Part shown: in pieces, positions 1-64,000 of the stretch
Layout: each line of letters opens with the position of its first letter
How positions within the stretch are numbered: the first letter of the stretch is position 1
Assembly: GCF_009931435.1 (NCBI RefSeq)
Contig: NZ_CP043414.1
DNA from: Escherichia coli
Lineage (GTDB): Bacteria > Pseudomonadota > Gammaproteobacteria > Enterobacterales > Enterobacteriaceae
Direction: 5' to 3' (one strand)
Length of the DNA: 64,000 nt
The notes under the pieces: generated by a model
What the model saw: the letters and a program-made list of their open reading frames with translations, nothing else
What the model was told of the DNA's origin: nothing
Database searches by the model: none
Made by a program: the position numbers and the translations under genes

Positions 1-697
1 TCAGGGGTTCACCAAAGCGATAGATGAAGCTGAACTGGTGGCGCTCGGCAAAGAGCTGGATGTTCCCGTAGTGACTGATTTAGGCAGTGGCTCGCTGGTT
101 GATCTTAGCCAGTACGGTTTGCCGAAAGAGCCAATGCCGCAGGAGTTGATTGCGGCGGGTGTCAGTCTGGTGAGCTTCTCCGGCGACAAGCTGTTAGGCG
201 GGCCGCAGGCAGGAATTATTGTTGGTAAAAAAGAGATGATCGCCCGCCTGCAAAGCCACCCGCTGAAGCGTGCATTACGCGCGGATAAAATGACCCTCGC
301 GGCGCTGGAAGCCACGTTGCGTCTTTATCTACACCCTGAAGCACTGAGTGAAAAATTACCGACTCTGCGTCTGCTTACCCGCAGCGCAGAGGTCATTCAA
401 ATCCAGGCACAACGTTTACAGGCCCCCCTTGCCGCACATTACGGCGCGGAGTTTGCGGTACAGGTTATGCCATGTCTTTCGCAGATTGGCAGTGGTTCGC
501 TGCCGGTTGATCGCCTGCCGAGCGCGGCATTAACGTTTACACCCCATGATGGACGCGGTAGCCACCTTGAGTCATTAGCCGCCCGCTGGCGTGAATTGCC
601 AGTGCCGGTGATTGGTCGTATTTATGACGGACGATTGTGGCTGGATTTACGCTGCCTTGAAGATGAGCAACGGTTTTTGGAGATGTTGTTGAAATGA
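1..697 (+). CDS. selA: L-seryl-tRNA(Sec) selenium transferase, C-terminal part (5' end lies outside the window)
   Basis: Open frame from the window edge to TGA at 695-697; translation matches SelA C-terminus as I recall it; stop overlaps selB start (ATGA); synteny with selB. Confidence 0.85.
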
Positions 698-2538
698 TTA
701 TTGCGACTGCCGGACACGTTGACCACGGCAAAACGACCTTATTGCAGGCGATTACTGGCGTAAATGCCGATCGTCTGCCGGAAGAAAAAAAGCGCGGCAT
801 GACCATCGATCTCGGCTATGCCTACTGGCCGCAGCCGGATGGTCGTGTTCCGGGTTTTATCGACGTTCCCGGTCATGAAAAGTTTCTTTCCAACATGCTG
901 GCGGGCGTCGGGGGTATCGATCACGCGCTGTTGGTGGTGGCGTGCGATGACGGCGTGATGGCACAGACTCGTGAGCATCTGGCGATTTTGCAGCTGACCG
1001 GTAACCCGATGCTGACAGTGGCGCTGACCAAAGCCGATCGCGTGGACGAAACGCGTGTTGATGAAGTTGAACGCCAGGTAAAGGAGGTGCTGCGGGAATA
1101 CGGTTTTGCTGAGGCAAAACTGTTTATCACCGCAGCAACCGAAGGCCGGGGAATTGATGCCCTGCGCGAGCATCTGCTTCAGTTACCAGAACGTGAACAC
1201 GCCAGCCAACATAGCTTCCGCCTCGCTATCGACCGTGCTTTTACCGTAAAAGGTGCCGGGCTGGTCGTCACCGGTACGGCGTTAAGTGGGGAAGTGAAGG
1301 TAGGCGATTCACTCTGGCTGACTGGTGTAAATAAACCGATGCGCGTGCGTGCGCTGCATGCGCAAAATCAGCCAACAAATGCAGCTCATGCCGGGCAGCG
1401 TATTGCGCTTAACATCGCGGGTGATGCGGAAAAAGAACAGATTAACCGTGGGGACTGGTTGCTTGCCGATGCGCCGCCGGAGCCGTTTACGCGGGTGATA
1501 GTCGAGCTTCAAACTCATACACCGTTGACCCAGTGGCAGCCGCTGCATATTCACCACGCCGCCAGCCACGTTACGGGACGCGTTTCGCTGCTGGAAGATA
1601 ACCTTGCCGAGTTGGTGTTCGACACGCCGCTGTGGCTGGCAGATAACGATCGCTTAGTGCTACGCGATATCTCGGCCCGCAACACGCTGGCGGGGGCGCG
1701 CGTGGTGATGCTTAACCCGCCGCGTCGCGGTAAGCGTAAGCCGGAATATCTGCAATGGCTGGCGTCTCTTGCACGGGCGCAGAGCGATGCCGATGCGTTA
1801 GCTATTCATCTGGAACGCGGAGCGGTTAACCTTGCTGATTTCGCCTGGGCGCGCCAGCTCAACGGCGAAGGGATGCGTGAACTGCTGCAGCAACCGGGCT
1901 ATATTCAGGCCGGTTACAGCTTGCTGAATGCACCGGTTGCCGCTCGTTGGCAGCGGAAAATTCTCGATACCCTGGCGACTTATCATGAGCAGCATCGCGA
2001 TGAACCAGGTCCTGGGCGCGAGCGTCTGCGGCGCATGGCGTTGCCAATGGAAGATGAAGCGCTGGTGCTGTTGCTGATTGAAAAGATGCGCGAAAGCGGC
2101 GACATCCTCAGTCATCACGGTTGGCTGCATCTGCCGGATCATAAAGCGGGATTCAGCGAAGAGCAGCAGGCTATCTGGCAAAAAGCGGAGCCGCTGTTTG
2201 GTGACGAGCCGTGGTGGGTGCGTGACCTGGCAAAAGAGACGGGAATCGACGAGCAGGCAATGCGTTTGACGCTACGCCAGGCGGCCCAACAGGGGATAAT
2301 CACTGCGATCGTCAAAGATCGTTATTACCGTAACGATCGGATTGTCGAATTTGCCAATATGATCCGCGATCTCGATCAGGAATGTGGTTCAACCTGCGCG
2401 GCGGATTTCCGCGATCGCTTAGGCGTAGGCCGAAAGCTGGCAATTCAAATTCTGGAATATTTTGACCGTATTGGCTTTACGCGTCGCCGTGGAAATGATC
2501 ATTTATTGCGCGACGCATTATTATTTCCAGAAAAATAA
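694..2538 (+). CDS. selB: Selenocysteine-specific translation elongation factor
   Basis: 614-aa ORF; N-terminal GTPase P-loop [11 protein letters not shown] and DVPGHEKF motifs; start overlaps selA stop. Confidence 0.93.
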
Positions 2539-2598
2539 GGGAACGATTAATTCATAATAAATATGAATTAATACAAAGTTCTTATTAATGTTAAGGAA

Positions 2599-2630
2599 GC
2601 ACGTTATTTGATGAATGTAACGTGCTTTTT
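2599..2630 (+). terminator. Putative rho-independent terminator after selB
   Basis: Inverted repeat gcacgtta...taacgtgc followed by a T5 run. Confidence 0.45.
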
Positions 2631-2727
2631 ATTAAAAATATTTTAATAAACGGTAATGTTGATCATATTTTCAAATGAAAATCCTCAGTAAGCTGCCGGC
2701 CCTTTTTTACTCTTTCAGGAGTGTGTT

Positions 2728-3879
2728 ATGGCAGCTTCAACCTTTTTTATTCCTTCCGTGAATGTTATTGGTGCTGATTCATTGAATGATGCAATGAATA
2801 TGATGGCAGATTATGGATTTACCCGTACCTTAATTGTCACTGACAATATGTTAACGAAATTGGGTATGGCGGGCGATGTGCAAAAAGCACTGGAAGAGCG
2901 CAATATTTTTAGCGTTATTTATGATGGCACCCAGCCTAACCCAACCACGGAAAACGTCGCCGCAGGTTTGAAATTACTTAAAGAAAATAATTGCGATAGC
3001 GTAATCTCCCTGGGCGGTGGTTCTCCGCACGACTGTGCAAAAGGTATTGCGTTGGTTGCAGCTAACGGCGGCGATATCCGCGATTATGAAGGCGTTGACC
3101 GCTCTGCAAAACCGCAGTTGCCGATGATCGCCATCAACACCACGGCGGGTACGGCATCAGAAATGACCCGTTTTTGCATCATCACCGATGAAGCACGTCA
3201 CATCAAAATGGCGATTGTGGATAAGCACGTCACTCCGCTGCTTTCTGTCAATGACTCCTCGCTGATGATCGGTATGCCGAAGTCACTGACCGCTGCAACG
3301 GGTATGGATGCCTTAACGCACGCTATCGAAGCGTATGTGTCTATTGCCGCCACGCCGATCACCGACGCTTGCGCACTGAAAGCGGTGACTATGATTGCCG
3401 AAAACCTGCCCTTAGCCGTTGAAGATGGCAGCAATGAGAAAGCGCGCGAAGCAATGGCTTACGCTCAGTTCCTCGCGGGTATGGCGTTCAACAATGCGTC
3501 TCTGGGTTATGTTCATGCGATGGCGCACCAGTTAGGTGGTTTCTACAATCTGCCGCACGGTGTATGTAACGCCGTTCTGCTGCCGCACGTTCAGGTATTC
3601 AACAGTAAAGTCGCTGCTGCACGTTTGCGTGACTGCGCTGCCGCGATGGGTGTTAACGTGACAGGTAAAAACGACGCGGAAGGTGCAGAAGCCTGCATCA
3701 ATGCCATCCGTGAACTGGCGAAGAAAGTGAATATCCCGGCAGGCTTGCGTGACCTGAACGTGAAAGAAGAAGATTTCGCGGTACTGGCGACCAATGCCCT
3801 GAAAGATGCCTGCGGCTTTACTAACCCGATTCAGGCAACTCACGAAGAAATTGTGGCGATTTATCGCGCGGCGATGTAA
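2728..3879 (+). CDS. yiaY: Iron-containing alcohol dehydrogenase family protein
   Basis: 383-aa ORF; Fe-ADH family hallmarks (GGGSPHD motif, His-rich metal site HAIEAY/HAMAHQ); SD-like GGAG upstream; synteny. Confidence 0.9.
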
Positions 3880-4079
3880 TCATCATTCCCACAATGGCTG
3901 GCTAATTGTCAGCCATTTTTTCAACTCTCTCAAAATTTGCGATTTTTGAGAGAGTTTTAGTTATCTCTGTAATCCTTGCCCGTAAATTCGTGATAGCCGT
4001 CGTAAAGCTATCACCAGCTGGCGAAGATTTCGCCAGTCACGTCTACCCTTGTTATACCTCACACCGCAAGGAGACGATC

Positions 4080-5618
4080 ATGACCAACAATCCCCCTTCA
4101 GCACAGATTAAGCCCGGCGAGTATGGCTTCCCCCTCAAGTTAAAAGCCCGCTATGACAACTTTATTGGCGGCGAATGGGTCGCGCCCGCCGACGGCGAGT
4201 ATTACCAGAACCTGACGCCGGTGACCGGGCAGCTACTGTGCGAAGTGGCGTCTTCGGGTAAACGAGATATCGATCTGGCGCTGGATGCTGCGCATAAAGT
4301 GAAAGATAAATGGGCGCATACTTCGGTGCAGGATCGCGCGGCGATTCTGTTTAAGATTGCCGATCGAATGGAGCAGAACCTCGAACTTTTAGCGACGGCT
4401 GAAACCTGGGATAACGGCAAACCCATTCGCGAAACCAGTGCTGCTGATGTGCCGCTGGCGATTGACCATTTTCGCTATTTTGCCTCGTGTATTCGGGCGC
4501 AGGAAGGTGGGATCAGTGAAGTTGATAGCGAAACTGTGGCTTATCACTTCCACGAACCGTTAGGCGTGGTGGGGCAGATTATCCCGTGGAACTTCCCGCT
4601 GCTGATGGCGAGCTGGAAAATGGCACCCGCGCTGGCGGCGGGCAACTGCGTGGTGCTGAAACCCGCACGACTCACTCCGCTTTCCGTTCTGCTGCTAATG
4701 GAAATTGTCGGTGATTTACTGCCGCCGGGCGTGGTGAACGTGGTCAACGGTGCGGGCGGAGAAATTGGCGAATATCTGGCGACCTCGAAACGCATCGCCA
4801 AAGTGGCGTTTACCGGCTCAACGGAAGTGGGCCAACAAATTATGCAATACGCTACGCAAAACATTATTCCGGTGACGCTGGAGCTGGGCGGCAAATCGCC
4901 AAATATCTTCTTTGCTGATGTGATGGATGAAGAAGATGCCTTTTTCGATAAAGCGCTGGAAGGCTTTGCACTGTTTGCTTTTAACCAGGGCGAAGTTTGC
5001 ACCTGTCCAAGTCGTGCCTTAGTTCAGGAGTCTATCTACGAACGCTTTATGGAGCGCGCCATCCGCCGTGTCGAAAGCATTCGCAGCGGTAACCCGCTCG
5101 ATAGCGTGACGCAAATGGGGGCGCAGGTTTCTCACGGGCAATTGGAAACCATCCTTAACTACATTGATATTGGTAAAAAAGAGGGCGCAGACGTGCTCAC
5201 CGGCGGGCGGCGCAAGCTGCTGGAAGGCGAACTGAAAGACGGCTACTACCTCGAACCGACGATTCTGTTTGGTCAGAATAATATGCGCGTGTTCCAGGAA
5301 GAAATTTTTGGTCCGGTGCTGGCGGTAACCACCTTCAAAACGATGGAAGAAGCGCTGGAGCTGGCGAACGACACGCAATATGGCCTGGGCGCGGGTGTCT
5401 GGAGCCGCAACGGTAATCTGGCCTATAAGATGGGGCGCGGTATTCAGGCAGGGCGCGTGTGGACCAACTGTTATCACGCTTACCCGGCACATGCGGCGTT
5501 TGGTGGCTACAAACAATCAGGCATTGGCCGCGAAACCCACAAAATGATGCTTGAGCATTACCAGCAAACCAAGTGCCTGCTGGTGAGCTACTCGGATAAA
5601 CCGTTGGGGCTGTTCTGA
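4080..5618 (+). CDS. aldB: NADP-dependent aldehyde dehydrogenase
   Basis: 512-aa product from ATG at 4080 (the track ORF extends upstream in frame); preceded by AAGGAG; ALDH catalytic motifs ([16 protein letters not shown]). Confidence 0.9.
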
Positions 5619-5627
5619 TGTAAGAAG

Positions 5628-5664
5628 CTGGTCGCATCGGGTATTCATTGCCTGATGCGACGCT
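5628..5664. repeat. REP-like palindromic element / aldB terminator hairpin
   Basis: gtcgcatc...gatgcgac inverted repeat containing the REP consensus-like GCCTGATGCGACGC. Confidence 0.5.
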
Positions 5665-5895
5665 TTCGCGTTTTACCAATTCAAATGTCTACGTCTTGAA
5701 TGACTGAATATTGATTGAACTTAATTACGAGTCTCCTCGCATCTTTTCAACAAGTTACTGCACACCGTTATTCTTCTTCCGAACGGCATTCCTGAGTCAA
5801 CTTTATCCCCCTGACGGCCCATATAAATCGCGCTATCGTGATTGTTATTGCTAAATGTGTGTGTGTCGTGTGTATAATCATGGAAGGGCAGGGAT

Positions 5896-6081
5896 GTGAA
5901 AAGTGCAGACGTGATCGCCATCCTGAAGCAGCATGGCTGGGAACATATTCGAACCCGTGGTAGTCATCATCAGTTCCGCCACCCTGTTCATCCGGGTCTG
6001 GTGACGGTTCCGCACCCTAAAAAAGATATTAAGCCCGGTACGCTGGCGCAAATTGGGCGTCAGGCTGGTTTAACATTTTAA
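5896..6081 (+). CDS. HicA-family mRNA interferase toxin (predicted)
   Basis: 61-aa ORF with GTG start; motif RTRGSHHQFRHP and C-terminal PHPKKDIKPGTLAQIGRQAGL resemble the HicA/YcfA family; 16 nt upstream of a HicB-like ORF; TATAAT at 5873-5878. Confidence 0.6.
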   Translation: MKSADVIAILKQHGWEHIRTRGSHHQFRHPVHPGLVTVPHPKKDIKPGTLAQIGRQAGLTF

Positions 6082-6097
6082 AATTTCAGGAGGCAAT

Positions 6098-6508
6098 ATG
6101 TTTTATCCCGCCTATATCCACAGTGATCCTGACGGCAGCGCCAGCGGTTTTTTCCCTGATGTTCCAGGCTGTTATTTTGCTGGTGATACGCTGGACAACG
6201 CTTTCCAGGATGCGCGAAGTGCACTGGTCGCGCACTTCGAAACCTTATGCGAGATGAATGAAGAGTTGCCGCTTCCAGGCTCTGTGGAAACACATCTGGT
6301 CCAGCGTGCGCAGGACTTTATTGGCGGGCAATGGTTGCTGGTGGATATCAATATGAATCAGTTCGAAGGTCGGGCTGAACGTATCAATATTACGATGCCG
6401 AAAAGATTACTGAACAAGATTGATACCTACGTGCGCAATAACCCAGACTACGCCAACAGAAGTGCGTTTCTGGCGGAAGCTGCCCGGCGTGTATTGCCGG
6501 GCGTTTAA
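6098..6508 (+). CDS. HicB-family antitoxin with C-terminal ribbon-helix-helix domain (predicted)
   Basis: 136-aa ORF; N-terminal HicB-like fold signature (YPAYIHSDPDGSASGFFPDVPGCYFAGDT...ELPLP); C-terminal RHH-like segment INITMPKRLLNKIDTYV...NRSAFLAEAARRVL; SD AGGAGG 6 nt upstream of ATG. Confidence 0.6.
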   Translation: MFYPAYIHSDPDGSASGFFPDVPGCYFAGDTLDNAFQDARSALVAHFETLCEMNEELPLPGSVETHLVQRAQDFIGGQWLLVDINMNQFEGRAERINITMPKRLLNKIDTYVRNNPDYANRSAFLAEAARRVLPGV

Positions 6509-6840
6509 TCTCGCGTTTCGATGGTGAGCGGGCGGACCAGGCTGTACAGCCACAGACCAAAACAAGCGATGGTGCCAATCACCACGGTGAGGAACACACT
6601 GACTGACAGGCCTGCAAGCAATCCCGCAGGCAGGGCCAGCAGGCCGTGGATCACGGTGTCGTTCCATCTCACCTGATCGTAGCCAAACATGCCTAAAACG
6701 CCGCAAACCAGACCGTAAATCACCATTGGTGTTCCGAGGCCAATCAGCAATAAACGGTAGATAATTGAAGGTTTAATACGCTTTATCTGTACTGTGGATG
6801 TTTTACTGGGGTTATTCATTAGTTTGGTCAATAGTTCCAT
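6505..6840 (-). CDS. Hypothetical small inner-membrane protein (two or three predicted TM helices)
   Basis: 111-aa product from ATG at 6840 inside a 127-aa ORF; hydrophobic stretches IIYRLLLIGLGTPMVIYGLVCGVLGMF and LLALPAGLLAGLSVSVFLTVVIGTIACFGLWLY; convergent with the hicB-like gene and overlapping its 3' end by 4 nt. Confidence 0.4.
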   Translation of the reverse strand: MELLTKLMNNPSKTSTVQIKRIKPSIIYRLLLIGLGTPMVIYGLVCGVLGMFGYDQVRWNDTVIHGLLALPAGLLAGLSVSVFLTVVIGTIACFGLWLYSLVRPLTIETRD

Positions 6841-7001
6841 TATTTCAATATGATAAACCTCGACCTGTTGAAAAGCCAGGTAGCACACTTCAGAAAGTAT
6901 ATAAAAAACAATATGTCGTTATATAAATAAGGAAATTGCACTGCATCATGGCATTTCATAATATGCGTTAATTGTTCTTTTTTATATTCTCTGAGGGAAA
7001 T

Positions 7002-7325
7002 ATGTTCCTGGACTATTTTGCACTGGGAGTGCTTATTTTTGTATTTCTGGTGATATTCTATGGGATTATTATTTTACATGATATTCCCTACCTGATTGCT
7101 AAAAAACGTAATCATCCTCATGCCGACGCCATTCATGTTGCTGGTTGGGTGAGTCTTTTTACGCTGCATGTTATCTGGCCATTTTTGTGGATTTGGGCCA
7201 CGCTTTACCGCCCGGAGCGGGGATGGGGAATGCAAAACCATGACTCCTCCGTTGTGCAACTACAACAGCGTATTGCCGGGCTGGAGAAACAGCTCGCCGA
7301 CATCAAATCCTCTTCTGCCGAGTAA
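7002..7325 (+). CDS. yiaW: Small inner-membrane protein (DUF3302 family)
   Basis: 107-aa product from ATG at 7002 with GAGGGAAA SD; membrane helices; immediately followed by yiaV. Confidence 0.85.
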
Positions 7326-7330
7326 TACTT

Positions 7331-8467
7331 ATGGATTTACTGATTATTTTGACCTATGTGGCTTTCGCATGGGCAATGTTTAAGATCTTCAAAATTCCTG
7401 TAAATAAATGGACCATTCCCACCGCGGCCCTGGGTGGCATATTTATTGTCAGCGGTCTAATTCTGTTAATGAACTATAACCATCCGTATACCTTTAAAGC
7501 GCAAAAAGCGGTTATTTCTATTCCTGTTGTCCCGCAGGTGACAGGCGTGGTGATCGAAGTGACGGACAAGAAAAATACGCTGATTAAAAAAGGTGAGGTG
7601 CTATTTCGACTGGACCCGACGCGTTATCAGGCGCGGGTGGATCGGCTGATGGCGGATATCGTTACCGCAGAACATAAACAGCGGGCGTTGGGCGCAGAGT
7701 TAGATGAGATGGCGGCGAATACTCAGCAGGCAAAGGCCACGCGGGATAAATTCGCTAAAGAGTACCAGCGTTACGCACGCGGCAGCCAGGCGAAAGTAAA
7801 CCCGTTTTCAGAACGCGATATTGATGTGGCGCGGCAAAATTATCTGGCGCAGGAAGCCTCCGTAAAGTCATCGGCGGCGGAACAAAAACAGATCCAGAGC
7901 CAGCTGGATAGCCTGGTGTTGGGTGAACATTCTCAAATCGCCAGCCTGAAAGCGCAGCTCGCGGAAGCAAAATATAACCTTGAGCAGACGATAGTGCGTG
8001 CGCCGAGCGATGGTTATGTGACCCAAGTGCTGATTCGTCCGGGTACCTATGCCGCATCGCTGCCGCTACGTCCTGTGATGGTGTTTATACCCGATCAGAA
8101 ACGACAAATTGTGGCGCAGTTCCGTCAGAACTCCTTGCTGCGACTGGCTCCCGGCGATGATGCGGAAGTGGTGTTTAATGCTCTGCCAGGTAAGGTATTC
8201 AGCGGTAAGCTGGCAGCCATTAGTCCAGCTGTTCCCGGCGGAGCTTATCAGTCGACCGGCACCTTACAGACGTTAAACACAGCATCGGGTTCAGATGGCG
8301 TTATCGCGACCATTGAACTGGATGAGCACACTGAGTTGAGCGCTTTACCAGACGGTATTTACGCCCAGGTGGCGGTTTACTCTGATCATTTCAGCCATGT
8401 CTCGGTGATGCGCAAAGTGCTGTTACGCATGACCAGTTGGGTGCATTACCTTTATCTCGATCATTAA
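7331..8467 (+). CDS. yiaV: HlyD/EmrA-type membrane fusion (periplasmic adaptor) protein
   Basis: 378-aa ORF; N-terminal TM anchor, long coiled-coil region, C-terminal beta-barrel typical of membrane fusion proteins. Confidence 0.85.
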
Positions 8468-9438
8468 TCTTCGCTTTCCGCCGCTTGTTCAGGCCGCAGT
8501 TGCTGCGACTGAGCAAGCTGGTGGCGAATTTCACGCAGCATTTCATCCAGCACATACTGGACCCGCCAGGGCTGGTATTCCCGTTTACGGAAGATAGCCA
8601 CCAGATCCAGCCACCATTCATACGGTTGCTGAAAGCAGGGCACCAGCGTGCCGTCTTGCAGGTCGCTCTGCACACTTTTGTCTGGCGCAAACACAATCCC
8701 CAGGTGATTTCGTGCCAGCTCCAGCGCCGATTGCGTGTTGTCGCAAACGTAATTTCCCTTCACGCGATAATCCCGCACCTCTTTACTCCCGGCGACGTTG
8801 AAGCGCCAGATATTCGCGTCGTCGATCATCATCGAGTCGATCAAAATACAGGAGTGATGTTCGAGTTCGTCAGGACGGCTAATGGGATGTTTCGCAAGAT
8901 AGCGCTGACTGGCATAAGCGGTTACGGCATATTGCGTAATAAAACTGGCAACCAGCGATTCATCTTTTGGTGGAGCATAGCTGATTAAAACATCACAATC
9001 ATCGGGAAATTCGACACCTTCATAAAAGGCATTACGCTCAAGATTGCAGGTTTTTAGCGATAAGGTGATATCACCGATATCTTTAATTTTATCGATAACA
9101 TGTTTGGATAAATAGGTAATTATGCCGGTTGGGGCGTAGATGGTGACCCGACCACGTTTCTCATGCTTATAATCTGCAATAAAATTATTAAGTTGCTCGT
9201 TTCTGTCCAGCATGTCGTTGATGTACGGTAACAGCGCGGTACCAAAAGGTGTGAGCATCAGCTGCCGGGTGGTTCGGTCAAAGACTTTTAAACCTACTTT
9301 TGATTCAAAATCAGCAAGATATTTGCTGACGTTGGCCTGTGCGAATCCAAGTACAGTCGCGGCATGGCTGATATTTTCACTGGCAGCGATTACCGAGATA
9401 ATTTTTAACTCCCGGTACTTAAGTTGTAATTTTGTCAT
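8464..9438 (-). CDS. yiaU: LysR-family transcriptional regulator
   Basis: 324-aa ORF; N-terminal HTH ([19 protein letters not shown]) and LysR substrate-binding domain; divergent from yiaT. Confidence 0.85.
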
Positions 9439-9561
9439 CGCAACAGCCCAATTATATATAATTTTATATATTACTATATAAATATGAATCTTGCACCGGA
9501 GAAATTGTAAGCATTATTATGCCGACTCTTTTTTATCTTATTTTAAAATGGAATACCGGAC

Positions 9562-10302
9562 ATGTTAATTAACCGCAATATTGTGGCGTTATTTACGTTG
9601 CCTTTTATGGCAAGCGCAACTGCTTCTGAATTATCCATTGGTGCTGGTGCAGCTTATAATGAATCGCCTTATCGTGGTTATAATGAAAATACAAAGGCAA
9701 TTCCGCTGATTAGTTATGAAGGTGATTCATTTTATGTTCGTCAGACCACGTTAGGTTTTATTCTGTCGCAAAGTGAAAAAAATGAACTTAGCCTGACCGC
9801 ATCCTGGATGCCGCTGGAATTTGACCCTGCAGATAATGACGATCATGCCATGCAACAGCTTGATAAGCGTGATAGTACGGCTATGGCGGGGGTTGCCTGG
9901 TATCACCACGAGCGTTGGGGAACCGTGAAAGCCTCTGCGGCTGCGGACGTTCTGGATAACAGCAACGGCTGGGTGGGGGAGCTATCGGTATTTCACAAAA
10001 TGCAGATAGGTCGCCTGTCGCTGACACCTGCACTGGGCGTTCTCTATTATGACGAGAATTTCAGTGACTATTACTATGGCATTTCAGAGAGTGAGTCCCG
10101 TCGTAGCGGTCTGGCAAGTTATTCCGCGCAGGATGCCTGGGTGCCCTATGTCAGCCTGACGGCAAAATACCCGATAGGAGAGCACATCGTATTGATGGCG
10201 AGTGCCGGATACAGCGAGCTGCCGGAAGAGATTACCGACAGCCCGATGATTGATCGTAATGAGAGTTTTACCTTTGTCACCGGCGTGAGCTGGCGTTTTT
10301 AA
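9562..10302 (+). CDS. yiaT: MipA/OmpV-family outer membrane protein
   Basis: 246-aa ORF with signal peptide (ALFTLPFMASATA) and C-terminal aromatic residue typical of OM beta-barrels. Confidence 0.85.
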   Translation: MLINRNIVALFTLPFMASATASELSIGAGAAYNESPYRGYNENTKAIPLISYEGDSFYVRQTTLGFILSQSEKNELSLTASWMPLEFDPADNDDHAMQQLDKRDSTAMAGVAWYHHERWGTVKASAAADVLDNSNGWVGELSVFHKMQIGRLSLTPALGVLYYDENFSDYYYGISESESRRSGLASYSAQDAWVPYVSLTAKYPIGEHIVLMASAGYSELPEEITDSPMIDRNESFTFVTGVSWRF

Positions 10303-10349
10303 TTTACCGGTGGATGTCGGTGCGGCTGGCCTACGCTCTCGCACTGACC

Positions 10350-10437
10350 TTCAGGCTTGATAAGACGCGTTAAGCGTCGCATCAGGCAATGTGCACCCTA
10401 CGTTGGATGCGGCGCGAGCGCCTTATCCAACCTACGG
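10350..10437. repeat. REP/BIME palindromic repeat cluster
   Basis: Tandem REP-like units (GATAAGACGCGTTAAGCGTCGCATCAGGC; GGATGCGGCGCGAGCGCCTTATCC) between yiaT and the GH127-like gene. Confidence 0.6.
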
Positions 10438-12402
10438 ATGGCAATGCTTTTCCTCATTCACCCAGATCCGCATTTCGCCTTCACCCCGGTTGGCCCAGCT
10501 AAACCACGGGATAAACGTCAGAGTTTGCGGCTGGCGTTTGGCTGGCGCACTATCGTAATGCCACAGCTGTTGCTGCTCTGGATTGCTCTGTTCATACCGG
10601 TAACCCGGTGCCTGGATTAAGATCTTATGGTGGAACAATCCATTACCTTCAAATGTCGTAAATAGCGCATCGGCGGGCAGCCACAGGTTATGCAGTGACT
10701 CGCCGTTGTCGGCCTGTTCCAGGCAATACACCAGCGGGCCGCGCTGAATCGCCACTTTTCCGGCGACGTGACGCACCAGCGGGTTACCGTAAACGCGACG
10801 TACCGGCATTGGCAAAGTCAGATTCAGCGTGTCGCCCTCCTGCCATTCGCGGGTAATGTGCAAATACCCTTTACGAATATCCTGCTCGACCTCTTCCCCA
10901 TTCAATGTAATCTGCGGCTGTGTGCACCAGTCCGGCAGACGTAAAGCCAGCGTATGACGCACCGGCTGGGGCGATTCAACCGCAATTGTCACCTGTTCCT
11001 GCCACGGATAGTTTCCGCTAACCCGCAGACGCAGCGTGCCATTTTCTACCGGCACTTCCATGCTGTTTCCTGCGTAGATGTTGATATACAACGCATCTTC
11101 ACGCGGCGTGTAGAGATAATGACCAATCGAGGTTAGCACACGGGCGATATTTGGCGGACAACAAGCGCAACCAAACCAACGCTGGCGGATCGGCTTAACG
11201 TGATCGTAGATATGGTTGAATTTCAGCGATTTTGGATGTACTTCCAGCGGATTCACATAGAAGAAATGTTTGCCATCCAGCGCCATGCCGCCGAGCACGG
11301 TGTTGTACAGTGCGCGCTCCATCACATCGGCATATTGACTGTCGCCTTCCATTTCCAGCATTCGCCGGGCGAACATCATCAGACCGATGGAAGCACAGCT
11401 TTCGGCGTATACCGTGTCATTCGGCAGATCGTAATCGCTGCTGAACGCTTCGCCGCTGCTTTGTGAGCCAATGCCGCCGGTAATATATAACTGACGCTGG
11501 GCCATATTGTTCCACAGCCGCAGGCAGTCCTGACGCTTGCTTTCATCGTGACTTAAACGCGCGAGATGCGCGACGCCGGTCATCAGGTAGACAAAACGTA
11601 CCGCGTGACCAATGGCGGTTTGCTGCTGTGCGATGGGCAAATGTGCCTGGCTGTAGGCTTTGTCTTTCACCATCCACGCCGGGCCGTAGGTGTGCCAGTG
11701 CGAGGTCTGCCCGCGCTTTTCATATTCCTGGTCGTAATAGTGCGGTTGCGCACCACGCTGTTCGACAAAATAGTGGGTCAGCGCCAGGTAGCGCGGCTCT
11801 TCGGTCACTTCATACAGGCGCATTAGTGCCAGTTCAATTTCCGGGTGACCAGGATAACCGTGTAACTTACTTTCACCTGGACCAAATACGCTGTCGATAT
11901 GATCGGCCAGACGGCAAACCACTTCCAGCAAGCGCCGCTTGCCCGTGGCCTGGAAGAAGGCGACTCCGGCTTCAATCAGATGACCGGCGCAGTAAAGTTC
12001 ATGACACTCCGCCAGATTGCTCCAGCGTTCTTCGGGCGCTTTTACCGTAAAGTAAGTATTGAGATAGCCATCTTCGCACTGGGCGGAAGCGACCAGTTCG
12101 ATTACCTCGTCAGCAGTTTTTTCCAGTTCGGCATCCGGCTTCTGGCACAGCGACCAGGCTACCGCTTCCAGCCATTTGGCGACGTCGCTGTCCTGAAACA
12201 CCATCCCGTAAAATTCACCGTCTTGCAGTCCTGCGGCAATGCGAAAGTTTTCAATCGCATGGCTGGGTTCCGCTTCTGGGATACGATCGTTCAAGGCATC
12301 CCACTGATAAGGAATCACCACGTCGCGGACCAGTTGTTGGTACTGACCGAGGAACGGATCGCTGACCGTCAGTTTATGCAGATCGACTTCCGAAATGTTC
12401 AT
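10432..12402 (-). CDS. Glycoside hydrolase family 127 (DUF1680, beta-L-arabinofuranosidase-like) protein, cytoplasmic
   Basis: 656-aa product from ATG at 12402, preceded by AAGGAG with 6-nt spacer; no signal peptide; E-x-C (AESCAS) and C-x-CC (FGCACCPPN) motifs consistent with the Zn/Cys active site described for GH127 HypBA1. Confidence 0.75.
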   Translation of the reverse strand: MNISEVDLHKLTVSDPFLGQYQQLVRDVVIPYQWDALNDRIPEAEPSHAIENFRIAAGLQDGEFYGMVFQDSDVAKWLEAVAWSLCQKPDAELEKTADEVIELVASAQCEDGYLNTYFTVKAPEERWSNLAECHELYCAGHLIEAGVAFFQATGKRRLLEVVCRLADHIDSVFGPGESKLHGYPGHPEIELALMRLYEVTEEPRYLALTHYFVEQRGAQPHYYDQEYEKRGQTSHWHTYGPAWMVKDKAYSQAHLPIAQQQTAIGHAVRFVYLMTGVAHLARLSHDESKRQDCLRLWNNMAQRQLYITGGIGSQSSGEAFSSDYDLPNDTVYAESCASIGLMMFARRMLEMEGDSQYADVMERALYNTVLGGMALDGKHFFYVNPLEVHPKSLKFNHIYDHVKPIRQRWFGCACCPPNIARVLTSIGHYLYTPREDALYINIYAGNSMEVPVENGTLRLRVSGNYPWQEQVTIAVESPQPVRHTLALRLPDWCTQPQITLNGEEVEQDIRKGYLHITREWQEGDTLNLTLPMPVRRVYGNPLVRHVAGKVAIQRGPLVYCLEQADNGESLHNLWLPADALFTTFEGNGLFHHKILIQAPGYRYEQSNPEQQQLWHYDSAPAKRQPQTLTFIPWFSWANRGEGEMRIWVNEEKHCHP

Positions 12403-12412
12403 CTTGTGCTCC

Positions 12413-13813
12413 TTAAGGCTGTACATGACGCTGACGCAGGTCGCTAGCAATGCGTGACATCATAGGGTTATTGAGTTTGCAAAAGCGGATCGCCATCGCC
12501 AGCAGCAGGTGGAACAGCGCAGGCAGCAATGTTTCCATCGCCGCGATCCCGCCAAGCGAACTGGCGGTCTGGTTTTCCACGCCTGGCTGGTAGGCGACAA
12601 AAATAAACAGCAGGCTGATGATCCCGGCGCTGGAGGCCCAGGCCAGCTTGATGAAAAACAGATTGAAGGCGAAGTTCATGCCGGAAGAACGTACGCGGGT
12701 TTTCCACTCGCCGTAGTCATCGGCAAAGGCCATCAATGAGAAGTGCAATGGCAATGTGAAGCCAAGAATCACGCCATTACCAAGGATCACCGCCAGCCAC
12801 AGCGTTTGATAAGCCGGGCCAGAAGGCAGGAACCACATCAACACCGCCAGCGCGGCGAGGAGCAGGTTGGTGTAGTAGTAAATTTTGACGGTATCGAAAC
12901 GTCGCGTTAACGGGCTGACAATCACCGAGCCGATAATGGAGGCGAAGGTGACCATAGTGAAGAACAGCGACGTGTAGCCCGTACTGCCTTGTAAGACGTA
13001 GGTAATGAAGTACATATACCCACCGCCGCGAATATTAAAGACGTTAATCAGCAGGAAAGACATGACCAGCATCAGCAGCAGTTGGTCGTTGTTTCGCAGC
13101 CCGGCAAGATGTTCGCGCAGGGTAAATTTCCCCATTGTGGAGAGTGGCACCCGTTCACGAACCCAGAAGAAACAGCACAGGAACATCACCACAGCGATGG
13201 CGCACAGCACGCCGACGCCCAGTTGATAGCCGCGCGCGGCATTACCCTGACCGAAGAGATCTACCATCCACGGCAGGCCAACCGAAACCAGAAATCCCGC
13301 TACGCCGCAGAGAACGAATCGCCAGGACTGGCAGGAGATCACTTCATTGTGGCGGGTGGTCATGGTGTTGATCAGCGCGCAGTACGGCACGTTGATGGCG
13401 GTATAACCGACTGAAAGGAGCAGGTAAGTGCCGAACGCCCAGGCGATTTTTACTCCCATGCTGGCATCTGGCACGGTGAACGTCAGGATGCCGATAATGC
13501 CGATGGGAATGGCAATCCACAACTGCCACGGACGAAAGCGCCCCCAGCGACTTTGCGTCCGGTCGGCAATGACGCCCATCACCGGGTCGGAGATGGCATC
13601 AAACACGCGCAGTGCAATAAACAGCGTGCCGACCAGCGCCGGAGTTAAGCCAAAAACGTCGGTGTAGAAAAAGGTGAGAAAGTTCATGATCAGGCAAGTT
13701 ATTACGGTGCCGCCTGCGTCACCCAGGCCGTAGCCTATTTTTTCCCGTACAGATAACGCATCGTCAATTTTACCTTTAGCGATATCAGCGGTAGTAATCG
13801 GTGTAGAGGTCAT
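12413..13813 (-). CDS. GPH-family (MFS superfamily) glycoside/cation symporter
   Basis: 466-aa ORF; about 12 hydrophobic helices; N-terminal region with conserved Asp (GYGLGDAGG...[18 protein letters not shown]) typical of MelB/YicJ-like transporters; stop lies 10 nt upstream of the GH127 start. Confidence 0.75.
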
Positions 13814-14038
13814 AGATATTCCTCGTGCATAGGGAGCAATTTTTAGTTTTATTGAAATGACATGATTAATTCTGCCGTGAACGGGAATATCAACAAGGCG
13901 AGAAAAGAGTAAAAAAAGGTGACGATTCCGACCTGAATTTAAAAGTGTGAATTGGATCAGGTGAAATTAATGTTTTTGATTAATAATCAAAAGGTAATGT
14001 GTTTAATCATTAATGAATAAGCGGGAAATTACATATCA

Positions 14039-14854
14039 ATGCTCGAATTATCCATGACGTTACCGATTAAAGTGCAAAATGGTGGATTATTTATTTCCCG
14101 TGGCGTAGGGAGGCATCCTGCAAGGCGGCTGGAGTCATGGGAAATTATCTTTGTCGAAAAAGGTCGATTAACGATTCAGGAAGAAGAGCAGATATTTCAG
14201 GTTGATGCGGGAGAGAGTTTATTGCTCTGGCCGAAACGTCAGCACGTTGGTGTTGAGGATTTCCCCGCTGACCTTAAATTTTACTGGCTACATTTTGAGG
14301 TTAAAGCGCCGGACAACGATCCGCGCTGGCTCACTCATCTTAGCGTGCCGCAGCACACCAAAGTCGCCGACCCTCAGGCGTTGAGTGCACTGTTTCGCCA
14401 GTTTTTAAGCGAGCAGGAAAAACATCAGCGTAGCCCTGCGCTGGAGTTTATTGTGTTGTTGATTTTACAGCAGCTTACCTTCGACGTACGTCTTGATGAA
14501 CAAGCCGATACTGCAGGCACCGCCCTTGCCTGGAAAGCACAAAAGCTGATCCGCACGCAATATCATCGCCCGCTTTCTACGGCAATTTTGGCCCGCGAGC
14601 TCTACTGTAATGCCGATTATCTTGGGCGCGTGTATCGTCGGGTATTTCGTTTGACGTTGACAGAAGCTATCCATCGCCAAAGAGTGCGCGAAGCCGAAAA
14701 GCTGTTAATTAGCGAAGCGCGATCGCTCACGGAAGTGGCGGCGTTGTGCGGGTTTAATGACGTTGGCTATTTCCGACAGATTTTTCGCAAACACACCGGT
14801 TTAACGCCAGCTGCGTGGAAGCGACGTTACAGTAAGGAACATATCAATTCGTAG
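14039..14854 (+). CDS. AraC/XylS-family transcriptional regulator
   Basis: 271-aa ORF; N-terminal cupin-like sugar-binding domain, C-terminal double HTH (LTEVAALCGFNDVGYFRQIFRKHTGLTPAAWKRRY); divergent from the transporter gene. Confidence 0.8.
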   Translation: MLELSMTLPIKVQNGGLFISRGVGRHPARRLESWEIIFVEKGRLTIQEEEQIFQVDAGESLLLWPKRQHVGVEDFPADLKFYWLHFEVKAPDNDPRWLTHLSVPQHTKVADPQALSALFRQFLSEQEKHQRSPALEFIVLLILQQLTFDVRLDEQADTAGTALAWKAQKLIRTQYHRPLSTAILARELYCNADYLGRVYRRVFRLTLTEAIHRQRVREAEKLLISEARSLTEVAALCGFNDVGYFRQIFRKHTGLTPAAWKRRYSKEHINS

Positions 14855-14856
14855 TG

Positions 14857-14876
14857 CCGGGGCAATGAAGCCCCGG
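14857..14876. terminator. Hairpin between convergent AraC-type gene and sgbE (possible bidirectional terminator)
   Basis: ccgggg-caatgaag-ccccgg stem-loop; no clear T-run. Confidence 0.3.
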
Positions 14877-14885
14877 TCTGAGAGA

Positions 14886-15581
14886 TTACTGCCCGTAATA
14901 GGCATTGGCCCCATGCTTACGCAGGTAATGCTTATCCAGAAGTTCGTTTTGCATCGCAGGAAGCTGCGGCGCAAGCTGGCGCGAGAACAGGCCCATATAG
15001 GCGCACTCTTCGAGTACCACGGCATTATGCACCGCATCGGCGGCGTTATTGCCCCAGGCGAACGGACCGTGAGAATGCACCAATACCGCCGGGATTTGTG
15101 CCGGACTCCTGCCGCGTTCTTCGAAAGTTTCAATGATCACTTCGCCGGTCTGATATTCATATTCGCCGTTAATCTCCGCTGCGGTCATCTGTCGCGTGCA
15201 GGGGATTGCGCCATAGAAATAATCGGCGTGCGTAGTGCCCCAGGCAGGGAGATCCAGCCCGGCCTGTGACCAGATGGTGGCGTGGCGCGAGTGGGTATGC
15301 ACAATGCCACCGATTTCGGCATAGCGACGGTAAAGCGCCAGATGCGTTGGCGTATCGGACGAGGGCTTTTTGCTACCTTCCACCACCTTGCCGCTGGCTA
15401 TCTCAACCACCACCATATCGTCGGCGGTCATCACGTCGTACTCGACGCCGGAAGGCTTAATTACCATCCATTGCCGCGTCTCGTCTACCGCACTGACATT
15501 GCCCCAGGTAAACGTCACCAGATGGTGAGCGGGAAGCGCCAGATTTGCCGCCAGTACGTCGGCTTTCAATCGCTCTAACAT
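14886..15581 (-). CDS. sgbE: L-ribulose-5-phosphate 4-epimerase
   Basis: 231-aa ORF, class II aldolase/epimerase (AraD-like); last gene of the yiaK-sgbE operon. Confidence 0.9.
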
Positions 15582-16435
15582 ATAAATCCAGCCTCCTGCA
15601 TACGCGCTTCAATCCAGCGCCGTGCCTGAATAATCTCCAGCACCGGCTCTTTGGCTTTTTCGGTCCACATCTCAATCAGAAATGATCCGCGATAGTTCAG
15701 TTCATGCAGCGTTTTGAAGATGCCAACGAAATCGACGCAGCCTTCGCCAAACGGCACGTCGCGGAACTGTCCGGGGCTTTGCTCGGTGACTGGCTGGGTG
15801 TCTTTCAGGTGGATGGCGGCGATACGGTCAATGCCCAGTTTCAGTTCGGCGGGAACATCATTGCCCCAGGCGCTAAGGTTGCCGACGTCCGGGTAGACGG
15901 TGAACCACGGCGAGGCGAGCATCTCGTCCCACTTTTTCCATTTGCTGATGGAGTTCATAAACGAGGTATCCATAATCTCCACCGCCAGCATTACTTGTGA
16001 TGCCGCCGCCTGTTCGACAGCCCACGTCAGCCCTTCAGCAAAACGTTGCCGGGTACCTTCGTCATGGTCTTCGTAATAGACGTCGTAGCCCGCCAGTTGA
16101 ATGGTGCGAATACCGAGATCGCACGCCAGATGAATTGCTTTGCTCATGATCTCCAGTGCTCGCTGGCGTACCGCGTCGTCACGGCTACCAAAGGGAAAAC
16201 GACGATGTGCGGACAGGCACATCGACGGGATCCCAACGCCCGTTTCGATCATCGCGGCAACCAGCGAAGTCCTTTGTGCGGCGCTCCAGTCAAGGCGCGA
16301 CAGACGCTCGTCAGTTTCATCCACCGACATTTCGACAAAATCAAAGCCACAGCTTTTCGCCAGCACCAGCCGCTCCGGCCAGGAGAGATCTTTCGCCAGT
16401 GCTTTTTCATAAATCCCTAACGGATGATTACGCAC
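15575..16435 (-). CDS. sgbU: L-xylulose-5-phosphate 3-epimerase
   Basis: 286-aa product from GTG at 16435 ([13 protein letters not shown]...); overlaps sgbH stop by 8 nt; xylose-isomerase-like TIM barrel family. Confidence 0.85.
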
Positions 16436-17090
16436 GCGCGCCTCCCCAGATAGCGTCGATTTGCGCATGGAAGTCGGCCGCCACCTGCGCCGGATTTGCT
16501 GCGCCTGCCAGCGCCCGCCCGGCAATAAACGCTTTCACGCGGATATCTTTAAACAGCGGCAGGTCAGCAGGCGTAATCCCGCCGGTAACGGAAAGCTCAA
16601 GGCCGATATCGGAAAGCGCCTTCATGCGTGCCAGATCGGCTTCGCCCCACTGTTGCCCGCTGGCCTGCGCGTCACGGCCACGATGATAAATGGCCTGCCG
16701 CACGCCAATACGATGCCAGTCGCGGGCGTCGTCCAGCGTCCAGTTACCAAAAAGCTCTATCTGGATTTCACCACCGCAGCGTTGCGCCATCGCGTGGCCT
16801 TTTTCCACCGTCGCGAGCGGTGCGGCGCAGATGATGGTCATCCAGTTAGCGCCTGCACCAAACGCCTGTTGCGCGAGCGTTTCACCCGCGTCGGCGACTT
16901 TCCAGTCAGCAACGATGATTTTGTCCGGGCACTGTTCGCGCAAGGCTTTCACCGCGCCAAGCCCTTCGTTTAAACAGAGAATGGTGCCCGCTTCGACGAT
17001 ATCGACGCTGTCTTTTAACAGCGCAACGTCGCGCTGTGCGGCTTCAAGTGATGAGTGGTCGAGGGCCAGTTGCAGAAGTGGTCTGCTCAT
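16428..17090 (-). CDS. sgbH: 3-keto-L-gulonate-6-phosphate decarboxylase
   Basis: 220-aa ORF; orotidine-5'-phosphate decarboxylase-like family; overlaps lyxK stop (ATGA-type junction). Confidence 0.9.
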
Positions 17091-18583
17091 AATGTGTTCT
17101 CCTTAACGCGGGCATGAAAGCCCTGTAGTGCGGCAATGAGGTGCTGATAGCGTTGGTATTTTTGTTGGTAAAGCTGATGGGCGGTCATATCCGGTAACAG
17201 GGTGCGCACCGGGTGCTGTTGATCGCGCTGGGCTTCGCTGAAATCGCGATAAACACCGGTGCCGACGCGGGCGGCAAGCGCCGCGCCAAAACAGCCGGTT
17301 TCTTCCACCTGCGGCAGTTCGATACGTAAGCCGCTGACGTCCGCCAGCATTTGCATCCAGACATCGGAGTGCGCCGGGCCACCAGTCACGCGCAGGGTGT
17401 GAACATCAGTAAAACGTTCGCGCATCCGGTTGAGATGGGTCATATGGCTGAACACCACCCCTTCATAGATGGCCTGCAACAGGTGTGCGCGGGTGTGTAT
17501 GGCCTGCATCCCGTAGAAACCGCTGGTCATCTCGAGTCCGGCGTTGCTGCCGTACAGGAACGGCAGGAAAAAGAGATCGCCACCGGCTTTCGGTAAGCTG
17601 ACAACAGCCTGGTTGATCTCAGCAAACGAGATTTCTCCCCACTGCGCGGTAAACCATTCGAGATTGCCGGAAGAGGTAGGGCTGGCTTCGTGAACGATAA
17701 ATTCACCGTCGTTAACGTAGCGGCCATAGACATACGGATGCGCTTCACCGTCACGTAAACCGCAGGTTATGCCGCTGGTCACCGCCCAGGTGCCCATTAC
17801 CGCATTGAGGGTAAATTCGTCTTCGATTCCGGCGCAGAGTGCGGTAGAAACCACATCAAACAGGCCGCCGACAACGGGCGTACCCGCTTTCAGACCGGTC
17901 AGTGCGGCTGTCTGAGCGGTGATTTCCCCGCAGATTTCGGCAGATCCGACAACAGGCGGCAGGGCGAGATTGATTTCACTGATCCCCAGACAGTCGGTGA
18001 GGCACGGGTCATATTCCCCGCGACTCATGTTGTAGAGATTGGATTCGGAAATATTGCTCTCTTCGCAGCCTTTGACACCGGTTAAACACCAGCGCAGGTA
18101 GTCGTGCGTCATCATCACGCAGCCAATTTGCGCGTAGCGTTCTGGTTCGTGCACTTTCAGCCAGCGTAACAGCGACACCGGATGCCCGGTCCACAAGGTT
18201 TGTCGGGTCAGCGGGTAGAGTTTTTCCGGGATGCTATCTTCCTGCCAGCGACGAACGATTTCCATCGCCCGGCGATCCGAGGATAAAATGGCGTTACCGA
18301 GCGGCTTGTCGTTTTTATCCAGCAAAAACAAGCCCTTTCCCTGTGCGGAGATACCGATGCCGACAATTTGCTCCCCGCTAACGCTGGAATGGGTAAGCAG
18401 GGCGCGAATGACAGCCATGCAGCATTGCCACAGTTCTGCCATATCGCGCTCTGCCCAGCCTGGCTGCGGGCTTAATGCGCACAGCGGCAGGCGCTGCACG
18501 CCTGCCTCCCGGCCTTCGCGGTCATACAGTCCGGCTTTTAGCCAGCTTCCGCCACAATCTAACCCCAGCCAGTATTGCGTCAT
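17087..18583 (-). CDS. lyxK: L-xylulose / 3-keto-L-gulonate kinase
   Basis: 498-aa ORF, FGGY carbohydrate kinase family (MTQYWLGLDCGGSWLKAGLYD). Confidence 0.9.
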   Translation of the reverse strand: MTQYWLGLDCGGSWLKAGLYDREGREAGVQRLPLCALSPQPGWAERDMAELWQCCMAVIRALLTHSSVSGEQIVGIGISAQGKGLFLLDKNDKPLGNAILSSDRRAMEIVRRWQEDSIPEKLYPLTRQTLWTGHPVSLLRWLKVHEPERYAQIGCVMMTHDYLRWCLTGVKGCEESNISESNLYNMSRGEYDPCLTDCLGISEINLALPPVVGSAEICGEITAQTAALTGLKAGTPVVGGLFDVVSTALCAGIEDEFTLNAVMGTWAVTSGITCGLRDGEAHPYVYGRYVNDGEFIVHEASPTSSGNLEWFTAQWGEISFAEINQAVVSLPKAGGDLFFLPFLYGSNAGLEMTSGFYGMQAIHTRAHLLQAIYEGVVFSHMTHLNRMRERFTDVHTLRVTGGPAHSDVWMQMLADVSGLRIELPQVEETGCFGAALAARVGTGVYRDFSEAQRDQQHPVRTLLPDMTAHQLYQQKYQRYQHLIAALQGFHARVKENTL

Positions 18584-18586
18584 GGC

Positions 18587-19573
18587 TTATTGCACCTCAT
18601 CCACGGCTTTCAGCAGTTCATCGCCCTGCGGAACATCTTTTACAAACATGTCGCGGACCTGAGTACCCAGTACGTCGCTAAAGGCTTTGCGATCAAGTTC
18701 GGTGATGACTTCCACGCCAGCGTCTTTCATGCCGTCGATGATTTTTTGCTGATTTTCGGCGACCAATTTGCGCTGGTAATTACCCGCTTCTTGTGCAGAT
18801 GAAATTAGCGCTTGCTGGAACTCCGGGCTTAAGCCATCAAACTTCGCTTTGTTGATCACCACCAGAAGTGGGGAATAGGCATGGTGCGTCAGAGAAAGGT
18901 ACTTCTGCACTTCATAAAATTTGGCTGACCAGACGACGTTGATGGGATGTTCCTGAGCGTCGATAGTGCGCGTTTCCAGCCCGGTATAGACTTCGGCAAA
19001 CGGCATCGGAATCGGGTTAGCGCCAAAGACTTTGAATGCGGCGATATTCATCGGGCTATTGTTGGTGCGTATTTTCAGCCCTTTCAGGTCGGCAGGTGTT
19101 TTAACTGGCTGGCGTGAGTTGGTGACATCGCGCCAGCCGTTTTCCCAGTAGGCCAGTACTTTCAGTCCCTTACCTTCAAGGGAGGCCTTCAGTTCATCGC
19201 CGACTTTGCCGTCGAGCGTTTTATGCGCGTGGGCGGTATCGCGGAACAGGAACGGGACATCAAGCAGGTTCATCACTGGTGATAACCCGGCAAAGTTATT
19301 CGACCCGGACATCTCCATATCAATAGTGCCGCCACGCACGCCGCTGATCATCGCTTGCGCGTTGCCGAGAGTACTGTCCGGGAACAATTTTAATTTCAGC
19401 TCACCTTTGGTTCTCTCCTGTAATAATTCATTAAATTTTTTCGCTGCAATATGTTGTGAGTCGATTTGTGAAGTTTCATAACCGAAACGTAATGATTGTG
19501 CCGCCAGCGAAGATGTGCTGAACGCCGCCACTCCGGCAATTAATAAAGCGTAGGTTACAGAGCGTAATTTCAT
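18587..19573 (-). CDS. yiaO: TRAP transporter periplasmic solute-binding protein (2,3-diketo-L-gulonate)
   Basis: 328-aa ORF with signal peptide; DctP-family. Confidence 0.9.
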   Translation of the reverse strand: MKLRSVTYALLIAGVAAFSTSSLAAQSLRFGYETSQIDSQHIAAKKFNELLQERTKGELKLKLFPDSTLGNAQAMISGVRGGTIDMEMSGSNNFAGLSPVMNLLDVPFLFRDTAHAHKTLDGKVGDELKASLEGKGLKVLAYWENGWRDVTNSRQPVKTPADLKGLKIRTNNSPMNIAAFKVFGANPIPMPFAEVYTGLETRTIDAQEHPINVVWSAKFYEVQKYLSLTHHAYSPLLVVINKAKFDGLSPEFQQALISSAQEAGNYQRKLVAENQQKIIDGMKDAGVEVITELDRKAFSDVLGTQVRDMFVKDVPQGDELLKAVDEVQ

Positions 19574-19585
19574 TATATTTTCCTT

Positions 19586-20863
19586 TTAATTAATCCATTT
19601 CAACGGGAGGATGATGAGATCGGGAATAAAAACAAATACGACTAATAATGAATATAAAACCAGGACGTAAGGGAAAACGCCTCTGACTGCATCATCGAAT
19701 TTGAGTTTAGCCACCCCTGAAATAACGTTAAGCACATTACCGATAGGCGGTGTAATTAAGCCGATTGAGCAGTTGATGATAAACATGACTCCGAAGTAAA
19801 TCGGATCGATTCCTGCCTCTTTAACTAAAGGCATTAATACCGGGGTAAGAATTAACACCGTCGGCGTTAAATCCATGACCATGCCGACAATCAGGATAGC
19901 CACCATAATGACGATAAACAGCAGACGCGGTGAATCGACCAACGGTTGCAGTAAATCAGAAACCATCATCGGCAGTTCAGCAATGGTGATCAGCCAGGCG
20001 GAAACTTGTGCCGAGGCCACCAGAAACATTACCACTGAGGTGGTTTTCGCCGCGCCAATAAGTACATGCCAAAGTGTGGCGAAGGTCATTTCACGGTAAA
20101 TAACCGTGGCGACAAATAACGCATAGAAAGCAGCAACGGCCCCGGCTTCGGTAGGGGTAAACAGACCGGAGCGAAAGCCGCCAATAATAATGACCGGAAG
20201 AAATAGCGCCCAGATACCGGAAACAAAAGAGTGCCAGATTTCTCGTTTCGTTGCTTTTTGCTGACGGGGTAAATTAAGACGACTGGCCTGCCACCACCAT
20301 GTGAGCATCAGCGTTGCGCCCATCATAATGCCTGGGGCAATGCCCGCCATAAACAACTTACTGATGGATAATCCGCTGGAAACACCGAAGATAATAAACG
20401 GAATGGAAGGGGGAATAATTGGCGCGATAATCCCGCCAGAGGCAATCAGCCCCGCAGCACGGTTGACCGGGTAGTTAGCGCTGCGCATCATCGGCACCAG
20501 TAGCGCGGCAACGGCGGCGGTATCCGCAACAGCAGAACCGGAAAGGCTCGCCATAATCATTGCCGCCAGCACGCCTACGTAGCCCAACCCGCCTGGTTTA
20601 TGCCCGACCAGTTTCATCGGCAGGTCAACAATGCGTTTTGATAAGCCGCCCGCATTCATGATTTCACCCGCCAGTACAAAGAACGGAATCGCCAGCAGGG
20701 AGAAGCTGTCAGCACCGTTTACCAGCGTTTGCGCCATGATCTGGACATCAAACATATCCAGCCAGAACATAAGCGCCGCCCCGCACAACAGTAGCGACCA
20801 GGCAATAGGCAAACCGATGGCAATGCCACCCAACAGGCAGCCCAGAAAAATCAGCACAGCCAT
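19586..20863 (-). CDS. yiaN: TRAP transporter large permease subunit
   Basis: 425-aa polytopic membrane protein, DctM family. Confidence 0.9.
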   Translation of the reverse strand: MAVLIFLGCLLGGIAIGLPIAWSLLLCGAALMFWLDMFDVQIMAQTLVNGADSFSLLAIPFFVLAGEIMNAGGLSKRIVDLPMKLVGHKPGGLGYVGVLAAMIMASLSGSAVADTAAVAALLVPMMRSANYPVNRAAGLIASGGIIAPIIPPSIPFIIFGVSSGLSISKLFMAGIAPGIMMGATLMLTWWWQASRLNLPRQQKATKREIWHSFVSGIWALFLPVIIIGGFRSGLFTPTEAGAVAAFYALFVATVIYREMTFATLWHVLIGAAKTTSVVMFLVASAQVSAWLITIAELPMMVSDLLQPLVDSPRLLFIVIMVAILIVGMVMDLTPTVLILTPVLMPLVKEAGIDPIYFGVMFIINCSIGLITPPIGNVLNVISGVAKLKFDDAVRGVFPYVLVLYSLLVVFVFIPDLIILPLKWIN

Positions 20864-20865
20864 GA

Positions 20866-21339
20866 TTAAGCTCCTTGCGGTGGCGGCGTTAGAGAATTGC
20901 TACGCGTGATGAGTTGATATAAAAGGTGCAGCTCAAAGAATGCGATAACGAGGCTGGTGGGCAGACAAGCGGCATACATCAGGCCGATGGGCAAGCCGAG
21001 GATCGGTGAATAATCGCTCCAGTCCTGAATTGTTTTTAGCGTTGCGCCCCAGGCCAGTGCGCCACAAATAAATAATATTAAGGAGTGGGTAACCAGAGCG
21101 ACTCGTCGCTGCCACGCGGGGGAGAGTTTCTCCACCAGAAAGGTAACCTGAACGTGGGCGTTATCCATAAAAGCCACAATCGCGCCAATAAAGGTTAACC
21201 AGACAAATAAATAACGCGACAATTCATCTACAGATAAAATACTTGTCTGAAAACCATATCTTAAAATAATGTTTATAAACACAATACAGGAAAGTACGGC
21301 GAGATTAATCGCCAGTATTGCTTCAAGTATTTTTTTCAT
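20866..21339 (-). CDS. yiaM: TRAP transporter small permease subunit
   Basis: 157-aa membrane protein, DctQ family; 2 nt upstream of yiaN. Confidence 0.9.
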
Positions 21340-21446
21340 AGCTATTCCTTGAGGCTATGTTTGTCATAATTCAAGTTGCATGTGCAGCAACCTGAATTAT
21401 TAATATAGTTAGAGCAATAACATTACCCAGGCGTTCTGGTGTTCGA

Positions 21447-21917
<471 letters not shown>

Positions 21918-21925
21918 TTATCTCC

Positions 21926-22918
21926 TTATAACGCCTGGATTTTTGCCCATACGCTATCATCAACGGTAATACCGTTACGGCGGTTTTCTGCCAGCAGGGT
22001 GGTAAATTCGTGGCCGGGTAAGCGAATGGCCTGGTTTTCATCGGCGCGTTCAGCGGTAGTAACATAATCCATGATGCGTTGCAGCTTGGCATCGCGGGTG
22101 GGGCCGTCGATAAGCTTGTCCACTTCAATGGCGATAAAGATTTGCGAAACGCCATATTCGTCGCTGTTATCCTGGGTGACTTCGGCAACGGATGCGCCGT
22201 CGGAAAGGAGAGTAGCGATCATATCCAATACGATCGACATACCGGAACCTTTCCAGTAACCCATTGGCAAAATGCGGCGATTTTTCTCGATTACACCAGG
22301 TTCTTTGGTGAGGTTGCCTTCATCGTCAAAGCCGCCATCGACCGGAAGCTGACGACCTGCAAGGCGGTTAACTTCTAACATGCCGTAGGAAAACATCGAC
22401 ATATCGACCATGGTGATTGGGGTAGAAGGAATGGCGACGATCAGCGGGTTAGTGCCGATGCGACACTCTTTTGCGCCCCACGGCGGCATTACGGCGATGG
22501 AGTTGGTCCAGCAAATGCCAATATAGCCTTTTTCCGCCGCCTGCCAGCCGTAGCTGCCGCCGCGCATCCAGTGGTTGGCATTACGTAGAGCCACCAGACC
22601 AATACCGTGATCGGCAGCCAGTTCAATGGCGCGATCCATCATCTTTTTCGCTGTCAGGTTACCGATCGAACGCTGGGCGTCCCACTGTTCAATTGCGCCG
22701 AGGCTGGTTATACGTTTGGCCTCGGCATCGGGAATGATATCGCCATTACCCAGTTGTTGGATGAAGCGTGGGAAGCGGTTAACACCGTGAGAATAAACAC
22801 CGGATTCGGTGGTGCGGGCGAACATCTCTGCACAGGCATCAGCCGTTTCGCTGTCAACACCGCGTGAAATTAAGACCCGATTAAAGGCTGCTTTTAACTG
22901 CTCAAATGTCACTTTCAT
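21926..22918 (-). CDS. yiaK: 2,3-diketo-L-gulonate reductase
   Basis: 330-aa ORF, Ldh_2 (malate/L-lactate dehydrogenase type 2) family; first gene of the operon, divergent from yiaJ. Confidence 0.9.
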
Positions 22919-23118
22919 CCCTGGCTTCCTTGTTTTTTTGATCGCTTTTTTGGCTTAAAATTTCAATATGCGAAATCTGATTTCAAATATATCGATCGCT
23001 TTTTAACAAAGCAATCTGATTGATGAATTTCAAAAAACTTAAAAATCAAGTGGTTATAAATTATCTGTCGAGATCGTGAACTACGACACACTTTGCGCTA
23101 CCATCAGGACGCGACAAA

Positions 23119-23967
23119 ATGGGGAAAGAAGTGATGGGAAAAAAAGAGAACGAGATGGCGCAGGAAAAAGAGCGTCCAGCCGGAAGCCAGAGTCTGTTTC
23201 GCGGGTTGATGCTGATTGAGATTTTGAGCAACTATCCGAACGGTTGTCCGTTGGCGCATCTTTCGGAGCTGGCTGGTTTAAATAAGAGTACCGTCCATCG
23301 CTTATTGCAGGGATTACAATCCTGCGGCTATGTGACCACCGCGCCCGCCGCAGGGAGTTACCGCCTGACTACCAAATTTATTGCCGTCGGGCAGAAGGCG
23401 CTGTCTTCGCTGAATATCATTCATATCGCCGCTCCGCATCTTGAGGCACTGAACATCGCCACTGGTGAAACCATTAACTTCTCCAGCCGCGAAGACGATC
23501 ACGCTATTTTGATTTATAAGCTGGAACCCACGACCGGGATGCTGCGAACCCGAGCTTATATAGGCCAGCATATGCCGCTCTACTGTTCCGCAATGGGCAA
23601 GATCTATATGGCGTTTGGTCACCCGGACTACGTGAAGTCATACTGGGAAAGCCATCAGCATGAGATCCAGCCGTTAACCCGCAATACCATTACCGAGCTG
23701 CCCGCGATGTTCGACGAACTGGCGCACATTCGTGAAAGCGGAGCGGCGATGGACAGAGAAGAAAACGAACTCGGCGTCTCCTGTATTGCTGTTCCGGTGT
23801 TTGATATTCATGGGCGGGTGCCGTACGCCGTGTCGATTTCTCTTTCGACATCACGTCTGAAACAGGTGGGGGAGAAAAATCTCCTGAAACCACTGCGTGA
23901 AACCGCGCAGGCTATTTCTAATGAACTGGGATTTACTGTCAGGGACGACCAGGGCGCGATCACATAA
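23119..23967 (+). CDS. yiaJ: IclR-family transcriptional repressor of the yiaK-sgbE operon
   Basis: 282-aa ORF; N-terminal HTH (LAHLSELAGLNKSTVHRLLQGL) and IclR effector domain. Confidence 0.9.
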   Translation: MGKEVMGKKENEMAQEKERPAGSQSLFRGLMLIEILSNYPNGCPLAHLSELAGLNKSTVHRLLQGLQSCGYVTTAPAAGSYRLTTKFIAVGQKALSSLNIIHIAAPHLEALNIATGETINFSSREDDHAILIYKLEPTTGMLRTRAYIGQHMPLYCSAMGKIYMAFGHPDYVKSYWESHQHEIQPLTRNTITELPAMFDELAHIRESGAAMDREENELGVSCIAVPVFDIHGRVPYAVSISLSTSRLKQVGEKNLLKPLRETAQAISNELGFTVRDDQGAIT

Positions 23968-24068
23968 CGCTCTGGACAAGTGCCAAAACTTTAACATTTC
24001 CTTCGTTGGATCAAAGCAGTAGGGACGCGCTCTCTGGCACTCTGCTGTTTTAGTGCAAAGGAGTGATC

Positions 24069-24542
24069 ATGAACCGGTTTATTATTGCGGATGCGACGAA
24101 ATGTATCGGTTGCCGTACCTGTGAAGTGGCTTGCGCAGTGTCGCATCAGGAGAATCAGGATTGCGCTGCGTTGTCACCCGGTGAGTTTATTTCGCGTATT
24201 CGTGTCATTAAAGATCATACTTACACCACGGCAGTAGCCTGTCATCAGTGTGAAGATGCACCGTGCGCAAATGTGTGCCCTGTTGACGCGATAAGTCGCG
24301 AACATGGGCATATTTTCGTTGAACAATCACGTTGTATTGGCTGTAAAAGCTGTATGCTGGCTTGCCCGTTTGGTGCGATGGAGGTCGTTTCTTCACGCAC
24401 AAAGGCGAGGGCGATTAAGTGCGATCTGTGCTGGCATCGGGCGACGGGACCGGCTTGTGTTGAAGCTTGCCCAACACAAGCGTTGCAATGCATGGATGTC
24501 GAGAAAGTGCAGCGGCATCGGCTACGGCAGCAGTCTGTTTGA
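24069..24542 (+). CDS. ysaA: 4Fe-4S ferredoxin-type protein
   Basis: 157-aa product; four CxxCxxCxxxCP-type cysteine clusters. Confidence 0.85.
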   Translation: MNRFIIADATKCIGCRTCEVACAVSHQENQDCAALSPGEFISRIRVIKDHTYTTAVACHQCEDAPCANVCPVDAISREHGHIFVEQSRCIGCKSCMLACPFGAMEVVSSRTKARAIKCDLCWHRATGPACVEACPTQALQCMDVEKVQRHRLRQQSV

Positions 24543-24590
24543 AACGTTTTTCCGGCGTTTTTTAACGCAGGAATAGTGCGCTTTGTTTAT

Positions 24591-24690
24591 GCCGGATGCG
24601 GCTTAAACGCCTTATCCGGCCTACAAATTATTCCAAATTCAATATATTGCAGAAATGATGTAGGCCTGAAAAGCGTAGCGCATCAGGCAA
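24591..24690. repeat. REP/BIME element
   Basis: GCCGGATGCGGCTTAAACGCCTTATCCGGCCTACA ... GTAGGCCTGAAAAGCGTAGCGCATCAGGC palindromic units between ysaA and avtA. Confidence 0.6.
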
Positions 24691-24693
24691 TTT

Positions 24694-25947
24694 TTAATGA
24701 CTTTCAGCCCAGGCGCGTTCAATCTCTTCCGCCAGAATCTTCACCCCCGCTTCAATTTTATCCGGCTCCGGCACGTAGTTCATACGCATACATTGATGTG
24801 TATGTGGCCACGGTTTATCCAGCCCTGGGAAGAAGTTGTGCCCCGGCACCATCAGCACGCCCCGTGCTTTCAGGCGCTGGTAGAGCTGCTCGGTCGTAAT
24901 TGGCAAATCCTTAAACCATAGCCAGAGGAAAATGGCTCCTTCCGGTTTATGAATCAGGCAGCGATCTTCCGGTAAATAGCGGCGAATGATAGCGATAGTT
25001 TCCTGAACACGCTGGTAGTAAAACGGTTTGATGACTGTTTCAGACAGGCGCAGCAGATCGTTACGTTTAATCATTTCACACATTATCGCCGGACCAATAC
25101 CGCCAGGCGCCAGGCTGATAATGCCGTTCATGTTGGTGATGGCGGTGATGATTTTTTCATTGGCGATGATAATGCCGCAGCGCGAACCCGGTAGTCCCAG
25201 CTTGGAAAGACTCATGCACAGTACAATATTCGGATTCCACAGCGGGCGCGCTTCGCTGAAGATGATGCCTGGGAACGGGACGCCATAAGCGTTATCAATC
25301 ACCAGCGGAATACCGTGCTGATTCGCCAGTGCGTCCAGTTTCAATAATTCTTCGTCAGTAATCACATTGCCTGTTGGATTCGTCGGTCGGGAGACGCAAA
25401 TCATCCCGGTTTCTTCGCCAATATGCAGATGCTCAAAATCGACGTGGTATTTAAACTGGCCTTCCGGCAGCAGTTCAATATTCGGACGCGCAGAGACAAA
25501 CAGATCTTCTTCCAGTCCGGCGTCAGCGTAGCCAATGTATTCCGGTGCCAGCGGAAACAGCACTTTTTTGATCCGACCATCGGCACGGCGTCCGGCAAAC
25601 AGATTAAATAAGTAGAAAAACGCGCTCTGGCTGCCGTTTGTTAGTGCAATATTCTGTGGTTCGATATCCCAACCCAACTTCTCGCGTAGCATTCCGGCAA
25701 GCAGTGTGAGTAGCTCCGTTTTCCCCTGTGGACCGTCGTAATTGCACAGTGCATCAGTCGCTTTGCCACTTTCCAGCATGTCGGTCAGTAGCGTCTGGAA
25801 GTAGTCCTGCATTTCCGGGATCTGCGCTGGATTACCGCCGCCGAGCATAATCGCGCCAGGCGTGCGTAAACCGTCGTTCAGATCTTCCATCAGCAGCGTA
25901 ATGCCGGAGTGGCGGGTAAATTTGTCACCAAAAAGGGAGAATGTCAT
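24694..25947 (-). CDS. avtA: Valine-pyruvate aminotransferase
   Basis: 417-aa product from ATG at 25947 (MTFSLFGDKFT...); class I aminotransferase with SLSKLGLPG PLP-lysine motif. Confidence 0.9.
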   Translation of the reverse strand: MTFSLFGDKFTRHSGITLLMEDLNDGLRTPGAIMLGGGNPAQIPEMQDYFQTLLTDMLESGKATDALCNYDGPQGKTELLTLLAGMLREKLGWDIEPQNIALTNGSQSAFFYLFNLFAGRRADGRIKKVLFPLAPEYIGYADAGLEEDLFVSARPNIELLPEGQFKYHVDFEHLHIGEETGMICVSRPTNPTGNVITDEELLKLDALANQHGIPLVIDNAYGVPFPGIIFSEARPLWNPNIVLCMSLSKLGLPGSRCGIIIANEKIITAITNMNGIISLAPGGIGPAIMCEMIKRNDLLRLSETVIKPFYYQRVQETIAIIRRYLPEDRCLIHKPEGAIFLWLWFKDLPITTEQLYQRLKARGVLMVPGHNFFPGLDKPWPHTHQCMRMNYVPEPDKIEAGVKILAEEIERAWAESH

Positions 25948-26124
25948 AGCGGGATATCTGTCGAACTCTGTAGCAAGGAAGGTAACAATAACGCTACATT
26001 TGCTGGGGTGCAAATCGGTCTGTTGAAGTGGGAGTGGTGCTTTATCCTGCAACTCTGATTAGGGCTGACATTTTATCCTGGTTGGCGGCTTCCCGAGGTA
26101 CTGACGAACGGGAAGCCGGAAACG

Positions 26125-28155
26125 TTACTGTTGCCCCGCCCAGACGACCAGCACTTTATCGTCGCCATGCTCACGAACAAAGCCGTAGCCCTGCTTCAGC
26201 GAAAGTGTCGTTTGTTTGCCCGCGCCAATTGCGGGATGACGGGCGCGGAACTGGCTGATTTTCTGCCAGTGCGCGACGCTAGCGGCAGATTTACCGCTAA
26301 CATCCTGCCAGTTCATATCCGAACGCGTGCCTTGCAGCGGATCAGAACCGGTAGGACCGAACGGACGAGAGGATTCATCACCATAAAAGATTTGTACTGC
26401 ACCTGGCGCTAATAACAATAACTCTGCTGCTTTGTCGCCCCCTTCACGAAACAAACGAGTATCATGCGACGAAAGATAGCTCAACACGTTGAAATCCTGC
26501 AATTTCTCTGCCATTTGCTGCCAGGTCGTATCCATCTGCGCCAGACAATCGACCGCTTTCGCCGCCTGCTCCTGATAATCGAAATTGATCATCGCATCGA
26601 AGCCGTGGCGATAGTAGTCACTTTGCATCACGCCGTGGCCCCAGGCTTCACCGGTCATCCAGAACGGTTTGTCATCTAACGCTTTATCGGGATTCGCTTT
26701 TTTCCATTCGCGAAGTGCGGCGCTGGCTTCGGTTTTCAGTTGCTGCCAGGCGGGCAACTCAACATGCCTGGCGGTATCGACCCGAAAACCATCAATTCCG
26801 TAGTCACGGACCCACTGGCTTAACCAATGGGTTAAGTAATCTCGAGGGGTAAAGCCGTCAATGGCTTTAGCGTGGGTATCCGTTTTGTTGTTATAGAACA
26901 CTGGCAGGCCAGAAGCGGTCGTTGATTCGGTTTTGATATCCGGTAAAAAGGCCAGCGACATGGTGAGATCGTCAAATCCAGGATTGTCGTAGTCGCCGAT
27001 ATCCGTTCTGATCCAGTTTTTTCCCCACCATTTATCCCAGCCTGTTTTGTCGCTGAAATTAATGTAATCGTTAAAGCTATGCCAGGTTTGCCCGGCGGCG
27101 GGCTTCCAGTCGCTCCAGCGGTCACCTAACGTTTTTTTCAGCTCATCACCAGAAAGGTATAACGCGCCAAACTGATACTCCTGCATATCCGCCAGTGTGG
27201 CATAGCCGGTGTGGTTCATCACGACATCAAAGAGAATACGAATACCGCGCTGATGCGCGCTATCAACCAGCGTCCGGAGATCGGTTTCGCTGCCCATATT
27301 GGCATCAAGATTCGTCCAGTCCTGTGTGTAATAACCGTGGTAGGCATAATGCGGGAAATCGCCTTTTGTACCGCCGCCGACCCAGCCGTGAATTTGCTCA
27401 AATGGGGCACTTATCCATAAAGCATTGACGCCCAGCTGCTGGAGGTAATCCAGTTTGTTGGTCAGGCCGCGTAAATCGCCGCCGTGAAAAGTGCCAATTT
27501 CTGCCATACCGTCTTTATGACGTCCGTAACTCTGGTCATTACTGGGATCGCCGTTTTCGAAACGATCTGTCAGCACAAAATAAACCGTGGCGTTATGCCA
27601 GTCGAAAGGGGCGGATGTGTCAGTTTCTGCCCGTTCCAGCAGGAGTAAACCGTTGCTGGTGGCAGCGGGTTGTAACGTTATTTGACCGTTCTTCACTATC
27701 GCAATTTGCTGGCTGTAATAATCCCGGACTGCGGCTCCCTCCGGAAAAGTGGCGCTGACATCCAGCGTGAGCGGTAATCCATCCCATTTCGGGCATTCAC
27801 GGACCAGGCTTGCTACCGGTTCGACGGCGTTCTGGATGGAAATCATCAATGTTGGTGTACCGGAGCGGGTGTCTAGTTGCAGCGTATATTCGCCGTCCCT
27901 GAACAATCGCCACTGAGGCGGCGTGTTGCTACAAGGTTGCAGGGAAAGCATCTGATTGAGTTTTATCGCATCCGCAGGCTGCCAGCACTGTTGGTCAAAA
28001 TTTAGCGTTAGTGGACGCGTACCTTTGGGCAACTGCGCGTGGCTGACAAATGTTCCCGTTCCCTGTTCGCTAAAGGCAGGGAACCCCGGAGAAGTCCAGC
28101 TGGCGGCAACGGCGAAGCCAGGAAGGAGTGTCAGAAAACAGGCGGCGAGTTTCAT
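26125..28155 (-). CDS. malS: Periplasmic alpha-amylase
   Basis: 676-aa ORF with signal peptide; GH13 catalytic regions (DVVMNH, GFRVDTARH). Confidence 0.9.
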   Translation of the reverse strand: MKLAACFLTLLPGFAVAASWTSPGFPAFSEQGTGTFVSHAQLPKGTRPLTLNFDQQCWQPADAIKLNQMLSLQPCSNTPPQWRLFRDGEYTLQLDTRSGTPTLMISIQNAVEPVASLVRECPKWDGLPLTLDVSATFPEGAAVRDYYSQQIAIVKNGQITLQPAATSNGLLLLERAETDTSAPFDWHNATVYFVLTDRFENGDPSNDQSYGRHKDGMAEIGTFHGGDLRGLTNKLDYLQQLGVNALWISAPFEQIHGWVGGGTKGDFPHYAYHGYYTQDWTNLDANMGSETDLRTLVDSAHQRGIRILFDVVMNHTGYATLADMQEYQFGALYLSGDELKKTLGDRWSDWKPAAGQTWHSFNDYINFSDKTGWDKWWGKNWIRTDIGDYDNPGFDDLTMSLAFLPDIKTESTTASGLPVFYNNKTDTHAKAIDGFTPRDYLTHWLSQWVRDYGIDGFRVDTARHVELPAWQQLKTEASAALREWKKANPDKALDDKPFWMTGEAWGHGVMQSDYYRHGFDAMINFDYQEQAAKAVDCLAQMDTTWQQMAEKLQDFNVLSYLSSHDTRLFREGGDKAAELLLLAPGAVQIFYGDESSRPFGPTGSDPLQGTRSDMNWQDVSGKSAASVAHWQKISQFRARHPAIGAGKQTTLSLKQGYGFVREHGDDKVLVVWAGQQ

Positions 28156-28474
28156 GGCGGATGAGTCCTTATTGCTGCGATTTCAGACAGTTTGCCAGCG
28201 ATAAGCCAGACAAAACTCATCCCTGAGCGGTAAGTCCACAGGATGAGAAGCAAGGGTGAGCGATCGCGCGCAAAAAACGGCTGAATTTTGCGATAAACCC
28301 CACATTTTCTGCGATTTAGCGCCAATCTGAATCGTTAACTCGTGACATAGTTTCAGATTTGGACTATTCCTTGGGGTGCTCTTGACAGCTATTTTTGATA
28401 TGATTTGAGATTCAACTCTCAAATTTGTGAAAAATATAAGGTGTTGGAATGATTAAATCCGACCAGGAGACCTG

Positions 28475-29299
28475 ATGATTTTGACTCCCATACGACGATA
28501 TGGGGCGATGATTCTTATGTTACTCACTCTGGTGTTTTCGAGTGAGGTGTTAGCGAAGACGCACACAACAACAGCGAGTCAAAAGTCCCACTTAATTAAA
28601 GCTAGTAATAAACAGGTAAGCAGTAAACAAGAGTATTCTCGCAATAGTGCAAAGAGTAGTTCACTTCCTGATTTGCGAAAATACCCTTCCGGAACACCAA
28701 GGAAAAAAGCGTTTCTCCGGACCGTAATGCCTTACATTACCAGCCAAAATGCGGCCATTACTGCGGAACGTAACTGGCTCATTTCAAAACAGTATCAGGG
28801 CCAATGGTCACCTGCTGAGCGTGCGCGTCTGAAAGACATCGCCAAACGCTACAAGGTGAAGTGGTCTGGTAATACGCGAAAAATCCCGTGGAATACCTTG
28901 CTGGAACGCGTAGACATTATTCCTACCAGTATGGTGGCGACGATGGCTGCAGCAGAAAGCGGTTGGGGAACGTCGAAGCTGGCGCGTAGCAACAACAACC
29001 TATTCGGCATGAAGTGCATGAAAGGACGTTGTACCAATGCGCCGGGTAAAGTGAAGGGGTACTCACAGTTCAGTTCTGTCAAAGAATCGGTGAGCGCCTA
29101 TGTCACTAACCTGAATACTCACCCGGCTTACTCTTCGTTCCGTAAATCGCGTGCACAACTGCGTAAAGCGGATCAGGAAGTGACTGCCACAGCGATGATT
29201 CACAAGCTGAAGGGCTACTCGACCAAAGGGAAGAGTTATAACAACTACCTGTTCGCAATGTACCAGGATAACCAACGGTTAATCGCGGCGCATATGTAA
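28475..29299 (+). CDS. bax: Bax-family protein (putative glucosaminidase-like)
   Basis: 274-aa ORF with N-terminal signal/TM; synteny between malS and xylR. Confidence 0.85.
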   Translation: MILTPIRRYGAMILMLLTLVFSSEVLAKTHTTTASQKSHLIKASNKQVSSKQEYSRNSAKSSSLPDLRKYPSGTPRKKAFLRTVMPYITSQNAAITAERNWLISKQYQGQWSPAERARLKDIAKRYKVKWSGNTRKIPWNTLLERVDIIPTSMVATMAAAESGWGTSKLARSNNNLFGMKCMKGRCTNAPGKVKGYSQFSSVKESVSAYVTNLNTHPAYSSFRKSRAQLRKADQEVTATAMIHKLKGYSTKGKSYNNYLFAMYQDNQRLIAAHM

Positions 29300-29312
29300 T
29301 TGTATTCCCTGA

Positions 29313-29395
29313 AGCCTTATCCGACTTGTTGGTCGGATAAGGCGTTCACGCCGCATGCGACAACCACGCAGCGTTGCCTGATGCGACGCCGACAA
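29313..29395. repeat. REP/BIME element
   Basis: GCCTTATCCGACTTGTTGGTCGGATAAGGCGTTCACGCCGCATGCGAC...GCCTGATGCGACGCC between bax and xylR. Confidence 0.6.
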
Positions 29396-29407
29396 TTCTC
29401 ATCATCG

Positions 29408-30586
29408 CTACAACATGACCTCGCTATTTACATCGCGATACTCTTTTGGCGTCGTGTCATATGCTTTTTTAAAAACAGAGTAGAAATATTGCAGCGATGG
29501 ATAACCGCACATTTGCGATATCTCATTGATCGATAAGGTGGTTGAAATCAGCAGACTGCGCGCTTTCTCCAGCTTCTCGGCATGAATCATGGCATGGATG
29601 GTTTCACCCACCTCCTCTTTAAAACGCTTCTCAAGATTGGAGCGCGAGATCCCGACGGCATCGAGTACCTGATCCACTTTAATCCCTTTACAGGCGTGAT
29701 TACGAATGTAATGCATGGCCTGAATAACGGCGGGATCGGTCAGCGAACGGTAATCTGTTGAGCGCCGTTCAATGACGCGAACTGGTGGGACCAAAATCCG
29801 CTGTAGCGGCATTTCTTCTTTATCTAATAATCGATGCAACAGTTTTGCCGCCTGATATCCCATTTGCCGTGCGCCCTGAGCGACCGAAGAAAGGGCGACA
29901 CGCGATAGATAGCGGGTCAGTTCTTCGTTATCGATGCCAATCACGCATAATTTTTCCGGTACGGGAATATGTAGATGTTCACATACTTGCAGAATATGCC
30001 GCGCCCGGGCGTCAGTAACGGCAATAATCCCGGTTTGCGGTGGCAGCGTTTGTAGCCAGTCTGCCAGCCGATTTTGCGCGTGTTGCCAGTTCTCTGGCGC
30101 TGTTTCTAACCCCTGATAAACCACTCCGCGATACTTTTCTTCGGCGACAAGCTGACGGAATGCATATTCGCGTTCAGTGGCCCAACGTTTGCCGCTGGAT
30201 TCCGGAAGACCATAAAAAGCAAAGCGGTTAACGCCTTTCTCTTTTAAATGCAAAAATGCGCTTTCAACCAGTGCATAGTTATCGGTGGCAATGTAATGAA
30301 CGGGTGGGTAACTTTCGGCAAGGTGATACGAACCACCAACCCCAACAATGGGGACGTCGACGTTAGCCAGTGCTTGCTCGATTTGTTTGTCATCGAAGTC
30401 GGCAATGACGCCATCTCCTAACCAGTCCTTGATTTTATCAATGCGGGCGCGGAAATCTTCTTCAATGAAAATATCCCATTCCGATTGTGACGCCTGTAAA
30501 TATTCCCCTACGCCTTCTACTACCTGACGGTCATAGGCTTTATTAGCATTGAACAGCAATGTGATGCGGTGACGTTTAGTAAACAT
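29408..30586 (-). CDS. xylR: Xylose operon transcriptional activator (AraC family with periplasmic-binding-protein-like domain)
   Basis: 392-aa ORF; C-terminal AraC HTH; synteny. Confidence 0.92.
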   Translation of the reverse strand: MFTKRHRITLLFNANKAYDRQVVEGVGEYLQASQSEWDIFIEEDFRARIDKIKDWLGDGVIADFDDKQIEQALANVDVPIVGVGGSYHLAESYPPVHYIATDNYALVESAFLHLKEKGVNRFAFYGLPESSGKRWATEREYAFRQLVAEEKYRGVVYQGLETAPENWQHAQNRLADWLQTLPPQTGIIAVTDARARHILQVCEHLHIPVPEKLCVIGIDNEELTRYLSRVALSSVAQGARQMGYQAAKLLHRLLDKEEMPLQRILVPPVRVIERRSTDYRSLTDPAVIQAMHYIRNHACKGIKVDQVLDAVGISRSNLEKRFKEEVGETIHAMIHAEKLEKARSLLISTTLSINEISQMCGYPSLQYFYSVFKKAYDTTPKEYRDVNSEVML

Positions 30587-30663
30587 GGTTCTTTTCCTGC
30601 TGAATCATGCAAAAACTCAAAACCGGTAATAAGTTACCGGTTTTGAGAAAATTTTTATCAAAA

Positions 30664-31845
30664 TCAAGAACGGCGTTTGGTTGCGGAGTCCATCCATACT
30701 GCCAGCAACAGAATCGCACCTTTAACGATATACTGCCAGAAGGTCGGTACATCCATCATACTCATGCCGTTATCCAGTGAAGCCATGATGAATGCCCCCA
30801 TTACCGCTCCAGCCACGCTCCCGACGCCGCCTGCCAGACTGGTGCCGCCAATCACACATGCTGCAATTGCGTCCAGCTCGGCGATATTTCCCGCAGAAGG
30901 TGAACCAGCGCCAAGTCGAGAACTGAGGATTAATCCGGCGATGGCTACCATTAATCCGTTAATAGCGAACACGGCAAGTTTGGTGCGTTCAACGTTAATC
31001 CCGGAGAGCCGTGCTGCTTCCAGATTGCCGCCGATGGCATAAATGCGTCTTCCAAATGCCGTCCGCGTTGCCATAAACATTCCGCCGAGTAACAGCAACG
31101 TCAGCAGCAGAACAGGAGTGGGAACGCCACGGTAATCGTTCAACAGCCAGATTGCGCCTAAGATGATAATCGCCGTTAATGCCTGGCGACCGACAACTGC
31201 GGTAGAGGCCGGAGACTGCAAACCCAAAGCCTGACGGCGCATTCTTCCGCGCCATTGCCAGCCAACAAAAGCCATTAAGCCAAGCGCGCCAATGATGAAG
31301 CCGGTGCTGGCGGGTAGATAGCTTTGCCCGATTTGTGACATCGCGGCGCTGGTGGGGGATACAGTCGTGCCGTTGGTGATGCCAATGAGTATGCCGCGAA
31401 ATGCCAACATGCCCGCGAGGGTGACAATAAATGAAGGGACTTTGCGGTACGCGACCCACCATCCGTTCCAGGCACCGAGAAGCAGTCCCAGAACCAACGT
31501 CACAATGATGGTAAGTGGCAAAGGCCAGCCTAGCCAGACGTCACAAATCGCCGCGACGCCACCTAATAGCCCCATCATTGAGCCGACGGAAAGGTCGATT
31601 TCAGCAGAAATTATGACGAACACCATTCCTACCGCGAGGATGCCGGTAATCGCGGTCTGGCGTAACAGGTTGGAGACGTTACGGGCGCTTAAGTAGGCAC
31701 CATCGGTGGTCCAGGTAAAGAACAGCATGATTGCGATGATAGCTGCAATCATCACGAAGACCTGCAAATTCAGTGACTTCAGCCCGGAAAAGCCACCGGA
31801 TGTCGGTACGGCCAATTTCACTTCAGACGGATTGCTTTTCGACAT
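30664..31845 (-). CDS. xylH: D-xylose ABC transporter permease
   Basis: 393-aa polytopic membrane protein; overlaps xylG 3' end. Confidence 0.92.
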
Positions 31846-33364
31846 GATGTTCGCTCCTCAATGCGGCTTCCATCACCTGCTCCTGAGTCAGGTTATGATT
31901 TATCAGGTTGGCTTTTAGTTTCCCTTCATGCATCACCAGTACACGATCGCTAAGGCCGAGCACTTCAGGTAATTCGGAAGAGATGACAATAACGGCAATA
32001 CCCTGCTGGACGAGTTGGTTAATTAATTTGTAGATCTCGTATTTCGCGCCAATATCGATACCCCTGGTAGGTTCATCAAGAATGAGAATGCGCGGCTTGA
32101 GTAACAGACAGCGAGCGAGGATCGCTTTTTGCTGATTGCCGCCGCTCAAACGTCCAATAGCAAGGTCGGGGGACGACGTTTTAACTTTGAGTTGCTGGAT
32201 TGATTCCAGAATACATTTTTGCTCTGCCGCGTCATCAAGCTGGCTAATACCGCCGGTAAATTTATTGAGTGCGGCGAGGGTAATATTTTTACCAACCGCC
32301 ATTACCGGAACGATGCCGTCGCGCTTTCTGTCTTCGGGTACCATCGCAATCCCCTGGGCGATGGCTTGCTGACAGTTACGAATATCTACCTGTTTGCCAT
32401 CAATATAAATTTTTCCTTCCCATTGTCCGGGCCACACGCCAAACAGGCACTGAATGGTCTCGGTACGTCCGGCACCAACGAGTCCGGCAATACCCAGTAT
32501 TTCGCCACGTTTCAGGGAAAACGAGACATCATTAACTCGTTTAATATGACGATTAACCGGATGCCATGCCGTCAGATGTTCAATACGTAATATTTCATCT
32601 CCGGTGGTATGTGGTTCATTAGGGTAAAGCGCGGTTAACTCTCGCCCGACCATCATGGTGATAATATCGTCTTCACTCATTCCGGCAGCATCACGCGTAC
32701 CAATGTGCTGACCGTCGCGAATAACGCAAATCGTATCGGAAATCGCTTTGACTTCGTTGAGTTTGTGCGAAATATAAATACAGGCGATACCGTGCTGTTG
32801 TAGATCGCGAATAATATCCAGTAAAACCGACGTTTCCTGCTCAGTTAATGAGGCTGTCGGTTCATCGAGAATTAACAAGCGCACCTGTTTATTAAGTGCC
32901 TTAGCAATTTCAACCAGTTGTTGTTGCCCTAGCCCTAAATCGCCAACGCGGGTATCTGGTGAAATAAGTAAACTGACCTGTGCGAGCAGCTTCTGACAGC
33001 GTAGCGTCATCAGATCATAATCCATAATGCCATTATGGGTTATTTCGTTACCCAGGAAAATATTTTCCAGTACGGTCAATTCTTTCACCAGGGCCAATTC
33101 CTGGTGAATGATAGCGATACCTTTGCGTTCGGTATCGCGGATGTGACTCGCCTGAATCTCTTCTCCCGCAAAAATAATGTCGCCTTCGTAGGAGCCATGG
33201 GGATAAATACCACACAGCACTTTCATCAGCGTTGATTTACCAGACCCATTTTCCCCGCAGAGTGAGACTATTTCGCCGGCATTCAACCGCAAGCTAACGT
33301 TATCAATCGCCTTCACACTGCCGAAGGTTTTGGTAATGTTCTTCATTTCAAGTAGATAAGGCAT
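31823..33364 (-). CDS. xylG: D-xylose ABC transporter ATP-binding protein
   Basis: 513-aa product from ATG at 33364; two Walker A motifs ([18 protein letters not shown]) and ABC signatures. Confidence 0.92.
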
Positions 33365-33441
33365 AACGACTCCACCTAAGCCAATTAATTTACACGGCAT
33401 GGAGAGAAATCACGCCCCCGCTCTGTGCCGGGGCGTAACGC

Positions 33442-34434
33442 TTACAGCTCGCTCTCTTTGTGGAATCCGTCTTTAACTACCGTATCTTTGATGTTGTTTT
33501 TATTCACATCGATCGGTGTCAGCAGGCGGGAGGGAACATCTTTCAGACCATTATTCAGTGTGGTATCTGCTTTTGGTTCCTGACCATTGCCCAACTCAAC
33601 GGCAATTTCTGCGGCAGTATTTGCCAACAATGTAATAGGTTTATACACCGTCATAGTTTGCGTACCGGCAGCAATACGTTTAATACCTGCGAGATCCGCA
33701 TCCTGGCCGGATATTGCTACTTTCCCTGATAAACCTTGCGCGCTTAATGCCTGAATTGCCCCGCCTGCGGTGGCATCGTTTGAGGCAACCACGGCATCAA
33801 TTTTGTTATTATTGGCGGTCAGCGCGTTTTCCATAATTTTCAGTGCGTTTTCCGGTAACCAGCCATCAACCCATTGGTCACCAACGACTTTAATTTTTCC
33901 GGAATCAACGTAAGGTTTTAACACTTTCATTTGTCCGGCGCGGAACAGCTTAGCGTTGTTATCTACCGGCGAACCGCCCATCAGGAAGTAATTACCTTGC
34001 GGAACAATATCGACCAGGGCTTTTGCCTGCAGTTCACCGACTTTTTCGTTATCGAAAGAAATATAAAAATCGATATCCGCATCGTTAATCATACGGTCGT
34101 AAGCTAATACTTTAATACCTTCTTGTTTGGCTTCTTTTACAACGTTACTTAATACCTGACCGTTATACGGAATAATGACAAGAACATCGACACCCCGGTT
34201 AATCATGTTTTCAATCTGCGACATTTGTGTTTCTTCATTGCCATTTGCAGACTGTACAAATACTTTCGCGCCGAGAGATTCTGCCTTTTTCACAAAGATA
34301 TCTCGATCTTTTTGCCAGCGTTCAAGACGGAGATCATCAATCGCCATACCTATTTTGACTTCTTTGGCGTGCGCCGCAACGTTGGTAAGCAGAAGTGAGG
34401 TGCAAAGGGTGAGTAGAATGTTCTTTATTTTCAT
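33442..34434 (-). CDS. xylF: D-xylose ABC transporter periplasmic binding protein
   Basis: 330-aa product from ATG at 34434 with signal peptide (LLLTNVAAHA). Confidence 0.92.
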   Translation of the reverse strand: MKIKNILLTLCTSLLLTNVAAHAKEVKIGMAIDDLRLERWQKDRDIFVKKAESLGAKVFVQSANGNEETQMSQIENMINRGVDVLVIIPYNGQVLSNVVKEAKQEGIKVLAYDRMINDADIDFYISFDNEKVGELQAKALVDIVPQGNYFLMGGSPVDNNAKLFRAGQMKVLKPYVDSGKIKVVGDQWVDGWLPENALKIMENALTANNNKIDAVVASNDATAGGAIQALSAQGLSGKVAISGQDADLAGIKRIAAGTQTMTVYKPITLLANTAAEIAVELGNGQEPKADTTLNNGLKDVPSRLLTPIDVNKNNIKDTVVKDGFHKESEL

Positions 34435-34799
34435 GGTGTAGGGCCTTCTGTAGTTAGAGGACAGCTTTAATAAGTAACAATCACCGCGATAAACGTAACC
34501 AATTTTTAGCAACTAAACAGGGGAAAACAATTACAGATTTTTATCTTTCGATTACGATTTTTGGTTTATTTCTTGATTTATGACAGAGATCTTACTTTTG
34601 TTGCGCAATTGTACTTATTGCATTTTTCTCTTCGAGGAATTACCCAGTTTCATCATTCCATTTTATTTTGCGAGCGAGCGCACACTTGTGAATTATCTCA
34701 ATAGCAGTGTGAAATAACATAATTGAGCAACTGAAAGGGAGTGCCCAATATTACGACATCATCCATCACCCGCGGCATTACCTGATTATGGAGTTCAAT
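34435..34799. promoter_or_regulatory. Divergent xylA / xylF promoter-operator region (XylR and CRP control expected)
   Basis: 365-bp AT-rich intergenic region between divergent xylF and xylA; contains TGTGA-type CRP half-sites (e.g. acacttGTGAattatctca...agTGTGAaat); role assigned from established knowledge of the xyl regulon. Confidence 0.6.
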
Positions 34800-36122
34800 A
34801 TGCAAGCCTATTTTGACCAGCTCGATCGCGTTCGTTATGAAGGCTCAAAATCCTCTAACCCGTTAGCATTCCATCACTATAATCCCGACGAACTGGTGTT
34901 GGGCAAGCGTATGGAAGAGCACTTGCGTTTTGCCGCCTGCTACTGGCACACCTTCTGCTGGAACGGGGCGGACATGTTTGGTGTGGGGGCGTTTAATCGT
35001 CCGTGGCAGCAGCATGGTGAGGCACTGGCGTTGGCGAAGCGTAAAGCAGATGTCGCATTTGAGTTTTTCCACAAGTTACATGTGCCATTTTATTGCTTCC
35101 ACGATGTGGATGTTTCCCCTGAGGGCGCGTCGTTAAAAGAGTACATCAATAATTTTGCGCAAATGGTTGATGTCCTGGCAGGCAAGCAAGAAGAGAGCGG
35201 CGTGAAGCTGCTGTGGGGAACCGCTAACTGCTTTACAAACCCTCGCTACGGTGCGGGTGCGGCGACGAACCCAGATCCAGAAGTCTTTAGTTGGGCGGCG
35301 ACGCAAGTTGTTACAGCGATGGAAGCAACCCATAAATTGGGCGGTGAAAACTATGTTCTGTGGGGCGGTCGTGAAGGTTACGAAACGCTGTTAAATACCG
35401 ACTTGCGTCAGGAGCGTGAACAACTGGGCCGCTTTATGCAGATGGTGGTTGAGCATAAACATAAAATCGGTTTCCAGGGTACGTTGCTTATCGAACCGAA
35501 ACCGCAAGAACCGACCAAACATCAATATGATTACGATGCTGCGACAGTCTATGGCTTCCTGAAACAGTTTGGTCTGGAAAAAGAGATTAAACTGAACATT
35601 GAAGCTAACCACGCGACGCTGGCAGGTCACTCTTTCCATCATGAAATTGCCACCGCCATTGCGCTTGGCCTGTTCGGTTCTGTCGACGCCAACCGTGGCG
35701 ATGCACAACTGGGCTGGGACACCGACCAGTTCCCGAACAGTGTGGAAGAGAATGCGCTGGTGATGTATGAAATTCTCAAAGCAGGCGGTTTCACCACCGG
35801 TGGTCTGAACTTCGATGCCAAAGTCCGTCGTCAAAGTACTGATAAATATGATCTGTTTTACGGTCATATCGGCGCGATGGATACGATGGCGTTGGCGCTG
35901 AAAATTGCAGCACGCATGATTGAAGATGGCGAGCTGGATAAACGCATCGCGCAGCGTTATTCCGGCTGGAATAGCGAATTAGGCCAGCAAATCCTGAAAG
36001 GCCAAATGTCACTGGCAGATTTAGCCAAATATGCTCAGGAACATAATTTGTCTCCGGTGCATCAGAGTGGTCGCCAGGAGCAACTGGAAAATCTGGTAAA
36101 CCATTATCTGTTCGACAAATAA
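34800..36122 (+). CDS. xylA: Xylose isomerase
   Basis: 440-aa product from ATG at 34800 ([15 protein letters not shown]...); conserved metal-binding regions. Confidence 0.95.
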
Positions 36123-36193
36123 CGGCTAACTGTGCAGTCCGTTGGCCCGGTTATCGGTAGCGATACCGGGCATTTTTTTAAGGAACGATCGAT

Positions 36194-37648
36194 ATGTATA
36201 TCGGGATAGATCTTGGCACCTCGGGCGTAAAAGTTATTTTGCTCAACGAGCAGGGTGAGGTGGTTGCTTCGCAAACGGAAAAGCTGACCGTTTCGCGCCC
36301 GCATCCACTCTGGTCGGAACAAGACCCGGAACAGTGGTGGCAGGCAACTGATCGCGCAATGAAAGCTCTGGGCGATCAGCATTCTCTGCAGGACGTTAAA
36401 GCATTGGGTATTGCCGGCCAGATGCACGGTGCAACCTTACTGGATGCCCAGCAACGGGTATTACGCCCTGCCATTTTGTGGAACGACGGGCGCTGTGCGC
36501 AAGAGTGCACTTTGCTGGAAGCGCGAGTTCCGCAATCACGGGTGATTACCGGTAACCTGATGATGCCCGGATTTACTGCGCCTAAATTGCTATGGGTTCA
36601 GCGGCATGAGCCGGAGATATTCCGTCAAATCGACAAAGTATTATTACCGAAAGATTACTTGCGTCTGCGTATGACGGGGGAGTTTGCCAGCGATATGTCT
36701 GACGCAGCTGGCACCATGTGGCTGGATGTCGCAAAGCGTGACTGGAGTGACGTCATGCTGCAGGCTTGCCACTTATCTCGTGACCAGATGCCCGCATTAT
36801 ACGAAGGCAGCGAAATTACTGGTGCTTTGCTACCTGAAGTTGCGAAAGCGTGGGGTATGGCGGCAGTGCCAGTTGTCGCAGGCGGTGGTGATAATGCAGC
36901 TGGTGCGGTTGGTGTAGGAATGGTTGATGCTAATCAGGCAATGTTATCGCTGGGGACGTCGGGGGTCTATTTTGCTGTCAGCGAAGGGTTCTTAAGCAAG
37001 CCAGAAAGCGCCGTACACAGCTTTTGCCATGCGCTCCCGCAGCGTTGGCATTTAATGTCTGTGATGCTGAGTGCAGCGTCGTGTCTGGATTGGGCCGCGA
37101 AATTAACGGGCCTGAACAATGTCCCAGCTTTAATCGCGGCTGCTCAACAGGCTGATGAAAGTGCCGAGCCAGTTTGGTTTCTGCCTTATCTTTCCGGCGA
37201 GCGTACACCACACAATAATCCCCAGGCGAAGGGGGTTTTCTTTGGTTTGACCCATCAACATGGTGCTAATGAACTGGCGCGAGCAGTGCTGGAAGGCGTG
37301 GGTTATGCGCTGGCAGATGGCATGGATGTCGTACATGCCTGCGGCATTAAACCGCAAAGTGTTACGTTGATTGGTGGCGGGGCGCGTAGTGAGTACTGGC
37401 GTCAGATGCTGGCGGATATCAGCGGTCAGCAACTCGATTACCGCACGGGGGGGGATGTGGGGCCAGCACTGGGCGCAGCAAGGCTGGCGCAGATTGCGGC
37501 GAATCCAGAGAAATCGCTCATTGAGTTGTTGCCACAACTGCCGTTAGAACAGTCGCATTTACCAGATGCGCAGCGTTATGCCACTTATCAGCCACGACGT
37601 GAAACGTTCCGTCGCCTCTATCAGCAACTTCTGCCATTAATGGCGTAA
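36194..37648 (+). CDS. xylB: Xylulokinase
   Basis: 484-aa ORF; FGGY kinase N-terminus MYIGIDLGTSGVK. Confidence 0.95.
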   Translation: MYIGIDLGTSGVKVILLNEQGEVVASQTEKLTVSRPHPLWSEQDPEQWWQATDRAMKALGDQHSLQDVKALGIAGQMHGATLLDAQQRVLRPAILWNDGRCAQECTLLEARVPQSRVITGNLMMPGFTAPKLLWVQRHEPEIFRQIDKVLLPKDYLRLRMTGEFASDMSDAAGTMWLDVAKRDWSDVMLQACHLSRDQMPALYEGSEITGALLPEVAKAWGMAAVPVVAGGGDNAAGAVGVGMVDANQAMLSLGTSGVYFAVSEGFLSKPESAVHSFCHALPQRWHLMSVMLSAASCLDWAAKLTGLNNVPALIAAAQQADESAEPVWFLPYLSGERTPHNNPQAKGVFFGLTHQHGANELARAVLEGVGYALADGMDVVHACGIKPQSVTLIGGGARSEYWRQMLADISGQQLDYRTGGDVGPALGAARLAQIAANPEKSLIELLPQLPLEQSHLPDAQRYATYQPRRETFRRLYQQLLPLMA

Positions 37649-37815
37649 ACGTTATCCCCTGCCTGACCGGGTGGGGGATAATTCACATCTATATATATCA
37701 GTAATTAATTAATATTTAGTATGAATTTATTCTGAAATCATTTGTTAATGGCATTTTTCAGTTTTGTCTTTCGTTGGTTACTCGTAATGTATCGCTGGTA
37801 GATATGGAGATCGTT

Positions 37816-38157
37816 ATGAAAACCTCAAAGACTGTGGCAAAACTATTATTTGTTGTCGGGGCGCTGGTTTATCTGCTTGGGCTATGGATCTCATGCCCAT
37901 TGTTAAGTGGAAAAGGCTATTTTCTTGGCGTGTTAATGACGGCAACTTTTGGCAACTATGCATATCTTCGCGCAGAAAAACTCGGGCAACTGGATGATTT
38001 TTTTATCCATGTCTGCCAGTTAGTTGCGTTAATCACTATCGGTCTCTTGTTTATCGGTGTTTTAAATGCGCCTATCAATGCTTATGAAATGGTGATTTAT
38101 CCCATCGCCTTTTTTGTTTGCTTGTTTGGTCAAATGCGTTTGTTTCGCTCGGCATGA
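37816..38157 (+). CDS. yiaB: Inner membrane protein YiaB
   Basis: 113-aa product from internal ATG (MKTSKTVAK...); hydrophobic helices; paralogous to the next gene. Confidence 0.8.
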   Translation: MKTSKTVAKLLFVVGALVYLLGLWISCPLLSGKGYFLGVLMTATFGNYAYLRAEKLGQLDDFFIHVCQLVALITIGLLFIGVLNAPINAYEMVIYPIAFFVCLFGQMRLFRSA

Positions 38158-38202
38158 GCAACATAAAGCTCTTACACATTCAGGAATGAAAGGAATACTG
38201 TG

Positions 38203-38640
38203 ATGGACAACAAAATATCAACCTATTCTCCGGCATTTAGTATTGTGTCATGGATAGCTCTTGTTGGTGGTATCGTTACCTATCTGTTAGGGCTATGGAA
38301 TGCAGAGATGCAGTTAAATGAAAAAGGATATTATTTTGCCGTGCTGGTGCTAGGACTGTTTTCTGCGGCATCTTATCAAAAGACCGTTCGGGACAAGTAT
38401 GAAGGCATACCGACCACCTCCATTTATTATATGACCTGCCTGACTGTCTTTATTATCTCTGTTGCGTTATTGATGGTAGGTCTGTGGAATGCGACGTTAT
38501 TACTCAGCGAAAAAGGTTTTTATGGGCTGGCTTTCTTCTTAAGCTTGTTTGGTGCAGTAGCGGTGCAGAAGAATATTCGTGATGCCGGAATAAACCCACC
38601 AAAAGAAACACAGGTTACCCAGGAAGAATACAGCGAATAA
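38203..38640 (+). CDS. yiaA: Inner membrane protein YiaA
   Basis: 145-aa membrane protein with internal duplication resembling YiaB. Confidence 0.8.
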
Positions 38641-38681
38641 TTCACGTAAGCCCGGTCAGTCCAATGTGACCGGGCTTTTAT

Positions 38682-39677
38682 TTAACTCACTAGTCTGTTT
38701 CTGTCGATTCGTTGTACCAGCACAGAAAGTAACAAACTCGCTGCCAACGTCGCGCAAAAGATCCAAATAATATCGAGTATTGGCCAGTTTTTAAGCTCAA
38801 TCCCCCGGGTACGCAGTGCATGGATAATCAAGGCGTGGAATCCGTATATACCCAACGAATGGCGGGAGATTAAGCCAAGTCCGCGAATGGTACGCGTATC
38901 CAGCGTGTTTTTAACCAGAGTCAATAGCGTGATTGCGCAGATAAAAACCATCGGCCCACAGTAAAGATACCAGGTATCGGCAAAATTTCCGCGCCACTGC
39001 AATTCATATAATGTCCCGCGAGAGATAATAAAAACCCCCGTCGCAAACAGTGCGGCGCACACCCACGACAGTGCTTTATGCTGTGTGTCCATCATCCCTA
39101 TAGCGCGGCCCAACATGCCATACAGGATGTAGTAAAAAGTATCGCCATTGATATATAAGTTAATTGGCAGCCATTCAAAACCGTCAATTTTCTGCGGCAC
39201 TGTGTTTGGGTTAGCGATAATACCAATCACCACCATTAGTACCAGCAACATTTTTCCGCCGACGTTCTTCACCTGAATCAGCGGTGAAACCAGATAAATC
39301 ACCGCAATCGCGAAGAAAAACCATAAGTGGTAAAACACTGGCTTTTGCAGCAGGTTTTTCAGCGCTAACTCCACATTGATGGAGGTAAACAGCGCAATGT
39401 AGAGCAGTGCGATTGCGCTATAAAAAAGCAGACATAAGCCGATACGTAAGAAATGGCGCGGCTGGGCGCTGCGTTCGCCAAAAAAGAGATAGCCGGAAAT
39501 CATGAAAAATAGCGGCACGCTGACACGAGAGGCAGAATTCAGAACATTGGCGATATCCCAGGTGACGGGGCTAACACTATGAGCATTGGTCACATACCAG
39601 GTAGTGGTGTGAATCATCACCACCATTAAACATGCTATCCCTCGCAGGTTATCAATCCAGTAAATTTTGGGCTGCAT
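38682..39677 (-). CDS. wecH: O-acetyltransferase (acyltransferase family 3), enterobacterial common antigen modification
   Basis: 331-aa polytopic membrane protein of acyltransferase_3 family. Confidence 0.85.
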
Positions 39678-39851
39678 CTGTGTCTCTGTATCTGGTTAAA
39701 AAAAGTCTGACCGATAAATCATTCGGTTGGCGCACTGGAATAATCTGAGTTTTATCACTACAGCTTATAGAGGCTTAAGGAAATTCGTAAGATATCAGCC
39801 ACTATACCGATATAAATAATAAGACTCACCTGCAAACCAGACGGTAATTTA

Positions 39852-40160
39852 ATGATGATGAACTCTTTCTTTCCGGCAATGGCGCTTATGGTGCTTATGG
39901 CGCTAGTGGGTTGTTCTACACCGCCACCCGTGCAGAAAGCACAACGGGTAAAGGTTGATCCTCTGCGTTCGTTGAATATGGAAGCGTTATGCAAGGATCA
40001 GGCGGCAAAACGTTATAACACCGGCGAGCAAAAAATCGACGTCACCGCCTTCGAACAGTTCCAGGGAAGCTACGAAATGCGTGGTTATACCTTCCGGAAA
40101 GAGCAGTTTGTCTGTTCTTTTGACGCGGATGGCCATTTTTTGCATCTTTCCATGCGTTAA
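39852..40160 (+). CDS. ysaB: Putative lipoprotein YsaB
   Basis: About 100-aa ORF with lipoprotein signal (LMVLMALVGC|S); start among three consecutive ATGs is uncertain. Confidence 0.75.
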   Translation: MMMNSFFPAMALMVLMALVGCSTPPPVQKAQRVKVDPLRSLNMEALCKDQAAKRYNTGEQKIDVTAFEQFQGSYEMRGYTFRKEQFVCSFDADGHFLHLSMR

Positions 40161-40254
40161 GCCCTGCTTTTTCCCGTTTCGTACTGTATATCTTCCATCC
40201 AGCGGGTATACTGATCCCTTCCTTTAAATCCACACGTATCCAGCACGAAATAAT

Positions 40255-41166
40255 ATGCAAAAGTTTGATACCAGGACCTTCCAGGGCTTGATCCTGACCT
40301 TACAGGATTACTGGGCTCGCCAGGGCTGCACCATTGTTCAACCATTGGACATGGAAGTCGGCGCGGGAACCTCTCACCCAATGACCTGTCTGCGCGCGCT
40401 GGGGCCAGAACCGATGGCGGCTGCTTATGTTCAGCCTTCTCGTCGCCCGACCGATGGTCGCTACGGCGAAAACCCCAACCGTTTACAGCACTACTATCAG
40501 TTCCAGGTGGTCATTAAGCCATCGCCGGACAATATTCAGGAGCTGTACCTTGGTTCTCTGAAAGAGCTGGGCATGGACCCGACTATCCACGATATCCGTT
40601 TCGTGGAAGATAACTGGGAAAACCCGACTTTGGGTGCCTGGGGGCTGGGCTGGGAAGTGTGGCTGAACGGCATGGAAGTGACGCAGTTCACTTACTTCCA
40701 GCAGGTTGGTGGTCTGGAGTGTAAACCGGTTACCGGCGAGATCACCTACGGTCTGGAACGTCTGGCCATGTACATTCAGGGCGTAGACAGCGTTTACGAC
40801 CTGGTCTGGAGCGACGGCCCGCTGGGTAAAACCACCTACGGCGACGTGTTCCATCAGAACGAAGTGGAGCAGTCCACTTACAACTTCGAATACGCGGATG
40901 TGGACTTCCTGTTCACCTGCTTCGAGCAATACGAGAAAGAAGCGCAGCAGCTGCTGGCGCTGGAAAATCCGCTGCCGCTGCCAGCCTACGAGCGTATTCT
41001 GAAAGCCGCCCACAGCTTCAACCTGCTGGATGCGCGTAAAGCCATCTCCGTCACTGAGCGTCAGCGCTATATTCTGCGCATTCGCACCCTGACCAAAGCA
41101 GTGGCAGAAGCATACTACGCTTCCCGTGAAGCCCTCGGCTTCCCGATGTGCAACAAAGATAAGTAA
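40255..41166 (+). CDS. glyQ: Glycine--tRNA ligase alpha subunit
   Basis: 303-aa ORF ([25 protein letters not shown]...). Confidence 0.95.
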
Positions 41167-41175
41167 GAGGCGGCT

Positions 41176-43245
41176 ATGTCTGAGAAAACTTTTCTGGTGG
41201 AAATCGGCACTGAAGAGCTGCCACCAAAAGCACTGCGCAGCCTGGCTGAGTCCTTTGCTGCGAACTTTACTGCGGAGCTGGATAACGCTGGCCTCGCACA
41301 CGGCACCGTTCAATGGTTTGCTGCTCCGCGTCGTCTGGCGCTGAAAGTAGCTAACCTGGCGGAAGCGCAACCGGATCGTGAAATCGAAAAACGTGGCCCG
41401 GCAATTGCTCAGGCGTTCGATGCTGAAGGCAAACCGAGCAAAGCGGCAGAAGGCTGGGCGCGTGGTTGCGGTATTACCGTTGACCAGGCTGAGCGTCTGA
41501 CTACCGATAAAGGCGAATGGCTGCTGTATCGCGCCCACGTGAAGGGCGAAAGCACTGAAGCACTGTTGCCGAATATGGTTGCGACTTCGCTGGCGAAACT
41601 GCCGATCCCGAAACTGATGCGTTGGGGTGAAAGCGACGTGCACTTCGTGCGTCCGGTGCACACCGTGACCCTGCTGCTGGGCGACAAAGTCATTCCGGCA
41701 ACCATTCTGGGCATTCAGTCCGATCGCGTGATTCGCGGCCACCGCTTTATGGGCGAGCCGGAATTCACTATCGACAATGCTGATCAGTATCCGGAAATTC
41801 TGCGTGAGCGCGGGAAAGTCATCGCCGATTACGAAGAACGTAAGGCGAAGATTAAAGCCGATGCCGAAGAAGCGGCGCGTAAGATTGGCGGTAACGCTGA
41901 CTTAAGCGAAAGCCTGTTGGAAGAAGTCGCTTCGCTGGTGGAATGGCCGGTTGTGCTGACCGCAAAATTCGAAGAGAAATTCCTCGCGGTGCCGTCTGAA
42001 GCGCTGGTTTACACCATGAAAGGTGACCAGAAATACTTCCCGGTGTATGCGAACGACGGCAAACTGCTGCCGAACTTTATCTTCGTTGCCAATATCGAAT
42101 CGAAAGATCCGCAGCAAATTATTTCCGGTAATGAAAAAGTCGTTCGCCCACGTCTGGCGGATGCCGAGTTCTTCTTCAACACCGACCGTAAAAAACGGCT
42201 GGAAGATAACCTGCCGCGCCTGCAAACCGTGTTGTTCCAGCAACAGCTGGGTACACTGCGCGACAAAACTGACCGCATCCAGGCGCTGGCTGGCTGGATT
42301 GCTGAACAGATTGGCGCTGACGTTAACCACGCAACCCGTGCGGGCCTGCTGTCCAAGTGCGACCTGATGACCAACATGGTCTTCGAGTTCACCGACACCC
42401 AGGGCGTTATGGGGATGCACTACGCGCGTCACGATGGCGAAGCGGAAGATGTTGCCGTGGCGCTGAACGAGCAGTATCAGCCGCGCTTTGCCGGTGATGA
42501 CCTGCCGTCTAACCCGGTAGCCTGTGCGCTGGCGATAGCTGACAAGATGGATACTCTGGCGGGTATCTTCGGTATCGGCCAGCATCCGAAAGGCGACAAA
42601 GACCCGTTTGCGTTGCGTCGTGCCGCACTTGGCGTGCTGCGTATTATCGTTGAGAAGAACCTCAATCTTGACCTGCAAACCCTGACCGAAGAAGCAGTGC
42701 GTCTGTATGGCGATAAGCTGACTAATGCCAACGTGGTTGATGATGTTATCGACTTTATGCTCGGTCGCTTCCGCGCCTGGTATCAGGACGAAGGTTACAC
42801 CGTTGACACCATCCAGGCGGTACTGGCGCGTCGTCCGACTCGTCCGGCTGATTTCGATGCCCGAATGAAAGCGGTATCGCACTTCCGTACCCTGGATGCA
42901 GCTGCAGCACTGGCGGCGGCGAACAAGCGTGTATCTAACATTCTGGCGAAATCTGACGAAGTGCTGAGCGACCGCGTGAATGCCTCTACTCTGAAAGAGC
43001 CGGAAGAAATTAAACTGGCGATGCAGGTTGTGGTGCTACGTGACAAGCTAGAGCCGTACTTTGCTGAAGGTCGTTACCAGGATGCGCTGGTCGAACTGGC
43101 TGAGCTGCGTGAACCGGTTGATGCCTTCTTCGATAAAGTGATGGTCATGGTTGATGACAAAGAATTGCGAATCAACCGTCTTACCATGCTGGAGAAACTG
43201 CGCGAATTATTCCTGCGAGTTGCGGATATTTCGCTGTTGCAGTAA
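41176..43245 (+). CDS. glyS: Glycine--tRNA ligase beta subunit
   Basis: 689-aa ORF, 9 nt downstream of glyQ. Confidence 0.95.
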
Positions 43246-43262
43246 TAACGTCGTTATTAAAA

Positions 43263-43288
43263 AGCCTGCCATCTGGCAGGCTTTTTTA
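43263..43288 (+). terminator. Rho-independent terminator of glyQS
   Basis: agcctgcc-atct-ggcaggct stem-loop followed by a T6 run. Confidence 0.75.
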
Positions 43289-43566
43289 TCGCTAAATAAT
43301 AGAGCAACCTTTAATAATCTTCTGATGAATAAAGATTGTCTCATATATTAATTTTATGAGATTTTTTTAGGATTATATCAAGGAGAAGAAACGAACTTAT
43401 TAAGCTAGAATAGCTGCGGGTGCTTGAGACTGTTTGTCTCAGGTATTCACCGAAAGGCAGACAGAGAAAAGCCCCACCTGACTATAAATCAAAGTGAGGC
43501 TACCCTATGCCTGAACACCATAAGGTTAGCCTCTTACTCGTTGGAAATCAACACAGGAGGCTGGGA

Positions 43567-43719
43567 ATGCCGCAGAAATATAGATTACTTTCTTTAATAG
43601 TGATTTGTTGCACGCTTTTATTTTTCACCTGGATGATAAGAGATTCACTGTGTGAATTGCATATTAAACAGGGGAGTTATGAGCTGGCGGCATTTTTAGC
43701 CTGCAATTTGAAAGAGTAA
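43567..43719 (+). CDS. hokA: Hok-family small membrane toxin (type I toxin-antitoxin)
   Basis: 50-aa ORF MPQKYRLLSLIVICCTLLFFTWMIRDSLCELHIKQGSYELAAFLACNLKE; strong SD AGGAGG; an in-frame upstream ATG at 43507 is treated as not the start. Confidence 0.85.
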   Translation: MPQKYRLLSLIVICCTLLFFTWMIRDSLCELHIKQGSYELAAFLACNLKE

Positions 43720-43907
43720 GAGTCTTCGGCGGGAAGTTATTCCCGCCTTTCTTACGGCGTTGCGCATTCTCATTGCACCCAAATTTATTCTTCACAAAAA
43801 TAATAATAGATTTTATTACGCGAACGATTATTTATTTCCTGAATAAACAAATAAAAAAATCCCCGCCATTTGGCAGGGATCTTAGATTCTGTGCTTTTAA
43901 GCAGAGA

Positions 43908-44120
43908 TTACAGGCTGGTTACGTTACCAGCTGCCGGGCCTTTAGCGCCGCTTTCGATGGTGAAGGACACTTTCTGACCTTCGTCCAGAGATTTGTAACC
44001 ATCGTTCTGGATAGCAGAGAAGTGTACGAACACGTCTTTAGAGCCATCGTCAGGAGTGATGAAGCCGAAGCCTTTGTCAGCGTTGAACCATTTTACGATA
44101 CCAGTCATTTTACCGGACAT
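43908..44120 (-). CDS. cspA: Major cold shock protein
   Basis: 70-aa [24 protein letters not shown]... with RNP1/RNP2 motifs. Confidence 0.97.
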
Positions 44121-44279
44121 AGTGTATTACCTTTAATAATTTAAATGTGCCTTTCGGCGATATGGCGTGCTTTACAGATTTTGAAGCGTTAAAGGAAATG
44201 CACTACGAGGGGTATCAACGATAACTCTTGAAGGGACTTGCCTTACTACACTGCTTTAATGGTCTGTACGTCAAACCGT
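44121..44279 (-). promoter_or_regulatory. cspA long 5' untranslated leader (cold-box / thermosensing region) with promoter immediately upstream
   Basis: About 160-nt leader upstream of the cspA ATG; extent assigned from established knowledge of cspA, not derived from the sequence alone. Confidence 0.6.
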
Positions 44280-44400
44280 TGATGTGCATTAAGCCACGCA
44301 TTGGCGGGTGATGCAACAATTATTTTTCATATTTATGATTAATCGGTTGGAAAACGGTCCTGTCATCAGGACCGTAAACAGAAATAAAGTGGATAAAAGT

Positions 44401-44691
44401 CTATTCCATCAACTGCTTACTTAACGCTGGGTTAGCTTGAATCAGACGCATCAATTTTAGTTCGGCACTTGAAGGCTTAACGCGTCGGGATTCCCATTCC
44501 TTTACCATGGCGACGGAAACGCCCAAAACCCGAGCGAAATCATCGATTTTTAACCCCGTACCTTTACGTAACTGCTCAATCTCGGTACAGGACGTTGTTC
44601 TGTGCGTCAGAGTAATCTTCTGCGTTTCATCTTTAAAAACAATCTGTTCCAGGCTGCTCAACAGCTCATGCATTGGATCTTTATATTCCAT
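44401..44691 (-). CDS. yiaG: XRE-family HTH DNA-binding protein
   Basis: 96-aa ORF; HTH segment GLKIDDFARVLGVSVAMVKEWESRR. Confidence 0.85.
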   Translation of the reverse strand: MEYKDPMHELLSSLEQIVFKDETQKITLTHRTTSCTEIEQLRKGTGLKIDDFARVLGVSVAMVKEWESRRVKPSSAELKLMRLIQANPALSKQLME

Positions 44692-45124
44692 TGAAAACTC
44701 CTCAAATCACACTGCGGGATCGTGAATTGCATCGAAGCTCATTAAGAATAGTCGGGAAAAACAGACACAGCGGGGTGTAGTCAGGGCATGCTCTGGCTAT
44801 GATTCGATTCAGCCAGTCATTTAGCGTGACTTATAGCCACCTAACGATCTGATAAATGCCGATATATCTCTTACCACTCCCGGTTTGTAAAGATTTCGAA
44901 AATCTAACGTTCTGAGAAGGCGTAAATCTCTGGCTACAAAAAAAGCAACGGCACTATCATTTTTTAACAATGAAACAACAAATTAACCTTGTTTCGTTTT
45001 CTCCATGATTTTACCAGGAAGATTACGTAGAAAGGGTATCCTGCAAGCCTGTCCTGGACTATCCTTGTCACGTCAGACACGCGTGTGTCGTTGTGCGCTT
45101 TTTTTGGGTGAAAGGAGTAAGAAA

Positions 45125-45835
45125 ATGGCGACAGGAAAGTCCTGCTCTCGCTGGTTTGCGCCTCTTGCGGCGTTATTAATGGTAGTTAGCCTGAGTGGGT
45201 GTTTTGATAAAGAAGGCGATCAGCGTAAAGCGTTTATCGACTTCCTGCAGAATACAGTGATGCGTAGCGGTGAACGTCTACCAACCCTGACTGCCGATCA
45301 GAAAAAACAGTTTGGTCCTTTTGTCTCTGATTACGCGATTCTGTATGGTTATTCTCAGCAGGTGAATCAGGCGATGGATTCCGGTCTGCGCCCGGTTGTA
45401 GACAGCGTTAACGCAATTCGCGTACCGCAGGATTACGTTACGCAAAGCGGCCCATTGCGTGAAATGAACGGTTCTCTGGGTGTGCTGGCGCAACAGCTGC
45501 AAAATGCGAAGTTGCAGGCCGATGCTGCGCACTCTGCGCTAAAACAGAGCGATGACCTGAAACCGGTCTTTGATCAGGCATTCACCAAAGTGGTAACGAC
45601 GCCAGCTGATGCTTTGCAACCGTTGATTCCGGCGGCACAAACTTTCACGCAACAACTGGTGATGGTTGGAGACTACATTGCTCAGCAAGGTACTCAGGTG
45701 AGCTTTGTCGCAAATGGCATCCAGTTCCCGACTTCGCAGCAGGCAAGTGAATATAACAAACTGATTGCGCCATTACCGGCACAGCATCAGGCGTTTAATC
45801 AGGCCTGGACTACAGCAGTTACTGCAACCCAATAA
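45125..45835 (+). CDS. yiaF: DUF3053-family lipoprotein
   Basis: 236-aa product from ATG at 45125 with AAAGGAG SD; lipobox LSGC. Confidence 0.85.
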   Translation: MATGKSCSRWFAPLAALLMVVSLSGCFDKEGDQRKAFIDFLQNTVMRSGERLPTLTADQKKQFGPFVSDYAILYGYSQQVNQAMDSGLRPVVDSVNAIRVPQDYVTQSGPLREMNGSLGVLAQQLQNAKLQADAAHSALKQSDDLKPVFDQAFTKVVTTPADALQPLIPAAQTFTQQLVMVGDYIAQQGTQVSFVANGIQFPTSQQASEYNKLIAPLPAQHQAFNQAWTTAVTATQ

Positions 45836-45884
45836 AGAGTAAAAGCCCGGGCGATTATCGGGCTTTACTCCACGCAGTCGCGGC

Positions 45885-46859
45885 TTAGTCCGCGACGTGC
45901 GGATTTACACAGTTCTTCTCAACCTTTCCTTGTAACGCATCAATCAAGTTATCCACGGCGCAGGCGGCCATGCCATAACGCGTCTCATGGGTGGCAGAAC
46001 CAATATGCGGTACGGCGACGACGTTGGCCATTGAGAGCAACGGCGAATCTACGGACAGTGGCTCTTGTTCGAAGACATCCAGCCCGGCGGCGTGAATTTC
46101 CCCTTTCTGCAATGCAGCAATCAGTGCATTTTCATCAACCACCGGGCCACGTCCGGCATTAATGAAAATGGCGGAGGATTTCATTTTGGCGAATTGTTCT
46201 GCGCCAAACAGATGATGCGTCTCATCCGTTAACGGCAGGATCAGGCAAACGAAATCTGACTCTTGTAACAGAGTATCCAAATCGCAGTAGCGGGCGTTGA
46301 AGCGTTCTTCTGCTTCTTTATGGTGGCGACGCGCGTTATAGAGGATGGGCATGTTGAAGCCAAGGTGCGCACGTTGTGCCAGCGCCATGCCGATCCGTCC
46401 CATCCCGACAATGCCCAGTGTTTTATGGTGAACGTCAGTGCCGTACCAGTCCGGGCCTATGCTCGCGGTCCATTCGCCTGCTTTTACCCGTTCTGCTACC
46501 TCCACAACCCGACGAGCGGTAGACAACACCAGCGCCATCAGCGTATCGGCGACGGTTTCTGTTAATACGGTTGGTGTGTGCATCAGCAGAATTTTTCGGG
46601 CGGTAAGCGCATCGACATCAAAATTGTCATAGCCGACGGAGATCGTTGATGTGGCACGCAGTTTCGGCATTTTTTCCAGCAATGCGGCATCAACATTCTC
46701 GTTTGAACCCAGTAAACCTTCAGCTTCGGCAAAAATTGCTGCATTTTGTTCGATGGTTTGTGGGCTGAGGTTTGCCACCTGATGAACGGTGAAATGCTCT
46801 TGCAGGCGTTGCAGTAAATCATCAGGTAAGGCTTTGTAGAGGATAACGGACGGCTTCAT
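45885..46859 (-). CDS. ghrB: Glyoxylate/hydroxypyruvate reductase B (2-ketoaldonate reductase)
   Basis: 324-aa product; D-isomer-specific 2-hydroxyacid dehydrogenase family with NAD-binding GxGxxG (GIVGMGRIG). Confidence 0.9.
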
Positions 46860-46962
46860 TCTTCTCTCCATTCACTGATAAGGCGATCACCTTAGCCTGA
46901 AATATGATGAAGGAAAACTGAAGAATGCCAGGTGATTTTTGCATCACCTGGCATGAAAGGGA

Positions 46963-47622
46963 TTACAGCGGGCTTAAGGTAATTTCTACACGGCGGTTTT
47001 GCGCCTTACCTTCTGCGGTGCTGTTGCTGGCGATTGGGTTAGCCGGGCCAAGGCCCTGAGTACGGATGCGGCTGGCGTCCACGCCCTGGGTGATCAACGC
47101 GCTGGCAACGGAATCCGCACGCTGCTGGGAGAGACGCATGTTCAGGTCGTGACCACCCGTGCTGTCGGTATAACCAATCACGTTAACCGCCGTTTTCGGA
47201 TACTCTTTCAGCACCATTGCCACGCCGGTTAGGGTGTTAGCGCCTGCCGGTTTCAGGGTCGCGCTGCTGCTGTCGAAGGTTACATTGTTCGGCATATTGA
47301 GGATAATGTTATCCCCGCTGCGGGTTACGCTAACACCAGTGCCGCGCATTTTGTCACGCAGCTTCGCTTCCTGCACATCCATGTAATAACCAACGCCGCC
47401 GCCCAGAGCTGCGCCTGCTGCTGCACCAATCAGCGCGCCTTTACCGCGATCTTTCTTCGAAGAAGAGAGCGCACCAATACCCGCGCCAACGAGAGAGCCC
47501 AGACCTGCACCGATAGCAGATTTACCTGCTTCGCGTTCACCTGTGTAAGGGTTAGTGGTGCAGCCAGATACCGCCAGAGCGCCACTCACTACGGCGGCAA
47601 TAAGATAAACACGTTTCTTCAT
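46963..47622 (-). CDS. yiaD: OmpA-family outer membrane lipoprotein
   Basis: 219-aa ORF; lipobox (SGC), Gly-rich region, C-terminal OmpA-like peptidoglycan-binding domain. Confidence 0.88.
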   Translation of the reverse strand: MKKRVYLIAAVVSGALAVSGCTTNPYTGEREAGKSAIGAGLGSLVGAGIGALSSSKKDRGKGALIGAAAGAALGGGVGYYMDVQEAKLRDKMRGTGVSVTRSGDNIILNMPNNVTFDSSSATLKPAGANTLTGVAMVLKEYPKTAVNVIGYTDSTGGHDLNMRLSQQRADSVASALITQGVDASRIRTQGLGPANPIASNSTAEGKAQNRRVEITLSPL

Positions 47623-47774
47623 TGTTAATCCTTAATAACCTTTTTATTCTTTGCCACGGGTTCCGTGGCGGGAGATTATGCCGCGTGAACATGAAGATTA
47701 TTCCTGGGAATACTCGGAAATTTGTAAGTAATATTTAACTGCTCAATACATCTAACCTTTCAGGAGCCTTCGGT

Positions 47775-50108
47775 TTGGCCAACTCATCCTCACGATATTC
47801 CGTTCTGACTGCCGCCCACTGGGGGCCCATGCTGGTTGAAACCGACGGCGAAACCGTGCTTAGCTCGCGTGGCGCGTTAGCCACAGGAATGGAAAACTCC
47901 TTGCAGAGCGCGGTTCGCGACCAGGTTCACAGTAATACGCGGGTACGATTTCCAATGGTGCGCAAAGGCTTTCTTGCGTCACCGGAAAACCCGCAAGGCA
48001 TTCGTGGGCAGGATGAATTTGTTCGCGTGAGTTGGGATGAGGCGCTGGATCTCATCCATCATCAACATAAACGCATTCGTGAGGCTTATGGTCCGGCGTC
48101 GATTTTTGCGGGTTCCTACGGCTGGCGTTCAAACGGCGTACTGCATAAGGCCTCGACATTATTGCAACGTTATATGGCACTGGCAGGCGGTTATACCGGG
48201 CATCTGGGGGATTATTCGACCGGCGCGGCACAGGCGATCATGCCGTATGTCGTGGGGGGCAGCGAAGTTTATCAACAGCAGACCAGTTGGCCGCTGGTGC
48301 TGGAACATAGCGATGTCGTGGTGTTGTGGAGCGCTAACCCACTCAATACGCTGAAAATTGCGTGGAATGCATCCGATGAGCAGGGGCTTTCTTACTTTTC
48401 CGCACTGCGTGACAGCGGGAAAAAGCTGATCTGCATTGATCCAATGCGATCGGAAACCGTCGATTTCTTTGGCGATAAAATGGAGTGGGTGGCACCGCAC
48501 ATGGGCACCGATGTTGCGCTGATGCTGGGGATCGCCCATACGCTGGTGGAAAATGGCTGGCACGACGAAGCGTTTCTGGCGCGTTGCACCACAGGTTATG
48601 ACGTCTTCGCCTCTTATTTGCTGGGCGAGAGTGACGGAATAGCGAAAAATGCCGAATGGGCGGCAGAGATTTGTGGGATTAACGCAGAGAAAATCCGCGA
48701 ACTGGCGGCTATTTTTCATCAAAATACCACCATGCTGATGGCTGGCTGGGGAATGCAGCGCCAGCAGTTTGGTGAGCAAAAACACTGGATGATCGTCACC
48801 CTGGCAGCAATGTTAGGGCAAATCGGCACGCCTGGCGGGGGCTTTGGTCTTTCTTACCATTTTGCCAATGGTGGTAACCCTACGCGCCGCGCTGCGGTGC
48901 TTTCATCTATGCAGGGCAGCTTGCCAGGTGGCACCGATGCGGTAGATAAAATCCCCGTAGCCCGTATTGTTGAAGCTCTGGAAAACCCTGGCGGTGCATA
49001 CCAACACAATGGCATGAACCGTCACTTCCCGGATATTCGTTTTATCTGGTGGGCGGGCGGCGCCAACTTTACTCATCATCAGGATACCAATCGCCTGATT
49101 CGTGCCTGGCAAAAACCGGAGCTGGTGGTGATCTCCGAATGCTTCTGGACGGCAGCGGCGAAACACGCCGATATCGTCCTCCCTGCAACCACCTCGTTTG
49201 AGCGTAATGACCTCACCATGACCGGCGATTACAGTAATCAGCATCTGGTGCCGATGAAGCAAGTGGTGCCTCCACGTTATGAAGCGCGTAATGATTTTGA
49301 TGTCTTTGCCGAGTTGAGTGAACGTTGGGAGAAGGGCGGCTATGCGCGGTTTACGGAAGGAAAAAGTGAGCTGCAATGGCTGGAAACGTTTTATAACGTT
49401 GCACGGCAGCGCGGGGCAAGCCAGCAGGTTGAATTGCCGCCATTTGCTGAGTTCTGGGAAGCCAACCAGTTAATTGAGATGCCGGAAAACCCGGACAGCG
49501 AGCGGTTTATTCGCTTCGCCGATTTTCGCCGCGATCCGCAGGCGCATCCATTAAAAACCGCCAGCGGCAAGATTGAAATCTTCTCGCAGCGTATTGCCGA
49601 TTACGCTTATCCGGATTGCCCTGGGCATCCAATGTGGCTGGAGCCGGACGAATGGCAGGGCAATGCCGAACCGGAACAGTTGCAGGTACTTTCTGCTCAT
49701 CCGGCACATCGTCTGCACAGCCAGCTGAATTACAGTTCTCTGCGCGAATTGTACGCGGTGGCAAATCGTGAGCCTGTCACCATTCATCCTGACGATGCCC
49801 AGGCGCGCGGCATACAAGATGGCGATATTGTTCGGTTGTGGAACGCACGCGGGCAAATTCTTGCCGGAGCGGTCATTAGCGAGGGAATTAAACCTGGCGT
49901 GATTTGCATTCATGAAGGGGCATGGCCGGATCTGGATTTAACCGCTGACGGTATTTGTAAAAACGGCGCGGTGAACGTTCTGACCAAAGATCTCCCCAGC
50001 TCGCGGCTGGGGAATGGCTGTGCGGGTAATACGGCGCTGGCATGGCTGGAAAAATACAACGGTCCGGAACTGACACTTACAGCGTTTGAACCACCGGCCA
50101 GCTCATAA
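47775..50108 (+). CDS. bisC: Biotin sulfoxide reductase (molybdopterin oxidoreductase)
   Basis: 777-aa ORF apparently initiating at TTG (47775) with CAGGAG SD 8 nt upstream. Confidence 0.88.
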
Positions 50109-50517
50109 TCCAGGTGGGTAGTTGGGTTTCATCCTGCCATGCGCAGTCGACAATGTGAAAACCCTGCGCATGGTAAAAATCTATCGCCGGTTGATTTTTT
50201 TGATAAACCTCCAGCATCAGATGGGGATGGCGCTGCTGCACATACTGCATTAGCGCCTTACCAATACCGCGTCTGACGGCCTTCGGTGCGACAAACATTG
50301 CAGCCAGAAATCGGCCTTCCATAATGCTGACAAAACCGAGAAGCTTACCGTCTTCTTCCCAGACCCAGTTTTGCGCGTTGGCAAGATAGGCATCCCGCAC
50401 CAGCGGAATGCAATCACGCCAGTAACTTGCTTTTATAAAGGGATGCCCCCAGGTTGTACTTTCCAGCCACAATTCGAGGATCGCGGGGAGTTCTGAACGT
50501 TGCGCTTCCCGAATCAT
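50077..50517 (-). CDS. yiaC: GNAT-family N-acetyltransferase
   Basis: 146-aa ORF; overlaps bisC 3' end (convergent) and the tag stop. Confidence 0.85.
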
Positions 50518-51077
50518 TCTTTATTTCCCGGATAGCAACAGCAGCCAACCACATGATCATTCACCAGCCCACATGCCTGCATAAAGGAGTAACAGATTGT
50601 GGTACCAACAAACTTAAAACCACGCTTTTTCAGGGCTTTAGATAGAGCGTCGGAGGCGGGCGTAGATGTAGGGATTTCGCTCAACGTTGTGGCTTGTGTC
50701 ACCTGTGGTTGATGATTGACAAACGACCAGACAAAGTCGGCAAACGGTTCGCCGTTCTGTTCCATTTGCAGGTACGCCCGCGCATTACCAATAATTGCCT
50801 GAATTTTCCCGCGATGGCGGATAATCCCGGCGTCCTGTACCAGTCTTTCGACATCCTCTTCCTGCATTGCAGCCACCTTCACCGGATCGAACTGATGAAA
50901 GCTGGCGCGATAGTTTTCGCGTTTTTTGAGGACGGTGATCCACGATAACCCTGCTTGTTGCCCTTCAAGGCAGATCATTTCGAACAGTTTTTTACTGTCA
51001 GTTTCAGGCACGCCCCACTCATTATCATGGTAGGCAATATAAAGCGGGTCCTGACTCACCCAGCCGCAACGTTCCAT
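50514..51077 (-). CDS. tag: DNA-3-methyladenine glycosylase I
   Basis: 187-aa product from internal ATG (MERCGWVSQDPLYIAYHDNEWGVP...); zinc-binding Cys/His C-terminus. Confidence 0.9.
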   Translation of the reverse strand: MERCGWVSQDPLYIAYHDNEWGVPETDSKKLFEMICLEGQQAGLSWITVLKKRENYRASFHQFDPVKVAAMQEEDVERLVQDAGIIRHRGKIQAIIGNARAYLQMEQNGEPFADFVWSFVNHQPQVTQATTLSEIPTSTPASDALSKALKKRGFKFVGTTICYSFMQACGLVNDHVVGCCCYPGNKE

Positions 51078-51228
51078 ACTTTCCCTCGCTATGTACCCGA
51101 TCGTAAAAATTTCAGCCGCTTTTCTTGACGCATCGGTGAAAAAGTCAATATTTAATACAGGGCTACTATGCCCGATATCCTTCATACAATGACAATAATA
51201 TTGCCGAATTCGGCTCTTCCCTGGAGTC

Positions 51229-51933
51229 GTGTTAATGATCATAAAAAAAAGCGGTGGTCGCTGGCAGTTAAGCCTGCTGGCGAGCGTGGTAATCAGTGCC
51301 TTTTTTCTCAACACAGCTTACGCCTGGCAACAAGAATATATCGTTGATACGCAACCCGGACATTCCACAGAGCGCTACACCTGGGATAGCGATCATCAAC
51401 CTGATTACAACGATATTCTGTCGCAACGTATTCAAAGTAGCCAAAGGGCGCTGGGACTGGAAGTCAATCTGGCGGAAGAAACCCCTGTGGATGTGACCAG
51501 CAGTATGAGTATGGGCTGGAATTTTCCTTTATATGAACAGGTTACAACCGGTCCGGTCGCGGCATTACATTACGATGGTACAACCACCTCGATGTATAAC
51601 GAGTTTGGCGACAGTACTACTACACTGACTGATCCGTTATGGCATGCCAGTGTGAGTACCTTAGGCTGGCGTGTTGACTCCCGGCTTGGCGATCTCCGAC
51701 CCTGGGCGCAAATCAGCTATAACCAGCAATTTGGCGAGAATATCTGGAAGGCGCAATCAGGCTTAAGCCGGATGACGGCGACAAACCAGAACGGCAACTG
51801 GCTGGATGTCACGGTAGGTGCTGATATGTTGCTCAATCAAAATATTGCCGCCTACGCTGCGTTATCTCAGGCAGAAAATACCACGAACAATAATGACTAT
51901 CTGTATACGATGGGGGTTAGCGCCAGATTTTAA
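51229..51933 (+). CDS. yhjY: Outer-membrane beta-barrel protein (autotransporter beta-domain-like)
   Basis: 234-aa ORF with signal peptide and C-terminal F (GVSARF). Confidence 0.8.
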   Translation: MLMIIKKSGGRWQLSLLASVVISAFFLNTAYAWQQEYIVDTQPGHSTERYTWDSDHQPDYNDILSQRIQSSQRALGLEVNLAEETPVDVTSSMSMGWNFPLYEQVTTGPVAALHYDGTTTSMYNEFGDSTTTLTDPLWHASVSTLGWRVDSRLGDLRPWAQISYNQQFGENIWKAQSGLSRMTATNQNGNWLDVTVGADMLLNQNIAAYAALSQAENTTNNNDYLYTMGVSARF

Positions 51934-52161
51934 CGTTATAGATACAATTGAAACCCATAAATAACAACTAATGTGGCGATAGTGGGGACTAACTTACTAA
52001 ATAATAAATTTGGTGAATAATTGTCGAGTCATTCATTCCTGAACTAATGCATTTCATTCCGTTCTGATGGCATTTCATGCCGTTTTTCCCCAGGCATAAA
52101 GTGCACTTCGTTATGGTTGTCAGCAGAGATTTTTCCTTTTTATTACTGCAGGAATACTGCC

Positions 52162-53370
52162 ATGACACCTTCAAATTATCAGCGTACTCGCTGGCTGACA
52201 CTCATCGGTACTATCATTACCCAGTTTGCCCTGGGGTCGGTTTATACCTGGAGTCTGTTTAACGGCGCGCTTTCTGCCAAGCTGGGGGCTCCGGTAAGCC
52301 AGGTTGCTTTCTCTTTCGGCTTGTTAAGTCTGGGGCTGGCAATTTCGTCTTCTGTTGCGGGCAAATTGCAAGAACGTTTTGGTGTTAAACGCGTCACTAT
52401 GGCTTCCGGCATTTTGCTGGGATTAGGTTTCTTCCTGACAGCACATTCCAACAACCTGATGATGCTGTGGTTAAGCGCCGGTGTGTTGGTTGGTCTGGCG
52501 GATGGTGCGGGCTACCTGCTGACGCTCTCAAACTGCGTGAAGTGGTTCCCGGAGCGTAAGGGACTCATCTCTGCGTTCGCTATTGGTTCTTATGGACTTG
52601 GTAGTCTGGGTTTCAAATTTATCGATACGCAACTGTTGGAAACGGTCGGTCTGGAAAAAACCTTTGTTATTTGGGGCGCGATTGTACTGGTGATGATTGT
52701 CTTTGGCGCAACATTAATGAAAGATGCGCCGAAGCAGGAAGTGAAAACCAGCAATGGCGTGGTGGAGAAGGATTACACGCTGGCAGAGTCGATGCGTAAA
52801 CCGCAGTACTGGATGTTAGCAGTTATGTTCCTGACCGCCTGCATGAGTGGCCTGTATGTGATTGGCGTGGCGAAAGATATCGCTCAAAGTCTGGCGCATC
52901 TTGATGCAATTTCCGCAGCCAATGCTGTGACGGTTATTTCCATCGCCAACCTTTCTGGTCGTCTGGTGCTGGGCATTCTGTCTGACAAAATCGCCCGTAT
53001 CCGTGTTATCACCATTGGTCAGGTCATTTCGCTGGTGGGCATGGCGGCCCTGCTGTTTGCACCATTGAATGCAGTGACGTTCTTTGCAGCGATTGCCTGC
53101 GTGGCATTTAACTTCGGCGGCACTATCACGGTGTTCCCGTCACTGGTCAGTGAGTTCTTCGGCCTAAATAATCTGGCAAAAAACTACGGTGTGATTTACC
53201 TCGGTTTCGGTATCGGCAGCATTTGTGGTTCGATTATCGCTTCACTGTTTGGCGGATTCTATGTGACTTTCTACGTGATTTTCGCCCTGCTGATTCTGTC
53301 ACTGGCGCTTTCTACGACGATTCGCCAGCCAGAGCAGAAAATGTTGCGTGAGGCGCATGGCTCCCTTTAA
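52162..53370 (+). CDS. yhjX: MFS transporter (oxalate/formate antiporter family; pyruvate-responsive in K-12)
   Basis: 402-aa product from ATG at 52162; 12 TM helices. Confidence 0.85.
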   Translation: MTPSNYQRTRWLTLIGTIITQFALGSVYTWSLFNGALSAKLGAPVSQVAFSFGLLSLGLAISSSVAGKLQERFGVKRVTMASGILLGLGFFLTAHSNNLMMLWLSAGVLVGLADGAGYLLTLSNCVKWFPERKGLISAFAIGSYGLGSLGFKFIDTQLLETVGLEKTFVIWGAIVLVMIVFGATLMKDAPKQEVKTSNGVVEKDYTLAESMRKPQYWMLAVMFLTACMSGLYVIGVAKDIAQSLAHLDAISAANAVTVISIANLSGRLVLGILSDKIARIRVITIGQVISLVGMAALLFAPLNAVTFFAAIACVAFNFGGTITVFPSLVSEFFGLNNLAKNYGVIYLGFGIGSICGSIIASLFGGFYVTFYVIFALLILSLALSTTIRQPEQKMLREAHGSL

Positions 53371-53693
53371 TGACCTGCCGCGAGCTACTGGGCTTTAGCC
53401 TTAGTGTGAATCAAACGCTTCAACGCAATGTATAAACAATGACGCGTAAAATTTGGGCCAGTGAACTGGCCCTTTTTACTGCTTTTTGTAACGCTAAAGT
53501 CTCTTTTCAAACTTGCATTTTTGTAAATTTGTGCTTCATGCACACTCTTTCCCCACACTTTTTCCCTTTGCTGTGGTCTACTTATTCGCGCGTGTAGATT
53601 TTACTTATCTGACTACCTCCGCACTTTTCCCCTGCCGGGCCTGAAAAGCCACTAAGCAGGGTGTTATCACCTGTTTGTCCAGGGTTTGTTTGC

Positions 53694-55385
53694 ATGAGAT
53701 ACATCAAATCGATTACACAGCAGAAGCTGAGCTTTTTGCTTGCAATCTATATTGGCCTTTTTATGAATGGCGCGGTTTTTTACCGCCGCTTCGGCAGCTA
53801 TGCGCACGATTTTACCGTCTGGAAAGGCGTTTCTGCTGTTGTTGAACTGGTCGCTACCGTACTGGTGACCTTCTTTTTACTGCGTCTGCTTTCGCTGTTT
53901 GGCCGCCGCAGCTGGCGAATTCTGGCATCGCTGGTGGTGCTCTTTTCTGCAGGTGCCAGCTATTACATGACTTTCCTTAATGTGGTCATTGGTTATGGCA
54001 TCATCGCATCCGTCATGACCACCGATATCGATCTGTCAAAAGAAGTTGTTGGTCTGAACTTTATTCTCTGGTTAATCGCCGTAAGCGCATTGCCTCTTAT
54101 CCTTATCTGGAATAACCGCTGTCGCTACACCTTGCTCCGACAACTGCGAACCCCAGGGCAACGTATTCGGAGTCTGGCGGTCGTCGTACTGGCGGGTATT
54201 ATGGTTTGGGCACCGATTCGTTTGCTGGATATCCAGCAGAAGAAAGTGGAGAGGGCGACAGGTGTTGATTTGCCGAGTTATGGCGGCGTTGTCGCGAACT
54301 CTTATTTGCCATCAAACTGGCTTTCGGCATTAGGTCTTTATGCCTGGGCGCGGGTCGATGAATCTTCCGATAACAATTCTCTCCTTAACCCTGCGAAGAA
54401 GTTTACGTACCAGGCTCCACAAAACGTTGATGATACATATGTCGTTTTCATTATTGGTGAAACCACGCGCTGGGATCATATGGGCATTTTCGGCTATGAA
54501 CGCAATACCACACCGAAACTGGCTCAGGAGAAAAATCTGGCGGCGTTTCGTGGCTATTCTTGTGACACGGCGACCAAACTTTCTCTGCGTTGCATGTTTG
54601 TGCGTCAGGGTGGAGCAGAAGATAATCCGCAGCGCACATTAAAAGAACAGAACATTTTCGCGGTATTGAAGCAGTTAGGATTCAGTTCTGATCTCTACGC
54701 TATGCAAAGCGAAATGTGGTTCTACAGCAACACGATGGCGGACAATATTGCTTATCGTGAGCAGATTGGTGCGGAACCGCGTAACCGCGGCAAGCCGGTA
54801 GATGATATGTTGCTGGTAGACGAAATGCAGCAATCGCTGGGGCGCAACCCGGATGGTAAGCATCTGATCATTCTGCATACCAAGGGGTCGCACTTTAACT
54901 ACACCCAGCGTTACCCGCGCAGCTTTGCGCAGTGGAAGCCAGAATGTATTGGTGTTGATAGCGGCTGTACCAAAGCGCAGATGATCAACTCCTACGACAA
55001 CTCGGTGACCTATGTGGATCACTTTATTTCCAGCGTGATTGATCAGGTTCGCGATAAGAAAGCGATTGTGTTCTACGCAGCTGACCACGGTGAGTCAATT
55101 AACGAACGCGAGCACCTGCACGGCACACCGCGTGAACTGGCACCGCCGGAGCAGTTCCGCGTACCGATGATGGTCTGGATGTCGGATAAATATCTGGAAA
55201 ATCCAGCCAACGCGCAGGCATTTGCGCAGTTGAAAAAAGAAGCTGATATGAAAGTGCCACGCCGTCACGTAGAGCTGTACGACACCATCATGGGTTGTCT
55301 TGGCTATACTTCACCGGACGGTGGTATTAACGAAAACAACAACTGGTGTCACATCCCGCAGGCGAAAGAGGTCGTGGCTAACTAA
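53694..55385 (+). CDS. eptB: Kdo2-lipid A phosphoethanolamine transferase
   Basis: 563-aa product from ATG at 53694; N-terminal TM domain plus sulfatase-like periplasmic domain. Confidence 0.88.
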
Positions 55386-55476
55386 GAGGCCTGCTGACTT
55401 TCTCGCCGATCAAAAGGCATTTTGCTATTAAGGGATTGACGAGGGCGTATCTGCGCAGTAAGATGCGCCCCGCATT

Positions 55477-55553
<77 letters not shown>

Positions 55554-55562
55554 AATTCGAAA

Positions 55563-55589
55563 AGCCTGCTCAGCGAGCAGGCTTTTTTG
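55563..55589 (+). terminator. Rho-independent terminator after proK
   Basis: agcctgctc-agc-gagcaggct hairpin followed by a T6 run. Confidence 0.75.
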
Positions 55590-55603
55590 CATTTGAAGCC
55601 CAT

Positions 55604-55889
55604 GAGGATGAGAACCTCCGGGGGCGGGGAGGTTCGACTCGAGCGAAGCGAGAGAACGTTGCGCCAGCAACGGCCCGCAGGGCGAGCCACGAAGTGGCGA
55701 GTAATCCTCTATCACCGACCAATTTAGAAAAACCAGCCTACGGGCTGGTTTTTTGCTTTCTGCGGCCTGAAGAGGATGAGAACTTCCGGGGGCAGGGAGG
55801 TTCGACTCCAGCAAAGCGAGAGAACGCTGCGTCAGCAACGGCCCGCAGGGCGAGCCACGCAGTGGCGAGTAATCCTCTGGCACCGACCA
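55604..55889 (+). repeat. Two tandem 118-nt repeat units (168-nt period), each ending with a copy of the tRNA-Pro 3' end
   Basis: Units 55604-55721 and 55772-55889 are about 92% identical by eye; each ends AGTAATCCTCT(A/G)(T/G)CACCGACCA; second terminator-like hairpin at 55733-55754 between units. Confidence 0.7.
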
Positions 55890-55898
55890 AATCTGAAC

Positions 55899-55985
55899 GT
55901 AGGCCTGATAAGACGCGTTAGCGCCGCATCAGGCAACGGCACCGCACTTATTGTCGGATGCGGCGTGAACGCCTTATCTGACCGA
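55899..55985. repeat. REP/BIME element
   Basis: AGGCCTGATAAGACGCGTTAGCGCCGCATCAGGC ... GGATGCGGCGTGAACGCCTTATC. Confidence 0.6.
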
Positions 55986-56520
55986 CACACCACATATTTC
56001 CCTGCCAAATTTGCGCCCCACATCTCACTATCCATTAACGGATTTGTGACAGAATCCATTGTCTTTTTTTATATTTGCTTAAATCTTTTTTTGCGTTACT
56101 TATGGCTGGCGCTGGCATTTTCCGCTGTGCGTTTTAGCGTTCATGGTATTAATCGCTCAGATATCCATCTTTTCCTCAGATTTTTTTCATTAAATGCATA
56201 AAACTTAATCACCAAATGTTGCTAAATATTAAGCTGATTGTTCTGGTTATGTTGGCGTAGCACAAATTTCTCTGCTGCAAATAGCTGTTTGAAGTTTTTT
56301 TAATCTTTGTTTGCGGATTCTCACCGTTGGTGTAAATCCCGGTTGGCTGTATTGACGTTTTCACATTCTGTTGACAGATTGTAGGTCACGAGGGGCATTT
56401 TATGGAGGATCCGCACTGTTACACTGATGTTAATTAGTACGGCATCCCCACCTCATAACGTTGACCCGACCGGGTAAAAAACAAAAAAGGTCAGGCAGCG
56501 ACAACCCACTGCAAAGGGTT

Positions 56521-56552
56521 AAAACAACAAACATCACAATTGGAGCAGAATA
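56521..56552 (+). promoter_or_regulatory. dppA translation-initiation region with CA-rich element (site of GcvB sRNA repression in characterised enterobacteria)
   Basis: AAAACAACAAACATCACAATTGGAGCAGAATA immediately upstream of the dppA ATG; function assigned from established knowledge. Confidence 0.5.
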
Positions 56553-58160
56553 ATGCGTATTTCCTTGAAAAAGTCAGGGATGCTGAAGCTTGGTCTCAGC
56601 CTGGTGGCTATGACCGTCGCAGCAAGTGTTCAGGCTAAAACTCTGGTTTATTGCTCAGAAGGATCTCCGGAAGGGTTTAACCCGCAGCTGTTTACCTCCG
56701 GCACCACCTATGACGCCTCTTCCGTACCGCTTTATAACCGCCTGGTTGAATTTAAAATCGGCACCACTGAAGTGATTCCGGGCCTCGCTGAAAAGTGGGA
56801 AGTCAGCGAAGACGGTAAAACCTATACCTTCCATCTGCGTAAAGGTGTGAAGTGGCATAACAACAAAGAATTCAAACCGACGCGCGAACTGAATGCCGAT
56901 GACGTGGTGTTCTCGTTCGATCGTCAGAAAAACGCACAAAACCCGTACCATAAAGTTTCTGGCGGCAGCTACGAATACTTCGAAGGTATGGGCTTGCCGG
57001 AGCTGATCAGCGAAGTGAAAAAGGTGGACGACAACACCGTTCAGTTCGTGCTGACTCGCCCGGAAGCGCCGTTCCTTGCTGACCTGGCAATGGACTTCGC
57101 CTCTATTCTGTCAAAAGAATATGCTGACGCGATGATGAAAGCCGGTACGCCGGAAAAACTGGACCTTAACCCAATCGGCACCGGTCCGTTCCAGTTACAG
57201 CAATATCAAAAAGATTCCCGTATTCGCTACAAAGCGTTTGATGGCTACTGGGGCACCAAACCACAGATCGATACGCTGGTCTTCTCTATTACCCCTGACG
57301 CTTCCGTGCGTTACGCTAAATTGCAGAAAAATGAATGCCAGGTGATGCCGTACCCGAACCCGGCAGACATCGCCCGCATGAAGCAGGATAAATCCATCAA
57401 CCTGATGGAAATGCCGGGGCTGAACGTCGGCTATCTCTCGTATAACGTGCAGAAAAAACCACTGGATGACGTGAAAGTTCGCCAGGCACTGACCTATGCG
57501 GTGAACAAAGACGCGATTATCAAAGCAGTGTATCAGGGCGCGGGCGTATCAGCGAAAAACCTGATCCCGCCAACCATGTGGGGCTATAACGATGATGTTC
57601 AGGACTACACCTACGATCCTGAAAAAGCGAAAGCCTTGCTGAAAGAAGCGGGTCTGGAAAAAGGCTTCTCCATCGACCTGTGGGCGATGCCGGTACAGCG
57701 TCCGTATAACCCGAACGCTCGTCGCATGGCAGAGATGATTCAGGCAGACTGGGCGAAAGTCGGCGTACAAGCGAAAATCGTTACCTACGAATGGGGTGAG
57801 TACCTCAAGCGTGCAAAAGATGGCGAGCACCAGACGGTAATGATGGGCTGGACTGGCGACAACGGGGATCCGGATAACTTCTTCGCTACCCTGTTCAGCT
57901 GCGCTGCCTCTGAACAAGGCTCCAACTACTCAAAATGGTGCTACAAACCGTTTGAAGATCTGATTCAACCGGCGCGTGCTACCGACGACCACAACAAGCG
58001 TGTTGAACTGTACAAACAAGCACAGGTCGTGATGCACGATCAGGCTCCGGCACTGATCATCGCTCACTCCACCGTGTTTGAACCGGTACGCAAAGAAGTT
58101 AAAGGCTATGTGGTTGATCCATTAGGCAAACATCACTTCGAAAACGTCTCTATCGAATAA
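56553..58160 (+). CDS. dppA: Dipeptide ABC transporter periplasmic binding protein
   Basis: 535-aa ORF with signal peptide (AASVQA). Confidence 0.95.
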   Translation: MRISLKKSGMLKLGLSLVAMTVAASVQAKTLVYCSEGSPEGFNPQLFTSGTTYDASSVPLYNRLVEFKIGTTEVIPGLAEKWEVSEDGKTYTFHLRKGVKWHNNKEFKPTRELNADDVVFSFDRQKNAQNPYHKVSGGSYEYFEGMGLPELISEVKKVDDNTVQFVLTRPEAPFLADLAMDFASILSKEYADAMMKAGTPEKLDLNPIGTGPFQLQQYQKDSRIRYKAFDGYWGTKPQIDTLVFSITPDASVRYAKLQKNECQVMPYPNPADIARMKQDKSINLMEMPGLNVGYLSYNVQKKPLDDVKVRQALTYAVNKDAIIKAVYQGAGVSAKNLIPPTMWGYNDDVQDYTYDPEKAKALLKEAGLEKGFSIDLWAMPVQRPYNPNARRMAEMIQADWAKVGVQAKIVTYEWGEYLKRAKDGEHQTVMMGWTGDNGDPDNFFATLFSCAASEQGSNYSKWCYKPFEDLIQPARATDDHNKRVELYKQAQVVMHDQAPALIIAHSTVFEPVRKEVKGYVVDPLGKHHFENVSIE

Positions 58161-58195
58161 TTAAAAGCCATACAAGGTTGATGGCAAACGCAAAA

Positions 58196-58300
<105 letters not shown>

Positions 58301-58467
58301 CAAAGCGTACTTTGTCAACAATCTGCATACCCGGTGGTGCTGTGCCTTTAAGTGCAGCGCCATCCGGCAGCAATACTTAATTCCTTGTCCTATAAGGGCG
58401 GGAATTGATTTGTGAGCAATACAGACTCGCAGTTCCAGGCTGCGGGTCACTACAGAGAATCCGGGTT

Positions 58468-59487
58468 ATGTTGCAGTTTATTCTCCGACGTTTGGGACTC
58501 GTCATCCCCACGTTTATCGGTATTACCCTTCTCACATTTGCCTTTGTCCACATGATCCCGGGCGATCCGGTGATGATCATGGCGGGTGAACGTGGGATCT
58601 CCCCAGAGCGTCACGCACAATTGCTGGCAGAACTCGGCTTGGATAAACCGATGTGGCAGCAGTATCTCCATTACATTTGGGGTGTAATGCACGGTGATTT
58701 AGGCATTTCGATGAAAAGCCGAATTCCGGTATGGGAAGAGTTCGTGCCGCGCTTCCAGGCCACGCTGGAACTTGGCGTCTGCGCGATGATTTTTGCGACC
58801 GCGGTCGGCATTCCGGTTGGTGTGCTGGCTGCGGTTAAACGCGGTTCTATTTTCGATCATACAGCCGTTGGCCTGGCGCTGACCGGCTACTCGATGCCGA
58901 TCTTCTGGTGGGGCATGATGCTGATCATGCTGGTTTCGGTGCACTGGAACCTGACGCCTGTCTCCGGTCGCGTGAGCGACATGGTATTCCTCGATGATTC
59001 CAATCCGTTAACCGGTTTTATGCTGATCGACACCGCCATCTGGGGTGAAGACGGTAACTTTATCGATGCCGTCGCCCATATGATCCTGCCCGCCATTGTG
59101 TTGGGTACTATCCCGCTGGCGGTCATTGTACGTATGACGCGCTCCTCGATGCTGGAAGTGCTGGGCGAGGATTACATCCGCACCGCGCGTGCCAAAGGGC
59201 TAACCCGCCTTAGGGTGATTATCGTCCATGCGCTGCGTAATGCCATGCTGCCGGTGGTGACCGTTATCGGCCTGCAGGTGGGAACATTGCTGGCGGGGGC
59301 GATTCTGACCGAAACCATCTTCTCGTGGCCAGGTCTGGGGCGCTGGTTGATTGACGCGCTGCAACGCCGCGATTATCCGGTAGTGCAGGGAGGTGTATTA
59401 CTGGTGGCGACGATGATTATCCTCGTCAACCTGCTGGTCGATCTGCTGTACGGCGTGGTGAACCCGCGTATTCGTCATAAGAAGTAA
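58468..59487 (+). CDS. dppB: Dipeptide ABC transporter permease
   Basis: 339-aa product from ATG at 58468 (MLQFILRRLG...). Confidence 0.93.
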   Translation: MLQFILRRLGLVIPTFIGITLLTFAFVHMIPGDPVMIMAGERGISPERHAQLLAELGLDKPMWQQYLHYIWGVMHGDLGISMKSRIPVWEEFVPRFQATLELGVCAMIFATAVGIPVGVLAAVKRGSIFDHTAVGLALTGYSMPIFWWGMMLIMLVSVHWNLTPVSGRVSDMVFLDDSNPLTGFMLIDTAIWGEDGNFIDAVAHMILPAIVLGTIPLAVIVRMTRSSMLEVLGEDYIRTARAKGLTRLRVIIVHALRNAMLPVVTVIGLQVGTLLAGAILTETIFSWPGLGRWLIDALQRRDYPVVQGGVLLVATMIILVNLLVDLLYGVVNPRIRHKK

Positions 59488-59496
59488 GGGGGCATC

Positions 59497-60399
59497 ATGT
59501 CACAGGTTACTGAAAATAAAGTGATTAGCGCGCCGGTGCCGATGACCCCGTTACAGGAGTTCTGGCACTATTTTAAACGCAACAAAGGCGCGGTTGTCGG
59601 GCTGGTTTACGTCGTCATCGTGCTGTTTATCGCGATCTTTGCCAACTGGATTGCGCCCTATAACCCAGCGGAACAGTTCCGCGATGCACTGCTCGCCCCG
59701 CCAGCCTGGCAAGAAGGCGGCAGTATGGCGCACTTGCTGGGCACCGATGACGTAGGTCGTGATGTGCTGTCGCGGCTGATGTACGGCGCGCGCTTGTCGC
59801 TGCTGGTTGGCTGTCTGGTAGTGGTGTTATCGCTGATTATGGGCGTTATTCTCGGCCTGATCGCTGGTTACTTTGGCGGCCTGGTCGATAACATCATCAT
59901 GCGCGTGGTCGATATCATGCTGGCGCTGCCAAGTCTACTGCTGGCGCTGGTGCTGGTGGCGATTTTCGGCCCGTCGATTGGTAACGCCGCGCTGGCGCTA
60001 ACCTTCGTTGCCTTGCCGCACTATGTGCGCTTAACCCGCGCCGCCGTGCTGGTGGAGGTGAATCGCGATTACGTCACCGCGTCTCGCGTGGCAGGTGCTG
60101 GGGCGATGCGTCAGATGTTTATTAACATCTTCCCGAACTGCCTTGCGCCGCTGATTGTTCAGGCGTCGCTCGGTTTCTCTAACGCCATTCTCGATATGGC
60201 TGCTCTTGGTTTCCTCGGCATGGGAGCGCAGCCGCCAACACCGGAGTGGGGCACCATGCTCTCCGATGTGTTGCAGTTCGCGCAAAGCGCCTGGTGGGTC
60301 GTAACCTTCCCCGGTCTGGCGATCCTGCTGACGGTGCTGGCATTTAACCTGATGGGTGACGGTCTGCGTGACGCGCTCGATCCCAAACTGAAGCAGTAA
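59497..60399 (+). CDS. dppC: Dipeptide ABC transporter permease
   Basis: 300-aa ORF with GGGG SD. Confidence 0.93.
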
Positions 60400-60409
60400 G
60401 AGGTTCGAG

Positions 60410-61393
60410 ATGGCGTTATTAAATGTAGATAAATTATCGGTGCATTTCGGCGACGAAAGCGCACCGTTCCGCGCCGTAGACCGTATCAGCTATAGCGTGA
60501 AACAAGGCGAAGTGGTCGGAATTGTGGGTGAATCTGGCTCCGGTAAGTCGGTCAGTTCACTGGCGATTATGGGGCTGATTGATTATCCGGGCCGCGTGAT
60601 GGCAGAAAAGCTGGAGTTTAACGGCCAGGATTTGCAGCGTATCTCGGAAAAAGAGCGCCGCAACCTGGTGGGTGCCGAAGTGGCGATGATCTTTCAGGAC
60701 CCGATGACCAGCCTCAACCCGTGTTACACCGTAGGTTTCCAGATTATGGAAGCAATTAAGGTACATCAGGGCGGTAATAAGAGCACTCGCCGTCAGCGGG
60801 CGATTGACCTGCTGAATCTGGTCGGTATTCCCGATCCGGCATCGCGTCTGGATGTTTACCCGCATCAGCTTTCCGGCGGCATGAGCCAGCGTGTGATGAT
60901 CGCCATGGCGATTGCCTGTCGGCCAAAACTGCTGATTGCTGATGAGCCGACCACCGCGCTGGACGTGACCATTCAGGCGCAAATCATCGAACTGCTGCTG
61001 GAGCTGCAGCAGAAAGAGAACATGGCGCTGGTGTTGATTACCCATGACCTGGCGCTGGTGGCGGAAGCGGCGCATAAAATCATCGTCATGTATGCAGGCC
61101 AGGTGGTGGAAACGGGCGATGCCCACGCCATCTTCCATGCACCGCGTCATCCGTATACTCAGGCATTGCTGCGCGCGCTGCCGGAATTTGCCCAGGACAA
61201 AGAACGTCTGGCGTCATTGTCTGGCGTCGTTCCTGGCAAATACGACCGTCCGAATGGCTGCCTGCTTAACCCGCGTTGCCCCTATGCCACTGACAGATGC
61301 CGTGCTGAAGAACCGGCGCTGAATATGCTCGCTGACGGGCGTCAGTCCAAATGCCATTACCCACTTGATGATGCCGGGAGGCCCACACTATGA
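60410..61393 (+). CDS. dppD: Dipeptide ABC transporter ATP-binding protein
   Basis: 327-aa ORF; Walker A GESGSGKS, signature LSGGMSQR. Confidence 0.93.
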
Positions 61394-62394
61394 GTACGCA
61401 AGAGGCCACCCTGCAACAACCGCTGTTGCAGGCGATCGACCTGAAAAAACATTACCCAGTGAAGAAAGGGATGTTTGCGCCGGAACGTCTGGTGAAGGCG
61501 CTGGACGGCGTTTCGTTTAATCTTGAACGTGGCAAGACGCTGGCAGTAGTGGGTGAATCTGGCTGCGGTAAATCGACCCTCGGTCGGCTACTGACGATGA
61601 TCGAAACACCTACCGGCGGCGAACTGTATTACCAGGGGCAGGATCTGCTCAAGCACGATCCGCAGGCGCAGAAGTTGCGTCGGCAGAAAATCCAGATCGT
61701 CTTCCAGAATCCCTATGGCTCGCTGAATCCGCGTAAAAAAGTCGGGCAAATTCTCGAAGAGCCGCTGCTGATCAACACCGGTTTAAGCAAAGAACAGCGT
61801 CGGGAAAAAGCGTTGTCGATGATGGCGAAAGTCGGCCTGAAAACCGAGCATTACGATCGCTATCCGCACATGTTCTCCGGCGGTCAGCGTCAGCGTATCG
61901 CCATCGCCCGTGGTCTGATGCTCGACCCGGATGTGGTGATTGCCGATGAACCGGTTTCCGCGCTGGACGTCTCGGTACGTGCGCAGGTGCTCAACCTGAT
62001 GATGGATTTGCAGCAGGAACTGGGGCTGTCTTATGTCTTTATCTCGCACGACCTGTCGGTGGTGGAACACATTGCTGATGAAGTGATGGTGATGTACCTG
62101 GGCCGCTGCGTGGAGAAGGGGACGAAGGAGCAAATCTTCAATAATCCGCGACATCCGTACACACAGGCGCTGCTCTCCGCGACGCCGCGCCTGAACCCGG
62201 ACGACCGCCGCGAGCGCATTAAGCTCACCGGTGAACTGCCAAGCCCGCTCAATCCACCGCCGGGCTGCGCCTTTAACGCCCGCTGTCGTCGGCGCTTCGG
62301 CCCCTGCACTCAGTTACAGCCGCAGCTAAAAGACTACGGTGGTCAACTGGTAGCTTGTTTTGCTGTTGATCAGGATGAAAATCCGCAGCGTTAA
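61390..62394 (+). CDS. dppF: Dipeptide ABC transporter ATP-binding protein
   Basis: 334-aa ORF; Walker [10 protein letters not shown], signature FSGGQRQR; start overlaps dppD stop. Confidence 0.93.
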
Positions 62395-62423
62395 CTCACA
62401 AAACCGGGGCCATGCGCTCCGGT

Positions 62424-63695
62424 TTACTCAATAAACTTCAATAGTGGTGACAAGCACAGCAAAATGCCGTACAGCAGAATCAGCCAGGCTTTAAACCCGC
62501 GAAGTTTTTCCAGTTGTGAGACTTTATAGATCAGGAAAAATGGAATGAGGCACGACACAATGCCATATAACGGGCTTCCCAACTGAAAGAACACCAGCAC
62601 CGATACACGAAACGAAACCCAAATCGTCAACGTAATGACGATAAAAGCGCAGATCGCCAGAGTCAGCATGCGTGAGTTAATTTTCTTGGTATCAATAATT
62701 CGGCTTAACAGATTGAGAATAATGCCTTTAATGGCCTCGTGGAAACCGAGATAAATGCCAAAGAATGCGGTCAGTACGGCAAAGATATTCAGCACCGTAG
62801 AGGTGATATGAATGATATGCCCAGGGATCACCTGTGCGGCCAGTGCCAGTGCCGAGATATTTTGTTCAAAGGCAGAAACGGCTTCTTCGTGGCTAATTGA
62901 GAAGGTAAACGAAAAGGCAAAAAACAGGATCACCGCGATGAGCGTGATATAACTAATTCGGTGGGTACGCAGCGCGAGCCGGGTTGCCAGTACTTTATTT
63001 GCTTCCCGTTTGCGGTAGGCAATATTCATCGGGTTTAGCACCTGAATAAATACCGCAGAAAAGAAGCAAAAAGGAATAGTAAGCAGGACGTCGCGGAAGA
63101 AGACGGTGGCTTGCGGGAAGGCGGTTATATTGGCGAAATTCCAGTGCGGGATCATCGCAAAACCGAAGACGACAATAATCCCTACTTTGACCACCACCAT
63201 TGGCCCGGAAATCTTAAACAGTAATCGTTCACCACCAGACGCAATTGCCACCAGTACGGCGAAAATGGCGACTTTATAAAGTAGAGATTGTGAAAGATCG
63301 GCATCGGTTAAACCGAAGGTTTTCAGGTACGAAGCGCTGTCGAAAACCACGGAGAGAGAGTAGATAAAAATTCCGTGGATAATCATCAAAAAGTAGATTA
63401 CCCCGAGGAAAATTCCCCAGTTCTTCCCCAGGTAATGGCTGATAATATCGGTGTAGTCATTACAGGAATCGCTTTCAGAGAGGGTTTTTAAATAAATGTC
63501 CTGCACTACCCAAGTGGCAGGATAAGCAATGATCGCTGCGGTAATAAATACCCAAATTCCCTTCAAGCCAATTTGAACTGGCATCAGCACGGTTCCGGCA
63601 CCAATCGCCATGCCTATGCATAATAAAACCCAGCCAAAGTCGTAGCGTGTAAACGGCAATTTCTGATCGTGTATCGGTAGTGTGTTGTGCTGCAT
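62424..63695 (-). CDS. yhjV: Amino acid (Ser/Tyr-type, HAAAP family) transporter
   Basis: 423-aa product from internal ATG ([34 protein letters not shown]...); polytopic. Confidence 0.8.
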
Positions 63696-64000
63696 AAAGT
63701 CCTGTCCAGAAAGAAGTCGGCCTCGCAAAAATGAATAAACCCAGTTTCTCTTGCGCAACAGGTGGAGAAGTCGAATACGCAGTATGTAAAAAATGAGGCA
63801 ACAGATTCACTGGGGAGGTCGCGAGGAGGCGCAATTCTACAAAATTGCGCATTTCACTACCAGTCTGGAGTCAGCTCGGATATGAACTGCAACTATTGCA
63901 AATAAAGAAATTAAGCTGGAAGGCATCACGCAATGAGGAAGATTGCCGGGTGCTGACGGTAAAAAGCAATCGTAAAATCAGCGGCAAGCCGGAAAGGTTC

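Follow-up and report, generated by a model that had tools for sequence, protein, structure and literature searches.

A REP array between yiaT and the GH127 gene of Escherichia coli: a site of recurrent structural junctions beside an ancestral gene block

In the Escherichia coli DNA analyzed here (64,000 nucleotides of contig NZ_CP043414.1, assembly GCF_009931435.1; hereafter "the window"), yiaT and GH127 converge on a spacer that contains what is very probably a common BIME-2-type REP array as known from enterobacteria, comprising one full y-S-z unit together with a decayed z unit and a long linker, a level of confidence that applies to this explanation as a whole. A survey of junction classes shows that structural junctions recur at the array in E. 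coli, most of them affecting the neighbour on the yiaT side. The array constitutes the fixed right edge of a hypervariable segment, its left neighbour being yiaT, hicB or an aldB-proximal BIME in E. coli and yiiG in E. whittamii. The GH127-MFS-AraC block on its other side is ancestral at the locus and is not an inserted cassette, and the array belongs to the 3' end of this block.

That REP/BIME elements exist, occur between convergent genes and vary among strains is textbook knowledge, and the present results are of little importance beyond correct annotation. The correction is that GH127-MFS-AraC represents an ancestral enterobacterial block which was lost by deletion in K-12 and in about half of E. 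coli. The segment that varies in this region lies leftward of the REP array. Being joined to at least four different neighbours, the array is a convenient locus for testing REP-promoted rearrangement, and the placement of the GH127 stop codon in a REP foot, with its three natural stop variants, is cheap to follow up. Nothing relevant was found in the literature on the yiaT/sgbE/GH127 locus.

Architecture of the yiaT-GH127 spacer

The features of the locus, with coordinates given with respect to the window, are as follows.

5650-5677, plus strand: truncated y-type REP just 3' of the aldB stop, at the left junction of the hicAB module in the window
9562-10302, plus strand: yiaT, MipA/OmpV family outer-membrane protein, left convergent gene (Pfam MipA, E = 1e-52; ORF list; RefSeq annotation of near-identical loci)
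10280-10303, plus strand: weak terminator-like hairpin and T-run overlapping the yiaT stop, a 5-bp stem CCGGC/GCTGG followed by CGTTTTTAAT (a pattern match only, from the consensus scan)
From 10300-10302 to 10432-10434: yiaT-GH127 spacer, from the yiaT stop TAA to the GH127 stop (minus strand), with two REP units inside
~10307-10334: REP0, decayed z-type unit ending in a CCTAC foot, CCGGTGGATGTCGGTGCGGCTGGCCTAC
10335-10350: long linker between REP0 and REP2, GCTCTCGCACTGACCT, with the hicB-type junction at its left edge
10351-10387, plus strand: REP2, y-type, tcaGGCTTGATAAGACGCGTTAAGCGTCGCATCAGGC
10385-10391, plus strand: left copy of the 7-nt direct repeat GGCAATG, which with the right copy brackets the S linker and REP3
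10388-10401: S-type linker of 14 nt, AATGTGCACCCTAC, aligned to the naRNA4 linker and the yjjV BIME linker ATTGTGCGCCAACT
10402-10435, minus strand: REP3, z-type, inverse to REP2, GTTGGATGCGGCGCGAGCGCCTTATCCAACCTAC
10432-12402, minus strand: GH127 (beta-L-arabinofuranosidase-like), right convergent gene (Pfam GH127 catalytic, middle and C-terminal domains)
10440-10446, plus strand: right copy of GGCAATG
12413-13813, minus strand: MFS_2 sugar transporter of the GH127 block (ORF list, Pfam)
14039-14854, plus strand: AraC-family regulator of the GH127 block (ORF list, Pfam)
14857-14879: non-REP, G+C-rich hairpin of 8 bp between AraC and sgbE, -18.7 kcal/mol

The original prediction had placed a composite REP element at 10350-10437, between the yiaT stop and the 3' end of GH127, and this fits the REP units at 10351-10435 to within 2 nt. 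Its two units are correct, while the cluster is larger than had been noted, with REP0 and the long linker (~10307-10350) as additional parts. REP0 and the linker at 10335-10350 align with the intact z unit and the long linker that are present in the yjjV BIME of K-12 and at the corresponding locus of E. whittamii and Escherichia sp. E1V33; the whole spacer is therefore organized as z(decayed)-linker-y-S-z. REP0 and the following linker fold into a hairpin of -20.4 kcal/mol, and both the unit and its hairpin start 5-9 nt past the yiaT stop. The spacer contains no REP units other than REP0, REP2 and REP3, and the consensus scan retrieved no canonical intrinsic terminator inside it, the weak one at the yiaT stop being the sole candidate.

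The foot of REP2 reads TCAG in the window instead of GTAG, which is intact in GPEC464 and replaced by GTAT in O157/BL21, these strains likewise possessing the array, and its stem is slightly degraded by one change, this copy being in decay and not obviously maintained. REP3 contains internal mismatches and retains its GTAG foot (minus strand, 10435-10432), while its stem carries a compensatory change from GGCCGG/CCGGCC to GGTTGG/CCAACC with respect to the family consensus.

The GH127 stop codon TAG (10432-10434, minus strand) is situated in this GTAG foot, as indicated by the ORF list, the RefSeq annotation and the translation, on which grounds a candidate stop at a TCA around 10454 was rejected. 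Comparison of GH127 tails across classes and genera revealed that the last five codons (KHCHP) and the stop are specific to Escherichia and reach into REP3. In some GH127 alleles the stop is mutated and translation continues for three codons into the REP3 stem, up to a TAA; three natural variants of the C-terminus and stop thus exist, namely TAG in the foot, read-through to TAA in the CTCC allele, and absence of REP3, in which case the gene ends in REP2.

Assignment to the REP family

Both units are members of the REP family by sequence, structure and genomic dispersal. A degenerate REP consensus search, in which up to three mismatches were permitted, matched 10351-10387 and none of 100 shuffled sequences, and a looser core pattern retrieved the cores of both REP2 and REP3 with no substitutions. 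The same looser pattern identified REP sites elsewhere in the window at 5654, 24595-24673, 29328, 55899-55986 and 58213-58291, so that at least five other REP sites are present within these 64 kb. The Rfam model naRNA4 (RF02564), which describes the z2-linker-y unit of REP325, matches 10354-10432 on the minus strand over its full length (model positions 1-77 of 77) with 67.8 bits (E = 7e-10 over the entire window), the gathering score being 59.5, and has a second match at 55902-55983.

With free energies of -14.7 to -23 kcal/mol and z-scores between -3.7 and -5.7, the REP units form stable hairpins on either strand, at most one of 200 shuffles folding as stably; REP2 reaches -19.1 kcal/mol on the plus strand and -14.7 on the minus strand, and REP3 -23 kcal/mol on the minus strand. 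When the 150-nt spacer was compared by megablast, it matched other REP sites at a median of two and a maximum of seven places per E. coli genome, the nearest paralogue exhibiting 83% identity. The array lies between the stops of the convergent genes yiaT and GH127, bar the 4 nt by which REP3 overlaps the GH127 stop.

Junction classes among E. coli genomes

Population classes were assigned by means of junction probes (coverage of at least 80%) across 5426 complete E. coli genomes, and the resulting class counts represent genomes rather than independent events counted on a phylogeny. Six junction types account for 5254 of the 5426 genomes:

yiaT-array-GH127, the arrangement of the window: 1253 genomes
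K-12 type: 2461 genomes for junction 1 and 2461 for junction 2
aldB-BIME-REP3-GH127: 567 genomes
hicB-REP2-REP3-GH127: 136 genomes
hicB-REP2-GH127, without the z unit REP3: 356 genomes
aldB-hairpin-sgbE, with nothing else between aldB and sgbE: 481 genomes

The four classes carrying the GH127-MFS-AraC cassette total 2312 genomes, as compared to 2310 genomes in which 80% or more of the 6.3-kb query is covered. The cassette is missing from K-12 and from approximately 54% of complete E. coli genomes, and nearly half of E. coli genomes are without this copy of the array. Because both K-12 junction probes retrieved 2461 genomes, no intermediate with a single K-12 deletion was detected among the 5426 genomes; K-12-type strains represent one ancient haplotype with two deletions, in which the array was lost together with most of the cassette. 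In 1059 genomes the cassette is kept and hicB or aldB replaces yiaT, the join being located inside the array or at its edge. Most array-associated breaks are of this nature, in that they swap the yiaT-side neighbour (yiaWVUT, hicAB, aldB or yiiG) while the cassette stays.

Anatomy of the junctions

Several independent junctions are located inside the array or within approximately 25 nt of 10350-10437. The view of the REP cluster as a site of breakpoints is to this extent supported, the left end of the K-12 deletion and the hicB, aldB, REP3 and yiiG junctions all being found there.

In K-12, the two deletions span 10330-10539 and 10730-14750 and remove both REPs; a 190-nt piece of GH127 (approximately 88% identity) and the 3' end of AraC remain. 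Of the four endpoints, a single one (10329/10330, in REP0) is in the array, the other three being within the GH127 and AraC genes. The junction displays a 6-nt GGCTGG microhomology. Its placement at a TnpAREP cleavage site, between CC and T, was considered and rejected, as it is 2 nt off and the microhomology fits as well or better.

The hicB junction is located at ~10326-10337, since hicB-type genomes in the alignment share GCACCGAC...GTAGGCCTGATAAG with yiaT-type genomes and diverge leftward. The BLAST breakpoints of the hicB and aldB types (10354/10359) were rejected at face value following alignment with other yiaT-type genomes, as the divergent REP2 foot of the window itself renders them misleading. 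The aldB-BIME junction coincides with the REP2 3' end (~10380-10388), the join at the REP 3' end being that of CGCATCCGGC directly to AATGTGCACC. The hicAB module begins inside the aldB-side REP, at ~5675, and this REP is intact and within a complete BIME in K-12, L007 and L005. The S linker and REP3 form a discrete 55-nt presence/absence unit, bounded by the GGCAATG copies at 10385 and 10440, and the 356 genomes without REP3 contain a single, diverged copy of this repeat.

The y unit also occurs in E. whittamii and Escherichia sp. E1V33, where it is joined to the 3' end of yiiG, and it consequently predates E. coli. The join in E. whittamii combines two REPs from loci that belong to different chromosomal neighbourhoods in E. 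coli. Other genera possess REP-type palindromes of their own in the corresponding spacer.

Endpoints also occur away from the array. Those of the aldB-sgbE type are approximately 3.8 kb and 4.4 kb from it, and L008 diverges after TAGTGCCG, in the 5' arm of the hairpin at 14857-14879, which is the endpoint of a yiaK-sgbE operon deletion in some strains. At no junction was a long stretch of REP-REP identity present, overlaps being 6-9 nt or absent. Direct repeats around the 3.8-kb hyp-yiaWVUT block (6534-10353) were sought by aligning the sequences downstream of hicB and yiaT, and the weak alignment obtained (score of 23, as compared to 15.4 +/- 3.0 for shuffles, 14 of 500 of which equalled it) is not solid.

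Origin of the junction pile-up

The palindromes and their similarity to other REPs may favour slippage and REP-REP or microhomology-mediated recombination at the array, a DNA role to which we assign roughly even odds. Recombination-prone REPs, combined with the tolerance of breaks in a spacer between gene 3' ends, would then generate the observed pile-up of junctions. In two of the largest loss classes most endpoints fall outside the array, an observation that counts against the favoured explanation.

A passive spacer, in which the REPs are uninvolved and in which both breaks and REPs accumulate where they are harmless, is the foremost competing explanation, possible though clearly less probable than not. 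Since a break in a spacer flanked by two gene 3' ends does no damage, a survivorship effect alone could account for the way junctions cluster. Such an effect is consistent with the other endpoints located just past stops or in non-REP hairpins (the aldB-sgbE type, and L008 at 14857-14879), with junction overlaps that are short (6-7 nt) or absent, and with the REP carried by ~30% of convergent E. coli gene pairs regardless, such pairs also being more highly expressed (bioRxiv 10.64898/2026.03.23.713779). It is less easily reconciled with the junctions that fall within REP units, these being the aldB-type join, the hicAB start at ~5675 and the REP-REP join of E. whittamii, nor does it explain the three K-12 endpoints inside genes, which imply that selection did not confine breaks to spacers.

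An active TnpAREP/RAYT transposase that cut and rejoined these REPs, thereby causing the gain or loss of REP3 and the exchange of neighbours, appears improbable. In vitro, REPs that combine a 5' GTAG foot with a mismatch in the stem are bound by TnpAREP, which cuts between CC and T next to the inverse REP as well as within linkers and carries out strand exchange (PMC3333891). The intact GTAG foot of REP3 on the minus strand and the discrete 55-nt unit formed by REP3 and the S linker would suit such an activity; the 7-nt direct repeat that brackets this unit, however, fits slippage too, REP2 is without GTAG in the window, and the K-12 junction is 2 nt from the predicted site (between GGCC and TAC) and carries a GGCTGG microhomology typical of slippage. 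To our knowledge, E. coli REPs have not been shown to move in vivo, which further counts against an active transposase.

Ancestry of the GH127-MFS-AraC block

The original prediction regarded the array as a possible mark of where an accessory cassette had been gained or lost. Among species representatives, 68 enterobacterial species other than E. coli have AraC-MFS-GH127 between sgbE and yiaT/aldB, with aldB within 8 kb in 43 of these, yiaT adjacent in 20 and sgbE adjoining AraC in 24. The block occupies the aldB/yiaT...sgbE neighbourhood in Citrobacter, Enterobacter, Lelliottia, Klebsiella, Salmonella diarizonae and others, and the gene order sgbU-sgbE-AraC-MFS-GH127-yiaT/hicB/aldB recurs in many other genera. 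The block is therefore ancestral, and the proposed gain of an accessory cassette is contradicted.

The loss part of the proposal stands for a single K-12 endpoint (10329/10330) and fails for the other three, which are in genes, the REPs themselves having been deleted. Breakpoint mapping had been set beforehand as the test, and the 481 genomes of the aldB-sgbE class, with endpoints ~3.8 and ~4.4 kb from the array, provide the distant breakpoints named in advance as evidence against it. The accompanying statement that the sgbE side has no comparable repeat is accurate, the 8-bp hairpin at 14857-14879 being the only structure there and no REP being present.

A REP/BIME that is the scar or boundary of a GH127-MFS-AraC cassette, either inserted between yiaT and sgbE or cleanly excised at the REP, is thus very improbable and already largely refuted, even though the cassette is absent from K-12 and many other genomes and one K-12 deletion endpoint is in the decayed leftmost REP unit. 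Besides the conserved gene order and the kilobase-distant endpoints of the aldB-sgbE class, the GH127 and AraC remnants inside K-12 indicate deletion and never an empty site; no clean empty site for the block was found. Neither an integrase, a transposase nor a target duplication flanks the block, no integrase or transposase is present within it, and its sgbE end is without a REP or repeat.

Possible roles of the array

REPs have been described as terminators, mRNA stabilisers and sites for IHF, PolI and gyrase (PMC3333891), while the context dependence of their behaviour has been stressed (bioRxiv 10.64898/2026.03.23.713779). Judging from how the family behaves, a joint RNA role appears somewhat better than an even proposition, according to which both convergent transcripts would end in REP hairpins that may block 3' exonucleases and partially stop transcription in both directions, and REP3, because it starts at the GH127 stop codon, would probably also slow the termination of GH127 translation.

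A more far-reaching combination, in which the array is an active recombination substrate that repeatedly replaces the left neighbour of the GH127 block and in which REP3 tunes GH127 output, is unlikely. REP-REP exchange, by homologous recombination, gyrase or TnpAREP, would then supply the left neighbour, whether yiaT, hicB or the aldB BIME or, as in E. whittamii/E1V33, the distant locus of yiiG, this last case implying large-scale rearrangement. REP3 on the GH127 stop would tune output via stalling at termination, and the natural alleles (TAG, read-through to TAA and REP3-less) would differ in level. If true, the locus would offer a compact natural system in which to test REP-driven variation of genome and expression.

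That the REP pair encodes a functional naRNA4-like, nucleoid-associated small RNA acting with HU in chromosome organisation, as the full-length Rfam match above the gathering score could suggest for a family defined from REP325 (PMC4550694), is the least credible of the explanations, given that the model in effect fits any y-S-z2 BIME unit (including the second match at 55902-55983), that REP325/naRNA4 has been described as a local 3'UTR element with no measurable nucleoid compaction (bioRxiv 10.64898/2026.03.23.713779) and that so many E. coli genomes are without this copy.

Comparison with known systems

The array matches E. coli REP/PU sequences of the y and z types, ~34-nt imperfect palindromes of the forms GCCTGATGCGACGC...GCGTCTTATCAGGC (y) and GCCGGATGCGGCG...CGCCTTATCCGGCCTAC (z), and is likewise extragenic, with many dispersed copies and stable hairpins on both strands. 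It differs from them in the TCAG foot and single stem change of REP2, in the paired CC-to-TT and GG-to-AA substitutions of REP3, and in the 4-nt overlap of REP3 with the GH127 stop, owing to which it is not strictly extragenic.

With BIME-2 elements (alternating y and z2 units with a short S linker and with s/l/r linkers at the flanks, e.g. the yjjV BIME and REP325) the array shares the order z-long linker-y-S-z; its 14-nt S linker resembles that of the yjjV BIME, and the REP325-derived Rfam model fits over its full length, the z2 label of REP3 being taken from this fit and the yjjV parallel rather than from an independent separation of z1 and z2. Like BIME loci, which are polymorphic between strains, including in unit number (PMC3333891), the array varies in the number of its units. 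A typical BIME-2 is a multi-unit tandem, whereas the array comprises approximately 1.5 units, the first of which is decayed.

BIME-1/RIP elements (y and z1 units with an L linker of ~35 nt and an IHF site) also contain two inverse REPs, but the linker of the array is 14 nt in length, G+C-rich and devoid of an IHF-like motif, and the array is therefore not a BIME-1. In the 567 aldB-type genomes the array adjoins a BIME-1-like element whose long linker (TGCAATATATTGAATTTGCA) is AT-rich, an L-like linker having been seen in the aldB-side element of L005 only.

Similar to REPIN/RAYT systems, in which a REP-associated tyrosine transposase mobilises inverted REP doublets, the array is an inverted doublet with a short spacer, and REP3 still has the GTAG foot required by TnpAREP in vitro (PMC3333891). 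It differs in displaying no sign of recent copying, the nearest paralogue being 83% identical, and in having junctions that look like slippage or microhomology.

Finally, the array is comparable to the stop-proximal REPs studied by Liang, Rudd and Deutscher in 2015, who reportedly observed that REPs located no more than ~15 nt from a stop codon lower translation via ribosome stalling and tmRNA tagging. In the predicted folding, the REP3 hairpin starts at the GH127 stop and pairs with it, and REP0 with its hairpin, 5-9 nt past the stop of yiaT, may be a second candidate of this kind.

Identity and structure of the REP array

Gene assignments were taken from the window gene calls and from the RefSeq annotation of near-identical loci. 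The array, i.e. the REP/BIME spacer between the yiaT and GH127 stops, lies within the following neighbourhood.

Features of the aldB-sgbE region and, last, further Rfam gathering-level matches in the window
3906-5618: aldB
5650-5677: truncated REP on the aldB side
about 5895-6508: hicA/hicB
between hicB and yiaW, - strand: small ORF
yiaW, yiaV, yiaU and yiaT in series: yiaT at 9562-10302, + strand
yiaT-GH127 spacer: 129 nt
10432-12402, - strand: GH127 gene
12413-13813, - strand: MFS transporter gene
14039-14854, + strand: AraC-family regulator gene
14857-14879: hairpin between AraC and sgbE
14886-15581, - strand: sgbE
24625-24667 and 58219-58261: two REP-associated ES036 matches
43418-43569, + strand: sok antitoxin RNA
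43853-44280, - strand: cspA thermoregulator
55477-55889: tRNA followed by two RtT repeats
55902-55983: second naRNA4-type BIME unit

In the window the spacer reads TAA-tttaCCGGTGGATGTCGGTGCGGCTGGCCTAC-GCTCTCGCACTGACCT-tcaGGCTTGATAAGACGCGTTAAGCGTCGCATCAGGC-AATGTGCACCCTAC-GTTGGATGCGGCGCGAGCGCCTTATCCAACCTAC. The two REPs at the cluster of the original prediction are genuine, as consensus, core pattern, naRNA4 model and hairpin folding all agree. The y-type unit at 10351-10387 (named REP2) was matched by a degenerate REP consensus which matched 0 of 100 shuffles, while REP2 and the oppositely oriented z-type unit REP3 (10402-10435, following a 14-nt S linker) were both matched without substitution by a core pattern that also recovers REPs at five other window sites. 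The Rfam naRNA4 model, derived from the REP325 z2-linker-y unit, matched 10354-10432 (- strand) end to end, scoring 67.8 bits (gathering score 59.5), and its stems differ from the model by compensatory changes (GGCCGG/CCGGCC to GGUUGG/CCAACC). Folding yielded a strong hairpin from each REP unit on either strand, and the + strand fold of the whole spacer surpassed 200 of 200 shuffles (z = -3.6). An extra hairpin at 10311-10353 corresponds, by comparison with the K-12 yjjV BIME and the Escherichia whittamii locus, to a decayed z unit with a long linker, which makes the spacer as a whole BIME-2-like, with the order z-linker-y-S-z. At the sgbE side, sequence comparison and folding revealed a short hairpin only, as had been predicted.

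The array and the end of the GH127 reading frame

The GH127 coding sequence ends at 10432-10434, its TAG stop belonging to the GTAG foot of REP3 (10432-10435). C-terminal tails were compared between the window, L003, L004, L093, L011 (Escherichia sp. E1V33) and L012 (E. whittamii). The protein of other genera ends in ...WVNE(E/L/R), at least five residues earlier, while E. coli with the window arrangement (class A, see below) carries five additional residues, KHCHP, with the stop in the REP3 foot. In alleles with CTCC for CTAC (BL21, class D) translation extends by three codons within the REP3 stem and stops at a TAA (KHCHPEVG*), in class E the tail is ...EETSA with a TGA within REP2, and in E. 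whittamii and E1V33 it is NRRHP(QVG)*. The array therefore sets the end of the reading frame. In the predicted fold, the REP3 hairpin starts at the GH127 stop codon and pairs with it. Liang, Rudd and Deutscher reportedly observed in 2015 that REPs located no more than about 15 nt from a stop codon cause ribosome stalling and tmRNA tagging; by analogy, we infer that such stalling may apply to GH127.

The GH127-MFS-AraC block is an old resident

When one genome per bacterial species was scanned, AraC-MFS-GH127 was present in 68 species other than E. coli, among them members of Citrobacter, Enterobacter, Lelliottia, Leclercia, Klebsiella, Kluyvera and Pseudocitrobacter, as well as Salmonella enterica subsp. 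diarizonae. Within these 68 species, aldB lies at most 8 kb from the GH127 3' end in 43, GH127 is directly adjoined by yiaT in 20 and by hicB in 6, and sgbE adjoins AraC in 24. This synteny shows that the block has long resided between aldB and sgbE and is not an inserted cassette; the proposal that the array marks the boundary of a gained cassette is not supported.

In other genera the yiaT-GH127 spacer contains genus-specific REP-type palindromes or none, as is usual where REPs turn over. E. whittamii and E1V33 share the y unit, including its GTTAA loop, next to GH127, and the array is therefore older than E. coli. Among the GH127-downstream spacers of loci L013-L089, those of Citrobacter show a clear T-run hairpin as the yiaT terminator (TTTGTCCTCAGGGAGGAGGGCAATTTTTTC) and, after it, a Citrobacter-type REP placed and oriented like REP2 of E. 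coli. In several species of Enterobacter, Lelliottia and Huaxiibacter, a CTCCCTCTCCCGTGGGAGAGGG...GGGGTGAGGG repeat takes its place. In Enterobacter, Lelliottia and Yokenella, hicB directly adjoins GH127 rather than lying between aldB and yiaW.

Structural classes and their breakpoints

Structural classes among 5426 complete E. coli genomes, counted with junction-spanning probes at >=80% coverage
Class A, yiaT-array-GH127 (window arrangement, BL21 and O157 included): 1253 genomes
Class B, K-12 type: 2461 genomes
Class C, aldB-BIME-REP3-GH127: 567 genomes
Class D, hicB-REP2-REP3-GH127: 136 genomes
Class E, hicB-REP2-GH127, without REP3: 356 genomes
Class F, aldB-hairpin-sgbE: 481 genomes

Together the six classes comprise 5254 of the 5426 genomes, the remainder including IS-mediated variants (e.g. 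locus L010); classes A, C, D and E amount to 2312 genomes, consistent with the 2310 in which the 6.3-kb query is covered to 80% or more.

In class B, 10330-10539 and 10730-14750 are absent relative to the window, K-12 retaining 190 nt from within GH127 and ~100 nt at the 3' end of AraC. The first junction shows a 6-nt microhomology (GGCTGG) and its left end falls inside the decayed z unit, directly 5' of the CCTAC foot; the remaining three endpoints are intragenic, and no microhomology was found at the second junction. Both junction probes were present in exactly 2461 genomes, with no one-deletion intermediate detected. The REPs were thus lost together with the genes and are not the bounds of the deletion. 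Compared with each of the intact E. coli alleles examined, the GH127 remnant of K-12 (L001 2425-2614) has only 88-89.5% identity, as against 94-98% for its flanks, a difference suggestive of neutral decay since an old deletion. Class F keeps only a hairpin (window 6478-6503) followed directly by the sgbE stop, its endpoints lying kilobases away from the array.

Classes D and E lack the 3.8-kb hyp-yiaWVUT segment, hicB meeting the array at the left end of the long linker (about 10326-10337). Class E additionally lacks the S linker and REP3, a 55-nt piece flanked in REP3-bearing genomes by GGCAATG at 10385 and 10440. In class C, the aldB-proximal BIME (y, AT-rich long linker, inverse z) is fused through the 3' end of its z unit to AATGTGCACC-REP3, as would be expected of an exchange between two same-orientation REPs, which would delete everything between the aldB-side BIME and REP2; both elements are carried by L007 and K-12. 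The hicAB module of the window likewise starts within the aldB-side REP. In E. whittamii and E1V33 it is the 3' end of yiiG that borders the array, the join falling between an intact z unit and the y unit. In E. coli, yiiG adjoins fdhD-fdoG in a different chromosomal neighbourhood; this z unit is also found after yiiG in some E. coli.

The array is therefore a recurrent junction at which mostly the left-hand neighbour changes, not the cassette. The original prediction stands as regards a structural junction hotspot, since several classes join there; loss of the cassette is mostly not REP-bounded, as across strains the left end of class B maps to the array, and the other three class B endpoints and those of class F map elsewhere.

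Other variation in the neighbourhood

Between aldB and yiaW lies the toxin-antitoxin pair hicA/hicB (module 5650-6533), whose left junction interrupts the y REP on the aldB side at about 5675. Genomes without hicAB (K-12, L007) carry a complete y-linker-z BIME at this site and still share window 6425-6533, including the final ~84 nt of hicB. Some genomes (e.g. L003 3794-4873) have a gene annotated as type I restriction endonuclease between aldB and hicAB, and several lineages (L003, L005, L009) a Fic-family gene between yiaY and aldB. In L008 (strain 33F4, 10455-10600) the entire yiaK-sgbE operon is deleted, AraC being followed by a C-terminal remnant of yiaJ (IclR) and then ysaA, with the breakpoint in the 5' arm of the AraC/sgbE hairpin (about window 14862); roughly 400 genomes are of this type, as extrapolated from 3 among 40 rows sampled at even intervals. 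In E. whittamii (L012 10106-15515) and in L011, where yiiG is linked to GH127 via the REP array, two large genes encoding a TPR protein and an HSP90/HATPase-like protein are located between yiiG and fdhD; presumably this pair has no counterpart in the K-12 order, and it may represent an inserted two-gene island. In L012, sgbE appears absent between sgbU and AraC.

Possible roles of the array

At the DNA level, junctions cluster within and beside REP units. The palindromes and their paralogous similarity may cause this clustering; we put this reading at about even odds against a passive spacer, in which breaks between the 3' ends of two genes are simply tolerated.

At the RNA level, a consensus scan found no canonical intrinsic terminator inside the yiaT-GH127 spacer, and the REP hairpins are therefore its main structured 3' elements. 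Judging from the behaviour of the family, the convergent yiaT and GH127 transcripts would both end in REP hairpins. According to the literature, REPs block 3' exonucleases, terminate transcription partially and in part Rho-dependently, and provide sites for IHF, Pol I and gyrase (PMC3333891). About 30% of E. coli convergent pairs contain REPs, and these pairs show higher expression (bioRxiv 10.64898/2026.03.23.713779).

Comparison with known elements

The window element has the defining features of a REP/PU. It shares the y-S-z layout of BIME-2 but is not multi-unit, and differs from BIME-1 in being without the long IHF linker. It scores above the Rfam threshold for naRNA4, although this model in practice detects any BIME unit of this kind, and the role proposed for naRNA4 in the nucleoid is disputed (bioRxiv 10.64898/2026.03.23.713779). 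BIME loci are described as a major source of E. coli intergenic polymorphism (Bachellier et al. 1997, as cited in PMC3333891), and palindromic units make up 12% of the loci that vary between aligned E. coli genomes (PMC2884548). The array is thus an element of a kind already known, with nothing outside known behaviour.

Follow-up and report, generated by a model that had tools for sequence, protein, structure and literature searches.

The window analysed here is a stretch of Escherichia coli DNA of 64,000 nucleotides (64 kb), which carries a cassette of three genes. Two of them make up a leftward operon. The first gene of this operon (12413 to 13813, minus strand) encodes a GPH-family (MFS_2) glycoside:cation symporter, identified by Pfam MFS_2 (E = 3e-73) and by NCBIfam TIGR00792 gph (333 bits, above the cut-off). 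The second (10432 to 12402, minus strand) encodes a GH127 glycoside hydrolase of the beta-L-arabinofuranosidase family with the Pfam GH127 catalytic, middle and C-terminal domains (E = 6e-112). Its coordinates were taken from the RefSeq CDS of E. coli R32_14_1F; the mechanical open reading frame reaches 12450. The third gene (14039 to 14854, plus strand) encodes an AraC/XylS-family regulator of 271 aa with a cupin-type AraC_binding domain and HTH_18 (also HTH_AraC) in Pfam. Compared with named regulators, the protein is the equivalog of none; the top match, AraC, reached 62.7 bits where the cut-off is 208.

The symporter and AraC-type genes are divergent, and the earlier note on this DNA had described an AT-rich region of 225 bp between them. 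This description is accurate: the intergenic region extends from 13814 to 14038 (225 bp) and has a G+C content of 32%, compared with 51% for the window.

In E. coli the cassette is located between yiaT and sgbE, the latter of which is labelled "araD" in RefSeq. It occurs in approximately 2,310 to 2,320 of 5,426 complete E. coli genomes (~43%), always on the chromosome, and its carriers include BL21, E. coli C, O157:H7 and O145. The intergenic region of the window is identical to that of E. coli R32_14_1F and 2017-02-2CC, and nearly all of the ~2,300 E. coli genomes with the cassette are at least 97.8% identical over the 225 bp. Outside of E. coli, the same layout (GH127 <- GPH <-> AraC-type) was found at 79 of 80 other Enterobacterales genome loci. 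The cassette is thus widespread vertically in Enterobacterales and is not recently foreign.

K-12 MG1655 has just two pseudogene stubs at this site (3750813 to 3751109), ysaC and ysaD. By BLAST, ysaC is the 3' end of the regulator gene, comprising its last ~100 bp (window 14751 to 14854), and ysaD is an internal fragment of the GH127 gene (window 10540 to 10729). From these matches it follows that K-12 has deleted the equivalent of window positions 10730 to 14750, with the whole control region included. The two stubs are deletion scars, and K-12 is left without the symporter gene, most of both other genes and the control region. The comparison with MG1655 covered window 10330 to 10539 as well as 10730 to 14750. 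A search of the literature on E. coli GH127/DUF1680, ysaC/ysaD and arabinofuranosidase returned nothing on regulation of the locus, which we attribute to the loss of the control region from K-12. One pangenome study names GH127 as one of the accessory genes whose distribution cosegregates with the invasiveness of E. coli isolates associated with IBD (PMC11879602).

The regulator gene of the window has a mosaic allele relative to E. coli R32_14_1F, with the divergent part at 14150 to 14750 in the N-terminal, ligand-binding portion. Between 9001 and 14000 the two sequences differ by 0 to 2 mismatches per 250 bp, except for 9 at 13251 to 13500. The count rises to 36 and 27 mismatches per 250 bp at 14251 to 14750 and is low again after 14751. 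The regulator protein is 94 to 95% identical to the common E. coli alleles and 97% identical to that of E. whittamii. This pattern suggests a recombination patch in the sensor domain. Divergence from R32_14_1F is also raised at 16001 to 16250 (30 mismatches per 250 bp) and at 19001 to 19750, in the yiaK-S/sgb region, which suggests further recombination mosaicism around the cassette.

Conserved elements of the intergenic region

Orthologous loci were collected using a profile of 17 regulator homologues, which yielded 80 Enterobacterales loci at one genome per species, 79 of them with the same arrangement. The intergenic region of the window was compared with 78 orthologous regions, and counts are given over these n = 79 sequences. 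The regions range from 215 to 383 bp in length and were aligned with MAFFT, then re-read without gaps in a register fixed by an invariant 9-mer. Third codon positions in the first 90 codons of both flanking genes were used as a neutral benchmark, which gave 0.67 to 0.68 bit per column with 1 to 3% of columns at or above 1.8 bits. Across the 225-bp region, sharp conserved footprints are separated by unconserved spacers of 0.3 to 0.5 bit.

A 46-bp block at 13891 to 13936 (block A; minus strand, CAACAAGGnnAGnnAAAAGTAnAAAAAGGTGACGATTCCGACCTGA) is near-invariant, with a mean of 1.6 bits and 23 of its 46 columns at or above 1.8 bits (n = 79). It is the most informative element of the region and had been overlooked in the earlier note. 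Block A contains a weak 21-bp direct repeat of AAnAAGG, with starts at 13892 and 13913. In a per-column comparison of the block with itself, an offset of 21 was best, but barely (0.49, vs 0.47 at an offset of 6). A position weight matrix built from either half scores the other half negatively; the halves are only weakly alike. When the 64-kb window was searched for a double repeat of this kind as a sign of a second regulon target, the search returned, besides the locus itself, just a weak match with two mismatches at 57622. Block A is probably the binding site of the AraC-type activator, arranged as two predicted half-sites, with one end of the block on the predicted -35 element of the operon promoter. 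Activator sites of the AraC/XylS family comprise two asymmetric half-sites of 17 to 21 bp each, as a rule in direct repeat at a spacing of ~21 bp. The remark in the earlier note that AraC-family proteins more often bind direct repeats was right, and the likely site of this direct, asymmetric type is the 46-bp block.

The operon promoter is predicted on the minus strand, with a -35 element TTGTTG (13896 to 13891) that overlaps the edge of block A, a -10 element CAGAAT (13874 to 13869) and a start near 13862. On the plus strand, the -35 element reads CAACAA in 69 of 79 sequences, and the -10 element reads ATTCTG or ATTTTG in 75 of 79 at a fixed distance from block A, with 1.76 bits; the footprint ATT[C/T]TGC at 13869 to 13875 likewise has 1.76 bits. 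The 16 bp between the two elements (13875 to 13890) are unconserved at 0.44 bit. TTGTTG-16 bp-CAGAAT is predicted to be a weak sigma-70 promoter. Between block A and the GPH start codon there are anywhere from 65 to 233 nt; such variation is what a free 5' UTR after a constrained promoter should show. A consensus promoter scan of 13700 to 14150 that required both a -35 and a -10 element found no sigma-70-type site, a result that is expected for activator-dependent promoters and lends no support to the predictions. An alternative -10 element within block A on the minus strand, TATACT in most species and TTTACT in Escherichia, was rejected; it has no -35 element and would place CRP at about -54.5.

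The earlier note had also drawn attention to a CRP-like half-site, TGTGA. This motif was located at 13946 to 13950 both by direct reading and by scripts, and it turned out to belong to a deeply conserved CRP-like site; TGTGA itself is found in 79 of 79 sequences at a fixed spacing to the neighbouring block. The complete 22-mer (AAGTGTGAATTGGATCAGGTGA) occupies 13943 to 13964, with the core TGTGA-N6-TCAGG at 13946 to 13961 and its centre at 13953.5. In its left half (AAGTGTGA, 13943 to 13950), TGTGA is invariant (79/79) and is preceded by AAA, AAG or AAC in 75 of 79 sequences; AAAnTGTGA at 13941 to 13950 carries 1.62 bits. GATC at 13955 to 13958 is present in 78 of 79 sequences (1.98 bits), and the pattern of the site reads AAnTGTGA-N4-GATC. 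The right half of a CRP site is TCACA, placed 6 bp after the left half; here it is TCAGG in the window and matches TCACA at three of five positions. In the orthologues just TC is conserved, following an invariant GA, and 61 of 79 sequences match TCACA at two of five positions. One-sided natural CRP sites exist, for instance in ara and gal. Block A and TGTGA are separated by 22 nt in all 79 sequences, and the distance from TGTGA to the regulator ATG is 90 to 94 nt.

Measured from the centre of the CRP-like site, AATAAT, the predicted -10 element of the regulator promoter, begins at 28.5 bp and CAGAAT at 79.5 bp. Relative to the predicted starts, the centre is at about -41 for the regulator promoter and at about -92 for the operon promoter. 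The positions that define the classes of CRP-dependent promoters are established (as reported by Busby and Ebright, 1999). Permitted centres are -41.5, or -61.5, -72.5, -82.5 and -92.5.

The regulator promoter is predicted on the plus strand, where the asymmetric element T[T/G]AATAATCA[A/G] (13980 to 13990) holds the -10 element AATAAT (13982 to 13987), with a predicted start at 13994 to 13996. AATAAT is at the same position in 62 of 79 sequences, and in these 62 it follows TGTGA at 36 nt; the 8-nt core AATAATCA is invariant in 65. A sigma-70 -10 element has an A in second and a T in sixth place and is located 6 to 9 nt upstream of the start. The hexamer matches TATAAT at five of six positions, these two among them, and both are kept in the diverged -10 regions found at the same place in Trabulsiella (GATATT) and Mixta (GATAAT). 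The A at 13996 is invariant in the 65 core-bearing sequences and is a plausible start site. The promoter has no recognisable -35 element. If AATAAT is taken as -12 to -7, CRP would be centred at -40.5, the canonical position being -41.5. Conservation around AATAAT extends over 8 to 11 nt, more than a -10 hexamer would call for.

Four genera depart from this arrangement. In Buttiauxella, Cedecea and Atlantibacter (nine loci) and in Mangrovibacter (two loci), AATAATCA is missing at +37, and a -10-like sequence, either CTACACT (TACACT) or CATAATCAA (CATAAT), is found ~18 nt further downstream; in the ungapped register, TACACT of Buttiauxella is displaced by ~19 nt. These genera keep the CRP site, block A and a distance of 93 nt from the CRP site to the ATG. 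The arrangement suggests that their regulator promoter has been remodelled from a class II to a roughly class I geometry.

Closer to the regulator gene, AAGCGGGAA (14019 to 14027, plus strand) is conserved at ~1.8 bits among the 64 majority-group sequences, 12 to 20 nt upstream of the ATG. A TGAATAT-like stretch after it, within 14019 to 14037, is also conserved. With at least 12 nt between them, the G-rich part of AAGCGGGAA and the ATG are further apart than is usual for a Shine-Dalgarno sequence. The element is probably a ribosome-binding or 5'-UTR element; it could also be a translational control element or another protein site.

Palindromes of the intergenic region

The palindromes that had been reported are present by direct reading and by scripts. 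TTGATTA-A-TAATCAA at 13976 to 13990 is the inner part of a longer, perfect 9-1-9 inverted repeat, TTTTGATTA-A-TAATCAAAA (13974 to 13992), and the 10-bp palindrome TCATTAATGA occupies 14007 to 14016. When the region was shuffled 5000 times with dinucleotides preserved, 0.8% of the shuffles had a perfect arm of at least 9 (loop 0 to 3). In the 64-kb window there are four perfect repeats with an arm of at least 9 and a loop of at most 3, where 0.93 are expected from shuffles of local composition, and two of the four look like terminators with a G+C-rich stem and a T run; one AT-rich repeat of this size is thus about what chance would provide per window. A 5+5 palindrome such as TCATTAATGA occurs in 73% of the region shuffles, and TGTGA-N6-TCA occurs three times in the window, where 1.85 are expected. 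Statistics alone single out none of the three motifs, and the 10-bp palindrome is plainly at the level of chance.

Two of the repeats counted in the window, at 43259 to 43286 and 55560 to 55586, are perfect, G+C-rich (arms of 13 and 12) and followed by T runs; they look like intrinsic, possibly bidirectional, terminators. The other AT-only perfect inverted repeat, at 2628 to 2650, is a 10-3-10 repeat of TTTATTAAAA-ATA-TTTTAATAAA.

Conservation tells the three motifs apart: TGTGA is strongly conserved, the 9-1-9 repeat only in part and asymmetrically, and the 10-bp palindrome not at all. A dyad-symmetric operator is expected to keep both arms or to change them together. The right arm does not vary among the 65 sequences with an intact core AATAATCA. 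On the left arm, position 13978, the partner of an invariant C, is G in 17 of 65 sequences and mostly C or T otherwise, and at position 13979, the partner of an invariant T, 33 sequences have A and 29 have G. Perfect arms of at least 7 are limited to 11 of 65 sequences, which are spread across Escherichia, C. amalonaticus, some Enterobacter, Yokenella and Kosakonia. No compensatory arm changes were found among the 65 core-bearing sequences. With an invariant right arm and a free left arm, the conserved unit is asymmetric, and on this comparative reading the 9-1-9 symmetry in E. coli appears as a lineage-specific coincidence in AT-rich DNA.

The columns of the 10-bp palindrome average 0.16 bit, below the third-codon-position benchmark of 0.67 bit, and outside of E. 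coli TCATTAATGA is in no orthologue of the set. In E. whittamii the 9-1-9 repeat is intact and the 10-bp palindrome is gone. By its conservation, this palindrome is judged to be a product of chance without conserved function. Both palindromes are intact in six of six E. coli alleles compared, which is uninformative because the diversity of the region in E. coli is too low (at least 97.8% identity). The proposal that these palindromes are candidate operators does not hold up against the free left arm, the 11 of 65 sequences with an arm of at least 7, and the 0.16 bit of the 10-bp palindrome together with its loss in E. whittamii.

Several other features of the palindromic segment were considered and rejected. 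A 27-bp direct repeat, seen as a 23-nt repeat at 13968 to 13990 and 13995 to 14017, is not conserved, even in E. whittamii. A structured RNA at the palindrome would be a weak AT hairpin (-6.2 kcal/mol, z = -2.4), located upstream of both predicted starts under the model below, and an Rfam search of 13500 to 14400 at E <= 1 gave no match. A small open reading frame of 16 codons (MFLINNQKVMCLIINE, ATG at 13970 to TAA at 14020) spans both palindromes; it has no Shine-Dalgarno sequence, and its ATG and frame are missing in other genera. As a leftward -35 element (TTGATT, minus strand), the palindrome has no -10-like hexamer 16 to 18 bp downstream.

A model of the control region and its alternatives

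We consider it reasonably probable that the 225-bp region is a shared control region with two divergent promoters in the style of ara, rha and mel, governed by CRP and the AraC-type activator, and that the conserved site centred at 13953.5 is a putative cAMP-CRP site at which one dimer serves both promoters. The model fits because the footprints are well above the neutral benchmark, the spacings are fixed and the geometry agrees with the CRP promoter classes. In addition, the gene for the cognate AraC/XylS regulator adjoins its target promoter, a linkage that is kept in 79 of 80 other genome loci. From conservation, fixed spacings and gene content, we infer the transcription starts, the proteins that bind and the direction of regulation.

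In this model, cAMP-CRP would occupy the site centred at 13953.5. The regulator gene would be transcribed rightward from the -10 element AATAAT, with CRP at about -40.5 to -42.5 in place of a -35 element, which would be a class II arrangement like that of melR. The GPH-GH127 operon would be transcribed leftward from its weak promoter (-35 TTGTTG, 13896 to 13891; -10 CAGAAT, 13874 to 13869), which would need the AraC-type protein on block A, from approximately -30 to -75 and over the -35 element. The same CRP dimer would be at about -92 of the operon promoter, as at araBAD and rhaBAD. The inducer is presumably a glycoside taken in by the symporter. The 9-1-9 repeat would not be an operator: its right arm and centre would form the -10 region of the regulator promoter, and its left arm would be AT-rich spacer that is complementary by chance in Escherichia and a few other lineages. 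The conserved footprints and the predicted promoters on both strands agree with the earlier description of a divergent promoter region. Its fallback suggestion, overlapping divergent promoters of which the palindromes form a part, is in keeping with the evidence as well, given the predicted AATAAT inside the 9-1-9 repeat.

The element T[T/G]AATAATCA[A/G] might be an autoregulatory half-site for the AraC-type protein, besides or instead of a -10 element, in the manner of araO1 or melR site R. We regard this as possible but doubtful. It would account for an element longer than a hexamer and for the invariant A at 13996, and autoregulation via a site at their own promoter is common in AraC-family regulators (PMC2377442). 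In Escherichia and C. amalonaticus, moreover, the adjoining CAAAAGGTAATG matches the distal half of block A, AAAAAGGTGACG, at 9 of 12 positions by direct reading. However, this AAAAGG resemblance to block A is restricted to a few close relatives, and when matrices of the block A halves were applied to the 79 sequences to the right of the CRP site, they found no third half-site analogous to site R or araO1 above shuffled background.

It is improbable that the AT-rich right half (13965 to 14020), both palindromes included, is an architectural or silencing site for H-NS, Fis or IHF. The region has 25 to 32% G+C inside a window of 51%, AATCAA-N4-[T/A]AA is conserved, and 13985 to 13997 offers an IHF candidate, AATCAAAAGGTAA, which is WATCAANNNNTTR-like. 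Nevertheless, the second T of the TTR motif is never there, and 13996 is A in 65 of 65 sequences. An AT tract would give a diffuse signal, whereas the conserved core is short and keeps a constant position with respect to the CRP site. Although the cassette is accessory in E. coli, its vertical spread through Enterobacterales argues against silencing of recently foreign DNA.

Quite improbable, in our judgement, is a true dyad-symmetric operator at the 9-1-9 repeat for a dimeric global regulator (FNR, Fur, ArgR type or other) acting in Escherichia. The rarity of a perfect 9-bp arm among region shuffles (0.8%) speaks for it, as does the intact repeat in E. whittamii and in all six of the sampled E. 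coli alleles. Against it, chance alone would supply about one such repeat per window, most orthologues have lost the symmetry but kept an invariant right arm, and the E. coli alleles are uninformative in a region that is at least 97.8% identical in nearly all ~2,300 carriers. TTGAT-N5-ATCAA resembles an FNR box; the FNR consensus is TTGAT-N4-ATCAA, and the spacer of TTGAT-TAATA-ATCAA is one base too long at 5. The Fur consensus is the 19-bp GATAATGATAATCATTATC, to which hand alignment gave 10 of 19 matches at 13976 to 13994 and 11 of 19 at the second palindrome (13996 to 14014), the latter of which is not conserved. The idea that the palindromes serve a global regulator thus finds no support from conservation in its FNR, Fur or IHF versions.

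GATC within the CRP-like site is better conserved than the rest of the right half-site. Its presence in 78 of 79 sequences goes beyond the needs of CRP recognition, so it may reflect an extra constraint, or it could be a Dam methylation target that makes CRP occupancy and both promoters methylation-sensitive. Another version is that TGTGA-N4-GATC is recognised by some factor different from CRP. We hold both the Dam version and this last one to be very improbable. The Dam reading, if true, would add an epigenetic or replication-coupled layer to a sugar operon.

Finally, the notion that the region is generic promoter DNA whose footprints reflect low divergence, for which the near-chance frequency of each of the three originally reported motifs could be cited, deserves next to no credence, given that, in the same sequences, synonymous sites are saturated (0.67 bit) and spacers are at 0.3 to 0.5 bit, whereas block A, TGTGA/GATC and both -10-like elements hardly vary from genus to genus.

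Significance

Under the preferred model of a shared CRP and AraC-type control region, the palindromes are real but mostly incidental, and the conserved elements that we predict to be regulatory are beside them or overlap them only in part. As an architecture, the proposed arrangement is a textbook one. The locus is common, being present in ~43% of complete E. coli genomes and in dozens of other enterobacterial species, and the cassette could open beta-L-arabinofuranosides from plants to E. coli. The footprints provide a directly testable map, consisting of a CRP-like site, a 46-bp activator block and two promoter cores.

Comparison with known systems

The locus resembles araC-araBAD in that a sugar operon and the gene for its regulator diverge, the regulator being a protein with a cupin domain and a double HTH. 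A conserved block of ~45 bp ends on the predicted operon -35 element and matches the extent of araI1-I2, and a single CRP site is just upstream of the block, at about -92 here relative to the predicted start. In araBAD the CRP site is at -93.5. Unlike in the arabinose system, the regulator is not AraC (62.7 bits vs an equivalog cut-off of 208). The araI sequence is TAGC-N7-TCCATA, and block A has no resemblance to it when the two are compared by eye. A further difference from araC is that the CRP site would here also overlap the -35 region of the regulator promoter.

In this last respect the locus is closer to melR-melAB. As predicted here, the regulator promoter is class II with CRP over the -35 region, and the regulator gene is divergent from an operon with a GPH-family symporter and a glycosidase. 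At melR, CRP overlaps the -35 element of a regulator gene that is divergent from a symporter-glycosidase operon, and AraC-family monomers bind asymmetric sites of 18 bp (PMC2377442). The two systems differ in dimensions and in the number of sites. The mel starts are 237 bp apart, whereas the predicted starts are ~133 bp apart here. The mel region has four MelR sites and a second CRP site for melAB, with site R responsible for autorepression; here there is one CRP site and one 46-bp block, with no detectable equivalent of site R.

The proposed operon promoter is also like that of rhaSR-rhaBAD, with an AraC-family activator on tandem half-sites over the -35 element and CRP immediately upstream. 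At rhaBAD, an activator dimer binds tandem half-sites that overlap the -35 element, and CRP is at about -92.5. In its placement and length, from approximately -30 to -75 of the predicted start, block A corresponds to the RhaS site as it does to araI1-I2. The rhamnose system uses a cascade of two regulators, from RhaR to RhaS, and CRP is not class II at rhaSR, whereas the locus described here has one regulator only.

Follow-up and report, generated by a model that had tools for sequence, protein, structure and literature searches.

An uninterrupted hokA/mokA/sokA locus between glyS and cspA in Escherichia coli and the shared position of IS150 insertions in hok/sok loci

In the hok/sok system of plasmid R1, the toxin mRNA is stable and its 3′ end is slowly trimmed, with kinetics that are well established and are taken over here for a related chromosomal locus. 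The R1 system mediates post-segregational killing, which is reportedly not exerted by a chromosomal hokA free of insertion sequences (ISs). In E. coli K-12, the hok loci have been inactivated through IS insertion, point mutation, or rearrangement (PMC2654758, PMC7232551, PMC11551753), and the sokA gene of MG1655 is disrupted by IS150 (PMC11551753). IS-free hokA loci were already described by Pedersen and Gerdes in 1999, as far as that work is relayed by later papers (PMC2654758, PMC7232551, PMC11551753), and a later report lists IS-free hokA to hokE in strain NRG857c. For the IS-free hokA of E. coli C, neither post-segregational killing nor activation by rifampicin was found, according to a secondhand account of the 1999 study (bioRxiv 10.1101/2025.08.07.668861). 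The HokA coding sequence of K-12 is toxic when overexpressed, and HokA, unlike HokB, obtains its cysteines without RNA editing (bioRxiv 10.1101/2025.08.07.668861).

We analyzed the region between glyS and cspA in a 64,000-nucleotide stretch of an E. coli chromosome (NZ_CP043414.1; here called the window, with position 1 as its first letter). It is very probable that this region carries an uninterrupted, ancestral-type allele of the hokA/mokA/sokA type I toxin-antitoxin system with an R1-like mechanism. This confidence applies to the identity and architecture of the locus; its physiological activity is rated much less likely. The toxin gene and its surroundings are as follows.

40255-41166: glyQ, from the list of open reading frames (ORFs).
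41176-43245: glyS, with its coding sequence ending at 43245.
43259-43287, plus strand: glyQS intrinsic terminator, AAAAAGCCTGCC-ATCT-GGCAGGCTTTTTT, a hairpin and T-run read from the sequence; it bounds the intergenic region of hokA on the upstream side.
43567-43719, plus strand: hokA toxin gene, 50 amino acids (aa), with the Shine-Dalgarno (SD) sequence AGGAGG at 43555-43560.
43696-43767, minus strand: ysaE-like ORF of 23 aa, running antisense across the hokA 3′ end; a neighbor outside the toxin-antitoxin mechanism.
43908-44120, minus strand: cspA coding sequence, within an Rfam cspA thermoregulator match at 43853-44280 (491 bits).

The preliminary description of this locus, made from the sequence alone, had proposed a Hok-family ORF of 50 aa behind a strong AGGAGG SD sequence. 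This was borne out: the SD sequence ends 6 nt upstream of the ATG at 43567, and the product (MPQKYRLLSLIVICCTLLFFTWMIRDSLCELHIKQGSYELAAFLACNLKE) matched Pfam PF01848 (HOK_GEF) at 79.3 bits (cut-off, 22), with residues 5 to 46 spanning the whole model, and the NCBIfam HokA equivalog NF007290 at 126.5 bits (cut-off, 89). The generic Hok subfamily model NF007279 scored 53 bits, below its cut-off of 73. Together with the Rfam match described below, these scores rule out a chance match. The gene order glyQ-glyS-hokA-cspA-yiaG is that of MG1655 and 5,425 other genomes, and both the equivalog model and synteny identify the gene as an orthologue of hokA; in an identical segment of E. coli R32_14_1F it is annotated as WP_001135727.1.

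The predicted peptide has the properties of Hok/Gef toxins, namely, a length of about 50 aa, an N-terminal hydrophobic helix, and conserved cysteines, with both of the cysteines needed for the disulfide (C29 and C46) encoded. It shares 47/50 residues with K-12 HokA, from which it differs by F15C, E36G, and K47N, and it retains C14, T16, L28, C29, E30, E39, and C46. On alignment, none of the three substitutions falls on a position described as conserved in Hok, and even alanine replacements at such conserved residues did not abolish Hok toxicity.

An AT-rich spacer separates the glyQS terminator from the hokA ORF. The distance of about 320 bp originally given between hokA and this terminator is correct for the glyS stop codon (322 nt) but not for the terminator itself, which lies 279 nt from the hokA start. 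Positions 43339-43368 of the plus strand, in the interval from the glyS terminator to the hokA promoter, hold a perfect AT-rich hairpin (TCTCATA-N9-TATGAGA) with a T7 run behind it (predicted fold, −9.9 kcal/mol; z = −2.7), and this hairpin could be a second, weak terminator that shields hokA from glyQS read-through. Sub-threshold Rfam matches near the glyS terminator (STnc370 and various leaders) were weak and were read as generic terminator look-alikes. On the other side of hokA, the ysaE-like ORF is an annotated coding sequence in R32_14_1F and corresponds to ysaE in MG1655. Its product (MRNAVRKAGITSRRRLLLFQIAG) is a homologue of YsaE, a small protein of K-12 with which it shows 3 differences, and is labelled a hypothetical protein in most genomes. 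In E. coli Survcare321, which encodes the same HokA protein as the window, an extra segment of ∼390 bp annotated with a yidD-like coding sequence lies between hokA and cspA (652-1150 of that sequence, corresponding to approximately window position 43800).

The remaining components of a hok/sok system were located around and upstream of hokA, on both strands.

43406-43411, plus strand: predicted −10 element of the hokA promoter, TAGAAT, aligning with TATAAT of hokC and TAGGAT of hokB.
43418-43780, plus strand: predicted full-length hokA mRNA of ∼363 nt, beginning with tac and ending with fbi.
43418-43429, plus strand: tac element, the mRNA 5′ end (GGGUGCUUGAGA), from the predicted fold.
43418-43569, plus strand: hok mRNA leader, Rfam RF01794 (“sok” family), covering model positions 1-157 of 157.
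43507-43719, plus strand: mokA frame, 70 aa, in frame with hokA, with the SD sequence GAGG at 43496-43499.
43728-43747, plus strand: GC-rich 3′ stem-loop GGCGGGAA-GUUA-UUCCCGCC followed by UUUCUU, a terminator-like site present in both predicted folds.
43768-43780, plus strand: fbi element (UCUCAUUGCACCC), complementary to tac.
43461-43516, minus strand: predicted antisense RNA sokA of 56 nt, complementary to the SD sequence and start region of mokA.
43523-43551, minus strand: predicted sokA promoter, with a −35 element TTGATT (43551-43546), a 17-nt spacer, and a −10 element TAACCT (43528-43523).

The Rfam family RF01794 models the sense-strand leader from +1 to the hok ATG, and its match in the window is unbroken and full length (124 bits; gathering score, 59; E = 1.6e-29). 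The 5′ end of the hokA mRNA was placed from the start of this model and from an alignment of the paralogues, and its 3′ limit was placed from the fbi pairing. The mRNA is thus predicted to start at G43418 with GGGUGCUUGAG, which is the same in hokA, hokB, and hokC, and in the alignment with MG1655 hokC and hokB the −10 element precedes the conserved GGGTGC start by 6 nt. A good −35 element is lacking, which is consistent with a weak promoter. Downstream, the GAGG of mokA sits 7 nt upstream of its start codon, and the in-frame layout of mokA and hokA matches that of the curated mokC/hokC pair of MG1655. The locus therefore has an overlapping mok frame with its own SD sequence, a layout from which translational coupling of the two frames is predicted.

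The minimum free energy fold of 43418-43785 (−138.9 kcal/mol; z = −8.6 against shuffled sequences) contains a predicted long-range pairing of the 5′ and 3′ ends, in which tac and fbi form 11 bp (43418-43423 with 43775-43780 and 43425-43429 with 43768-43772). When the last 33 nt (43753-43785) were removed, the 5′ end was predicted to pair instead with 43469-43475, which corresponds to helix 1 of RF01794. The mean unpaired probability predicted for the mokA SD and start region (43493-43516) was 0.41 in the full-length RNA and 0.46 in the shortened RNA, so that the predicted thermodynamics lend no separate support to the activation step. The stem-loop at 43728-43747 is assumed, by analogy with the R1 hok mRNA, to protect the 3′ end of the active mRNA once it has been processed.

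On the minus strand, the predicted SokA RNA ends in a terminator hairpin with a UUUUCUC tail (fold, −21.3 kcal/mol; z = −4.2). Its 3′ end at 43461 is given by the curated 35-nt sokA remnant of MG1655, which is exactly window 43461-43495, and its 5′ end was placed at 43516 by homology, the curated start of sokC being 8 nt into mokC and that of sokB 10 nt into mokB. The spacer of the predicted promoter holds the family-conserved GTAAGAGGCT. By these sequence features the RNA resembles other cis-antisense Sok RNAs, which are ∼55 to 65 nt long, cover the mok start, and have their own promoter and terminator. A generic scan for consensus sigma-70 promoters and terminators flagged none of the hokA and sokA promoters or the sokA and glyS terminators, and for this reason all four were placed by homology with curated K-12 features. 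The antisense promoter and terminator that the preliminary description had suggested looking for on the minus strand could thereby be located (TTGATT-17-TAACCT and the hairpin with its U-tail), again by homology, the consensus scan having been blank there.

If the locus operates like that of R1, the weak promoter with its −10 element at 43406 would give rise to a stable hokA mRNA of ∼363 nt, in which the lock between tac and fbi would prevent both translation and binding of the antisense RNA. Slow shortening of the 3′ end as far as the 43728-43747 hairpin would remove fbi, and the 5′ end is modeled to re-pair with 43469-43475. In the refolded mRNA, mokA would be translated and, by analogy, hokA translation would be coupled to it. 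In an alternative branch, the short-lived 56-nt SokA (43516 to 43461, minus strand) would bind the mokA start, and the duplex would be destroyed. A drop in SokA would then allow the membrane-damaging HokA peptide of 50 aa to be made.

The window locus thus shares with R1 hok/sok a Hok/Gef toxin, an overlapping mok frame, and a predicted cis-antisense Sok RNA over the mok start, as well as the conserved AGCCUCUUAC box, the 3′ hairpin, the tac-fbi pairing, and a leader that fits the covariance model. It differs in being chromosomal and in encoding a HokA only distantly similar to the plasmid toxin, as reflected by the score of 53 bits against the NF007279 cut-off of 73.

In K-12 MG1655, the curated order is cspA, ysaE, hokA (b4455), the mokA pseudogene (b4647), IS150, the sokA pseudogene (b4614), and glyS. 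The 1,443-bp IS150 (insJ/insK; 3720633-3722075) separates the 35-nt sokA remnant, on its glyS side, from the mokA pseudogene on its other side. In window coordinates, the K-12 element inserted in sokA after position 43495, in the orientation opposite to hokA. A BLAST comparison of the window with the K-12 derivative RP437 showed that the left flank matches up to 43495 and the right flank from 43535 onward. Two further features lie at this junction.

43496-43534, no strand: 39 bp absent from K-12 beside its IS150, containing the mokA SD sequence and ATG and, by homology placement, the 5′ end and −10 element of sokA.
43492-43494, no strand: AAG, an IS150 target site that is empty here, 1 nt ahead of the TGAGG of the mokA SD sequence and inside sokA.

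Although the flanking genes are the same and the window flanks are 95.7% (left) and 97.4% (right) identical to those of K-12, the K-12 allele has therefore lost the mokA start together with the predicted promoter and 5′ end of sokA, and 1.4 kb now separate mokA/hokA from the hokA promoter and the leader's first 78 nt. Because IS150 splits the leader, the RF01794 score is lower in K-12 (70.1 bits versus 124 bits in the window). The preliminary description had placed insJK next to glyS in K-12, and IS150 indeed lies between glyS and hokA in MG1655 but is not merely beside glyS, as it sits within sokA. The alignment of the two regions that was proposed there as a check shows that the arrangements differ, the window having neither the IS150 nor the 39-bp loss.

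A second disrupted form, here called ST131-type, has the same locus and flanks (96.5% identity to the window). Its IS150 lies in the hokA orientation, with a duplication of AAG at window 43492-43494 and no deletion. The RF01794 model matched this locus at 89.3 bits, with a separate match of 43.8 bits. The ST131-type insertion is independent of the K-12 event. The window allele belongs to neither form, with 43496-43534 present and the leader unbroken. No IS150 terminal repeats were found in the window, even with 5 mismatches allowed. The whole 64-kb window is also colinear with E. coli R32_14_1F (NZ_CP074749.1, 195382-259381; 98.4% and 97.7% identity), and none of the 60-odd features annotated in that colinear stretch is a transposase. 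The original statement that the window is free of ISs was therefore correct. The hokA segment of R32_14_1F is 100% identical to that of the window, but the 64 kb as a whole are only 98.4% and 97.7% identical, which argues against the two being one strain.

To place the window allele within the species, the segment 43150-43950 was searched against 5,426 complete E. coli genomes. It matched in 5,425 of them, on the chromosome every time, and glyS-hokA-cspA was uninterrupted (at least 80% of the query in one piece) in 2,830/5,426 (52%). The K-12-type junction was detected in 1,662 genomes by a 45+45-nt query covered to at least 80%. Most of the other genomes break at window position 43490, as expected for the ST131-type insertion at 43492-43494. 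The corresponding junction query returned 1,161 genomes, which is an upper bound because the query also catches homologous plasmid junctions; by subtraction, ∼930 genomes are left for the ST131-type and other forms. Only 90 of the 5,425 matching records were at least 99% identical to the window segment. The window therefore carries a minority allele but the majority arrangement, and this arrangement is not special, IS-free hokA being the majority state and already present in the literature.

Relative to other IS-free loci, such as those of E. coli C and NRG857c, the window has the same glyS-hokA-cspA position and gene set, with 96 to 100% identity to the 2,830 genomes. There is no difference of kind; the window has C15, G36, and N47 and an AGGAGG rather than AGGGGG SD sequence. 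In an alignment of the window with 8 other IS-free alleles (mean column identity, 97%), its tac, fbi, leader, mokA start, sokA region, and both SD sequences agree with the nine-allele consensus, and fbi is identical in 8/9, including the window. No frameshifts or stops were found in the nine alleles. Since these are 97% identical and tac and fbi are almost invariant, covariation within E. coli is uninformative. Two polymorphisms were observed. The hokA SD sequence (43555-43560; alignment column 168) is AGGAGG in the window and in K-12 and AGGGGG in most of the sampled IS-free alleles, and the first mokA codons, the predicted SokA target (43503-43516; columns 111-124), occur as two haplotypes, GGCTACCCTATGCCTGAAC and GGCCCCTCTATGCATAGAC.

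The preliminary description had suggested a functional hok/sok-type system, which holds insofar as all hok, mok, and sok sequence elements are intact but finds no support in E. coli C, where the IS-free locus reportedly gave no post-segregational killing. “Functional” can accordingly mean structurally intact and no more. Counting against an R1-like mechanism in the window are the failure of both predicted promoters in the generic scan, the small predicted change in mokA-start accessibility (only 0.41 to 0.46), the three residues by which HokA differs from the K-12 peptide that was tested, and the reported lack of post-segregational killing and rifampicin activation in E. coli C. It is a serious possibility, if somewhat the less probable one, that the locus is inert in spite of its intact sequence. 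It would then be what is left of a plasmid-type addiction module in decay, transcribed but never killing and with no selected role, and the absence of the IS would have no consequence. Such a state is compatible with the identity and architecture described above. It would fit the reports that chromosomal hokA (of E. coli C), hokB, and hokC produced neither killing nor rifampicin activation (bioRxiv 10.1101/2025.08.07.668861), as well as the tolerance of hokA disruption by IS150 in nearly half of the genomes and the recurrence of IS150 insertions by hok loci in evolution experiments, where they were read as loss of a redundant function (PMC5419217). Against it stand the ∼97% conservation of the ORF and regulatory elements across IS-free alleles, the nine examined containing neither frameshifts nor stops, and the toxicity of the HokA coding sequence when expressed; the parallel insertions would also be little explained by inertness, unless they reflect purely a target hot spot.

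Inactivation of the window allele by point mutations in place of an IS, through the HokA substitutions F15C, E36G, and K47N or through altered fold-back elements, is highly improbable. The allele is in the minority (90/5,425 records at ≥99% identity), and its HokA has three amino acid differences from K-12 HokA. The substitutions, however, spare conserved positions, at which alanine replacements left Hok toxic, and the NCBIfam equivalog score is well above its cut-off. Mutations of the fold-back and translational-activation elements, which the preliminary description had named as grounds for rejecting its reading, were looked for and none were seen: tac, fbi, the leader, the mokA SD sequence and ATG, and the sokA region match the IS-free consensus, and the hokA SD sequence is the stronger variant, AGGAGG.

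Equally improbable is a secondary origin of the IS-free state, in which a former IS150 would have been precisely excised or lost when the locus recombined with an IS-free copy. Reversion of sokE::IS150 to sokE+ has been obtained in the laboratory (PMC11551753), but the window has a single AAG with no scar, retains the 39 bp missing in K-12, and shares the IS-free form with the majority of genomes across diverse alleles. The simplest reading of these sequences is that the empty site is ancestral.

The uninterrupted hokA of the window is thus a common, already known allele of a well-described system. Because the contrast between IS-free hokA and the IS150-broken K-12 copy was described in 1999, the present finding correctly rediscovers a known polymorphism, and IS-free hokA loci are already apparent from current genome annotation pipelines. 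Its practical value lies in a clean reference anatomy of an intact hokA/mokA/sokA locus, with coordinates for each element, and in the reminder that K-12 is unrepresentative for chromosomal type I toxin-antitoxin loci.

More useful as a lead is the presence of IS150-family elements at the same few nucleotides across hok/sok paralogues and on many plasmids. The ST131-type insertion point is ATCAAAG/TGAGG (the slash marks the junction). On an IncF plasmid, IS150 adjoins an R1-like mok at AACCAC/CACGAGG. An IS150 insertion that arose in experimental evolution lies in front of mokC at REL606 position 16,972 (PMC5419217), which falls at ATCAAC[C]CGAGG. These three insertions, in ST131, the IncF plasmid, and REL606 hokC, are all located 1 to 3 nt from the mok SD sequence and within the Sok terminator hairpin. 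The K-12-type insertion in hokA independently occupies this recurrent point as well, in the opposite orientation and with the 39-bp loss. The positions compared with window 43492-43494 were 1561/3001 in the ST131 locus (L002), 1556/3001 in K-12 RP437 (L001), 2547 in the IncF plasmid (L009), and 273 in a further sequence (L018). Three published REL606 IS150 coordinates were mapped in total, and only that of hokC (16,972, 16,989) fits the named gene; the extracted mokB and hokE coordinates fall on chaB and cusA, probably as misread table rows, and were dropped.

The plasmid junction (45+45-nt query, at least 80% coverage) was found in 1,692 of 72,556 PLSDB plasmids. The matches came from Escherichia, Klebsiella, Salmonella, Enterobacter, and Citrobacter; many were only 80 to 90% identical, and some were annotated as the related ISKpn8. 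Recurrent IS150 insertions in sok genes have been reported previously (PMC11551753, PMC5419217), with sokE::IS150 present in more than 400 natural isolates (PMC11551753), and the new element would be the exact shared insertion position and its extent in plasmids. Our literature search returned no paper directly on hokA with IS150 or hokB with IS150.

The recurrence of IS150 at hok/sok loci may result from a target-site preference, from repeated selection, or from the inheritance of a few old insertions. We tentatively suggest, as the less probable case, that IS150-family elements recognize the AAG site specifically, so that targeting of hok/sok would be directed by structure or sequence and would not reflect only selection against the toxin. 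If this were so, the split between intact and broken hokA, the hokC insertion, and the ∼1,700 enterobacterial plasmid junctions would reflect directed insertion. Another possibility is that selection maintains intact hokA in the remaining half of the species. The shared site offers a means of testing target-site choice against selection.

Elsewhere in the window, colinearity with R32_14_1F indicates a hicA/hicB type II toxin-antitoxin pair with a hypothetical gene between aldB and yiaW (5880-6803) and a trio encoding a glycoside hydrolase of family 127, a major facilitator superfamily (MFS) transporter, and an AraC regulator between sgb/araD-like genes and yiaT (10416-14838); K-12 presumably lacks the pair and the trio at those positions. 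The sole notable length difference from R32_14_1F is at 55854-55935, where the window has ∼80 nt versus 21 nt, adjoining a tRNA-Pro gene and RtT repeats upstream of dppA.

Follow-up and report, generated by a model that had tools for sequence, protein, structure and literature searches.

Initiation at codons other than AUG is textbook knowledge in bacteria, and infC, with its AUU start and IF3 autoregulation, is the classic example of a poor start codon serving as a regulatory sensor. GUG and UUG direct initiation at 10–100% of the AUG level. In Escherichia coli, one published count assigns ATG, GTG and TTG to 83, 14 and 3% of starts, and another published figure puts ATG at ~88%. Genome-wide comparison indicates that AUG is favored and that non-AUG starts tend to be accompanied by stronger, better conserved Shine–Dalgarno sequences (Belinky, Rogozin and Koonin, 2017, PMC5622118). 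In the toxin-first hicAB operon of K-12, a second promoter (P1, P2) yields an antitoxin-only mRNA (Turnbull and Gerdes, 2017, as summarized in PMC11594946), and, according to the same summary, HicB represses via a promoter operator. The presence of this second promoter shows that the HicAB family needs a device that provides antitoxin excess.

Here we analyzed three genes with non-ATG starts, bisC, sgbU and a hicA-like gene, in the window, by which we mean the whole stretch of 64,000 nucleotides of E. coli chromosome under study (gene order: selB, aldB, hicAB, yia and sgb genes, xyl, glyQS, bisC, dpp). The window bisC and sgbU resemble their K-12 counterparts (b3551, NP_418007.3 and b3582, NP_418039.2) in start codon, Shine–Dalgarno sequence and length (777 and 286 aa), and differ from them in a few bases (AGGAGC in the window versus AGGAGT in K-12 before bisC; GCG versus GTG at position −6 of sgbU). 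Like the compensated non-AUG genes of the genome-wide survey (PMC5622118), bisC combines its weak start with a Shine–Dalgarno sequence that is strong and conserved; unlike the general trend toward AUG reported there, bisC and this clade of hicA have never switched, over a family-wide range. The hicAB module shares with that of K-12 the toxin-first order and the need for antitoxin excess. However, its HicA belongs to a different subfamily, closest to the Burkholderia HicA 4c26, and the hicAB cassette is absent from this locus in K-12. A sub-optimal, conserved initiation codon that may set expression also recalls infC, as an analogy only, since UUG and GUG are canonical near-cognates and not AUU, and IF3 feedback is a feature of infC.

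The three starts are ordinary and already annotated, and what goes beyond annotation is that bisC and hicA have conserved their weak starts unusually well between species. As all three starts are already in RefSeq, the annotation is unchanged; the added value is comparative, in that a weak start has been retained across many genera in bisC and in the hicA subfamily, against drift toward AUG. Our search of the literature found no paper mentioning the TTG of bisC or the GTG of hicA as start codons. Both genes are handy test cases for selection on start-codon strength, the questions at stake being the enzyme dosage of bisC and the toxin-to-antitoxin ratio set by hicA in reverse-order toxin–antitoxin operons.

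Assignment of the three non-ATG starts

The reference annotations were those of PGAP for the closest genome, NZ_CP074749.1 (strain R32_14_1F), and of K-12 MG1655. The window bisC was 98.9% identical to the best match among 5,422 E. coli genomes, and its hicAB was 99.8% identical to that of R32_14_1F. The hicAB cassette was found in 313 genomes. PGAP places all three starts of NZ_CP074749.1 exactly as in the window, and the K-12 MG1655 annotation likewise has TTG for bisC and GTG for sgbU. When annotated CDS starts were mapped onto the window (n = 57), 54 were ATG, two were GTG and one was TTG, and bisC, sgbU and hicA made up the full set of non-ATG starts. This share of ~5% compares with 12–17% genome-wide; a set of 57 genes would contain at most three such starts with a probability of 0.008 if the rate were 17% and of 0.17 if it were 10%. 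Because the published non-ATG frequencies are higher, three in 57 lies at or below expectation. The window is therefore not enriched in non-ATG starts and, if anything, is depleted of them.

The preliminary description had placed non-ATG initiation codons at these three genes and had called each of them the only in-frame start giving a full-length product with a reasonable Shine–Dalgarno sequence. The positions proved right, as the PGAP annotation is identical and the Shine–Dalgarno sequences, N-terminal homology and orthologues agree with it. The claim of an only in-frame start holds for bisC and hicA, in which an in-frame stop is followed by the non-ATG codon as the earliest usable start, but not for sgbU, whose frame also contains an upstream ATG (16468) and TTG (16525). 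In all three genes, the codon is either the most upstream usable start or the upstream candidates are excluded, for sgbU by its orthologues; Shine–Dalgarno complementarity is present at a distance of 5–10 nt; and the protein begins where its homologues do, with structure homology beginning within 1–10 residues of the start.

The hicA frame is closed upstream by an in-frame TAA at 5875–5877, 21 nt before the GTG, and the protein contains no internal Met. The HicA_toxin profile PF07927 matches from residue 4 (82.7 bits; cut-off 27), and residue 1 aligns with Met1 of 4c26 (Burkholderia HicA) and of 4p78 (Yersinia HicA3), with further homology to 6g26. The adjacent hicB matches PF15919, HicB_lk_antitox, at 123 bits. 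By homology, the hicA-like gene is assigned as the HicA toxin of a type II hicAB module, which predicts that its product is a toxic RNase and is neutralized by HicB.

Taken together, the three codons very probably represent genuine and unremarkable near-cognate initiations, read by initiator fMet-tRNA and each served by a normally spaced Shine–Dalgarno sequence. All three assignments are correct and already stand in the public annotation. The features of the three loci are collected in Table 1.

Table 1. Coordinates of start codons, ribosome-binding sites and neighboring elements at hicA, sgbU and bisC in the window
Feature	Position	Strand	Evidence or remark
hicA initiation codon GTG	5896..5898	+	PGAP, Pfam, structure alignment
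hicA-like toxin gene, 61 aa, PF07927	5896..6081	+	ORF, Pfam
Weak Shine–Dalgarno-like GGAAGGG before hicA	5882..5888	+	duplex −6.9 kcal/mol
Perfect TATAAT, putative −10 box, 17 nt upstream of hicA GTG	5873..5878	+	kept in 4/5 orthologues
GT-rich tandem motif GTGTGT..GTGTGTAT, putative HicB operator	5856..5872	+	conserved in orthologues
AUG-UGA minimal start-stop ORF overlapping hicA GTG	5894..5899	+	sequence; AUGUGA in 4 orthologous lineages
hicB ribosome-binding site AGGAGG, then ATG at 6098	6088..6100	+	duplex −10.3 kcal/mol
sgbU initiation codon GTG	16433..16435	-	PGAP; ATG at homologous codon in four orthologues
sgbU coding sequence, 286 aa	15575..16435	-	ORF, UlaE alignment
sgbU Shine–Dalgarno GGGGAGG within sgbH 3' end, 5-nt spacer	16441..16447	-	−11.3 kcal/mol, strongest candidate
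sgbH stop TAA overlapping sgbU codons 2–3, translational coupling geometry	16428..16430	-	ORF coordinates
Upstream in-frame ATG giving 297-aa sgbU, rejected	16466..16468	-	extension absent in Enterobacter, Kluyvera
In-frame TAA closing bisC frame upstream	47736..47738	+	sequence
bisC Shine–Dalgarno core AGGAG, 8-nt spacer to TTG	47762..47766	+	duplex −6.6 kcal/mol
bisC initiation codon TTG	47775..47777	+	first start after in-frame stop; PGAP and K-12 start
bisC coding sequence, 777 aa, biotin sulfoxide reductase	47775..50108	+	ORF, PGAP product name
In-frame ATG, bisC codon 19, rejected as start	47829..47831	+	downstream of TAAHWG
In-frame ATG, bisC codon 39, rejected as start	47889..47891	+	removes 38 conserved residues

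Conservation of the bisC and hicA start codons

An orthologue scan with one genome per species returned 80 bisC loci from 21 named genera of Enterobacteriaceae, giving 81 sequences together with the window. At the homologous start, 77 of the 81 have TTG, three have GTG (two Leclercia and one Silvania) and one, an E. coli assembly, has TTA; ATG does not occur. The residues after the start are variable, with indels, and the His of the conserved HWG motif follows the start by 11 to 15 codons. In an alignment of 77 leaders, every sequence has the GAG of the Shine–Dalgarno sequence, and at least 90% share G59 and C63. Neutrality was evaluated by counting parsimony transversions on a neighbor-joining tree of the orthologues, with 74 fourfold-degenerate sites in invariant-residue codons as the reference. 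The first position of the start codon showed one transversion, and the fourfold-degenerate sites averaged 10.4, with one or fewer at three of the 74. Because the TTG is conserved on a tree on which synonymous sites are saturated, it is an old, retained enterobacterial feature and, as judged from the sequences compared, the non-ATG start with the deepest conservation, a point that the preliminary description had not noted. Outside Enterobacteriaceae, cytoplasmic BisC homologues start with ATG in Thioclava and Cupriavidus, and the start annotated in Agrobacterium is TTG. Matches to BisC on Pantoea plasmids were set aside as distant paralogues (38% identity) that are uninformative on the start codon.

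The hicA start was a weak codon in all eight Enterobacterales lineages examined: GTG in E. coli, Enterobacter cloacae, E. bugandensis, Pseudocitrobacter, Trabulsiella, Dryocola and a phage-borne group, and TTG in Proteus. The identity of these orthologues was 61–81% for Enterobacter, Pseudocitrobacter, Trabulsiella and Dryocola and 55% for the phage-borne group. Across the seven GTG lineages (Proteus left out), the third base is invariant in one of 24 conserved-residue codons; synonymous sites are thus saturated, yet the single transition from GTG to ATG has never been fixed. More distant hicA homologues start with ATG in 16 of 17 lineages. The start codons of both bisC and hicA are conserved beyond neutral sites, with an empirical rank of ~0.04 in each case that rests on one site (3/74 and 1/24) and on phylogenetically related lineages.

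Selection would be one reading of these patterns, which we put forward tentatively: the UUG of bisC would fix a low set point for an enzyme with a high demand for cofactor, and the GUG or UUG of the hicA clade would keep toxin synthesis sub-stoichiometric to that of the antitoxin. For bisC, the retention of UUG together with the conserved AGGAG across Enterobacteriaceae would most likely reflect the low set point of a cytoplasmic molybdoenzyme. If selection is at work, the bisC set point is possibly IF3-sensitive, and the hicA ratio may be strengthened by the AUG-UGA overlap, which would serve as a decoy for ribosomes.

Neutral drift of all three non-ATG starts, with shared ancestry and weak selection accounting for the conservation of bisC and hicA, is a possible but doubtful alternative. 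Start-codon selection is weak genome-wide and leaves a sizeable neutral range (PMC5622118); as this weak selection favors AUG, the codons found here could fall within a range of initiation rates that is neutral, and each conserved weak start could have had one origin followed by weak constraint. Free exchange of ATG and GTG between genera at sgbU and the single-site nature of the two conservation tests are also consistent with drift. However, the synonymous sites on which drift can be gauged are saturated (the mean of 10.4 transversions in bisC; 23 of 24 sites variable in hicA), and the start codons have changed only among weak codons, from TTG to GTG in Leclercia and Silvania for bisC and between GTG and TTG for hicA, and never to ATG. 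This argues against drift, as GTG is a single transition away from ATG and AUG is generally the favored state.

Initiation of toxin and antitoxin synthesis at hicAB

The ribosome-binding sites of the two genes were compared in the six lineages read for both. The Shine–Dalgarno duplex of hicA ranges from −4.4 to −7.9 kcal/mol and that of hicB from −6.9 to −10.3 kcal/mol, with hicA the weaker in each lineage, and hicB has an ATG start with AGGAG in six of six. In a toxin-first operon, the weak start of hicA against the AUG and stronger site of hicB would hold toxin synthesis below that of the antitoxin. The preliminary description had remarked that weak start codons can lower translation, which would matter for a toxin gene. 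At hicA this remark is plausible and gains comparative support, because the GTG is invariant while synonymous sites vary and hicB retains ATG and AGGAG; it would apply in the same way to bisC. A weak hicA start combined with a strong hicB start may thus be a plausible alternative route to antitoxin excess. It is from the start positions, their conservation and this asymmetry of ribosome-binding sites that we infer an effect on translation level and a selective reason for it.

A different way of throttling hicA is offered by the AUG-UGA that overlaps its start, at which most ribosomes brought in by the weak Shine–Dalgarno sequence would initiate on the AUG and terminate at once, so that only a fraction would use the hicA GUG, either straight away or after re-initiating. 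Of the two codons, AUG is the stronger start, and the AUGUGA of the window is shared by four orthologous lineages amid varying neighboring bases. However, the overlap is absent in Dryocola, the phage group and Proteus, all of which still have weak hicA starts, and the five lineages that carry it are the closest relatives, so that its retention may be inherited and not selected. We consider this mechanism unlikely.

The region upstream of hicA contains the putative −10 box and the candidate HicB operator listed in Table 1. At hicA, no complete sigma-70 −35/−10 pair emerged from the consensus promoter scan. In orthologues, the putative operator takes the form GTGTGTAT-n-GTGTGTATAAT. Related TGTGTAT/ATACACA motifs were also observed at distant hicA homologues.

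Alternative starts of sgbU and bisC

The sgbU start lies in a coupled overlap with sgbH, whose stop is located at, or a few bases from, the sgbU start in orthologues as well. Enterobacter, Kluyvera, Yersinia and Serratia have ATG exactly at the codon homologous to the window GTG, and Hafnia has an ATG four codons earlier. The GTG is accordingly an E. coli lineage-specific variant among the orthologues examined, all of which have ATG in the sequences compared. In this sgbH-coupled arrangement the identity of the codon probably matters little. The sgbU start looks neutral on this comparison, and the idea that a weak start is kept to lower expression finds no support in its conservation.

Initiation further upstream, inside sgbH, would give a protein of 297 aa from the ATG at 16468 or of 316 aa from the TTG at 16525. 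Both codons are in frame with no stop between, and the 297-aa version appears in 38 database entries (P0004). However, Enterobacter and Kluyvera have in-frame stops 24–63 nt upstream of the homologous start and no start codon there, and all orthologues except Hafnia begin MR(Q/T/N) at the homologous codon. Moreover, the strongest Shine–Dalgarno sequence precedes the GTG, and the structure of the paralogue UlaE aligns from SgbU residue 3, with the same N-terminal extent. An upstream start is therefore highly unlikely; because the orthologues exclude both the ATG and the TTG, the position of the sgbU start is secure. In INRI-seq, a cell-free retapamulin study, the peaks of K-12 sgbU were attributed to two codons, GTG (−6) and CTG (−14), which leaves the exact start codon used in K-12 slightly ambiguous. 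The in-frame GTG alternative at −6 is absent from the window, as the window has GCG there.

Still less credible is the proposal that the real starts are downstream ATGs (codon 19 or codon 39 of bisC, the latter giving 739 aa, and codon 36 of sgbU, at 16330), with the TTG and GTG being internal Leu and Val codons or untranslated sequence: such ATGs are present, the one at codon 19 of bisC follows a G-rich stretch (duplex −7.8 kcal/mol), and the K-12 BisC record is in its third version and has thus been revised, but structure homology begins at BisC residues 7–10 and SgbU residue 3, the segment TAAHWG upstream of BisC Met19 is conserved in 81 of 81 sequences and LGIYEKAL in all SgbU orthologues, hicA has no internal ATG at all, and neither bisC nor sgbU has an alternative site further downstream in the INRI-seq list. 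An older BisC annotation presumably used Met39 as the start.

The TTG thus stands as the bisC start. Homology to TorZ and to DMSO reductase structures (the DorA, TorA and TorZ family) already begins at residues 7–10, the mature N-termini of 1dms and 1eu1 aligning from residues 9–10, so that initiation at codon 19 or 39 would delete the conserved TAAHWG segment. Shorter bisC products from Met19 or Met39 are therefore firmly excluded. BisC is of the cytoplasmic type, with a DMSO reductase-family N-terminal domain, no twin-arginine signal peptide and six residues before the homology begins. The other start-like codon before the HWG motif, a CTG directly after the TAA, has no Shine–Dalgarno sequence and was rejected. 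The complete INRI-seq Table S3, which covers −30 to +153 of each K-12 gene, lists no alternative initiation site for bisC, and the TRAINSPOTTER N-terminomics data have no entries for bisC or sgbU.

The bisC leader was also searched for RNA elements. No Rfam family matched in the window at gathering thresholds or at six orthologous loci at E ≤ 1, and a Moco riboswitch or other known RNA behind the conserved weak start was rejected on this result. RNAalifold predicted no consensus structure from the 77-sequence leader alignment, and a conserved hairpin masking the Shine–Dalgarno sequence was rejected on this result. A sigma-54 reading of the leader motif CACCTGCA was dismissed, as its GG-to-GC spacing, read by eye, is one base too long. 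When leaders were folded singly, an upstream hairpin was observed in many genera (median ΔG −7.2, z −1.3) and was absent in E. coli and Salmonella. The promoter scan of bisC returned one weak candidate, TTGCCA-17-GATTAT, at 47651–47679.

The hicAB cassette and the sequence before hicA

The hicAB toxin–antitoxin cassette, together with the neighbouring gene for a 104-amino-acid hypothetical protein, belongs to the accessory genome: of 5,426 complete E. coli genomes, just 313 contain 80% or more of the region, and K-12 has no such cassette between aldB and yiaW. In other genera, hicAB orthologues occupy the same chromosomal neighbourhood: those of Enterobacter and Pseudocitrobacter adjoin a MipA/yiaT-like gene, and that of Trabulsiella adjoins selB.

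Upstream of the hicA GTG codon lies a tandem motif with a perfect TATAAT box. Related TGTGTAT/ATACACA motifs were found immediately 5′ of the hicA start in distant homologues (loci L096, L100, L113, L115, L116, L118, and L121), the carriers being Legionella, Bradyrhizobium, Mesorhizobium, Marinobacter, Komagataeibacter plasmids, and viral contigs. The motifs probably constitute a widely conserved HicB operator. In several of the distant homologues, the ATG codon follows very closely behind a −10-like box; therefore, the mRNA may be leaderless.

The GTG codon is itself overlapped by a putative minimal "start-stop" ORF. The hexamer AUGUGA also occurs in the hicA orthologues of Enterobacter (two species), Pseudocitrobacter, and Trabulsiella; among the hicA homologues compared, it was not found at the hicA start in Dryocola, the phage group, or Proteus. 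Judged from the sequence, this element could conceivably act as a ribosome decoy.

Leader and start codon of bisC

The bisC leader was compared across 80 Enterobacteriaceae loci (one genome per species) and the window. An ACCTGC motif was present in 59 of these 81 sequences, including most non-Escherichia genera, and most of the latter also carry a hairpin 5′ of the bisC Shine–Dalgarno sequence; both lie in a zone approximately 20–60 nt upstream of the start (loci L007–L082). The hairpin stems vary by genus in a compensating manner (ACGGC/GCCGT, GCGAT/ATCGC, GTGAT/ATCAC, and GCCT/AGGC). E. coli and Salmonella have neither motif nor hairpin in the bisC leader, and both are absent from 47705–47760 of the window. 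The leader had no match in Rfam, either in the window or in six orthologous loci, and RNAalifold applied to the gappy 77-sequence leader alignment returned no consensus structure.

Regarding the start codon itself, TTA stands in place of TTG in the E. coli assembly SCPM-O-B-8794 (L003, 601–603); either the start codon has been lost there or the sequence is in error. In Citrobacter spp. (L012, L015, and L017), an in-frame ATG is located approximately 30 codons 5′ of the TTG; as no stop codon intervenes, an N-terminally extended BisC would be formally possible.

The sgbU start and other features

K-12 has an additional in-frame GTG two codons 5′ of the sgbU start (L088, 41227–41229), which the INRI-seq study reported as a putative alternative site of initiation; in the window, the corresponding codon, at 16439–16441, is GCG. 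The window carries three genes between yiaT and sgbE, where K-12 has nothing but the pseudogene remnants ysaC and ysaD.

Coordinates of features in the window
Feature	Position	Remark
hicAB cassette and 104-aa hypothetical gene	5619–7001	hypothetical gene on opposite strand
Tandem GTGTGTAT motif and perfect TATAAT	5856–5878	TATAAT 17 nt upstream of hicA GTG
Putative AUG-UGA start-stop ORF (A-U-G-U-G-A)	5894–5899	overlaps hicA GTG
GH127 glycoside hydrolase, MFS transporter, and AraC-family regulator genes	~10430–14860	between yiaT and sgbE
Ordinary Rfam matches: cspA thermoregulator, sok antitoxin RNA, tRNA-Pro, RtT repeats (two), naRNA4 (two), ES036 (two)	43418–44280, 55477–55983, 10354–10432, 24625–24667, 58219–58261	sok adjoins hokA
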